Shown: piece after piece, positions 1-5,537 of the stretch
Numbering within the stretch: position 1 is the stretch's first letter
Layout of the letters: the number at the start of each line of letters is the position of its first letter
IMG/VR virus record: IMGVR_UViG_3300029686_000254
Reading direction: 5' to 3' (one strand)
DNA length: 5,537 nt
DNA from: a virus
Taxonomy: Duplodnaviria > Heunggongvirae > Uroviricota > Caudoviricetes
Notes under the pieces: model-generated
The model's database searches: none
Told to the model about the DNA's origin: nothing
What the model saw: the letters and a program-made list of their open reading frames with translations, nothing else
Made by a program: the position numbers and the translations under genes

Positions 1-1137
1 GGCCATGATTATTACTTTTATATCCGCAGTGTGAACACCGTTGGCAAATCGGCATTCGTGGAGTCCGTCGGTCGGGCGAGCGATGATGCATCAGGCTATC
101 TGGATTTTTTCAAAGGCGAGATAGGGAAAACCCATCTGGCTCAGGAGCTGTGGACGCAGATTGATAACGGTCAGCTTGCGCCTGACCTGACTGAAATCAG
201 GACGTCCATAACGGATGTCAGCAATGAAATAACACAGACCGTCAATAAGAAACTGGAAGACCAGAGTGCAGCGATCCAGCAGATACAGAAGGTTCAGGTT
301 GATACAAATAATAACCTGAACAGCATGTGGGCAGTGAAGCTGCAGCAGATGCAGGACGGACGCCTTTATATTGCGGGTATCGGTGCCGGTATTGAGAACA
401 CCCCTGACGGCATGCAGAGTCAGGTGCTGCTGGCAGCAGACAGGATTGCGATGATTAATCCTGCGAATGGCAACACAAAGCCGATGTTTGTTGGTCAGGG
501 CGATCAGATATTCATGAATGAAGTGTTCCTGAAACGCCTGACGGCCCCCACCATTACCAGCGGCGGTAATCCTCCGGCATTTTCCCTGACACCGGACGGG
601 CGGCTGACGGCGAAAAATGCAGATATCAGCGGTAACGTGAATGCGAACTCCGGGACGCTCAACAATGTCACGATTAATCAGAACTGCCGGATTCTGGGAA
701 AACTGTCAGCCAACCAGATTGAAGGCGATATTGTTAAAACGGTGGGCAAAGCTTTCCCCCGGGACTCCCGTGCACCGGAGCGGTGGCCATCAGGAACCAT
801 TACCGTCAGGGTTTATGACGATCAGCCGTTTGACCGGCAAATTGTTATCCCGGCGGTGGCATTCAGTGGCGCTAAACATGAGCAAGATCATACTGATATC
901 TACTCCTCATGCCGTCTGATAGTACGAAAAAACGGTGCTGAAATTTATAACCGAACGGCTCTGGATAATACGCTGATATATACGGGTGTTATTGATATGC
1001 CTGCAGGCAGTGGTGTCATGACACTGGAATTTTCTGTATCGGCATGGCTGGTAAATGACTGGTATCCCACAGCAAGTATCAGCGATTTGCTGGTTGTGGT
1101 GATGAAGAAAGCCACCGCAGGCATCAGTATCAGCTGA
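1..1137 (+). CDS. J: Central tail fibre / host specificity protein (lambda gpJ-like), C-terminal part; 5' end lies upstream of the window
   Basis: The reading frame is open from position 1 to the TGA at 1135-1137, so the M at 31 in the ORF track is internal. The translation ([25 protein letters not shown] ... [30 protein letters not shown]) matches my recollection of the C-terminal region of lambda gpJ. Gene order J-lom-stf supports the call. Confidence 0.88.
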
Positions 1138-1155
1138 ATTTTATAACCCATATAC

Positions 1156-1180
1156 GGGCGCCAGAAATGGCGCCTTTTTT
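1156..1180 (+). terminator. Rho-independent terminator downstream of J
   Basis: Self-complementary GGCGCC (1157-1162) and GGCGCC (1169-1174) form a 6-bp GC stem around a 6-nt loop AGAAAT, followed directly by TTTTTT (1175-1180). It starts 19 nt after the J stop codon. Confidence 0.75.
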
Positions 1181-1193
1181 ATTGCAGAAAAGC

Positions 1194-1199
1194 GAGAGG
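1194..1199 (+). promoter_or_regulatory. Shine-Dalgarno sequence for lom
   Basis: GAGAGG lies 5 nt upstream of the ATG at 1205. Confidence 0.6.
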
Positions 1200-1204
1200 T
1201 AATT

Positions 1205-1804
1205 ATGCGTAAAGTTTGTGTAGCCATTTTGTCCGCAGCCATCTGTCTGGCCGTATCCGGTGCGCCTGCATGGGCGTCTGAGCAGCCGGCCACACTGAGC
1301 GCAGGGTATCTTCATGCCCGTACGAACGCTCCCGGCAGCGATAATCTGAACGGGATTAACGTGAAATACCGTTATGAGTTTACGGACACGCTGGGGCTGA
1401 TTACGTCATTCAGTTATGCCAACGCTGAAGATGAGCAAAAAACGCATTACAGCGATACCCGCTGGCATGAGGATTCCGTGCGTAACCGCTGGTTCAGTGT
1501 GATGGCGGGGCCGTCTGTGCGCGTGAATGAATGGTTCAGCGCGTATGCGATGGCGGGTATGGCTTACAGCCGTGTTTCGACGTTCTCCGGGGATTATCTC
1601 CGCGTAACTGACAACAAGGGGAAAACGCACGATGTGCTGACCGGAAGTGATGACGATCGCCACAGCAACACGTCTCTGGCGTGGGGAGCTAGCGTGCAGT
1701 TTAACCCGACCGAATCCGTGGCCATTGATATTGCTTATGAAGGCTCCGGCAGTGGCGACTGGCGCACTGACGGTTTCATCGTGGGTGTCGGTTATAAATT
1801 CTGA
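1205..1804 (+). CDS. lom: Lom, outer-membrane beta-barrel protein of the Ail/Lom/OmpX family, with signal peptide
   Basis: 199-aa ORF. The N-terminus MRKVCVAILSAAICLAVSGAPAWA is a typical signal peptide. The C-terminus DIAYEGSGSGDWRTDGFIVGVGYKF matches the lambda Lom C-terminus as I recall it and ends in the terminal aromatic residue typical of OMP barrels. Position immediately after J is as in lambda. Confidence 0.93.
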   Translation: MRKVCVAILSAAICLAVSGAPAWASEQPATLSAGYLHARTNAPGSDNLNGINVKYRYEFTDTLGLITSFSYANAEDEQKTHYSDTRWHEDSVRNRWFSVMAGPSVRVNEWFSAYAMAGMAYSRVSTFSGDYLRVTDNKGKTHDVLTGSDDDRHSNTSLAWGASVQFNPTESVAIDIAYEGSGSGDWRTDGFIVGVGYKF

Positions 1805-1830
1805 TTAGCCAGGTAACACAGTGTTATGAC

Positions 1831-1857
1831 AGCCCGCCGGTTCAGGCGGGCTTTTTT
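1831..1857 (+). terminator. Rho-independent terminator downstream of lom
   Basis: AGCCCGCC (1831-1838) pairs with GGCGGGCT (1845-1852) as a perfect 8-bp stem around the loop GGTTCA, followed by a T6 run (1852-1857). Confidence 0.8.
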
Positions 1858-1868
1858 GTGGAGTGGAT

Positions 1869-4241
1869 ATGGCAGCAGTAAAAATCTCAGGTGTGCTGAA
1901 AGATGGTGCGGGAAAACCAATACAGAACTGCACTATTCAACTGAAGGCAAAGCGTAACAGCACCACGGTACTGGTGAACACGGTGGCCTCTGAAAATCCT
2001 GATGAAGCCGGGCGTTACAGCATGGATGTTGAGTATGGCCAGTACAGCGTCACCCTGCTGGTTGAAGGTTTTCCGCCTTCACATGCCGGGACCATTACCG
2101 TCTATGAAGGTTCCAGACCAGGTACGCTGAATGATTTTCTTGGTGCCATGACGGAGGATGATGCCCGTCCGGAGGCACTGCGCCGTTTTGAACTGATGGT
2201 GGAAGAAGCAGCACGCAACGCTGAAGCCGCCTCTCAGAGCGCAGCGGCGGCAAAGAAATCCGAAACTGCAGCGGCATCATCGAAGAACGCGGCGAAAACC
2301 TCAGAAACGAATGCAGCTAACAGCGCACAGGCGGCAGCGACCTCACAGACTGCATCGGCAAACTCCGCGACAGCAGCCAAAAAATCAGAAACCAACGCGA
2401 AAAACAGCGAGACAGCCGCAAAGACGAGCGAAACCAACGCAAAGTCCAGCCAGACGGCAGCGAAGACCAGCGAAACGAATGCCAAAGCCAGTGAAACTGC
2501 GGCAAAAAACAGCCAGGTTGCAGCAGCCCAAAGCGAGAGCGCGGCAGCCGGTTCTGCGACTTCAGCAGCTGGATCAGCAACTGCTGCGGCTAACAGCCAG
2601 AAAGCTGCGAAGACGAGTGAAACTAACGCAAAGTCCAGCCAGACGGCAGCGAAGACCAGCGAAACGAATGCCAAAGCCAGCGAAACTGCGGCGAAAAACA
2701 GCCAGGATGCAGCAGCCCAAAGCGAGAGTGCCGCAGCTGGTTCTGCAAGTGCGGCGGCTTCTTCTGCCACTGCATCAGCCAACAGTCAAAAAGCAGCAAA
2801 AACCAGTGAAACCAATGCAAAGACAAGCGAGACTGCGGCGACTAACTCGGCGAAAGCATCCGCTGCAAGCCAGATGGCTGCAAAAGCAAGTGAAGACGCA
2901 GCCAGAGAGTATGCAAGCCAGGCAGCAGAGCCGTATAAATATGTCTTACAGCCACTGCCTGATGTGTGGATACCGTTTAATGACTCGATGGATATGATTA
3001 CAGGATTTGGCCCGGGATATAAAAAAATAACAGTGCGCGATGATGTGGTCACTATACCATCCGACAAAATTGTCCCGTTTTCCCGCGCGAGTTCCGCGAC
3101 CTATATCAATAAGTCCGGCGCTCTTACCATTGCAGAAATTAATGAGCCACGTTTTGAAAAAGAAGGGCTGTTAATTGAAGGGCAGAGAACTAACTATCTA
3201 AAAAATTCTAATACACCGGAATTGTGGTACTACCACAGTTTACTGGCGAAAGAGTATGGGGTTGATAATTACGGTTTTAATTATGCAACCGTCACCGTGA
3301 CAGACAGCCTTGTAGGCACAACCAGTAGTTATCAGATTCATAGTGTAACTGGAGAGAACAGGTTTTCTCTGTCCATCGGTGAAACCTGCACTTTTTCTGC
3401 CCGCTTTCGTGGAGTTAATTCACGTTGTCGCGTCCATATATCTCTTGTTATTGGCGAAAATGTTAAAACATCTGTTGATGTATGTCTGGAGCCAGATACA
3501 GGTGAGGTTAAGGCGTACGGTAATAAGGCGCTGGTGACATTCAGAACGGAAAAACAGGGGGACTGGTGTTACTTTGAAACAACATATACCGCCGCAGAGA
3601 ATATTGACGAAGTGGTATGCGGTTTTTTTATAACCAATCCTGAAGATGGTGGTTTTTCTTCTGATTCGTCATTAACAATGACTACGCCGCAAATTGAAAA
3701 AGGGTCATGCGCTTCATCGTTTATTATTTCCGGAAACACACCAACCACGCGCGCCAGTGATATGGTTATTTTTTCAACCAAAAATAACATAAGTTCTGTC
3801 CCTTTAAGCTGTCTTGTTGAAATACATAAAAATTGGGACTCTACGCCAAATCAGGCCCCACGAATTTTAACCACTATTGGCGTGGCGACTAATGATGAAC
3901 AACTGGTATTGGCTTTCAGGACGCCTACAAGTCCGGATGTAGAACCTTTACCTTATGTTCAGTTTGGAGTGAGATCTGCATATCTTAGTCCATCTGTGAA
4001 GGCCGGGCGCAAAATGATTGCTGGTTTTGTCTGTAATAGCTCGACTGAATTTCGTTGCTGTTGTAATGGTTACCTGTCACCTGTTCAGACTTCGTCATGG
4101 AAGAATACCGGAGCTGCACATGAAATACGTATTGGGGGAACTTCTGCTGGAGGAGAACGTCACTTGTTTGGTCACGTTCGTAACCTGAGAATATGGCATA
4201 AAGAATTAACTGATGCGCAAATGGGGGAGAGTATTAAATGA
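1869..4241 (+). CDS. stf: Side tail fibre protein (lambda Stf-like N-terminus, Ala/Ser/Thr-rich repetitive shaft, divergent C-terminal receptor-binding domain)
   Basis: Long ORF ending at TGA 4239-4241. The ORF track starts at GTG 1863, but ATG 1869 is preferred: it gives MAAVKISGVLKDG..., matching the lambda Stf N-terminus (MAVKISGVLKDG...), and GGAG at 1860-1863 sits 5 nt upstream. The first ~110 aa (…RYSMDVEYGQYSVTLLVEGFPPSHAGTITVYEGSRPGTLNDFLGAMTEDDARPEALRRFELMVEEAARNA) are lambda Stf-like. Residues ~120-350 are repetitive AAKTSETNAK-type sequence. The C-terminal ~430 aa are AT-rich and end ...ERHLFGHVRNLRIWHKELTDAQMGESIK, which resembles the end of a concanavalin-A-like/LamG-type jelly-roll domain. 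Confidence 0.9.
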   Translation: MAAVKISGVLKDGAGKPIQNCTIQLKAKRNSTTVLVNTVASENPDEAGRYSMDVEYGQYSVTLLVEGFPPSHAGTITVYEGSRPGTLNDFLGAMTEDDARPEALRRFELMVEEAARNAEAASQSAAAAKKSETAAASSKNAAKTSETNAANSAQAAATSQTASANSATAAKKSETNAKNSETAAKTSETNAKSSQTAAKTSETNAKASETAAKNSQVAAAQSESAAAGSATSAAGSATAAANSQKAAKTSETNAKSSQTAAKTSETNAKASETAAKNSQDAAAQSESAAAGSASAAASSATASANSQKAAKTSETNAKTSETAATNSAKASAASQMAAKASEDAAREYASQAAEPYKYVLQPLPDVWIPFNDSMDMITGFGPGYKKITVRDDVVTIPSDKIVPFSRASSATYINKSGALTIAEINEPRFEKEGLLIEGQRTNYLKNSNTPELWYYHSLLAKEYGVDNYGFNYATVTVTDSLVGTTSSYQIHSVTGENRFSLSIGETCTFSARFRGVNSRCRVHISLVIGENVKTSVDVCLEPDTGEVKAYGNKALVTFRTEKQGDWCYFETTYTAAENIDEVVCGFFITNPEDGGFSSDSSLTMTTPQIEKGSCASSFIISGNTPTTRASDMVIFSTKNNISSVPLSCLVEIHKNWDSTPNQAPRILTTIGVATNDEQLVLAFRTPTSPDVEPLPYVQFGVRSAYLSPSVKAGRKMIAGFVCNSSTEFRCCCNGYLSPVQTSSWKNTGAAHEIRIGGTSAGGERHLFGHVRNLRIWHKELTDAQMGESIK
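2215..2900 (+). repeat. GC-rich low-complexity coding region of stf made of degenerate 42-nt (14-aa) units of the form AAK(T/K/N)SETNAK(S/A/N)S(E/Q)T
   Basis: Repeated peptide units are visible in the translation: AAKKSETNAKNSET, AAKTSETNAKSSQT, AAKTSETNAKASET, AAKTSETNAKTSET. This region explains the spurious overlapping ORFs on both strands. Confidence 0.85.
2421..2798 (+). repeat. Tandem direct duplication, 2 x 189 nt (63 aa), in frame inside stf
   Basis: Copy 1 begins aagacgagcgaaaccaacgcaaagtccagccagacggcagcg... at 2421. Copy 2 begins aagacgagtgaaactaacgcaaagtccagccagacggcagcg... at 2610. The first ~97 nt differ at about 4 positions by eye; the rest of each unit is more diverged. A partial third unit follows at about 2799-2850. 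Confidence 0.85.
4223..4230 (+). promoter_or_regulatory. Shine-Dalgarno sequence for the 93-aa ORF, embedded in the 3' end of stf
   Basis: GGGGGAGA lies 7 nt upstream of ATG 4238. That ATG overlaps the stf stop codon (ATGA at 4238-4241). Confidence 0.55.
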
Positions 4242-4519
4242 AAGATTTAACACTCAAATTTGCAGACAGGGCCGACTTTTCGGCCTTTATGGATAGCACG
4301 GGCTATTATGATGACGAGTCGATGCAGGATGATATTCTTATTGACGTGATAGGTAACGTGTACAAAGAAACCGGAGAACTGACTGAAGATGGCGAACCGG
4401 TATGTGTTAAGGAAGACGGATATTTTGTAAACGTGCGCATCATTAATGATGCAAAAAAATCGTCAATATTCGATGAATACGCGGTTGTTGTTGAACATCA
4501 ACTTCGTGGCTGGATGTGA
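4238..4519 (+). CDS. Hypothetical small acidic protein (93 aa), translationally coupled to stf; possible tail-fibre accessory or chaperone, or anti-defence protein
   Basis: The start codon overlaps the stf stop (ATGA), with an SD-like GGGGGAGA upstream. By my count there are about 21 Asp+Glu against about 9 Lys+Arg, giving a net charge near -12. I recognise no family and it is not Tfa-like. Confidence 0.6.
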   Translation: MKDLTLKFADRADFSAFMDSTGYYDDESMQDDILIDVIGNVYKETGELTEDGEPVCVKEDGYFVNVRIINDAKKSSIFDEYAVVVEHQLRGWM

Positions 4520-4528
4520 GGCAGAAAA

Positions 4529-5233
4529 ATGGCTACATCGACAGTAATTCCTGGAGACATCACCACGCTGAAGGGAGATGTCAGTAAGGCAAAGGAAGAT
4601 ATTTCCTCAATTAACGGTAAAGTATCAACGCTTCAGACTGATATGACCAGTGCAAAGCAGGATATCAGCACCAGATACACAAAAACTGAAGTTGATAATA
4701 AGCTGAAAAACAAAGTGGAAGTGAACGATCTGGAAAGCGGTCGTTATGGCGGAGATTTTTATCCACTGACAGGTCGTGAAGCGTTTTATTTATGGGGATT
4801 GGGCACGACTACAGCGGCGGCAAACCTTTATCTTAATCCTGACCCTGCAATTTCGTCTGTACTGCGGTCAACATCGTCTATCCGCTATAAAGATTCAGTA
4901 GAGACGATAGATTCAGAGCACGCCGATCTCATTTTCAAGCTGCGCCCTGTATGGTACAGATCGCAATGCGAAAATGACAGGCGTGAATGGGGATTCTACG
5001 GATTGATTGCCGAGGAAGTAGGAGAAATTGCTCCTCAGTTTGTACACTGGCGACCAGCTAACGAAGATGATGCTCCTGAAGCTATTTCCAGCAATGGCCT
5101 TGTTGCCGAAGGTGTAATGTACGAACGTCTGGTTGTTCCACTTATTCACCATATCCAGAAACTGACTGAAAGAGTTGATGAACTTGAGTCAGAATTGAAG
5201 TTGTTATCAACTTCCCGAAGCGATATCGGATAA
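4529..5233 (+). CDS. Tail-fibre-like protein with N-terminal fibrous repeat region and C-terminal intramolecular chaperone / autoproteolytic domain (Peptidase S74-like)
   Basis: 234-aa ORF with GAGG 7 nt upstream of the ATG. Residues ~8-70 show roughly 11-residue repeats (GDVSKAKEDIS / SINGKVSTLQT / DMTSAKQDIST), consistent with a coiled-coil or fibre region. Residues 116-121 (SSIRYK) fit the S-D-x-R-x-K serine-lysine dyad motif of the endosialidase/T5 pb1-type chaperone domain. The downstream sequence (LIFKLRPVWYR ... WGFYGLIAEEVGEIAPQFV ... YERLVVPLIHHIQKLTERVDELESELKLL) follows that domain's pattern, including the terminal helix. Confidence 0.8.
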   Translation: MATSTVIPGDITTLKGDVSKAKEDISSINGKVSTLQTDMTSAKQDISTRYTKTEVDNKLKNKVEVNDLESGRYGGDFYPLTGREAFYLWGLGTTTAAANLYLNPDPAISSVLRSTSSIRYKDSVETIDSEHADLIFKLRPVWYRSQCENDRREWGFYGLIAEEVGEIAPQFVHWRPANEDDAPEAISSNGLVAEGVMYERLVVPLIHHIQKLTERVDELESELKLLSTSRSDIG

Positions 5234-5239
5234 AGGAGG
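5234..5239 (+). promoter_or_regulatory. Shine-Dalgarno sequence for the 97-aa membrane protein ORF
   Basis: A perfect AGGAGG lies 4 nt upstream of ATG 5244. Confidence 0.65.
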
Positions 5240-5243
5240 AGTA

Positions 5244-5537
5244 ATGGATATAACACCTTTTCTTCATGCGCTTTGTGCTGTGGCTGCGCAGGTACTGATT
5301 GGTCTTTTTACCGGAAACTGGGTTTACGGGGCGATAGCCGGTTGTACGTTCTTCATTGCGCGTGAACACACCCAGGCAGAATATCGCTGGATTGAAATGT
5401 TCGGGCATGGCAAGCGAATGAATATGCCGTGGTGGGGCGGTTTTGATCCGCGCGCGTGGGATGTGGCAAGCCTGATGGATTTTGCTGTGCCGGTGGTGGC
5501 GTGTCTGCTGGTCTGGCTGTTGGTTAATCGTGGGTGA
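5244..5537 (+). CDS. Hypothetical small membrane protein (97 aa, two predicted transmembrane helices)
   Basis: Strong SD (AGGAGG) and a complete ORF ending at TGA 5535-5537. Hydrophobic segments FLHALCAVAAQVLIGLFTGNWVYGAIAGCTFFIA and ASLMDFAVPVVACLLVWLLV are separated by a charged, Trp-rich loop (EYRWIEMFGHGKRMNMPWWGGFDPRAWD). GC content is higher than in the two upstream ORFs. Family not recognised. Confidence 0.65.
   Translation: MDITPFLHALCAVAAQVLIGLFTGNWVYGAIAGCTFFIAREHTQAEYRWIEMFGHGKRMNMPWWGGFDPRAWDVASLMDFAVPVVACLLVWLLVNRG

Follow-up and report, generated by a model that had tools for sequence, protein, structure and literature searches.

A low-GC tail-fibre cassette with two predicted ConA-like domains in the mosaic side tail fibre of a lambda-like E. 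coli prophage

Introduction

The side tail fibre Stf of Ur-lambda, which is accompanied by Tfa, is presumed to act in primary, reversible adsorption, and we take its distal region, orf-314, to be a relative of T4 gp37, as it is treated in the literature. A different arrangement has been described for IrisVonRoten (Bas32, Tequintavirus), where an AlphaFold-Multimer model, and thus a structure prediction and not an experiment, has the distal fibre Gp24 attached to the proximal fibre Gp22 (PMC11990801). The O16 specificity of this phage is attributed to Gp24, a T-shaped protein of 574 aa with two receptor-binding domains, and it has been suggested that the galectin-like C-terminal domain of Gp22 also serves in receptor binding (Humolli et al. 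2025, PMC11990801). Branched fibres are also known from DT57C and DT571/2, in which LtfA and LtfB both recognise O-antigens (Golomidova 2016, PMC4728585; Ayala 2023, PMC10713586), and the lateral tail fibre loci of the Drexlerviridae, Dhillonvirus and Queuovirinae in the BASEL collection are hypervariable and presumed to target O-antigens (Maffei 2021, PMC8594841). Further afield, the head spike fibre of RcGTA, an alphaproteobacterial gene transfer agent, mediates capsular polysaccharide binding (PMC7296036, PMC10218006); its protein Rcc01080 is a single-copy fibre on the capsid vertices, of which only residues 2-10 have been resolved experimentally. Here we compare these systems with a locus in which a lambda-type fibre ends in a module of another kind.

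Results

The window, by which we mean the whole 5,537-nt stretch of DNA that was analysed, covers the tail-fibre end of a lambda-like E. coli prophage, from the C-terminus of J through lom, stf, orf93 and orf234 to orf97. The stf gene is a single open reading frame (1863-4241) of 792 aa, and we have very little doubt that its product is a three-part mosaic of a lambda-type N-terminal domain, a repeat-rich Ala/Ser shaft and a C-terminal module of ~440 aa (aa 352-792). The virion-attachment domain (aa 1-134; 1863..2264, plus strand) matches phage_tail_N (PF08400; E 2.9e-67, 225 bits against a Pfam cut-off of 26.6), is ~88% identical to lambda orf-401 and would anchor the fibre on the tail tip; nucleotide homology with lambda stops near 2221. 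The Ala/Ser/Thr-rich shaft (aa 135-351; 2265..2915, plus strand; 55.9% GC), which may form a coiled coil, contains a 189-bp tandem repeat in 2.3 copies (2403-2841), and the minus-strand reading frames within it were dismissed as artefacts of composition. Such a shaft is not a trait of lambda only: it aligns with the shafts of both lambda orf-401 and T5-like IrisVonRoten Gp22, the latter with the same KTSETNAK-type repeats.

Together with the place of stf after J and lom, the PF08400 domain identifies a lambda-type Stf, and residues 5-331 are 60% identical to orf-401 (E 9e-82). The lambda match is confined to aa 1-340. Lambda orf-314 gave no alignment anywhere in Stf (best E 1.8), and the window contains no Tfa homologue; the closest genome has a pseudogene of the tfa C-terminus directly past orf97. 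Where lambda has its distal third and Tfa, this locus instead has tandem ConA-like domains, orf93 and orf234. The proposal that a lambda-type N-terminus is fused to some 430 C-terminal residues unrelated to lambda's distal Stf is thereby borne out. The C-terminal part shares 35-53% identity with the lateral tail fibre ends of T5-like phages, Drexlerviridae, Dhillonvirus and Queuovirinae, and ~31% with those of rV5-like phages.

Base composition changes at the start of the module. GC content is 53.2% in the N-terminal domain, 55.4-55.9% in the shaft and 43.0% over residues 363-792, and the maximum-likelihood change point within stf falls at 2934 (55.2% to 42.7%, LLR 18.5). On a re-scan in 3-nt steps, the LLR of 18.2 was reached by none of 300 codon shuffles (mean 2.6, maximum 9.9), so that the sharp drop reported by the earlier note around 2900-3000 is real. 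Its accompanying figures were less exact: 58% GC describes the peak 200-nt window and not the shaft as such, and the stretch at 3181-3240, put at ~40%, is indeed low but stands at 36.7%. The codon-usage check recommended alongside shows a fall at synonymous sites as well (GC3 from 0.49 to 0.34 in stf), and the GC drop is therefore more than a matter of Ala-rich shaft composition. The best two-change-point fit delimits a low-GC block at 2935..5310 (43.2%, flanks 52.9% and 56.4%). Consistently, GC3s is 0.34-0.39 in the stf C-terminal module, orf93 and orf234 (0.37-0.39 through the last two), returns to higher values in orf97, and is 0.49-0.59 in J, lom and the N-terminal part of stf. The modular exchange suspected for the fibre end has thus taken place, but its extent was underestimated, as the exchanged cassette continues to ~5310 and includes orf93 and orf234.

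The C-terminal module is composed of a conserved neck and two domains, D1 and D2, modelled as ConA-like beta-jelly-rolls. The neck (aa 352-446; 2916..3200, plus strand), in which the GC drop begins, is 66-94% identical in 17 alleles over aa 363-442 and ~50% identical at its end, and has 70-76% nucleotide identity with virulent phages; many of the 1211 representative proteins of the module family have the neck alone in common. The most conserved motif of this family is ATYINKSG...EGQRTNY. D1 is a hypervariable domain of the GTA head-spike-fibre type (aa 447-617; 3201..3713, plus strand). NCBIfam NF048003 (gene-transfer-agent head spike fibre) matches Stf aa 437-631 over positions 1-181 of its 182 at 66.2 bits, above the curated cut-off of 36, and a PDB sequence search with the module returned a single match, to the RcGTA Rcc01080 chain (6tb9, E 0.033). 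A linker of moderate sequence identity, 55-67%, in which recombination breakpoints cluster (aa 618-642; 3714..3788, plus strand; pLDDT mostly below 50), leads to the LamG-like D2 (aa 643-792; 3789..4238, plus strand), which ends in the conserved strands RHLFGHVRNLRIWHKELTD.

The LamG/ConA-like signature pointed out in D2 corresponds in position to a Laminin_G_3 match (PF13385, C-terminal part of the model) at aa 724-786, but this match is weak, at 20.8 bits against a Pfam gathering score of 27.6 (E 4.6e-4). Several homologues of the module do carry PF13385; the D2 studied here is LamG-like by predicted fold only. The AF2 model, calculated for the monomer, has a moderate mean pLDDT of 67.8, with 80-95 in D1, 65-89 in D2 and a neck of low confidence that is uninformative. 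It resembles solved ConA-like, LamG and pentraxin domains and was aligned by Foldseek to tandem-LG proteins over ~400 columns, in agreement with the jelly-roll expected of the C-terminal half, of which the model contains two. Among the fold matches, the top-ranking ones are lectin-type domains without catalytic function (pentraxin, CBM40, LamG and toxin Hc), and neither a simple DxDxDG motif nor the GH16 catalytic motif ExDxxE is present in the module. All peptides quoted by the earlier note were found in the sequence, including the Cys cluster FRCCCNGY (residues 730-737), but the triplet is restricted to its own allele group and is ruled out as a conserved or functional motif. The same region reads KRVVSNGE, VNAICNGN and the like in other alleles. 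ORF208 of GSP004, considered as a possible relevant case, proved to be a P22-type tailspike instead.

At least 17 alleles of the module fall below 90% identity to each other. D1 retains 24-39% identity between alleles (aa 483-602) and D2 34-45%, whereas identity is typically 80-96% for the shaft, the neck, the last 30 aa (~80%), orf93 and orf234, and for orf234 it amounts to 94-98% in most prophage loci. Seen in sequence comparison, such hypervariability between ~95% conserved flanks fits the binding of a variable surface glycan. Recombination breakpoints lie at 3221-3227, ~3753 and ~4167, and in one locus (L008) D1 has been swapped alone, with boundaries at 3227 and 3753; as read from these alignments, D1 and D2 are exchanged separately. 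The breakpoints are sharp and separate prophages that are otherwise ~95% identical, which indicates repeated exchange. The exact inner allele occurs in 168 of 5426 complete E. coli genomes, and some E. coli genomes contain half-length matches to one domain only. Apart from a few matches that were remote or mis-binned, a contig scan for exact peptide patterns returned only loci of Escherichia and is little guide to taxonomic range. Isolated, plaque-forming lambda-like phages with this architecture include the Lambda_ev series, 1H12 and PhiR49.

Directly behind the module lies orf93 (4238..4519, plus strand; phrog_1361, E 2e-46), which encodes a small acidic protein. Its start codon and the stop codon of stf overlap (ATGA), and the gene is probably translationally coupled to stf. 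It follows the module in nearly all of 84 related loci, the remainder ending at a contig edge, and has counterparts in EC104, KarlJaspers and IrisVonRoten. Profile searches with orf93 gave no family or fold match, and structure prediction from an alignment of near-identical homologues reached a mean pLDDT of 45.7. The next gene, orf234 (4529..5233, plus strand), encodes a mini-fibre in which a putative N-terminal docking motif (4529-4573) is followed by a coiled coil and a short tip, with an S74 chaperone from ~4874. It corresponds to the C-terminal end of phrog_3299 (E 7.6e-139), scores 28 bits against a Pfam cut-off of 22 for Peptidase_S74, matches the chaperone region of DT57C LtfA (PDB 8hqz) and has the expected Ser-Lys spacing (S116-x4-K121), with K121 invariant in the alignment. 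These features suggest that orf234 forms a short trimeric fibre whose intramolecular chaperone (IMC) cleaves itself, the predicted mature product being ~115 aa with a tiny tip. Its N-terminal motif, M-x-T-x-T-x-I-P-x-D-I-x-x-L-K, is invariant in variants of this third gene ranging from 225 to 586 aa and, in each of the phage families examined, follows the module at a distance of ~290 nt.

The right-hand border of the cassette is formed by orf97 (5244..5537, plus strand; phrog_1443, E 6.7e-59), a small hydrophobic protein (hydrophobic segments at aa 1-40 and 74-95) of the lambdoid backbone. It is 90-98% identical in lambdoid loci regardless of the fibre allele and absent from virulent phages, and GC is back to 53% in this gene. 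Inside the border, the order of module, ~92-aa ORF and chaperone-bearing fibre recurs in EC104, KarlJaspers, JenP2, IrisVonRoten and most lambdoid loci; gene 3 is missing in ~15 lambdoid loci that keep the module and orf93. The module has 38-41% GC in virulent phages, and the virulent genomes with the cassette, unrelated to the prophage, have 39-44%. Module, orf93 and orf234 almost certainly constitute one low-GC cassette that lambdoid prophages and virulent siphoviruses exchange by recombination, and in this prophage lineage it occupies the place of lambda's gp37-like Stf tip and Tfa chaperone. For the direction of transfer, from virulent phage to prophage or the reverse, GC would be the sole guide.

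The most extensive correspondence is with IrisVonRoten, whose Gp22, Gp23 and Gp24 follow the same three-gene order as stf, orf93 and orf234. Gp22 is 42% identical to Stf over 747 aa including the shaft repeats, with 45.8% identity in the module, Gp23 and orf93 share 37% of their residues, and Gp24 has both the N-terminal motif MxTxTVIPxDITxLK and an S74 chaperone in common with orf234. On the evidence of the genes, then, the locus has the constituents of a two-protein fibre of this type, with a proximal module, a ~92-aa gene and a motif-bearing distal fibre. The two differ in that the attachment domain of IrisVonRoten is T5-type and that of Stf lambda-type, and orf234, at 234 aa, is a minimal version of Gp24. 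Since the IrisVonRoten homologue is described as a proximal fibre carrying a distal one, the module is unlikely to be the free distal tip that it had been taken for. KarlJaspers bas06_0037 to bas06_0035 are 48.6%, 52% and 59% identical to the module, orf93 and gene 3, and the same three elements occur in the Drexlerviridae, Dhillonvirus and Queuovirinae loci; these phages are virulent and have other N-terminal anchors, and in the BASEL phages gene 3 is annotated as 'putative lateral tail fiber chaperone'. In the LtfA/LtfB system, too, a virion-attached fibre carries a second fibre via the latter's conserved N-terminus, and S74 chaperones are present, but LtfA lacks a ConA-like module and terminates in an S74 chaperone of its own, LtfB docks at a mid-shaft site that is phiEco32 gp14-like, and an orf93 equivalent is lacking. 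Rcc01080 is homologous to D1 and part of the neck (66 bits; residues 44-275 of the 6tb9 chain aligned) and, unlike Stf, has no shaft, D2 or partner genes.

Discussion

We assign a probability of roughly 0.65 to the whole explanation, namely a mosaic cassette in which D1 and D2 are lectin-type adhesins, orf234 docks on the module and orf93 is a helper; the mosaic cassette and its ConA-like fold, taken alone, are close to certain. D1 and D2 would attach to a surface polysaccharide that varies between strains, either O-antigen or capsule, in a first, reversible adsorption step, after which J would engage the terminal outer-membrane receptor. ConA-like folds are also known in enzymes and protein-binding domains, so the fold by itself is no proof of glycan binding, which we nonetheless judge to be probable. 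The conserved parts of the module would hold the distal mini-fibre orf234 by its invariant N-terminal peptide, a docking that we propose with reserve, and the ~15 loci without gene 3 imply that it is not the only role of these parts. By analogy with IrisVonRoten, the module is probably both a lectin and a docking platform and not simply a tip, and orf93 might be an assembly factor or adaptor. What we say of the identity of the glycan, the geometry of the trimer and the role of orf93 is what we infer.

The alternative with the greatest weight, though still an unlikely one, is that the module serves chiefly as a structural adaptor or branch point and makes no receptor contact itself, and that orf234 is the real receptor-binding protein. 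The invariant motif of all gene-3 variants and its regular distance from the module agree with this, as do the seat of Gp24 on Gp22 in the IrisVonRoten model and the O16 specificity ascribed to Gp24, but a pure scaffold predicts the opposite of the observed pattern, in which prophage D1 and D2 are hypervariable (24-45% identity) and orf234 is conserved. Loci that keep the module and orf93 without gene 3, the small size of the mature orf234 product and the capsule binding of the homologous GTA domain also argue against a mere adaptor. A glycanase or lyase that degrades O-antigen or capsule is a much weaker candidate, even though GH16 and alginate-lyase folds belong to the ConA-like superfamily, a marginal kappa-carrageenase match exists (E 0.062, aa 447-512), and alginate-lyase carbohydrate-binding modules and an arabinanase domain are among the fold matches. 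Those arabinanase and alginate-lyase matches are binding modules and not catalytic domains, the best matches are of the non-catalytic lectin type, and no enzyme family scored above threshold; a glucanase role was set aside on account of the absent catalytic motif.

Two further readings question the cassette itself. Were the locus a decaying remnant of a defective prophage with non-functional small ORFs downstream, the tfa pseudogene fragment just downstream in the closest genomes and the split or truncated stf of some related loci (L071, L075) would be explained. Yet four ORFs are intact, orf93 (dN/dS 0.24-0.44) and orf234 (0.05-0.27) are under purifying selection, homologues are retained in compact virulent genomes and lambda-like isolates with the same architecture form plaques, all of which makes decay very improbable. 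Hardest of all to credit is vertical inheritance with nothing foreign, the GC drop arising where an Ala-rich shaft adjoins an ordinary globular domain. It can draw on the shaft GC2 of 0.67, which stems from GCN alanine codons, and on the change point for GC3 alone, which, with an LLR of 10, is weaker and is placed 190 nt further downstream, but it is already contradicted by the synonymous GC3 that falls, stays low through orf93 and orf234 and recovers in orf97, by the same cassette in unrelated virulent genomes and by the sharp breakpoints between prophages.

A more far-reaching reading is a lambdoid compound side fibre: a trimeric Stf would end in tandem lectin domains and also bear the self-cleaving mini-fibre orf234, held by the conserved neck or by the C-terminal strands, and orf93 might be the adaptor between the two. 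We consider this structure possible but doubtful. If true, one fibre would bear two independently exchangeable specificities, orf93 would replace Tfa and represent a new class of small proteins acting at fibre junctions or in assembly, and the architecture would be one so far shown in no lambda-like phage.

The swapping of fibre ends is a common and already recognised route of phage host change, and it is the ends of side and lateral fibres that determine the types of O-antigen or capsule a phage gets past. Lambda particles engineered for clinical E. coli delivery have had their fibre ends swapped, for example in a screen of 126 chimeric Stf proteins. The cassette described here ranks among the most frequent Stf ends that E. 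coli prophages naturally carry, and its domain-level joints at 3221-3227, ~3753 and ~4167 may offer ready-made fusion points. Its distribution indicates that temperate and virulent coliphages draw on one shared pool of receptor-binding modules.

Composition and gene content of the fibre region

Six long ORFs lie on the plus strand of the window: the tail-tip gene J, represented by its C-terminal 368 aa (31-1137), lom (1205-1804), the side tail fibre gene stf (792 aa, 1863-4241), orf93 (93 aa, 4238-4519; its start and the stop codon of stf overlap), orf234 (234 aa, 4529-5233) and the hydrophobic orf97 (97 aa, 5244-5537). Over its full length the window shares 96.9% identity with a prophage of E. 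coli S1-CAM-01-C that adjoins ybhB and bioA, a neighbourhood we take to be the lambda attachment region. The matching genes of that prophage are annotated, in order, as gpJ, Ail/Lom, 'prophage tail fiber N-terminal domain-containing protein', a hypothetical protein, a 'tail fiber domain-containing protein', a second hypothetical protein and then a tfa pseudogene fragment. J is 52% identical to lambda J across all 368 aa and ~45-50% identical over the last ~130 aa of its receptor-binding part; given this divergence, the terminal receptor may be one other than LamB.

An earlier note had described Stf as a mosaic with a foreign, lectin-like end, and composition, the limits of lambda homology and fold-level matches all bear out this main reading. 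From 53.2% in the N-terminal domain and 55.4-55.9% in the shaft, GC content falls to 43.0% across residues 363-792; it is 36.7% at 3181-3240, the stretch sampled in that note. The best single change point within stf lies at 2934 (log-likelihood gain 18.5); a re-scan in 3-nt steps gave a gain of 18.2, which was reached by 0 of 300 codon shuffles (maximum 9.9). Alanine codons account for part of the contrast (shaft GC2 is 0.67), and synonymous third-position GC drops too, from 0.49 to 0.34. The proposed fall in GC is confirmed. Lambda orf-401 aligns with Stf residues 5-331 at 60% identity, nucleotide similarity to lambda ends at ~2221 and no part of Stf aligns with lambda orf-314; the C-terminal half is thus unlike the distal part of lambda Stf, as had been suspected. 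The foreign part had been placed at the fibre C-terminus, which is indeed low in GC, but the block continues unseen past stf, to 5310 in the best two-change-point model (2935-5310, 43.2%), with GC3s of 0.39 in orf93, 0.37 in orf234 and 0.49 in orf97. The finding is accordingly to be widened to a three-gene cassette, ~2916-5233.

The shaft itself contains a tandem repeat at 2403-2841 (189 bp or 63 aa, 2.3 copies, 84% match) as well as 21- and 42-bp sub-repeats. Stf in relatives spans 585-809 aa with the same ends, suggesting that shaft length changes through repeat gain and loss. Long ORFs in other frames and on the opposite strand of this Ala-rich region, such as one of 182 aa at 2234-2782 (minus strand), appear to be artefacts of composition; the lambda record likewise annotates an antisense ORF of this kind, orf206b, inside orf-401.

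A predicted lectin-like fold for the C-terminal module

The C-terminal module of Stf (residues 352-792) comprises a neck, domain D1 (447-617), a linker and domain D2 (643-792). Over residues 437-631 the NCBIfam GTA_spike_fiber model scores 66 bits, its cut-off being 36. The peptide previously read as a LamG signature does fall inside a Pfam Laminin_G_3 match (724-786), but that match is sub-threshold. PF13385 is present in several homologues, some of which carry the NCBI names 'phage head spike fiber domain-containing' or 'LamG-like jellyroll fold domain-containing'. With 19 homologues as input, AlphaFold2 gave a model of moderate overall quality (pLDDT 67.8), good at module residues 85-255 (D1), fair at 280-430 (D2) and uninformative for the first 80. 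Foldseek aligned this model to tandem LG pairs across ~400 columns; in the viral library it hit tail fibres of coliphages and numerous phage proteins named 'Concanavalin A-like lectin/glucanase'. The predicted lectin-like fold is therefore supported at the level of fold; the GH16 catalytic motif was not found in the module. The odd Cys cluster singled out earlier proved allele-specific and of no evident significance. The sole functionally studied sequence relative, the RcGTA head spike fibre, mediates capsular polysaccharide attachment (PMC7296036, PMC10218006), and sugar binding by the module is putative.

Module domains vary and recombine separately

The comparison covered 84 related loci, of which 80 came from IMG/VR, three were phage records and one was the closest E. 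coli genome. Most of them match the window at ~95% identity in the Stf N-terminus and shaft, and module identity ranges from 42% to 99%, with at least 17 alleles differing by >10%. Identity to the window is 66-94% in the neck (Stf residues 363-442), 24-39% in D1 (483-602), 55-67% from the end of D1 through the linker to the start of D2 (603-662), 34-45% in D2 (663-762) and ~80% in the final strands (763-792). Nucleotide comparison of otherwise ~95% identical prophages placed breakpoints at 3221-3227 plus either ~3753 or ~4167. Of 5426 complete genomes, 168 carry the inner allele (3228-4166), 165 of them at ≥99% identity, and in some complete genomes the D1 half or the D2 half alone is matched. 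Surfaces touching strain-variable host glycans would be expected to show just this pattern, in which hypervariable domains are each exchanged on their own between conserved joints; it is the strongest indirect argument for receptor binding by D1 and D2.

Across the same loci orf93 falls into two classes (~90% and ~40-50% identity), orf97 is always 90-98% identical, and the third cassette gene, orf234 in the window, encodes 234, 299 or 346 aa or is missing altogether. These length classes, of which lambdoid prophages have at least three (346 aa in L006, L007, L009, L042 and others; 299 aa in L084), share the N-terminal motif and chaperone and differ in their middles. The third gene combines freely with module and orf93 alleles, indicating independent recombination of each of the three cassette genes. 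In a chicken-meat isolate (L086; NZ_AP038238.1 3215910-3226417), a 976-aa fibre with the window's D1 allele, annotated 'tape measure family protein', is followed by orf93, orf234 and orf97 and comes immediately after Rac-prophage-type genes (trkG, ydaY); two prophages seem to have rearranged here through their fibre genes, and the annotation looks mistaken.

Genes downstream of stf

The acidic orf93 product belongs to phrog_1361 and is otherwise without family; the gene is probably translationally coupled to stf and is under purifying selection (dN/dS 0.24-0.44). The orf234 product ends in an intramolecular chaperone of the Peptidase_S74 type, in which Ser116 and Lys121 are present as expected, and matches both the C-terminal end of a ~1385-aa fibre family and the DT57C LtfA chaperone region. 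Its first 15 residues, M-x-T-x-T-x-I-P-x-D-I-x-x-L-K, are common to all eight aligned variants of this gene (225 to 586 aa; from prophages, Drexlerviridae, Queuovirinae and T5-like phages), whose middles are unrelated, and the motif lies ~290 nt downstream of the module wherever checkable. Such constancy at the N-terminus of a fibre that varies elsewhere is characteristic of docking peptides; this one is a putative example, and DT57C LtfB has been interpreted in the same way.

At the right-hand border, orf97 (phrog_1443) encodes a small protein that is hydrophobic towards each of its ends. It stands behind the cassette in every lambdoid locus, conserved regardless of fibre allele or third-gene content, is missing from the virulent phages and has returned to backbone GC; its product may act at the membrane in lysogenic conversion or exclusion. 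Directly after orf97, just past the window's right end, lies a pseudogene fragment of the lambda-type tfa C-terminus (11557-11676 in locus L001, 7324-7443 in L086), and ~900 nt further on an 89-aa ORF, present in several IMG/VR loci, shares 77-80% identity with lambda Tfa. These remnants look like scars of a replaced Stf-tip/Tfa module.

Relatives of the module and a precedent for the cassette

That phages swap fibre ends as modules is textbook knowledge, and members of this module family are abundant and already carry annotations. When 1.84 billion representative proteins were scanned in full with HMMER, 1211 relatives emerged (308 with E ≤ 1e-10), the match lying nearly always at the C-terminus. 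Many have only the neck in common (module residues 2-90; P0275, P0282 and P0285, for example) and continue into unrelated sequence after the first ~90 residues, a pattern in which the neck may be a general connector for other kinds of distal domain. By tblastn the module occurs in 218 phage records, including isolated lambda-like phages, with identities of 53% in T5-like EC104, 49% in the Drexlerviridae phage KarlJaspers, 47% in the Queuovirinae phage JenP2, 46% in T5-like IrisVonRoten, 40-49% in Dhillonvirus and ~31% in rV5-like myoviruses. Module GC in virulent phages is 38-41%, which fits the low GC of the window block, the direction of transfer not being proven. In all siphovirus and lambdoid loci examined the module forms the C-terminal end of the lateral fibre and precedes a ~92-aa orf93 homologue, in most followed by an S74-chaperone fibre gene.

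Gp22, Gp23 and Gp24 of IrisVonRoten are homologues of Stf, orf93 and orf234, and its T-shaped fibre Gp24 has been modelled attached to the 'proximal fiber' Gp22, whose galectin-like C-terminal domain was proposed to be an additional receptor-binding domain (Humolli et al. 2025, PMC11990801); for a T5-like phage the architecture has thus already been recognised from prediction. In the window the same set stands on an anchor of lambda type, and the distal partner is minimal. The module had been taken for the receptor-binding 'tip' of the fibre, a view that holds insofar as it is likely an adhesin but that falls short in light of the Gp22/Gp24 model, by which it may also be the seat of a second small fibre.

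What the first reader, a model, noticed from the sequence alone, without database searches (positions are those of the whole stretch)
4238..4519. Canonical tfa chaperone is absent; a translationally coupled, highly acidic 93-aa protein takes its position
In lambda-type loci, stf is followed by tfa. Here the next gene overlaps the stf stop (ATGA) and encodes a small protein with a net charge near -12 and no Tfa features. Two hypotheses: (a) a novel dedicated chaperone or assembly factor for the lectin-like Stf tip; (b) an acidic DNA-mimic-type anti-defence or host-takeover protein carried as cargo. The tight coupling to stf favours (a), but neither can be settled from sequence.
Basis: inference. 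Interest (0 to 1): 0.6.

Follow-up and report, generated by a model that had tools for sequence, protein, structure and literature searches.

The report
Small acidic tail-fibre partner protein
A 93-residue acidic protein is encoded directly behind a lectin-tipped phage side tail fibre, and it travels with that fibre tip across many unrelated coliphage groups; it is almost certainly a fibre accessory protein of a family nobody has characterised, not an anti-defence gene.

Summary
ORF 4238-4519 encodes 93 aa (net charge -12, pI 4.17). Its ATG overlaps the stf stop codon (ATGA), and the window has no Tfa-like sequence. The gene is real and common: PHROG 1361 (unknown function), 181 phage records, and 990 of 5426 complete E. 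coli genomes. In 106 loci examined, forming 15 sequence clusters, it always lies directly after a fibre gene. These loci cover lambdoid, Drexlerviridae, Dhillonvirus, Nonagvirus, T5-like and rV5-like phages. In each, the fibre's C-terminal ~430 aa is homologous to Stf 353-792. In 100 of 102 measured loci the start overlaps the fibre stop by 1 or 4 nt. rV5 gp41 and the phage nimi fibre are 91% identical up to residue 1049. Only nimi then carries this tip module, and only nimi carries the small gene. The small protein stays 91-99% identical while the two hypervariable fibre segments fall to about 25-30%, so it matches the conserved scaffold and not the receptor-binding surface. Its predicted alpha/beta fold resembles no Tfa, gp38, S74 chaperone or DNA mimic. 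Best reading: a fibre-dedicated assembly or accessory factor (0.5). Main rival: a virion-retained cap or adaptor (0.3). The anti-defence reading is disfavoured. Moderately interesting, and easy to test.

The parts
1863..4241 (+). stf, side tail fibre (792 aa). It has a lambdoid N-terminal attachment domain, an Ala/Ser/Thr-rich repeat shaft and a C-terminal tip module.
   Evidence: PF08400 phage_tail_N at E 3e-67 and phrog_1419 full length. A 189-bp x 2.3 tandem repeat lies at 2403-2841.
2919..4241 (+). Fibre tip module (Stf aa 353-792), the part that always co-occurs with the small gene. The scaffold segments aa 353-465, 614-653 and 762-792 are conserved. Two hypervariable segments (aa 466-613 and 654-761) lie between them. 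The module ends in a ConA-like (Laminin_G_3) domain.
   Evidence: It is homologous at 30-60% identity to the C-termini of fibres in eight phage lineages whose N-termini differ. It is found in 218 phage records. NF048003 matches aa 437-631. Laminin_G_3 matches the last ~65 aa.
4223..4231 (+). Shine-Dalgarno-like GGGGGAGAG inside the last codons of stf. Its GGAG core ends 8 nt upstream of the ORF93 ATG.
   Evidence: Read directly from the sequence. GAGG or GGAG motifs occur at the same place in phage 21, ev243, Bas32 and Ioannina.
4238..4241 (+). ATGA overlap of the ORF93 start and the stf stop (translational coupling).
   Evidence: The overlap is conserved as ATGA, GTGA or TAATG in 100 of 102 loci.
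4238..4519 (+). ORF93, a small acidic fibre partner protein (PHROG 1361). The predicted compact alpha/beta fold has a conserved, less confident C-terminal P-x-R-x-W tail.
   Evidence: phrog_1361 at E 2e-46. AF2 gives pLDDT 84.5 with order b1-a1-a2-b2-b3-b4-b5-b6, and residues 70-93 score 65-76. Nearly invariant residues are F8, D36, I38, G39, G61, V64, N65, R90 and W92. dN/dS is 0.33.
4529..5233 (+). A 234-aa mini 'distal fibre'. It has the N-terminal docking motif MATSTVIPGDITTLK, a coiled coil and a Peptidase_S74 intramolecular chaperone domain starting near aa 116. It is an optional third gene of the cassette.
   Evidence: PF13884 at 28 bits, above the cut-off of 22. It matches the C-terminal end of phrog_3299. 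It starts 9 nt after ORF93, as does the downstream gene in 86 of 102 loci. The N-terminal motif is shared with 166-586-aa distal fibres of Nonagvirus, Drexlerviridae and T5-like phages.
5244..5537 (+). A 97-aa predicted membrane protein (phrog_1443) that closes the cassette in lambdoid prophages.
   Evidence: phrog_1443 at E 7e-59. It is 94-95% identical to the gene that directly follows the small gene in phage 21 and ev243. In phage 21 it is annotated as a 2-TMD membrane protein.
1831..1852 (+). Terminator-like hairpin after lom. No further terminator or promoter match lies between here and the window end, so stf, ORF93, the 234-aa gene and the 97-aa gene read as one late transcription unit.
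   Evidence: consensus scan only.

Best explanation
ORF93 is the dedicated accessory protein of one widespread type of lateral or side tail-fibre tip: a trimeric shaft end carrying a GTA-spike-like domain and a ConA/Laminin-G-like lectin domain. It is made from the same late mRNA, by translation coupled to the end of stf, so its amount tracks the amount of fibre. The most likely mechanism is that the acidic alpha/beta protein binds the conserved scaffold of the nascent fibre C-terminus. That scaffold consists of the last lectin-core strands and the conserved shaft segments, which are mildly basic. Binding probably uses the invariant C-terminal P-x-R-x-W tail and the GYFVN strand. It would help the three chains register and fold, or keep the tip soluble and competent for assembly, in the position that Tfa occupies in lambda. 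The protein does not determine receptor specificity.

Shown: the obligate genetic linkage, the coupling, cassette-like inheritance, the lack of covariation with the hypervariable segments, acidity across the whole family, and a fold unlike known chaperones. Inferred: physical binding to the fibre, and an assembly or chaperone activity.
For: 1. Position. All 102 fetched loci, plus 4 extra phages, have the gene directly after a fibre whose C-terminus is homologous to Stf 353-792. The small proteins form 15 clusters at 60% identity. Six or more phage groups are covered, including virulent ones.

2. Coupling. The start and stop overlap by 1 or 4 nt in 100 of 102 loci.

3. Cassette behaviour. rV5 gp41 and the nimi fibre are 91% identical over aa 1-1049 and then diverge. 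Only nimi has the tip module, and only nimi has the small gene.

4. Apparent exceptions. Four phages had the tip module but no tblastn hit for the small gene. All four turned out to encode a divergent homologue: AKFV33, KarlJaspers, PhiR11_1 and Aeromonas AhP_Mru1.

5. Independence from a distal fibre. The gene is retained where no distal fibre follows: phage 21, ev243, nimi, L095 and L097/98.

6. Selection and composition. The gene is under purifying selection. The protein is acidic in all 59 distinct members, with pI 4.05-4.81. Fibre segments 654-792 are basic, with pI about 8.7-8.8.

7. Transcription. No terminator or promoter match lies between stf and the downstream genes.

8. Precedent. 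Small cognate chaperone genes downstream of fibre genes, moving with the fibre between unrelated phages, are established for other families (PMC10579305; bioRxiv 10.64898/2026.06.04.730250).
Against: No experiment or complex model shows binding or chaperone activity.

AlphaFold-Multimer in Humolli et al. 2025 modelled the homologous Bas32 Gp22 tip (339-796) as a confident trimer without the small protein (pLDDT 95.4). In-silico folding therefore does not require it, though that is weak evidence either way.

ConA-like domains usually fold on their own.

The protein does not covary with the variable receptor-binding parts, unlike the C-terminal half of Tfa-type chaperones.

Gene order (proximal fibre, small gene, distal fibre) and the conserved N-terminal motif of distal fibres fit a structural joint equally well.
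Confidence: 0.5

Rival explanations
1. ORF93 is a structural part of the mature fibre. It would be an acidic cap or joint sitting on the conserved C-terminal end of the proximal fibre. It would either mask or stabilise the tip, or form the socket into which interchangeable distal fibres plug through their conserved N-terminal M-[AV]-T-x-T-V-I-P-x-D-I-x-x-L-K motif. This would be analogous to the T4 gp35/gp36 hinge proteins.
For: Gene order is proximal fibre, small gene, distal fibre, with a 9-nt spacer in 86 of 102 loci. Distal fibres of lambdoid, Nonagvirus, Drexlerviridae and T5-like phages share the N-terminal motif although their bodies differ (166-586 aa). The small protein and the last 30 fibre residues are the most conserved elements around the junction. 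Humolli et al. 2025 describe Bas32 Gp24 as a distal fibre attached to proximal fibre Gp22. The gene between them is annotated 'tail fiber protein' in GenBank.
Against: The gene is retained and conserved in at least five lineages with no distal fibre gene behind it. No virion proteomics detects it: the AKFV33 study excised only four bands from a 10% gel. No fibre-small-protein fusion appears among 49 representative clusters. Bas87 AnnaHegner is described with a distal fibre on a proximal fibre and no gene numbered between them.
Confidence: 0.3
2. ORF93 is an acidic DNA-mimic or other anti-defence or host-takeover protein carried as cargo next to stf.
For: Net charge is -12 and pI 4.17. The protein is small. 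No known family matches.
Confidence: 0.04
3. The gene persists mainly by linkage. It would be a conserved flank that serves as a homology arm for swapping the hypervariable fibre segments, with a minor or dispensable protein function such as a regulatory role or a role under special conditions.
For: The small gene, the last 30 fibre codons and aa 353-465 form highly conserved flanks around hypervariable segments. This is the pattern expected at recombination boundaries.
Against: dN/dS is 0.33. The frame, length, acidity and motifs are conserved down to 32% identity and into an Aeromonas phage. These show selection on the protein and not only on the DNA.
Confidence: 0.08

Closest known systems
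Tfa-type tail fibre assembly proteins (lambda Tfa, Mu U/U', P2 G; Pfam PF02413 Caudo_TAP)
   Same: The gene lies directly downstream of the fibre gene, in the same late operon, and moves with the fibre tip by recombination. It occupies the position that tfa has in lambda. A tfa 3' remnant survives just beyond this cassette in the closest genome.
   Different: There is no sequence match to PF02413 in any of 17 divergent members. The protein is half the size (85-110 aa against about 190). The predicted fold is different. It does not covary with the variable receptor-binding part of the fibre.
Intramolecular chaperone domains of fibres and tailspikes (Peptidase_S74: K1F endosialidase, T5 pb1)
   Same: Both serve the C-terminal end of a trimeric fibre. 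An S74 domain is present in the very next gene of this cassette.
   Different: ORF93 is a separate polypeptide with no S74 match. The fibre it follows ends in a complete ConA-like domain and not in an S74 domain.
Cognate fibre chaperones of Alteromonas phages V22 and A5 ('transient chaperone caps', PMC10579305)
   Same: A fibre plus its cognate small downstream gene forms a module shared between morphologically unrelated phage families. Whether it acts as chaperone or cap is likewise unresolved.
   Different: No sequence relation was tested or seen. Those chaperones are reported to resemble intramolecular chaperone domains, which ORF93's model does not.
T4 gp35/gp36 hinge proteins between the proximal (gp34) and distal (gp37) half-fibres
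   Same: The gene order is proximal fibre, small connector, distal fibre. A conserved docking end is present on the distal fibres.
   Different: No homology is known. ORF93 is much smaller. It is retained where no distal fibre exists.
Acidic DNA-mimic anti-restriction proteins (T7 Ocr, ArdA)
   Same: Small size and strongly acidic composition.
   Different: The genomic context is late, structural and fibre-linked. The predicted fold differs, and no such protein appears among the structural matches.

Membership tests
PHROG 1361 (with sister PHROG 18574), phage proteins of unknown function | Full-length match to the family profile | tested here: met
   phrog_1361 at E 2.1e-46, covering residues 1-93 against profile 1-92 of 92. 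Of 17 divergent homologues, 16 match phrog_1361 and 9 match phrog_18574.
Tfa / Caudo_TAP tail fibre assembly proteins (PF02413) | Sequence match to the PF02413 profile | tested here: not met
   No Pfam family at E <= 0.1 for ORF93. No PF02413 hit in 17 family members. No tblastn match of Tfa fragments anywhere in the window.
Tfa / Caudo_TAP tail fibre assembly proteins (PF02413) | Encoded immediately downstream of the fibre gene it serves | tested here: met
   The ATGA overlap with stf. Conserved in 100 of 102 loci.
Tfa / Caudo_TAP tail fibre assembly proteins (PF02413) | Part of the protein covaries with the receptor-binding tip of the fibre | tested here: not met
   The small protein is 91-99% identical while fibre segments 466-613 and 654-761 are about 24-32% identical.
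Tfa / Caudo_TAP tail fibre assembly proteins (PF02413) | Required for fibre folding or assembly, and binds the fibre tip | not testable with these tools
   This needs co-expression or genetics.
Peptidase_S74 intramolecular chaperone (PF13884) | Match to PF13884, and location at the C-terminus of the fibre polypeptide | tested here: not met
   ORF93 has no hit. The hit (28 bits, cut-off 22) belongs to the next gene at 4529-5233.
DNA-mimic anti-restriction proteins (Ocr/ArdA-like) | Strongly acidic surface | tested here: met
   Net charge -12 and pI 4.17. The whole family has pI 4.05-4.81. Composition only; surface charge was not mapped.
DNA-mimic anti-restriction proteins (Ocr/ArdA-like) | Structural resemblance to a known DNA mimic | tested here: not met
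DNA-mimic anti-restriction proteins (Ocr/ArdA-like) | Early or independent expression, and occurrence independent of structural genes | tested here: not met
   The gene is always coupled to a fibre gene in the late operon.
Fibre hinge or adaptor proteins (T4 gp35/gp36-like role) | Present only where a distal fibre has to be joined to a proximal fibre | tested here: not met
   The small gene is present without any distal fibre gene in phage 21, ev243, nimi, L095 and L097/98.
Fibre hinge or adaptor proteins (T4 gp35/gp36-like role) | Component of the mature virion | not testable with these tools
   The only proteomic study found for a carrier phage (AKFV33) analysed four large gel bands.

The most novel reading that the evidence does not exclude
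ORF93 founds an unrecognised class of fibre-end protein that stays on the virion. It would be a conserved acidic hub at the end of lectin-tipped proximal fibres, providing a universal socket for interchangeable distal fibres (N-terminal TVIPxDIxxLK plug). In phages without a distal fibre it would cap the end. That would make it the key part of a plug-and-socket system for branched fibres, shared by lambdoid, T1-like, T5-like, Nonagvirus, Dhillonvirus and rV5-like coliphages.
Probability: 0.2. Interest if true: 0.65.

Novelty: new variant of a known kind. Interest (0 to 1): 0.42.

Why it matters
This fibre tip module with its small partner is among the commonest side and lateral fibre designs in coliphages. 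The close allele alone is in 990 of 5426 complete E. coli genomes. It is also in model phages such as phage 21 and several BASEL isolates. Everywhere it is annotated 'hypothetical'.

If the protein is needed for fibre assembly or forms the fibre end, three consequences follow:
- Anyone transplanting these tips into lambda-type or T5-type chassis for host-range engineering must carry the small gene along.
- Structure predictions of these fibres made without it, as in Humolli et al. 2025, may be incomplete.
- A new, Tfa-unrelated family would be added to the short list of fibre accessory proteins.

The conserved flanks around the two hypervariable segments also mark natural exchange points for receptor-binding cassettes.

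Tried and rejected
Sequence-based annotation gave nothing beyond PHROG 1361 and 18574. I tried Pfam, NCBIfam, PADLOC and PDB sequences.

IMG/VR scans with single divergent queries returned only 1-3 loci each. One genome contigs alignment was too diverse to scan. The second found only three loci, two of them from Escherichia species.

I looked for Rosetta-stone fusions. None of the 49 representative clusters is a fibre fusion. Three long proteins had many short repeated matches; I treated them as compositional and did not follow them up.

Literature searches led nowhere:
- The DT57C LtfA/LtfB papers describe a different fibre type, ending in S74.
- BASEL 2021 and 2025 do not analyse the small gene.
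- The Eligo STF-chimera preprint does not mention accessory genes.
- The AKFV33 proteomics covered four bands only.
- rV5, which has a published proteome, lacks the cassette.
- The CRISPRi-ART paper text shows only single-gene use of EdH4 (major capsid and rII knockdowns) and no EdH4 tail-fibre data.

I considered and rejected the idea that the small protein supplies a missing strand of the lectin domain. The Laminin_G_3 match runs to profile position 149-151 of 151 at the fibre's own C-terminus.
Full report
THE WINDOW. The window is the distal end of the tail operon of a lambdoid E. coli prophage. It holds:
- the C-terminus of J (31-1137);
- lom (1205-1804);
- stf (1863-4241, 792 aa);
- the 93-aa ORF of the finding (4238-4519);
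- a 234-aa ORF (4529-5233);
- a 97-aa ORF (5244-5537).
The closest complete genomes are 96-97% identical over the whole window. In the best one, the cassette is followed by a 40-codon 3' remnant of tfa and then by host genes next to bioA, which is the lambda attachment region.

CHECKING THE OBSERVATION. The ATG at 4238 overlaps the stf TGA (ATGA). The protein has 21 acidic and 9 basic residues, so net charge is -12 and pI is 4.17. Pfam and NCBIfam find nothing in it, and no Tfa-like sequence exists anywhere in the window. A Shine-Dalgarno-like GGGGGAGAG sits at 4223-4231.

The ORF is a real gene. It matches PHROG 1361 over its full length at E 2e-46. Homologues down to 32% identity keep its length and motifs. 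Among 44 distinct alleles the median dN/dS is 0.33.

The 'lectin-like tip' also holds up. Stf 437-631 matches the GTA head-spike-fibre domain at E 5e-18. The last ~65 residues match the C-terminal strands of the ConA-like Laminin_G_3 domain. That match is sub-threshold here but above threshold in divergent homologues. Humolli et al. 2025 (PMC11990801) describe a 'galectin-like domain' on the homologous Bas32 Gp22 fibre.

WHERE THE GENE OCCURS. tblastn finds the small protein in 181 phage records. They include:
- lambdoid phages (phage 21, ev243 and many Lambda_ev isolates);
- Drexlerviridae;
- Dhillonvirus;
- Nonagvirus;
- T5-like Tequintavirus and Epseptimavirus;
- rV5-like Vequintavirus.
In 50 of the 60 listed rows the match overlaps an annotated tail-fibre or tail gene. 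The close allele is in 990 of 5426 complete E. coli genomes, annotated 'hypothetical' beside a fibre gene. The family is narrow. It has only 49 clusters at 50% identity among 1.84 billion representatives. In the one-genome-per-species collection, hits came only from Escherichia species plus one doubtful MAG contig.

LINKAGE TO THE FIBRE. I fetched eight annotated phage loci from different lineages, 80 IMG/VR loci, a few more by divergent queries, and the contigs of the six most divergent homologues.

In all 102 loci the small gene lies directly after a long ORF. In 100 of them its start overlaps that ORF's stop by 1 nt (TAATG) or 4 nt (ATGA or GTGA). In the other two the gap is 10 nt. Eighty of these loci are close relatives, so the independent evidence is 15 clusters at 60% identity. 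Every cluster shows the same arrangement.

The upstream proteins differ in their N-terminal parts. Some have a lambda-type attachment domain, some a T5 LtfA-type, and one is a 1479-aa rV5-type fibre. All end in a ~430-aa module homologous to Stf 353-792 at 30-60% identity. That module occurs in 218 phage records, with the same taxonomic spread as the small gene.

I then looked at four phages that had the module but no tblastn hit for the small protein: AKFV33, KarlJaspers, PhiR11_1 and Aeromonas phage AhP_Mru1. All four have an 88-104-aa ORF in the same place, and each matches the family HMM at 27-116 bits.

The clearest natural experiment is in Vequintavirus. rV5 gp41 and the phage nimi fibre are 91% identical over residues 1-1049 and then diverge. 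Nimi continues with the Stf-like module and the small gene. rV5 has a different C-terminus and no small gene anywhere in the 18 kb examined. The unit of inheritance is therefore 'fibre tip module plus small gene'.

WHAT THE PROTEIN IS MATCHED TO. The tip module has three conserved scaffold segments: aa 353-465, 614-653 and 762-792. Between them lie two hypervariable segments, 466-613 and 654-761. Among loci whose small protein is 91-99% identical to ORF93, the hypervariable segments are only about 24-32% identical to the window's. The scaffold stays at about 50-90%. The small protein therefore does not track receptor-binding alleles. Whatever it touches must be the conserved scaffold. This differs from Tfa-type chaperones.

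Acidity is a family trait: net charge is -4 to -18 and pI 4.05-4.81 in 59 distinct members. The last two fibre segments are mildly basic, with pI about 8.7-8.8. That is compatible with an electrostatic contact but does not prove one.

STRUCTURE. AlphaFold2 with a 20-sequence alignment gives a confident compact alpha/beta model. Mean pLDDT is 84.5, pTM is 0.71, and the order of elements is b1-a1-a2-b2-b3-b4-b5-b6. Confidence is lower (65-76) over residues 70-93, which carry the nearly invariant R90 and W92 of a P-x-R-x-W C-terminal motif. A conserved but less confident tail is what one expects of a segment that orders on a partner; this is an inference.

THE NEIGHBOURS. The gene after ORF93 starts 9 nt downstream in 86 of 102 loci, but it is variable. 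It is:
- 234 aa here;
- 346-351 aa in other prophages and in Nonagvirus ESCO3;
- 166-231 aa in Drexlerviridae;
- 557-586 aa 'T-shaped' distal fibres in T5-like phages;
- absent in phage 21, ev243, nimi, L095 and L097/98.
Where present in lambdoid, Nonagvirus, Drexlerviridae and T5-like phages, these proteins share an N-terminal motif, M-[AV]-T-x-T-V-I-P-x-D-I-x-x-L-K. Those examined end in a Peptidase_S74 intramolecular chaperone.

Humolli et al. 2025 model Bas32 Gp24 as a distal fibre attached to proximal fibre Gp22. Their predictions did not include the small Gp23, and the Gp22 tip was modelled as a confident trimer without it. A conserved 97-aa membrane protein closes the cassette in lambdoid phages. 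No terminator or promoter match separates these genes.

HOW IT MOST LIKELY WORKS. The genetics show a protein whose function is tied to one fibre tip. It is made in step with that fibre and retained whether or not a distal fibre follows. It is under selection as a protein and indifferent to the receptor-binding alleles.

My best reading (0.5) is an assembly or accessory factor that binds the conserved C-terminal scaffold of the nascent fibre. It would aid registration or folding, or keep the end assembly-competent. In that role it functionally replaces Tfa, whose gene survives only as a remnant.

The main rival (0.3) is that it remains on the virion as a cap or joint, possibly the socket for the conserved N-terminal plug of distal fibres. 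Gene order and the conserved plug favour this. Retention in five lineages without a distal fibre argues that joining cannot be its only role.

The DNA-mimic or anti-defence reading (about 0.04) rests on acidity alone. Context, coupling, cassette behaviour and fold all contradict it.

A pure 'conserved recombination arm' reading (about 0.08) is contradicted by protein-level constraint.

COMPARISON WITH WHAT IS KNOWN. In kind, this is the familiar arrangement of a fibre gene followed by its cognate accessory gene. Examples are lambda stf-tfa, Mu S-U, T4 37-38, the Alteromonas V22/A5 fibre-chaperone module (PMC10579305), and the small chaperones behind N4-like side fibres (bioRxiv 10.64898/2026.06.04.730250).

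In family, it belongs to none of them. It fails the sequence test for Tfa and S74, has a different predicted fold, and lacks the tip covariation of Tfa. It is a member of PHROG 1361, for which I found no functional study in the searchable literature. I therefore rate it a new variant of a known kind.

VERDICT. Interest is moderate at 0.42. A gene behind a fibre gene being a fibre accessory is not surprising. However, the family is uncharacterised, very common and perfectly linked, it is present in tractable model phages, and it is relevant to fibre engineering.

Noticed in passing
window 4529-5233: The 234-aa ORF looks like a minimal distal fibre. It has a conserved N-terminal plug (MATSTVIPGDITTLK), a heptad-rich stretch and a Peptidase_S74 chaperone domain starting near aa 116, with no receptor-binding body in between. 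After the usual self-cleavage only a stub of about 115 aa would remain. A homologue in BASEL phage KarlJaspers is annotated 'putative lateral tail fiber chaperone'. Other loci carry 346-586-aa fibres at the same place.
   Followed up: partly
window 5244-5537: A 97-aa predicted two-TMD membrane protein (phrog_1443) ends exactly at the window end. It is 94-95% identical to the gene that directly follows the small gene in phage 21 and ev243. It closes the cassette in most lambdoid loci, at +1006 or +1374 nt from the small-gene start. Its function is unknown; a superinfection-exclusion-type role is a guess only.
   Followed up: partly
window 2403-2841 (also 2388-2476 and 2594-2702): The stf shaft contains a 189-bp unit repeated 2.3 times (84% matches), with nested 42- and 21-bp periodicities. 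These encode the Ala/Ser/Thr/Lys-rich repeats. They also explain the long spurious antisense and out-of-frame ORFs listed there.
   Followed up: partly
window 3258-3701 and 3822-4145 (Stf aa 466-613 and 654-761): Two hypervariable fibre segments (about 24-32% identity) are embedded between scaffold segments that stay at about 50-90% identity in loci whose small gene is above 90% identical. Locus L029 shares 100% of 654-792 with the window but only 24% of 466-613. The two segments therefore seem to be exchanged independently.
   Followed up: partly
L102:11557-11676 (closest E. coli genome, 20 nt beyond the window end): A 40-codon 3' fragment of a Tfa-type tail fibre assembly gene, annotated as a pseudogene, lies just after the 97-aa gene. 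A diguanylate cyclase gene, ybhB and bioA follow. This suggests the cassette replaced an ancestral stf-3'/tfa region in a prophage at the lambda attachment site.
   Followed up: partly
L107 (rV5 34199-38017) against L006:1562-6001 (nimi): There is a sharp recombination breakpoint at about residue 1049 of the large Vequintavirus fibre. Upstream the two proteins are 91% identical. Downstream are two unrelated C-termini, and only one of them is accompanied by the small gene.
   Followed up: yes
Phage records MG0656xx ('Campylobacter phage') and OR84xxxx ('Listeria phage'): Several records named as Campylobacter or Listeria phages carry this coliphage fibre cassette. In some the small protein is 100% identical to that of E. 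coli phage nimi. These look like mislabelled or contaminating rV5-like or T5-like coliphage sequences.
   Followed up: no
L103:1454-3808 (AKFV33 ORF137): The AKFV33 fibre homologue was reported at 95.8 kDa on SDS-PAGE (PMC3326045), against 83.1 kDa calculated here. The ~12 kDa excess is close to the mass of the small protein, but it may simply be anomalous gel migration.
   Followed up: no
E. coli complete genomes: 47 of the 1530 places matching ORF93 are on plasmids, and some genomes hold up to five copies. This hints at phage-plasmids or multiple lambdoid prophages carrying the same cassette.
   Followed up: no

Follow-up and report, generated by a model that had tools for sequence, protein, structure and literature searches.

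A probable mobile side-tail-fibre module followed by a separate membrane-protein gene in the tfa region of a lambdoid phage

Genes and signals at the locus

The DNA analysed here, referred to as the window, is a 5,537-nucleotide stretch of a Caudoviricetes genome (IMG/VR record IMGVR_UViG_3300029686_000254). The region is syntenic with lambda in the order J-lom-stf-(tfa slot)-b region, which bears out the placement, made in an earlier reading of the letters alone (the sequence-only reading), of three co-oriented genes at the lambda tfa/b-region junction. These genes, ORF1 to ORF3, lie directly behind a stf-like gene, and the features of the region are as follows:

1863..4241, plus strand: stf-like side tail fibre gene, 792 aa, with N-terminus and shaft of lambda type and a distal domain unlike that of lambda
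2973..4241, plus strand: distal Stf domain, ~420 aa (aa 371-792), where the low-GC block starts
3197..4194, plus strand: hypervariable core of the distal Stf domain, predicted to be the first exchangeable receptor-binding segment
4223-4231, plus strand: Shine-Dalgarno-like site of ORF1, GGGGGAGAG
4238-4519, plus strand: ORF1, 93 aa, 10.7 kDa, pI 4.2, a soluble alpha/beta protein
4518-4521, plus strand: Shine-Dalgarno-like site of ORF2, GAGG
4529-5233, plus strand: ORF2, 234 aa, predicted to run from an N-terminal anchor through a coiled coil and a small knob to a self-cleaving chaperone domain at the C-terminus
4529..4576, plus strand: N-terminal anchor motif of ORF2, MATSTVIPGDITTLKG (family consensus M[AV]TxT[VN]IPxDIxxLK)
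4874..5233, plus strand: Peptidase_S74 intramolecular chaperone domain of ORF2, aa 116-234
5234-5239, plus strand: Shine-Dalgarno-like site of ORF3, AGGAGG
5244-5537, plus strand: ORF3, 97 aa, whose stop codon ends at the final base of the window

The genes are tightly packed: the stf stop codon and the ORF1 start codon share 4 nt (ATGA), a 9-nt spacer separates the ORF1 stop from the ORF2 start, and a 10-nt spacer precedes ORF3. A consensus scan of positions 3800-5537 returned no terminator-like site (shuffled sequence gives 1.2 +/- 1.1) and a single promoter-like site, a consensus match on the minus strand, with none on the plus strand. The close packing, individual Shine-Dalgarno sites and lack of a terminator described in the sequence-only reading thus hold, and the hallmark of a moron, a promoter and a terminator of its own around ORF1-ORF3, was absent from the same scan. 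The minus-strand ORFs of the region matched no family, and Rfam and tRNA searches of the region gave zero matches. We judge ORF1, ORF2 and ORF3 to be genuine genes under purifying selection, because their dN/dS values against diverged alleles range from 0.14 to 0.36 and their products have homologues in other phage families at 35-55% identity.

The low-GC block begins within stf and is mosaic

Stf matches Pfam phage_tail_N (E 3e-67), and its 60% identity to lambda orf-401 is confined to aa 5-331. The distal domain has a homologue at the C-terminus of each fibre that stands ahead of an ORF1 homologue, with 34-49% identity over ~400 aa to the fibres of phages ESCO3, phC17, KarlBarth, tinuso and FFH2. 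It matches NCBIfam GTA_spike_fiber (NF048003) over aa 437-631 (66.2 bits for a cut-off of 36, E 5e-18) and finishes with the conserved motif RIGGQ..RHLFGH.RN.RIWHK.LTD.Q, the RIWHK.LTD.Q part of which may resemble the C-terminus of the Laminin_G_3 family; Pfam searches of the window's Stf gave no Laminin_G_3 match and no S74 domain. Homology to gp22 of phage IrisVonRoten extends over aa 133-791 (42% identity, E 3e-144), including the shaft repeats and the distal domain, and the end of the gp22 fibre has been described as galectin-like (PMC11990801).

The heterogeneous composition noted in the sequence-only reading is real, with a GC content of 0.415 for ORF1, 0.445 for ORF2 and 0.534 for ORF3. 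The low-GC block, however, opens inside stf and not at ORF1: the GC content is 0.546 over the first 370 codons of stf and 0.428 over the distal 422. ORF1 and ORF2 thus resemble distal stf (0.43, 0.42 and 0.45 for the distal part of Stf, ORF1 and ORF2), whereas ORF3 is unlike ORF1 and ORF2 (0.42-0.45) and resembles the lambdoid backbone (0.51-0.55 for backbone and ORF3). As had been suggested, composition does point to stepwise assembly.

DNA comparisons show the mosaic boundaries. By blastn, PhiR49_1 is homologous at 1099-3197 (91%) and 4194-5537 (95%), with no homology between; homology with HannyBb spans 4157-4572, stops, and resumes at 5243. Replacement has affected two segments independently, at 3197-4194 (the core of Stf) and 4572-5243 (the body of ORF2), and across these replacements the end of stf, ORF1 and the anchor of ORF2 are conserved. 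Among the loci collected from the best 80 matches to ORF1 and the best 80 matches to ORF3, identity of the distal Stf domain is below 60% in 132 of 136 distinct loci, and that of ORF1 is above 85% in most. ORF1 and ORF2 are conserved linkers joining two hypervariable receptor-binding segments. In the closest genome, ORF3 is followed by a 3' remnant of tfa and then by host genes, an arrangement that fits the replacement of an ancestral Stf C-terminus and Tfa.

The fibre end, ORF1 and ORF2 recur together in unrelated phages

In unrelated phages, including virulent T5-like, T1-like, Dhillonvirus and Nonagvirus groups, three genes succeed each other in the same way: a fibre gene whose product has a homologous ~420-aa end, an ORF1 homologue that overlaps it (~92 aa, acidic) and a gene whose product starts with M[AV]TxT[VN]IPxDI. 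Carriers are ESCO3 (Nonagvirus), phC17 and IrisVonRoten (both Tequintavirus, the latter with gp22-gp23-gp24), KarlBarth (Dhillonvirus) and tinuso (Warwickvirus). The temperate phage HannyBb and the virulent phage ESCO3 share the distal part of Stf (96%), ORF1 (92%) and ORF2 (90%), which indicates that the module moves as a unit; ESCO3 has the module and no ORF3.

The predicted co-occurrence of the three genes was borne out by comparative genomics: ORF2 follows a window-type ORF1 in 99 of 101 assessable loci, and ORF3 comes next in nearly all lambdoid loci, these frequencies being biased because the loci were fished with ORF1 and ORF3 themselves as queries (best 80 matches each). All three genes are found together in 723 of 5,426 complete Escherichia coli genomes.

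ORF1 is most likely an assembly factor of the fibre

ORF1 is 37% identical to IrisVonRoten gp23. A relationship with Tfa (Caudo_TAP) was considered and rejected: ORF1 gave no Pfam match at E<=0.01, BLASTP against lambda Tfa gave E=35, and profile comparison gave a probability of 0.15%. By Pfam, BLASTP and profile comparison, the genes are not diverged homologues of tfa or of b-region genes, in support of the sequence-only reading.

The fibres that precede ORF1 carry neither Tfa nor an S74 domain. We propose that ORF1 is an assembly factor, or a joint protein, of the fibre; because Tfa or an in-cis chaperone domain occupies this position in other fibres, we infer that it is most likely an assembly factor, with a chaperone role, for a putatively lectin-ended fibre. 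The other option, that ORF1 is a structural adaptor of the virion linking the ORF2 anchor to the end of Stf, is possible but doubtful, in that ORF1 is kept where ORF2 is missing, in FFH2 and in the phage 21 type (16 loci among those drawn from the best 80 ORF1 and best 80 ORF3 matches). ORF1 is also small, very acidic and monomer-like, as are many fibre chaperones, and the published model of the IrisVonRoten fibre attaches gp24 to the proximal fibre and does not invoke gp23 (PMC11990801).

ORF2 is most likely a short distal fibre

The ORF2 anchor motif is conserved while the remainder of the protein is swapped, and it opens the gene behind ORF1 in HannyBb, ESCO3, phC17, KarlBarth, tinuso and IrisVonRoten. 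The protein belongs with PHROG 3299 (E 8e-139) and has orthologues of 224 aa, ~50% identical, in ~45 T1-like phages. Its two main alleles are ~234 and ~346 aa long.

The C-terminal part scores 28 bits against Pfam Peptidase_S74 (cut-off 22; aa 116-172, profile positions 1-57 of 58). In chain 8hqz_d (1,076 aa, 'L-shaped tail fiber assembly'), which we take, from the chain length, to be DT57C LtfA, it aligns to residues 952-1069, where the intramolecular chaperone lies; TS-SIRYK of ORF2 is aligned with TS-GIEYK of this chain, and the 'TYTKTEVD' shaft repeats align to it as well. In endosialidase-type chaperone domains, cleavage depends on a Ser/Lys dyad, and Ser116 and Lys121 are present in ORF2 at the expected spacing. 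ORF2 is therefore predicted to cleave itself before Ser116, Lys121 acting as the general base.

Because of this self-cleaving chaperone domain, ORF2 is most likely a short distal fibre, for which we infer both a location in the virion and docking on Stf. Could it instead be a chaperone acting in trans, its S74 domain helping the upstream Stf to fold, and form no virion fibre? The short allele has only 115 residues ahead of S74, mostly coiled coil, so that its mature part (the coiled coil plus ~50 residues) is unusually small for a receptor-binding tip; Stf has no chaperone domain of its own here, and BASEL annotators labelled the homologues in KarlJaspers, KurtStettler and HMD-P4 'putative lateral tail fiber chaperone'. 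We nevertheless consider a trans-acting chaperone rather unlikely. Known S74 domains work in cis, on the polypeptide from which they are cut (endosialidase, T5 pb1). Related fibres of the phage 21 and FFH2 types manage without ORF2, and at the same locus some alleles are 343-588 aa long and carry large distal domains after an N-terminal anchor of identical type. Moreover, a conserved N-terminus followed by a variable body typifies docked receptor-binding proteins (PMC4728585; PMC8594841).

ORF3 is a membrane-protein gene independent of the fibre module

ORF3 is modelled as a small three-helix membrane protein (AF2 pLDDT 92.3; helices 4-23, 26-53 and 74-96). An alignment of 45 sequences has 22 invariant columns, including the motif REHTQAEYRW...MPWWGGFD. 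The protein falls in PHROG 1443, a family annotated without function; it has no Pfam, NCBIfam or PADLOC match, and the structure search gave no informative fold match.

In phages, ORF3 lies 0-65 nt 3' of a receptor-binding gene (240 nt in Gally), in at least eight unrelated contexts: the lambdoid Stf module, P22-like tailspikes, P2/HP1-like fibres, pectate-lyase spikes, the gap between two spikes of a 160-kb Salmonella contig, a gene for a Laminin_G_3 protein, a Desulfovibrio S74 fibre, and the position behind GpJ in Comamonas. This almost invariable position directly behind a receptor-binding gene, the linkage with ORF1-ORF2 in nearly all lambdoid loci and the lack of a promoter or terminator of its own here (consensus scan of 3800-5537) would suit a membrane-bound factor for the maturation or deployment of fibres and spikes, and hence a true third member of the module. 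Such a role is unlikely. The folds of the partner proteins are unrelated, and ORF3 is missing from all five module-carrying virulent phages inspected, which have Stf-ORF1-ORF2. In P22-like Gally, where ORF3 sits between the tailspike gene and int, a terminator-like hairpin and a promoter-like site (consensus matches only) part it from the tailspike gene. In Sphingomonadales and Aeromonas, the family also occurs as stand-alone genes in core, non-phage chromosomal contexts, where the preceding gene is ligA (three loci), pnp or pirin.

ORF3 is a gene independent of the fibre module, and the view of the three genes as a single functional unit fails: ORF3 is found without ORF2 (phage 21), without ORF1 or ORF2 (P22-like, P2-like and other prophages) and in non-phage chromosomes. 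Most likely, it alters or guards the cell envelope, by exclusion or receptor masking, and does not take part in fibre building.

Overall reading and proposed mechanism

Taken together, the observed homology and gene order, the mosaic boundaries, the domain content and distribution of the genes and the purifying selection on them lead us to read the region, with a probability of about 0.6, as a mobile side-tail-fibre module (the distal 420 aa of Stf, ORF1 and ORF2) plus a separate membrane-protein gene, ORF3.

The sequence-only reading had seen an accessory cassette at a site of cargo. Three co-oriented, closely packed genes with no terminator between them, located at the tail/b-region junction with the prophage end next to them and found together in the E. 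coli genomes counted above, could indeed be a moron-like cassette acting jointly in the lysogen, in host interaction or lysogenic conversion. We regard this as very unlikely. Strictly virulent phages carry ORF1 and ORF2 too, in every case joined to a fibre gene, and the fibre domain, the overlap and the spacing are those seen here; their low GC content is common to the distal half of stf and unlike that of a separate insert; the coding strand has no promoter-like site ahead of the genes; ORF3 is dispensable for ORF1/ORF2 and vice versa; and the PADLOC defence-system models matched none of the three. Recurrence in virulent phages, the GC content of distal stf and the linker position between hypervariable segments make ORF1 and ORF2 part of the fibre apparatus. 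They are the downstream half of a swappable fibre module common to many lytic coliphages, not cargo, and the fibre association that had been suggested stands. Finally, that recombination left ORF2 behind as the dead 3' end of a longer fibre gene is scarcely credible, for although its PHROG 3299 match covers only positions 1147-1384 of 1,385 and some loci hold truncated copies (90, 157 and 194 aa), it has its own Shine-Dalgarno site, an N-terminus conserved with independent genes, a dN/dS of 0.14, an intact length of 233-234 aa in 64 loci and orthologues of the same length in the ~45 T1-like phages, which are virulent.

The mechanism that we propose is the following. A horizontally mobile module (distal Stf, ORF1 and ORF2) would substitute for the C-terminus of lambda Stf and Tfa. 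Stf would form the proximal fibre, ending in a carbohydrate-binding-type domain related to the head-spike fibre of RcGTA. ORF1, a small acidic cytoplasmic protein whose translation would be coupled to that of stf, may help the fibre end to fold or trimerise, or remain as a joint, and would thereby fill the role of Tfa in lambda or of the in-cis chaperone domain in T5 and rV5. ORF2 would be a short second fibre, trimerised by its C-terminal S74 domain, which would then cleave itself off before Ser116, leaving a mature 115-aa trimer to dock on the Stf fibre through the ~16 conserved N-terminal residues. The resulting fibre would be branched and carry two receptor-binding parts, both exchangeable. 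ORF3 would be an inner-membrane protein of a cellular family, captured repeatedly by phages beside receptor-binding genes.

Comparison with known systems

Membrane or envelope genes adjoin receptor-binding genes in several phages, as ORF3 does (T5 llp, cor, P22 gtrABC, HK97 gp15), and P22 gtrABC lies where Gally has ORF3, between tailspike and int. These genes have no sequence or fold relation to ORF3, which differs from them in having cellular homologues in housekeeping contexts.

The distal part of Stf shares the GTA_spike_fiber domain with the RcGTA head spike fibre (Rcc01080, PDB 6TB9), whose solved chain was matched weakly; there the domain is on the capsid, whereas here it terminates a long tail fibre. 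ORF2 resembles the S74 proteins K1F endosialidase and T5 pb1 in its above-threshold Pfam match and its Ser/Lys spacing, but their mature parts are far longer than the one that predicted cleavage would leave in ORF2.

Tandem fibre proteins are likewise found in DT57C (LtfA/LtfB) and phiEco32 (gp14/gp15), where a short conserved N-terminus holds the second fibre on the first (PMC4728585, PMC10713586); the ORF2 counterpart of this N-terminus is predicted from sequence. Both DT57C proteins finish in a chaperone domain, whereas here ORF2 alone does and the proximal fibre has a putative lectin-type end; the same two papers mention no small intervening gene, the place taken here by ORF1.

With lambda Stf/Tfa, the locus shares the slot after J and lom, 60% identity over the N-terminal 330 aa of Stf, and a fibre gene followed by what is probably a small helper gene. 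It differs in its unrelated distal Stf half, in the lack of detectable Tfa similarity in ORF1, and in its extra fibre and membrane-protein genes, ORF2 and ORF3.

IrisVonRoten bears on the claim that the module is undescribed, which stands only in part: the gene trio is already visible in this BASEL phage (Bas32), ORF2 homologues had been annotated, and gp22 has been modelled as a proximal fibre whose end is galectin-like, with gp24 as a distal fibre attached to it (PMC11990801); otherwise the claim stands, and the three-gene block is common in E. coli. The phage of the window differs in being temperate and lambdoid, with an Stf whose N-terminus is of lambda type, and in having ORF3 behind ORF2, where IrisVonRoten has none behind gp24, and the 234-aa ORF2 lacks the double receptor-binding body, Gp12-like and T5-like, that gp24 has. 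ORF2 and gp24 have the N-terminal anchor and the chaperone domain in common, and gp22-gp23-gp24 have the gene order, the 4-nt overlap and the 9-nt spacer seen here.

Gene layout and signals

The window takes in the right-hand end of a lambdoid prophage's late operon and contains these genes:

31-1137: J, C-terminal 368 aa
1205-1804: lom, intact
1863-4241: stf-like side tail fibre gene, 792 aa
4238-4519, plus strand: ORF1, 93 aa; its start overlaps the stf stop as ATGA
4529-5233, plus strand: ORF2, 234 aa; begins 9 nt past the ORF1 stop
5244-5537, plus strand: ORF3, 97 aa; begins 10 nt past the ORF2 stop

The layout described in the sequence-only reading (tight packing, a Shine-Dalgarno site for each gene, no intervening terminator and a GC contrast) is all present: a purine-rich Shine-Dalgarno-like site lies 5-12 nt 5' of each of the three ORFs, a consensus scan of 3800-5537 found neither a terminator-like site nor a plus-strand promoter-like site, and GC is 0.415 for ORF1, 0.445 for ORF2 and 0.534 for ORF3, the last being that of the lambdoid backbone. 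The onset of the low-GC block lies inside stf, where codons 1-370 have a GC of 0.546 and codons 371-792 one of 0.428. The region holds no RNA families, tRNAs or meaningful repeats, and its minus-strand ORFs have no family matches. All three genes are under purifying selection (dN/dS 0.14-0.36 against diverged alleles), and the protein homologues of each reach far beyond the lambdoid phages of E. coli.

Among complete genomes the closest is that of E. coli 19KM1803, with a 99.9% match to the three-gene block and one of ~96% to window positions 406-5537. There, a 120-nt tfa 3' pseudogene comes next after ORF3, before host genes (zinT), so that ORF3 is the last intact phage gene at this prophage end. 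Short tfa 3' remnants of this kind (pseudogene or 135-nt CDS) lie 3' of ORF3 at L171 7320-7439 and in PhiR49_1 (L001 8383-8641); such remnants fit a displacement of an ancestral Stf-C/Tfa by the present block. Many predicted prophage contigs stop exactly at the ORF3 stop codon (the window at 5537; many IMG/VR loci of length 6294, among them L010, L017 and L019). This is probably a boundary-calling convention, and the sequence 3' of ORF3 is therefore unreadable from such contigs.

Two side observations concern the upstream genes. The lom gene of PhiR49_1 (L001 2935-3548) is annotated as two CDS and is probably disrupted. The Stf shaft (window 2200-2850) is an Ala/Ser/Thr-rich low-complexity repeat (KTSETNAK...) with an AT skew of up to 0.73 and internal direct repeats of ~250 nt (2403-2651 and 2592-2841); this repeat, of a type also found in IrisVonRoten gp22, gives rise to long ORFs that are spurious, one of 182 aa on the minus strand and one of 228 aa on the plus strand.

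A fibre module shared by temperate and virulent phages

A tblastn search with ORF1 matched 179 phage records, which extend beyond the lambdoids to T1-like Drexlerviridae, Dhillonvirus, Nonagvirus/Seuratvirus, T5-like Tequintavirus/Epseptimavirus and rV5-like myoviruses. In nearly all annotated rows the match lies directly 3' of a tail fibre or tail protein gene, mostly overlapping it. Five virulent phages and IrisVonRoten were inspected closely: in each, the fibre upstream of the ORF1 homologue ends in a ~420-aa domain with full-length homology to Stf aa 371-792 (34-49% identity) and a shared end motif (RIGGQ..RHLFGH.RN.RIWHK.LTD.Q), and the ORF1 homologue overlaps the fibre stop. The next gene in ESCO3, phC17, KarlBarth, tinuso and IrisVonRoten starts, like ORF2, with M[AV]TxT[VN]IPxDIxxLK.

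The temperate lambdoid phage HannyBb (L002 2629-6323) and the virulent Nonagvirus ESCO3 (L004 1905-5347), which has no ORF3, share 96% amino acid identity over the distal Stf domain, 92% over ORF1 and 90% over ORF2 (here a 343/351-aa allele), an indication that the entire fibre module has recently passed between temperate and virulent phages. The proposal that the three genes form an accessory cassette associated with the fibre holds as to the fibre, ORF1 and ORF2 homologues following fibre genes in both lambdoid and virulent phages; as cargo, ORF1 and ORF2 do not fit, since the module recurs in virulent phages and the drop in GC begins before them.

Two segments are exchanged around a conserved joint

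By blastn, the window and PhiR49_1 are homologous over 1099-3197 and 4194-5537, with a full break over the Stf core (3197-4194). Homology with HannyBb takes in the end of stf, ORF1 and 44 nt at the start of ORF2 (4157-4572), then resumes for ORF3 (5243-5537); here the break spans the body of ORF2. The Stf core and the ORF2 body are therefore two segments replaced independently, and the conserved joint consists of the 3' end of stf, ORF1 and the N-terminal anchor of ORF2 (~16 residues).

Among the comparison loci, whose fractions are not population estimates because the loci were recruited with ORF1 and ORF3 themselves as queries (best 80 each), a member of the ORF1 family comes after this type of fibre in every one of the 136 distinct loci examined; in 132 of them the distal Stf domain is less than 60% identical to that of the window, and ORF1 is more than 85% identical in most. 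ORF2, of which there are two main alleles (~234 and ~346 aa), is present after window-type ORF1 in 99 of 101 assessable loci. The two exceptions, L035 and L072, gave no ORF2 match, and L035 has a truncated 90-aa copy. Complete E. coli genomes also show the three genes together: the block is present to at least 80% in 723 of 5,426 (13%), and some part of it in 1,910. The locus is common and is already annotated generically in RefSeq. Plasmid records hold 58 of the 3,967 matching places in this genome search, which suggests that the fibre block or ORF3 also resides on phage-plasmids or plasmid-borne prophage fragments.

ORF2 resembles a docked receptor-binding protein

Residues 116-172 of ORF2 match Peptidase_S74 above the Pfam threshold. 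Domains of this family serve as intramolecular chaperones in endosialidases and in fibres, T5 pb1 among them. The one in ORF2 can be aligned with its counterpart in chain 8hqz_d (1,076 aa, 'L-shaped tail fiber assembly'), which, judging by its length, we take to be DT57C LtfA; the boundary motif reads TS-SIRYK in ORF2 and TS-GIEYK in the chain. By analogy with S74 domains already characterised, this one would first drive trimer formation and then cleave itself off before Ser116 via Lys121. The predicted mature chain of 115 aa would begin with the 16-residue anchor and also comprise a coiled coil, which has fibre-type repeats, and a ~50-residue knob.

That ORF2 is a mere gene fragment is ruled out by its intactness in 64 loci, its dN/dS of 0.14 and its T1-like orthologues; same-length orthologues with ~50% identity occur in ~45 virulent T1-like phages. 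Some annotators label ORF2 homologues 'putative lateral tail fiber chaperone', and the small size of the mature part is the main doubt on the docked-fibre reading. On the side of a docked fibre, a conserved N-terminus with a swappable body is the look of docked receptor-binding proteins such as DT57C LtfB and those of phiEco32 and Drexlerviridae (PMC4728585; PMC8594841).

ORF1 is a candidate assembly factor

ORF1 (10.7 kDa, pI 4.2) has no hydrophobic segment and gave no matches in Pfam, NCBIfam and PADLOC scans. That it might be a diverged lambda Tfa was rejected, sequence and profile comparison finding no relation; none of the three ORFs is a diverged homologue of tfa or of b-region genes, such homology being what the sequence-only reading had named as fatal to its proposal.

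In three lineages, the same fibre slot has two kinds of ending: a helper, either built in or of the classical kind (lambda Stf with Tfa; T5 pb1 and rV5 gp41 with S74), or a putative lectin-type end followed by ORF1 (the window; IrisVonRoten gp22/gp23; FFH2 gp41/ORF40). LL12, a relative of rV5, has a gp41 without the S74 domain that rV5 gp41 has (PMC7229145). ORF1 is retained without ORF2 in phage 21-type loci and in FFH2, which ties its job to the first fibre. We take ORF1 to be an assembly factor of the lectin-ended fibre, its position being the strongest clue; that it is instead a permanent joint protein is the main alternative. A strictly allele-specific chaperone is disfavoured because ORF1 identity does not track the variable fibre core, and an assembly factor of this kind may act instead on the conserved fibre end motif. 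Our search of the literature on tail-fibre chaperones found nothing on the ORF1 or ORF3 families.

ORF3 is a separate, membrane-protein gene

The idea that the three genes form one module holds for ORF1 and ORF2 together with the fibre; ORF3 is a gene on its own: the five inspected virulent phages with the fibre module lack it, and elsewhere it is found without ORF1 and ORF2.

Genomic contexts of the ORF3 family
Phage 21-type loci: directly after ORF1
Gally (P22-like; L168 4001-4288), without ORF1/ORF2: after the tailspike gene, between it and int
P2/HP1-like prophages of Aeromonas and Leclercia, without ORF1/ORF2: directly after the tail fibre gene
Citrobacter, without ORF1/ORF2: after GpJ and a pectate-lyase spike
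160-kb Salmonella contig, without ORF1/ORF2: between two spike genes
Comamonas, without ORF1/ORF2: after a giant GpJ
Other genomes, without ORF1/ORF2: after a Laminin_G_3 protein, a Tail_spike_N protein or a pectate-lyase/S74 fibre
Three alphaproteobacterial (Sphingomonas-type) chromosomal loci: after ligA
Other alphaproteobacterial, Novosphingobium and Aeromonas chromosomal loci: after pnp, a DAHP synthase gene or pirin
ORF3-family loci listed: L173, L174, L175 and L176 (5001-5300), L164 (6001-6303), L202, L204, L238

In Gally (L168), the gap between tailspike gene and ORF3 homologue contains consensus matches to a terminator-like hairpin (3789-3809) and, further on, to a promoter-like site (3826-3855); going by these matches, the homologue there would be a separately transcribed moron. 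In phage 21 (L003 5399-8848), the sitABCD iron/manganese transporter operon lies next after the ORF3 homologue, on the other strand, and is true cargo at the same junction; a literature search on phage 21 and sitABCD turned up nothing.

An exhaustive HMM search with the ORF3 profile gave 437 clusters at 50% identity; among the best 150 of these 437, lengths range from 58 to 146 aa and no fusion to a known domain occurs. Scans of ORF3 against Pfam, NCBIfam and PADLOC found no match, and so none to a defence system; the Pfam matches of ten distant members are all sub-threshold, a PDB-sequence profile search with the ORF3 alignment gave one chance match only, and fold searches brought no specific match. 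In the model (pLDDT 92.3), two N-terminal helices, of which the second is prolonged by a charged, amphipathic segment, are followed by a single membrane helix at the C-terminus. In an alignment of 45 members, 22 columns are invariant and cluster at H8, Q16, R40-E41-H-T-Q44-A-E46-Y-R-W and M61-P-W-W-G-G-F-D68.

We conclude that ORF3 is a small membrane protein of cellular origin that phages have captured. A constant place beside a receptor-binding gene is true of the phage-borne copies only, many chromosomal copies following housekeeping genes (70 species-representative loci). Because placement after glycan-targeting receptor-binding genes recurs, a role directed at the envelope (receptor masking, exclusion or glycan modification) is tentatively suggested. 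A bolder joint reading, which we consider rather unlikely, is that ORF3 belongs to an unrecognised, widespread class of three-helix inner-membrane proteins that changes or shields the envelope structure seen by the adjoining fibre or spike, and that ORF1 represents a third, undescribed class of tail-fibre assembly factor beside Tfa-type and intramolecular chaperones. Under this joint reading, the invariant H...Q...REHxQAEY(R/K)W would be an enzyme-like motif, the class would be cellular in Sphingomonadales and Aeromonas, and phages of all three tail morphotypes would have repeatedly recruited ORF3 directly 3' of glycan-targeting receptor-binding genes; if true, it would amount to a new receptor-masking or exclusion mechanism.

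Implications and relation to known lateral fibres

The side-fibre module determines the range of E. coli strains to which a lambdoid phage, or a delivery particle based on lambda, can adsorb. The prophage fibre locus described here, a very common one, is a two-cassette system in which the conserved joints are defined (3' end of stf, ORF1 and N-terminal anchor of ORF2); these joints are practical swap points for host-range engineering, and this organization explains how receptor-binding parts are exchanged between temperate and virulent coliphages. Two abundant protein families are also flagged, the ORF1 family and the ORF3 membrane family, the latter found after the receptor-binding genes of many unrelated prophages.

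A close parallel is IrisVonRoten, whose gp22, gp23 and gp24 genes have the same 4-nt overlap and 9-nt spacer as the window. Stf is 42% identical to gp22 (E 3e-144) and ORF1 37% identical to gp23 (E 3e-24), whereas the similarity of ORF2 to gp24 is limited to the anchor and the C-terminal domain. In the passages of the BASEL paper that we drew on, gp22 is modelled as a long proximal fibre whose galectin-like C-terminal domain protrudes, and gp24 as a receptor-binding fibre that is fixed to gp22 and forms the distal part; these passages give no role for the small gp23 (PMC11990801). ORF1 and ORF2 are the conserved downstream half of this known kind of multi-gene lateral-fibre module, set on a lambda-type fibre base.

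Follow-up and report, generated by a model that had tools for sequence, protein, structure and literature searches.

A short tail-fibre gene with a predicted self-cleaving chaperone domain in a three-gene side tail-fibre cassette of lambdoid, T1-like, 9g-like and T5-like phages

Background

The S74-type intramolecular chaperone (IMC) domains of K1F endoNF, T5 pb1 and GA-1 gp12, like the ICA domain of MyRF, end proteins that run from several hundred to over 1,000 residues and contain large regions of triple beta-helix or tailspike. In the stretch of tailed-phage DNA analysed here (5,537 nucleotides, hereafter the window), a domain of this kind closes an open reading frame (ORF) of only 234 aa (4529-5233, plus strand, ATG start, TAA stop codon at 5231-5233). 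Just 115 residues precede the predicted cleavage site at Ser116, a part that the initial annotation had rightly called unusually short. What, then, is such a gene for? Two answers had been put forward: a short accessory fibre or decoy on the virion, or the orphaned 3' end of what was once a large fibre gene.

The evidence collected below indicates that the ORF is a genuine and conserved phage gene, whose product is a tail-fibre protein of very small size with a folding domain predicted to cleave itself. We consider it probable that, of the alleles that occupy the exchangeable third position in a three-gene side (lateral) tail-fibre cassette, this ORF is the smallest. Being the smallest version of a swappable gene in a widespread cassette, it is therefore largely ordinary and no leftover fragment, and the current understanding of phage fibres is not overturned by it.

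Results and discussion

Features of the window

The features on which the analysis rests are collected in Table 1.

Table 1. Coordinates and basis of the features described in the text
Feature	Position	Strand	Basis
Side tail fibre, Stf-like, 792 aa	1863-4241	+	phage_tail_N anchor, Ala/Ser-rich repeat shaft, ~430-aa C-terminal module
Middle gene, 93 aa	4238-4519	+	overlaps fibre stop by 4 nt (ATGA); phrog_1361 full length
Shine-Dalgarno (SD) sequence GAGG	4518-4521	+	read from sequence; 7 nt 5' of the S74 ATG; overlaps TGA of the 93-aa ORF
S74/IMC-bearing mini-fibre gene, 234 aa, cassette gene 3	4529-5233	+	ORF, Pfam match, homologues, dN/dS
Adaptor peptide, residues 1-15 (MATSTVIPGDITTLK), presumed docking element	4529-4573	+	conserved in short family; common to third-gene products
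Heptad-repeat coiled coil, ~residues 11-60	4559-4708	+	register, periodicity, AF2 helices, family indels
Tip segment, residues 61-115 (…GDFYPLTGREAFYLWGLGTTTAAANLYLNPDPAISSVLRSTS), non-repetitive, end of predicted mature product before cleavage site	4709-4873	+	conservation
Ser116 codon TCG, predicted nucleophile; scissile bond 115/116	4874-4876	+	Pfam S74 profile position 1; invariant in 35 homologues
Chaperone (S74/ICA) domain, residues 116-234, long C-terminal helix 202-233	4874-5230	+	Pfam, AF2, Foldseek
Lys121 codon AAA, predicted general base of dyad (S-x4-K)	4889-4891	+	invariant in 35 homologues
Membrane ORF, 97 aa, right flank of cassette	5244-5537	+	10 nt past S74 stop; AGGAGG SD; phrog_1443

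Chaperone domain and predicted cleavage site

The S74-type domain had been proposed from the sequence alone, and profile and structure searches bear the proposal out. The Pfam family Peptidase_S74 (PF13884) matched residues 116-172 along profile positions 1-57 of 58 with 28.0 bits (E 2.8e-6), above its gathering cut-off of 22 bits. In the AF2 monomer model residues ~125-233 reached pLDDT values of 72-91 and included a long C-terminal helix; when this model was searched with Foldseek, the best match was the MyRF ICA domain (7DC3, E 7e-5, prob 1.0), followed by weaker matches (E 0.15-0.5) to the T5 fibre tip with its IMC (4UW8) and to the IMCs of GA-1 gp12 (3GUD) and endoNF (3GW6). The top PDB match by sequence was DT57C LtfA (8HQZ_d, residues 952-1069). 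Common to the window protein and the endoNF, T5 pb1, GA-1 and MyRF domains are the domain family (PF13884), an S-x4-K dyad with which the domain begins and a fold with a long C-terminal helix.

This dyad (S116-S-I-R-Y-K121) lies at the N-terminal edge of the domain. Ser116 and Lys121, which had been named as the catalytic pair with the correct codon for Ser116, are both without variation in an alignment of 35 homologues. On the combined sequence and fold matches the domain is classed as an S74-type intramolecular chaperone with a predicted Ser116/Lys121 dyad, and we infer self-cleavage at Ser116. A cut before this residue would give an N-terminal product with a computed mass of 12.4 kDa, in line with the ~12 kDa anticipated by the initial annotation, and a C-terminal fragment of 13.7 kDa.

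Adaptor, coiled coil and tip

The region before the cleavage site can be divided into three parts. The adaptor is the most conserved region within the short family (73-100% identity), and its consensus M[AV]TxTxIPxDIxxLK opens all of the 13 third-gene products examined (221-589 aa), including IrisVonRoten Gp24. Nucleotide homology to HannyBb-type alleles breaks ~40 nt into the S74 ORF. The adaptor is followed by a repeat in heptad register (ITTLKGD VSKAKED ISSINGK VSTLQTD MTSAKQD ISTRYTK), for which AF2 gave helices at residues 11-47 and 52-60. A hendecad repeat over ~115 residues had been proposed earlier. It was dropped in favour of heptads on two grounds, since a hydrophobic periodicity of 3.5 residues beats one of 3.67 and the indels found within the coiled coil across the family are 7, 14 and 21 residues long; the repeat moreover covers only ~residues 11-60, the remainder (61-115) being non-repetitive. 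A weak match was also obtained between this segment and the needle coiled coil of P22 gp26 (4LIN).

The tip shows 55-71% identity between lambdoid and T1-like short forms, and just 25-45% to the tips of long fibres. The AF2 monomer is poor for residues 59-122 (low pLDDT, tip included), with solely the IMC and the helix credible. Between the adaptor and the IMC, Pfam, NCBIfam and PHROG searches revealed no signature of a receptor-binding domain (RBD), and only the coiled coil and the 55-residue tip are found there.

Independent start, selection and the question of a remnant

The S74 gene has an independent start, with its own SD sequence and ATG, and an SD-like GGAG/AAGG is seen at the equivalent position in 13 of 13 homologous third genes. 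In every close relative (at least 90% identity, thousands of sequences, with 2,928 members in one cluster alone) the gene is a separate ORF, 223-234 aa long, with a start of its own. Among eight lambdoid copies dN/dS was 0.08-0.29; taken separately, residues 1-115 gave 0.02-0.36 and the IMC gave 0-0.28; both halves of the protein are under purifying selection.

These observations bear directly on the remnant reading, according to which the ORF is a non-functional or decaying 3' end orphaned from a large fibre gene after module exchange. The similarity that it draws on is genuine. The segment from residues ~25-49 through 234 shares 52-59% identity with the C-terminal parts of large fibres of 539-1243 aa, lambdoid Stfs with phage_tail_N among them; over the last 34 residues (201-234) the identity with the long lambdoid Stfs P0182/P0183, at their C-termini, is 95-100%; and the match to phrog_3299 covers only the last stretch of that profile, positions 1147-1384 of 1385. 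True remnants also exist at the locus, as a truncated tfa is found downstream in relatives. An orphaned fragment would nevertheless have to be squared with the SD and ATG of the ORF, with the separate 223-234 aa ORF in every close relative and with a low dN/dS that extends to the N-terminal half. The adaptor and coiled coil, moreover, have no counterpart in large fibres, yet are common to other third-gene alleles, lytic Drexlerviridae keep the same architecture at 55-61% identity, and prophages with a broken main fibre gene still hold an intact S74 ORF. Because of the dN/dS of 0.08-0.29 in particular, and with conservation and the independent start, a recent orphan is regarded as ruled out and given very little credence. 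The part of the earlier suggestion that stands is the kinship with large-fibre 3' ends, which reflects the ancient origin of the module and a shared recombination arm, and no recent leftover.

The long lambdoid Stfs P0181 (735 aa) and P0182 (958 aa) illustrate this kinship. Their tip and IMC are homologous to the window protein (56-59% over residues ~37-234) and they occupy the same genomic slot between lom and the membrane ORF; however, their IMC forms, in cis, the terminal part of the main fibre itself, whereas the window encodes it in a small gene apart, together with an adaptor of its own, and closes the main fibre with a LamG-like module.

A conserved three-gene cassette

The initial description of the gene as stand-alone is misleading, since it occupies third place in a conserved cassette whose genes are tightly packed. 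The side fibre that opens the cassette matched Pfam phage_tail_N, the lambdoid anchor, at 225 bits and NCBIfam GTA_spike_fiber over residues 437-631. Its C-terminal module ends in a LamG/galectin-like motif (RIWHKELTDAQ; Laminin_G_3 sub-threshold at 20.8 bits), shares 45-46% identity with the side fibre of phage 21 and with IrisVonRoten Gp22, and can be aligned across five phage groups. Profile searches of the side fibre found no IMC of its own and no Tfa. The middle protein had no match in Pfam or NCBIfam, and its AF2 model, built from a shallow alignment, was unusable (pLDDT 41.7); the gene is present in 181 phage records, and its products are 33-97% identical among the cassettes examined. 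The membrane ORF on the right is 95% identical to phage 21 CPT_21_24 ('putative membrane protein') and is kept in lambda-like phages without the S74 gene. No terminator-like sites were found between 1863 and 5537.

The same order, in which a side fibre that ends in a LamG/galectin-like module is followed by a gene of ~92 aa and, ~10 nt further on, by the S74 gene, recurs in lambdoid phages (the window, PhiR49_1 with a 95.7% identical copy of the S74 gene, PhiR47_1, PhiR55_1 and HannyBb), in Drexlerviridae (T1-like; KarlJaspers and swan01), in Nonagvirus (ESCO3 and JenP2) and Seuratvirus (KurtStettler), and in Tequintavirus (T5-like; HMD-P4, IrisVonRoten and mar004NP2). The cassette is thus spread over lambdoid, T1-like, 9g-like and T5-like phages.

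Among the closest counterparts are the short third-gene proteins of Drexlerviridae, for example KarlJaspers bas06_0035, that of PeterMerian, and that of SECphi27/JK16, the last labelled 'chaperone of endosialidase'. They are true orthologues with 55-61% full-length identity and share architecture, position and dyad, and differ in a coiled coil that is 14 residues shorter, in their lytic T1-like genomes and in a fibre with another N-terminal anchor.

A longer allele is known from IrisVonRoten (Bas32, Tequintavirus), where Gp24 has been described as a 'T-shaped' distal fibre that ends in an IMC (Humolli et al. 2025, PMC11990801); in the AlphaFold-Multimer model of that study this distal fibre is attached to the proximal fibre Gp22, whose C-terminal domain is galectin-like. 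The gene order Gp22-Gp23-Gp24 is that of the window, with 46% identity for the C-terminal module of the fibre and 37% for the middle protein. Gp24 starts 10 nt past the middle gene, opens with MVTKTVIPTDITKLK where the window protein has MATSTVIPGDITTLK, and ends in an S74 IMC. It is 574 aa long with two receptor-binding domains between adaptor and IMC, in contrast to the 234 aa of the window protein, and the two bodies are unrelated except for the adaptor and the IMC fold. By its adaptor peptide and its position, 9 nt past the stop of the 93-aa ORF, the window gene falls in with third genes of the Gp24 type.

Two-part fibres have precedents, as the lateral fibres of small siphoviruses may comprise two or more proteins (PMC8594841). 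In DT57C and DT571/2 (LtfA and LtfB) and in phiEco32 (gp14 and gp15), a second IMC-bearing fibre joins the first fibre, not the tail, via a short conserved N-terminus (Golomidova et al. 2016, PMC4728585; PMC10713586). The logic is the same; in DT57C, however, LtfA has an IMC too and no middle gene of ~92 aa has been described. DT57C LtfB was considered as a homologue of the docking end and set aside, as tblastn with the adaptor N-terminus matched DT57C only at an internal LtfA motif (query residues 27-48). The relation to these branched fibres is best taken as one of analogy and not of membership.

Exchange of the third gene

Third-gene bodies are shuffled independently of the fibre and the middle gene. 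Short S74 bodies with at least 95% identity follow five fibre ends that are 31-50% identical to one another, and two types of middle protein that are 33-35% identical. Conversely, PhiR47_1 and PhiR55_1 have fibre ends and middle proteins that are 98% and 97% identical, respectively, and S74 bodies that are just 13% identical. No obligate pairing or co-variation of the S74 gene with the distal domain of the fibre was seen. The third gene is also an optional part of the cassette: in phage 21 and the Lambda_ev phages a fibre module, a middle gene and a membrane ORF of the same types (45%, 54% and 95% identity, respectively) occur without an S74 gene.

Such independence speaks to a further possibility, that the protein is a trans-acting assembly chaperone, never part of the virion, in which a peptide-tethered S74 domain helps the IMC-less main fibre to trimerise and is then discarded. 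The BASEL label 'putative lateral tail fiber chaperone', given in KarlJaspers, PeterMerian, KurtStettler and HMD-P4, is in keeping with this role, as are an upstream fibre gene without IMC or Tfa, a chaperone domain that makes up more than half of the 234-aa protein and a remainder with no recognisable RBD. A dedicated helper is harder to reconcile with an S74 body that is shuffled independently of the distal 300 aa of the fibre and of the middle gene, and with phage 21 and many lambda-like phages, which have the same type of fibre and lack the S74 gene. Long alleles with the same adaptor hold large RBD-like inserts, and one of them has been modelled as a fibre; the invariant self-cleavage dyad would serve release of the N-terminal product, a step that a trans chaperone does not need; and the N-terminal 115 residues are under purifying selection. 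Similarity to Tfa-type chaperones is absent in Pfam and NCBIfam, and no known tail-fibre-assembly family (Tfa, gp38 or gpU type) was matched in Pfam, NCBIfam or PHROGs, where the PHROG matches were to 'tail fiber protein' families, to families that bear no annotation and to two of the 'head and packaging' category. We consider it unlikely that the protein is dedicated to a chaperone role in trans.

A possible mode of assembly

Of the alternatives offered at the outset, a short accessory fibre on the virion fits the comparative evidence best, while for a decoy the evidence speaks neither way. On the comparative evidence the short gene ranks as the minimal form of a distal-fibre gene that is open to exchange. 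The tight packing and the lack of a terminator between the genes suggest that the S74 gene is co-transcribed with the fibre and 93-aa genes. By analogy with its family, the C-terminal S74 domain would align three chains and nucleate the folding of the tip (61-115) and the coiled coil (~11-60), after which, as the invariant residues suggest, Ser116/Lys121 would cut the 115/116 bond and free the 13.7-kDa chaperone. What would stay is a trimer of the 12.4-kDa product, a coiled-coil stub with a small tip. The N-terminal peptide may then plug this trimer onto the conserved C-terminal module of the side fibre, possibly together with the 93-aa protein, and the side fibre would presumably be the proximal fibre that carries the docked S74 protein. 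The outcome, judged from comparative genomics and the published IrisVonRoten Gp24 model, may be a two-part or branched fibre. In long alleles a receptor-binding domain lies between adaptor and chaperone, where the window allele has its coiled coil and conserved 55-residue tip. We infer docking of the mature stub, and any receptor binding by it, from these comparisons, and the tip may either bind a conserved surface structure or merely cap the docking site.

In the latter case the stub would bind no receptor and would occupy or stabilise the adaptor docking site, or modulate the conformation of the fibre, where no second receptor-binding branch is deployed. A tip of just 55 residues between coiled coil and cleavage site, with no RBD signature, is what such a cap or placeholder might look like; the tip is also conserved across hosts and fibre types and not hypervariable, unlike O-antigen-specific RBDs, and the short allele is found behind fibre ends of many kinds. 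A conserved tip would, however, suit a conserved receptor, for instance the LPS core, just as well, and since phage 21-type cassettes manage without a third gene, a cap is not structurally required. We consider this role improbable on balance.

A broader proposal is that the 12.4-kDa product is a minimal portable fibre module, composed of a universal 15-residue docking peptide, a heptad coil of adjustable length and a 55-residue tip that a disposable chaperone folds. It would bind some conserved structure of the E. coli surface through what would be the smallest fibre tip known or, alternatively, cap or regulate a docking site common to lambdoid, T1-like, 9g-like and T5-like phages. This we regard as speculative and rather doubtful. 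Were it true, the adaptor would be a plug-and-play socket for swapping receptor-binding proteins across unrelated siphophages, and if the 15-residue adaptor truly docks, it would offer a handle to graft receptor-binding modules onto lambda-, T1-, 9g- and T5-like phages. For the probable reading as the smallest allele of an exchangeable third gene, the short form would be the smallest available system to study IMC-driven fibre folding.

Occurrence and annotation

Literature searches on functional work gave nothing specific to short S74 proteins or to this lambdoid cassette, and a preprint from Eligo on lambda-Stf engineering makes no mention of either. In the proteome of swan01, a carrier phage, just five abundant proteins were detected and the main fibre itself was not among them (PMC6563131, Table S5a), so that this proteome is uninformative on the S74 protein.

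Contrary to the earlier suggestion, the family is not novel, since it has already been annotated and published modelling treats its long alleles as distal fibres (PMC11990801). Existing labels include 'tail fiber domain-containing protein' (PGAP), 'putative lateral tail fiber chaperone' (BASEL) and phrog_3299, and those in current use conflict ('hypothetical', 'tail fiber domain-containing', 'chaperone of endosialidase', 'lateral tail fiber chaperone'). This inconsistently labelled gene is a very common one in E. coli prophages: at least 80% of window positions 4200-5537 was found in 723 of 5,426 complete E. coli genomes (~13%).

Domain architecture of the S74 protein

The reading frame runs from ATG 4529 to TAA 5231-5233 and encodes 234 residues, as initially annotated, with a Shine-Dalgarno sequence (GAGG) 7 nt 5' of an ATG that lies 9 nt past the stop of the 93-aa gene. 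Comparison with Pfam Peptidase_S74 gave 28.0 bits (gathering score 22) for residues 116-172, aligned from profile position 1 onwards, and thus supports the C-terminal intramolecular chaperone auto-processing domain (IMC) that had been proposed. The suggested dyad was also borne out, since Ser116 (4874-4876) and Lys121 (4889-4891) form an S-x4-K motif and neither varies among 35 aligned homologues. Predicted fragment sizes of 12.4 and 13.7 kDa agree with the ~12-kDa N-terminal product expected. In the AF2 monomer, residues ~125-233 are modelled confidently, with a long helix at their end, and residues 11-47 form an N-terminal helix. Foldseek with this model detected the MyRF ICA domain (7DC3, E 7e-5) and, more weakly, the T5 fibre tip with IMC (4UW8), GA-1 gp12 (3GUD) and endoNF (3GW6); among solved structures, the IMC end of DT57C LtfA (8HQZ_d) is nearest in sequence. 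The hendecad repeat of ~115 residues described initially is instead a heptad coiled coil (ITTLKGD/VSKAKED/ISSINGK/VSTLQTD/MTSAKQD/ISTRYTK; periodicity 3.5 favoured over 3.67 residues) confined to residues ~11-60, and lengths in the family vary in steps of 7, 14 and 21 residues.

Genomic context

The window is the tail end of a lambdoid phage or prophage (see table). Its top nucleotide match, at 99.9% identity, is to an E. coli chromosome. Of 5,426 complete E. coli genomes, 723 carry at least 80% of the segment 4200-5537, and in these PGAP names the S74 product 'tail fiber domain-containing protein'. Within 1700-5537 a single hairpin resembles an intrinsic terminator (an 8-bp stem, 7 of its pairs GC, then a T-run); it sits 3' of lom, before the fibre gene. 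No such site occurs between 1863 and 5537, and none separates the four ORFs downstream of the hairpin.

Features of the window, the S74 protein and related records
Feature	Coordinates	Remarks
Lom	window 1205-1804
Terminator-like hairpin	window 1831-1852
Side tail fibre gene, 792 aa	window 1863-4241	phage_tail_N anchor; Ala/Ser-rich repeat shaft; C-terminal part matching NCBIfam GTA_spike_fiber
93-aa ORF	window 4238-4519	phrog_1361; 4-nt overlap with fibre stop
S74 ORF	window 4529-5233
97-aa membrane ORF	window 5244-5537	phrog_1443
Adaptor	residues 1-15	73-100% identity to window
Coiled coil	residues 16-60	35-49% identity to window, distant members
Tip	residues 61-115	55-71% identity to window, distant members
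IMC core	residues 116-200	65-78% identity to window, distant members
Truncated tfa pseudogene, related prophages	L011 4358-4477; L012 4352-4471; L013 4358-4468; L014 4353-4463; L015 4967-5077	'tail fiber assembly protein, missing N-terminus'
Two-gene cassette, phage 21	L016 1444-4085	also in Lambda_ev/Lambda_2E9-type records
Annotated start of KarlJaspers bas06_0035	L002 4989-5001	GTG (VGLIMATVT…)

Within the fibre shaft, especially at ~2200-3000, the peptide block 'KTSETNAKSSQTAAKTSETNAKASETAAKNSQ.AAAQSESAAAGSA' is present twice, and the many antisense and alternate-frame ORFs at 2234-3067 are by-products of this repeat. In the shaft region PGAP splits or pseudogenises the fibre gene of three related E. 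coli prophages (L012, L013 and L015), in which the S74 ORF is intact. The 97-aa ORF shares 95% identity with CPT_21_24 of phage 21, a 'putative membrane protein' with 2 TMDs. The ORF is kept at 95-97% nucleotide identity across many lambda-like phages regardless of the preceding fibre cassette, and appears to be a fixed right flank for cassette exchange.

A third gene shuffled between phage groups

Far from standing alone, as first described, the S74 gene closes a cassette (fibre, ~89-93-aa gene, S74 gene ~10 nt on) that recurs in lambdoid phages (PhiR49_1, PhiR47_1, PhiR55_1, HannyBb), Drexlerviridae (KarlJaspers, swan01 and dozens more), Nonagvirus (ESCO3, JenP2), Seuratvirus (KurtStettler) and Tequintavirus (HMD-P4, IrisVonRoten, mar004NP2). 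The N-terminal anchors vary among the fibre genes, each matching its own phage type; common to these genes is a C-terminal module of ~430 aa that starts QPLPDVWIPFNDS and finishes in a LamG-like RHLFGHxRNxRIWHKxLTD motif, with sub-threshold matches to Laminin_G_3 and CBM_4_9; none of the cassette fibres examined has its own IMC. The 93-aa middle protein has no Pfam or NCBIfam family and an unusable AF2 model (pLDDT 41.7), and its homologues occur in 181 phage records, among them those of T5-like siphophages and of myophages in the Vequintavirinae. It always lies between fibre and S74 gene, and persists in phage 21, which, like many lambda-like phages, shares the fibre module, the middle gene and the membrane ORF but lacks the S74 gene.

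Third-gene products are 221-589 aa long, and all 13 examined open with M[AV]TxTxIPxDIxxLK, the adaptor being the most conserved segment within the short family. The window and HannyBb/Tritos-type cassettes are homologous at the nucleotide level in the fibre end, throughout the 93-aa gene and up to ~40 nt into the S74 ORF; homology is then lost and returns exactly at the S74 stop. IrisVonRoten Gp24, the third gene of its cassette, has been modelled as a distal fibre that is T-shaped, carries two RBDs, ends in an IMC and attaches to the proximal fibre Gp22, whose C-terminus bears a protruding galectin-like domain (Humolli et al., PMC11990801). Gp22 and the window fibre share 46% identity in their C-terminal modules, and Gp23 and the 93-aa protein share 37%. 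Considering this series, the common adaptor and the likeness to Gp22 and Gp23, the window ORF stands at the short end of an allelic series of third genes. DT57C LtfB, also considered as a homologue at the docking end, and phiEco32 gp15 do not share the adaptor and are functional analogies only. The annotated start of KarlJaspers bas06_0035 is probably four codons too early, the family-wide start being the ATG that gives MATVT….

The S74 domain family is already known, as are lateral fibres made of several proteins and distal fibres that carry an IMC. The protein, initially suggested to be novel, belongs to a gene family present in databases under inconsistent names; we found no paper on the function of its short form. 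Short S74 proteins, in which ≤~135 residues precede the IMC, recur as a minority and account for ~10 of the 150 top representatives; some of these ~10 may be truncated. What is new is that the short form is assigned, as its minimal allele, to a third gene which is exchangeable across families and carries a universal 15-residue adaptor, along with the evidence against its being a remnant or a dedicated chaperone.

Origin of the short form

The initial annotation also considered an orphaned 3' remnant of a former large fibre gene. An exhaustive search of 1.84 billion representatives did show residues ~25-49 to 234 matching the C-terminal ends of large fibres (539-1243 aa, 52-59% identity), among them lambdoid side tail fibres with phage_tail_N (P0181, P0182), so that the expected resemblance to fibre 3' ends holds; the remnant origin is nevertheless rejected. 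Relatives at ≥90% identity are all separate ORFs of 223-234 aa, and the clusters of relatives contain 2,928 and 650 member sequences. Pairwise NG86 comparison of eight lambdoid copies gave dN/dS of 0.08-0.29 overall (0.02-0.36 for residues 1-115, 0-0.28 for the IMC), which argues against a decaying fragment; between lambdoid and T1-like copies dS is saturated and dN is ~0.3. The same architecture is held in lytic Drexlerviridae at 55-61% identity, and the ORF remains intact in several prophages whose large fibre gene is split or pseudogenised. Those prophages do hold a real orphan, a truncated tfa directly 3' of the membrane ORF (just past the right end of the window), which is left from an older stf-tfa module at the locus.

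Identity to long side tail fibres is mosaic, at 26-45% for residues 41-140, 65-75% for 141-200 and 95-100% for 201-234. The sharp junction falls inside the chaperone domain, whose last 34 residues (window 5129-5230) are 95-100% identical to the C-termini of the long fibres P0182 and P0183. Judging from this profile, the IMC 3' end acts together with the conserved membrane ORF as a common right-hand arm for recombination of alternative fibre cassettes at the locus.

Possible role of the protein

The BASEL annotation implies a dedicated trans-chaperone, which is unlikely considering how freely the third gene is shuffled. Short S74 proteins at least 95% identical occur behind five fibre ends of only 31-50% identity and behind middle proteins of two types that share 33-35% identity. 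Conversely, PhiR47_1 and PhiR55_1 have fibre ends 98% and middle proteins 97% identical, but unrelated S74 bodies (13%; 294 vs 227 aa), and swan01 and KurtStettler have fibre ends 86% identical, but third genes of 224 and 510 aa. The fibre module is moreover kept by phage 21 and many lambda-like phages that lack the S74 gene, and a discarded chaperone would need neither an invariant self-cleavage dyad nor purifying selection on its N-terminal product.

Most likely, the S74 gene is co-expressed with the fibre gene, because no terminator-like site lies within 1863-5537. The IMC would trimerise the chains and fold the tip and coiled coil, Ser116 and Lys121 would cut the 115|116 bond, and the resulting trimer of 12.4-kDa chains would join the virion by docking through its N-terminal peptide on the conserved C-terminal module of the side fibre, possibly with the 93-aa protein as part of the docking. 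The swan01 virion proteome is too shallow to show presence or absence of the S74 protein. No RBD signature was found in the window protein, and its 55-residue tip, conserved and not hypervariable, may bind a conserved receptor or merely cap the site. The natural two-gene cassette (fibre and 92-aa protein, followed directly by the membrane ORF) provides a ready natural control for third-gene function.

What the first reader, a model, noticed from the sequence alone, without database searches (positions are those of the whole stretch)
5244..5537. Small two-helix membrane protein with strong SD: candidate superinfection-exclusion or lysogenic-conversion factor
The protein is 97 aa with two hydrophobic helices and a Trp/Arg-rich connecting loop, and it has the best SD in the window (AGGAGG). 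Small membrane proteins next to tail genes in lambdoid phages include known exclusion factors such as Cor, which blocks FhuA-dependent infection. A role in blocking receptor or DNA entry, or as a membrane-acting toxin or immunity component, is plausible but untested.
Basis: inference. Interest (0 to 1): 0.45.

Follow-up and report, generated by a model that had tools for sequence, protein, structure and literature searches.

The report
Conserved membrane protein beside tail-fibre genes
This is a real, strongly conserved 97-residue phage inner-membrane protein that sits next to receptor-binding (tail fibre or tailspike) genes in many unrelated phages, but its function is unknown and it does not resemble Cor or any other characterised exclusion protein.

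Summary
The ORF at 5244-5537 is real: 97 aa, ATG start, and the only AGGAGG in the window. It is under purifying selection (dN/dS about 0.12-0.17). It is a full-length member of the uncharacterised family phrog_1443 and the same gene as phage 21 CPT_21_24. About 35% of complete E. coli genomes carry it. AlphaFold (pLDDT 90.5) gives three helices, not two: a tight hairpin, a Trp/Arg-rich loop, and a third helix. H8, R40, E41 and W72 are invariant.

The K/R distribution places the conserved loop in the cytoplasm. That argues against a Cor- or Llp-style block of an outer-membrane receptor. There is no similarity to Cor, to epsilon15 gp22, or to any holin, Pfam, NCBIfam or PADLOC model.

The main new result is context. 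Homologues lie within one or two genes of an RBP gene in lambdoid, SSU5-like, P2-like, P22-like, epsilon15-like, virulent Agtrevirus-like and jumbo Aeromonas phages. Stand-alone chromosomal orthologues exist in Aeromonas and sphingomonads. In the window the gene has no promoter of its own, so it is probably a late gene.

Best guess, at low confidence (0.3): a generic inner-membrane factor acting on the host envelope, of the exclusion type.

The parts
5233..5241 (+). Shine-Dalgarno sequence AAGGAGGAG. It contains the only AGGAGG in the window and lies 4 nt upstream of the ATG.
   Evidence: duplex with the 16S 3' end -11.6 kcal/mol, the best in the window
5244..5537 (+). CDS of the 97-aa membrane protein (family phrog_1443; same gene as phage 21 CPT_21_24). 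The TGA stop is the last three bases of the window.
5253..5312 (+). Helix 1 (residues 4-23), hydrophobic. It carries the invariant H8 and the Q16 that is conserved among close relatives.
5319..5402 (+). Helix 2 (residues 26-53). The first 14 residues are hydrophobic and pack back on helix 1 after a 2-residue turn (G24-N25). The helix continues as the conserved amphipathic segment R40-E41-H-T-Q44-A45-E46-Y-R-W49-I.
5403..5462 (+). Conserved Trp/Arg-rich loop (residues 54-73: G-H-G-K-R58-x-N-M-P62-W-W-G-G-F-D68-P-R-A-W72-D). The K+R count predicts that it is cytoplasmic.
5463..5531 (+). Helix 3 (residues 74-96), a transmembrane helix carrying the near-invariant D79 and P83.
4529..5233 (+). Upstream neighbour (context): a 234-aa tail-fibre-type protein with a C-terminal Peptidase_S74 chaperone domain. 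Its stop lies 10 nt before the start of the 97-aa gene. It is one of three alternative upstream cassettes.
4238..4519 (+). Context: a 93-aa acidic soluble protein (phrog_1361). Its start overlaps the stf stop (ATGA). It is the direct upstream neighbour of the 97-aa gene in phage 21-type phages.
1863..4241 (+). Context: side tail fibre Stf (PF08400 N-terminal domain, phrog_1419).

Best explanation
The gene encodes a compact three-helix inner-membrane protein that moves between phages as a self-contained cassette on the flank of receptor-binding-protein genes.

In this lambdoid window it is the last gene of the tail-fibre end of the late operon. It is translated efficiently from the strongest ribosome-binding site in the window, so it is made late in the lytic cycle together with the fibres.

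Its N-terminus and its conserved Trp/Arg-rich loop lie on one face of the membrane, probably the cytoplasmic face. There, invariant H8 and R40/E41 with near-invariant E46 and D79 should sit at the same depth in the bilayer and form a buried polar site.

My best guess is that it works alone, probably as an oligomer. It would bind or act on a component of the inner membrane that is conserved across Proteobacteria. This would change the envelope of the infected or lysogenic cell in a way that does not depend on the RBP. The likeliest outcome is an exclusion or protection function: blocking entry of later phages, or shutting down a receptor-glycan pathway.

Shown: the gene is real, conserved, membrane-embedded, RBP-linked, has no promoter of its own in this context, and is unrelated to known families. 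Inferred: the topology, the polar site, the late expression, and the whole functional step.
For: - Real and constrained: phrog_1443 at E = 6.7e-59 over 96 of 97 positions. Median dN/dS is 0.12, and 97% of pairs are below 0.3. It is present in 1906 of 5426 complete E. coli genomes, median 2 copies.
- Fold: pLDDT 90.5, three helices.
- Conserved site: H8, R40, E41 and W72 are invariant, and G29, Q44, A45, E46, D79 and P83 are at least 90% conserved, among 35 sequences down to 30% identity.
- Topology: mean K+R is 5.35 in the loop and 0.5 at the N-terminus, against 0.14 in the hairpin turn and 0.82 at the C-terminus, over 225 family members.
- RBP linkage in unrelated phages:
  - phage 21 and wild lambda-like phages;
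  - SSU5-like PhiR41_1;
  - a P2-like Leclercia prophage, with 0-nt gap after an S74 fibre;
  - phiHAP-1 gp19, after the tail-fibre assembly gene;
  - P22-like Gally and 611R6, between tailspike and int, in 611R6 next to an O-acetylase;
  - epsilon15-like prophages, between tailspike and holins, where epsilon15 has its Wzy and polymerase-inhibitor genes;
  - an Agtrevirus-like 160-kb contig, between two tailspikes;
  - jumbo Aeromonas phage ACP1, just upstream of a tailspike;
  - Desulfovibrio, Comamonas and Chelativorans prophages.
- In 77 of 80 IMG/VR E. coli loci the upstream gene is one of three tail-fibre-module genes. Two of these are S74 tail-fibre-type proteins and the third is the 93-aa protein that follows stf. 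The usual gaps are 10, 12 or 27 nt.
- Module behaviour: homology between lambdoid phages resumes exactly at the SD. GC is 53% against 41-45% in the neighbours. The same alleles follow different fibre cassettes.
- It works without a phage partner: conserved single-gene chromosomal orthologues sit at a fixed Aeromonas locus and in sphingomonads.
Against: - No experiment or homology links the family to exclusion, and PADLOC has no model for it.
- Known exclusion proteins are usually narrow in range and fast-evolving. This family is about 60% identical between Escherichia, Comamonas and Aeromonas, which looks more like an enzyme or a core membrane component.
- The chromosomal orthologues have no consistent partner genes and could have a housekeeping role.
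- RBP genes lie at operon ends and recombination hotspots, so adjacency may reflect where cargo lands rather than function.
- The phage 21 record's note (TMHMM: 2 TMDs, N-in, C-in) would put the loop in the periplasm, contrary to my K/R inference.
- The invariant charged residues could simply be a structural salt-bridge network.
Confidence: 0.3

Rival explanations
1. It is a miniature membrane enzyme, transporter or channel from a cellular family that phages have borrowed. Examples would be action on undecaprenyl-phosphate-linked glycan intermediates, lipids or ions at the cytoplasmic face. Any effect on phage receptors would be indirect or absent.
For: - Conservation resembles an active site (H, R-E, Q, E, W, D) and persists down to 30% identity.
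- Identity is high across classes of Proteobacteria.
- Stand-alone chromosomal orthologues are fixed in Aeromonas (pirin-X-RIO1-two lipid A acyltransferases) and in sphingomonads (after ligA, or immediately before a cyclopropane-fatty-acid synthase gene).
- GxxxG-type motifs in helices 1 and 2 would suit oligomerisation.
- The neighbouring RBPs are mostly of glycan-targeting types: pectate-lyase and SGNH tailspikes, and S74 fibres.
Against: No match to any Pfam, NCBIfam or PDB sequence family. Fold searches return only generic helical bundles. Ninety-seven residues is very small for an enzyme. The chromosomal contexts share no pathway.
Confidence: 0.2
2. It is an accessory lysis-timing protein, such as an antiholin or holin modulator, made at the end of the late transcript.
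For: In known phages, small late inner-membrane proteins are mostly lysis proteins (own knowledge: the T4 t and T7 17.5 holin genes follow the tail-fibre genes). In epsilon15-like prophages and in a Comamonas prophage the homologue lies between the RBP gene and the lysis cassette or further small ORFs.
Against: No holin model matches it. In the epsilon15-like loci examined, separate holin, endolysin and spanin genes lie just downstream, and lambdoid phages carry an S-R-Rz lysis cassette (own knowledge). In P2-like, Agtrevirus-like and jumbo phages it is embedded among RBP genes, far from lysis genes. Non-toxic chromosomal orthologues and loop conservation are unusual for holins.
Confidence: 0.12
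3. It is a membrane-bound helper for folding, maturation or attachment of the neighbouring tail fibre or tailspike.
For: It starts at most 27 nt after an RBP-module gene on the same strand in most E. coli loci. In 60 of 80 of those loci it directly follows a protein with an S74 intramolecular-chaperone domain, as it also does in a P2-like prophage. It arrived together with a different tailspike cassette in an Agtrevirus-like genome whose closest relative lacks it.
Against: The same allele follows three different fibre cassettes, and the RBP types it accompanies are unrelated. That rules out a specific client. Tailspikes of the P22 type fold unaided (own knowledge). Chromosomal orthologues have no RBP nearby. 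No membrane-bound fibre chaperone is known.
Confidence: 0.07
4. It is a membrane toxin, or the immunity partner of a toxin. The first reader offered this as an alternative.
For: It is small and hydrophobic. One homologue lies next to RelE/MqsA-like and Fic genes.
Against: There is no partner gene in the phage contexts. It is a stable single-copy chromosomal gene in several genera. About a third of complete E. coli genomes carry it, usually in 2 copies. There is no PADLOC hit. At 97 aa with three helices it is unlike type I toxins.
Confidence: 0.04

Closest known systems
phrog_1443 (PHROGs family of unknown function); phage 21 CPT_21_24 'putative membrane protein' (UMO75439.1); one UniRef entry calls it Ybl63
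   Same: Full-length HMM match (E = 6.7e-59, positions 1-96 of 97). About 95-96% nucleotide identity. In phage 21 it sits at the same end of the late tail-fibre operon.
   Different: Nothing differs in sequence terms. The family has no assigned function, so membership does not explain what it does.
Cor (N15 gp24, phi80 and T1 Cor): an exclusion lipoprotein that blocks FhuA-dependent infection
   Same: A small gene placed just after tail-tip or fibre genes of a siphovirus. Candidate accessory factor for host-range-related exclusion.
   Different: Cor has a classical lipoprotein signal peptide (…LLSGC) and no transmembrane bundle. BLASTP finds no alignment. The 97-aa protein has no basic n-region, and its IAGC34 motif is not conserved in distant relatives. 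Its conserved loop is predicted to be cytoplasmic.
Serotype-conversion genes beside tailspike genes: epsilon15 gp21 (Wzy-like) and gp22 (polymerase inhibitor, 2 TM), P22 gtrABC, Sf6 and 611R6 O-acetylases
   Same: Homologues of the 97-aa protein occupy exactly this slot in epsilon15-like and P22-like phages, in 611R6 alongside an O-acetylase. Both are small inner-membrane proteins.
   Different: No similarity to gp22. The epsilon15 genes are on the opposite strand, behind a terminator. The homologues run in the same direction as the late genes, and in the window the gene has no promoter of its own. Homologues also occur in virulent phages.
T4 Imm and Sp, HK97 gp15, P22 SieA (inner-membrane blocks to DNA entry)
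   Same: Small single-gene inner-membrane proteins. The T4 examples show that virulent phages also carry such genes (own knowledge).
   Different: No Pfam match to Imm_superinfect or any other model. Those proteins are confined to close phage relatives, whereas this family spans several classes of bacteria and includes chromosomal orthologues.
P2 Z/fun (a non-essential gene between the tail-fibre genes and the sheath gene; blocks T5). Recalled from memory, not checked here.
   Same: phiHAP-1 gp19 and the Leclercia P2-like homologue sit at the equivalent position, after the fibre or fibre-assembly genes.
   Different: The sequence relationship was not tested. The one paper I consulted on P2 hotspots describes only the old/tin locus.

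Membership tests
phrog_1443 (uncharacterised phage protein family) | Significant end-to-end match to the family HMM | tested here: met
   E = 6.7e-59, 197 bits, protein 1-96 against profile 1-96 of 97
Cor-type exclusion lipoprotein | Lipoprotein signal peptide: basic n-region, hydrophobic core, conserved lipobox Cys | tested here: not met
   The N-terminus is MDITP with no K or R. I31-A-G-C34 resembles a lipobox, but C34 is lost in distant relatives and lies inside a predicted continuous helix. N15 Cor has MGKTIIAIGFSLLLSGC.
Cor-type exclusion lipoprotein | Sequence similarity to Cor | tested here: not met
   BLASTP against N15 gp24 gives no alignment at E <= 100
Cor-type exclusion lipoprotein | Blocks FhuA-dependent adsorption | not testable with these tools
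   Needs plating and adsorption assays
Moron (independent transcription unit expressed from the prophage) | Own sigma-70 promoter upstream and terminator downstream | tested here: not met
   No + strand promoter-like or terminator-like site around the gene in the window, in L004 (gene 100% identical) or in phage 21. The gap to the upstream gene is 10 nt. In P22-like Gally a terminator and a 9/12 promoter-like site do precede the homologue, so the feature depends on context.
Serotype-conversion polymerase inhibitor (epsilon15 gp22 or D3 Iap type) | Sequence similarity to, and the same expression arrangement as, epsilon15 gp22 | tested here: not met
   No BLASTP alignment. gp22 is on the opposite strand behind the tailspike terminator. 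Only the genomic slot is shared, and only by homologues, not by the window gene.
Holin | Match to a holin family, or being the only candidate holin of the phage | tested here: not met
   No holin hit in Pfam or PHROGs. Epsilon15-like loci have Phage_holin_8 and Phage_holin_3_7 genes right after the homologue.
Known Pfam superinfection-exclusion families (e.g. Imm_superinfect) and PADLOC defence proteins | HMM match | tested here: not met
   Pfam gives only a sub-threshold PhoR hit (E = 0.093). PADLOC gives nothing for this protein or four homologues.
Integral inner-membrane protein (general class) | At least one hydrophobic helix long enough to span the bilayer, predicted with confidence | tested here: met
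   Kyte-Doolittle 19-residue means reach 2.3. AF2 gives helices 4-23, 26-53 and 74-96 at pLDDT 90.5. Localisation itself was not tested.

The most novel reading that the evidence does not exclude
The family is a very small oligomeric membrane enzyme or ion- or lipid-binding unit of cellular origin. Tailed phages of every morphotype, temperate and virulent, carry it next to their receptor-binding genes. Its role would be to switch off or rewire one universally conserved inner-membrane step, for example undecaprenyl-phosphate-dependent surface-glycan assembly. That would be a generic way to remove receptors or exclude other phages, not tied to any receptor, and of a kind not yet described.
Probability: 0.12. 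Interest if true: 0.75.

Novelty: new member of a known kind. Interest (0 to 1): 0.42.

Why it matters
About a third of complete E. coli genomes carry this gene, usually twice, and nobody knows what it does. Its tight association with receptor-binding genes across siphoviruses, myoviruses, podoviruses and jumbo phages, together with enzyme-like conservation, suggests a general accessory function at the phage-envelope interface. If it excludes other phages or alters surface glycans, it would affect prophage-mediated phage resistance, phage-therapy host range and serotyping. If it is a lysis or assembly factor, it would add a widespread component to well-studied model phages such as phage 21 and wild lambda. 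The single gene is easy to test.

Tried and rejected
- **Rfam.** No RNA family in the window.
- **Literature.** Searches by accession, PHROG id, FIG id, locus tag, 'Ybl63', phage name and topic found nothing on this protein. The Tai paper and the P2 hotspot papers turned out to be irrelevant to it.
- **Lipoprotein idea.** I31-A-G-C34 looks like a lipobox, the phage 21 record notes a 29-aa SignalP signal, and one source's name for an Aeromonas member is 'prolipoprotein diacylglyceryl transferase'. I rejected it because the Cys is not conserved and there is no basic n-region.
- **Ancestral S74-fibre linkage.** Only 611R6 keeps a remnant of the 346-aa S74 gene upstream. Other contexts show none.
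- **LPS-kinase hint in Aeromonas.** The neighbouring gene is a genuine RIO1-domain protein, not a Kdo/WaaP-type match.
- **Domain fusions.** None found. All 150 best representatives are 58-146 aa.
- **Alignment A2.** It was too diverse for the search for related loci, so I used A1 instead.
- **ORF picker.** My first greedy version dropped the gene in many loci and had to be redone.

Full report
**1. The observation**

The window is the distal end of a lambdoid late operon:
- C-terminus of J (31-1137; Ig_GpJ_C, Phage_Tail_Tip);
- lom (1205-1804; Ail_Lom, E = 1e-122);
- side tail fibre stf (1863-4241; PF08400, phrog_1419);
- a 93-aa protein (4238-4519; phrog_1361);
- a 234-aa protein with a Peptidase_S74 chaperone domain (4529-5233);
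- the ORF in question (5244-5537).

The ORF has an ATG start, 97 codons, and a TGA stop that is the last triplet of the window. AGGAGG occurs only once in the window, at 5234. Its predicted pairing with the 16S rRNA 3' end (-11.6 kcal/mol) is the best of any 20-nt stretch on the + strand. The other genes score -5.6 to -8.8. AlphaFold2 with a 30-sequence alignment (mean pLDDT 90.5, pTM 0.75) resolves the first hydrophobic region into a hairpin. The helices are 4-23, 26-53 and 74-96, so there are three, not two.

**2. It is a real, constrained gene**

- It matches phrog_1443 (unknown function) end to end at E = 6.7e-59. It has no Pfam or NCBIfam family.
- The 294-bp sequence is found at 95% identity or more in most of 1906 of 5426 complete E. 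coli genomes, median two copies per genome, always annotated as hypothetical.
- The same gene is CPT_21_24, 'putative membrane protein', in phage 21, and is present in many wild lambda-like isolates. The only other names given by any source are 'Ybl63' and an evident mis-annotation.
- Among 57 distinct alleles the median dN/dS is 0.12, and 97% of pairs are below 0.3.
- A word-indexed search found 575 relatives. An exhaustive profile search found 448 clusters at 50% identity. The 150 best are all stand-alone proteins of 58-146 aa, with no domain fusions.
- Hosts include Escherichia, Salmonella, Leclercia, Aeromonas, Comamonas, Acidovorax, Halomonas, sphingomonads and Desulfovibrio.

**3. Anatomy**

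Among close relatives (57-94% identity) the stretch F-I-A-R-E-H-T-Q-A-E-Y-R-W-I … G-K-R-x-N-M-P-W-W-G-G-F-D-x-R-x-W is almost invariant. Across 35 sequences down to 30% identity, H8, R40, E41 and W72 remain invariant, and G29, Q44, A45, E46, D79 and P83 are at least 90% conserved.

In an antiparallel hairpin with its turn at residues 24-25, residue 8 of helix 1 faces residues 40-41 of helix 2. D79 lies five residues into helix 3. These polar residues should therefore sit at one depth near one membrane face. This is my inference from the helix boundaries, because I could not read the model coordinates.

Over 225 family members the mean K+R counts are 5.35 in the 34-residue loop, 0.50 at the N-terminus, 0.14 in the hairpin turn and 0.82 at the C-terminus. 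By the positive-inside rule the N-terminus and the conserved loop are cytoplasmic and the C-terminus periplasmic. The phage 21 record quotes TMHMM as '2 TMDs, N-in, C-in' and a 29-aa SignalP signal. That conflicts with my inference, so topology needs an experiment. The lipobox-like I-A-G-C34 is not conserved in distant relatives and there is no basic n-region, so I do not regard the protein as a lipoprotein.

**4. Expression context in the window**

The gene starts 10 nt after the stop of the S74 protein. Consensus scans find no + strand promoter-like or terminator-like site near it. This holds in the window, in a chromosome whose copy of the gene is 100% identical (L004), and in phage 21. In L004 the gene is the last intact prophage gene before a tfa remnant and the ybhB-bio region at the lambda attachment site. 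In the lambdoid setting it therefore looks like the last cistron of the late transcript, not a classic moron.

Its GC content (53.4%, GC3 54%) stands out from the 93-aa gene (41.5%), the S74 gene (44.5%) and stf (48.3%). Similarity to many lambdoid phages begins exactly at its SD, at query position 1033, which is window position 5232. It behaves as a separate mosaic module.

**5. Context elsewhere: the main new result**

In 80 IMG/VR E. coli loci the upstream same-strand gene is the 234-aa S74 protein (35 loci), a 346-aa S74 protein (25) or the 93-aa protein (17). The usual gaps are 10, 27 and 12 nt.

Outside lambdoid phages the homologue is again beside RBP genes:

| Phage or prophage type | Arrangement |
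|---|---|
| SSU5-like plasmid prophage PhiR41_1 | stf - 92 aa - homologue |
| P2-like Leclercia prophage | directly after a 939-aa S74 fibre, gap 0 |
| Halomonas phage phiHAP-1 | gp19, after the tail-fibre assembly gene and before the sheath gene |
| P22-like phage Gally | tailspike - terminator - weak promoter-like site - homologue - int |
| P22-like 611R6 | tailspike - O-acetylase - remnant of the 346-aa S74 gene - homologue - int |
| Epsilon15-like prophages | tailspike (SGNH esterase or 'eliminase') - homologue - holins - endolysin - spanin |
| 160-kb Agtrevirus-like contig | between two tailspike genes; the closest phage, pSal-SNUABM-02 (95% identity), has a different first tailspike and no homologue |
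| Jumbo Aeromonas phage ACP1 | intein-containing terminase - homologue - tailspike |
| Aeromonas phage 62AhydR11PP | one gene away from a convergent tailspike |
| Desulfovibrio, Leclercia, Comamonas and Chelativorans prophages | after a fibre or tailspike |

In epsilon15 itself the equivalent slot holds gp21 (Wzy-like) and gp22 (polymerase inhibitor) on the opposite strand. The Chelativorans fibre aligns with the C-terminal domain of the window's Stf.

The same protein alleles follow different fibre cassettes in E. coli. The accompanying RBPs share no common domain. The protein is therefore not matched to a particular RBP.

**6. Chromosomal orthologues**

In five Aeromonas species the gene sits alone at one locus: pirin - X - RIO1-domain gene - two lipid A acyltransferase genes. 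In sphingomonads it follows ligA, or immediately precedes a cyclopropane-fatty-acid synthase gene. Other contexts vary: a porin, an ABC transporter, an MFS gene, ftsZ, a cyclophilin. One homologue lies beside RelE/MqsA-like and Fic genes. No partner gene recurs, so the protein can evidently act alone and is not toxic.

**7. Comparison with known systems**

- There is no detectable similarity to N15 Cor, which is a classical lipoprotein, or to epsilon15 gp22.
- No Pfam exclusion family, holin model or PADLOC defence model matches it.
- Literature searches by every identifier and by topic found no study of it.

**8. Interpretation**

The evidence shows a stand-alone, highly conserved three-helix inner-membrane protein. 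Phages of all tailed morphotypes, temperate and virulent, keep it on the flank of their RBP genes. Here it is probably made late.

I favour a generic action on the inner membrane or envelope with an exclusion or protection outcome, at confidence 0.3. The reasons are as follows.
- The known classes of small membrane genes beside RBP genes are receptor or entry blockers, glycan-conversion genes and holins.
- It occupies the conversion slot in two phage groups.
- It moved together with a tailspike cassette in a virulent phage.
- It functions without partners.

Three things count against this view: conservation is broader than for any known exclusion protein, cellular orthologues exist, and operon ends attract cargo in any case.

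The rivals are:
- a borrowed mini-enzyme or transporter (0.2);
- a lysis-timing accessory (0.12);
- an RBP maturation helper (0.07);
- a toxin or immunity protein (0.04).

The remaining probability is 'none of these'.

The Cor analogy and the emphasis on lysogenic conversion are not supported for this window.

**9. Verdict**

The gene is real and well defined, and it belongs to a known but uncharacterised family. It is not surprising as a sequence, since it is already in databases. The RBP-linked distribution and the conserved polar site make it a worthwhile, easily tested candidate. Interest is 0.42.

Noticed in passing
window 4529-5233: A 234-aa 'mini-fibre'. It has an N-terminal coiled-coil-like segment and a C-terminal Peptidase_S74 intramolecular-chaperone domain, and matches only the last ~240 residues of 1385-aa fibres (phrog_3299). 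In E. coli loci it alternates with a 346-aa S74 protein, or with nothing, between the 93-aa gene and the 97-aa gene (35, 25 and 17 of 80 loci). This looks like a swappable fibre-tip cassette.
   Followed up: partly
window 2388-2841 (inside stf): A 189-bp (63-aa) tandem repeat, 2.3 copies at 84% match, with nested 42- and 21-bp periods. It encodes the Ala/Ser/Thr/Lys-rich 'KTSETNAK' shaft. The long antisense and out-of-frame ORFs listed here (e.g. 2234-2782 on the - strand) are by-products of this repeat.
   Followed up: partly
window 4238-4241; L017 5714-6001; L034 5432-5998: The 93-aa acidic protein (phrog_1361) starts at an ATGA that overlaps the stf stop. It has a distant counterpart (31% over 39 aa, E = 5e-5) between the fibre gene and the 97-aa homologue in Comamonas prophages. 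It may be the chaperone of this Stf type.
   Followed up: partly
window 4238-5537: Sharp composition step: the 97-aa gene has 53.4% GC, the 93-aa gene 41.5% and the S74 gene 44.5%. Similarity to many lambdoid phages starts exactly at the SD of the 97-aa gene, about window position 5232.
   Followed up: yes
L006, L012, L013, L016, L019 (Aeromonas chromosomes), gene near 6000: A single-copy chromosomal orthologue (55-58% identity) sits at a fixed locus between a pirin gene and a RIO1-domain gene, followed by two lipid A acyltransferase genes. No phage genes are nearby.
   Followed up: partly
L051, L063, L068 and L059, L071-L073 (sphingomonad and related MAGs): More distant orthologues lie immediately upstream of a cyclopropane-fatty-acid synthase gene (3 loci, with a 3-nt gap in L063) or immediately downstream of NAD-dependent DNA ligase (4 loci).
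   Followed up: partly
IMG/VR loci with the 93-aa gene upstream; protein P0004: In 4 of 20 phage 21-type loci the stop codon is lost and the protein reads through to 146 aa. The cluster represented by P0004 has 205 member sequences.
   Followed up: no
L159 against L169 (Agtrevirus-like contig and phage pSal-SNUABM-02): Two genomes that are 95% identical differ in the first tailspike: 845 aa plus the 98-aa membrane gene in one, a 1011-aa protein and no membrane gene in the other. The small gene was exchanged together with an RBP cassette in a virulent phage.
   Followed up: partly
L001 5399-8848 (phage 21) and L003 (Lambda_2E9): Directly after the 97-aa gene these phages carry a complete sitABCD manganese/iron ABC transporter operon on the opposite strand. 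This is a sizeable metabolic cargo in the b-region.
   Followed up: no
L002 1973-2586 (PhiR49_1) against window 1205-1804: lom is intact in the window (199 aa, full-length Ail_Lom match) but is annotated as two fragments in the closest phage record.
   Followed up: no
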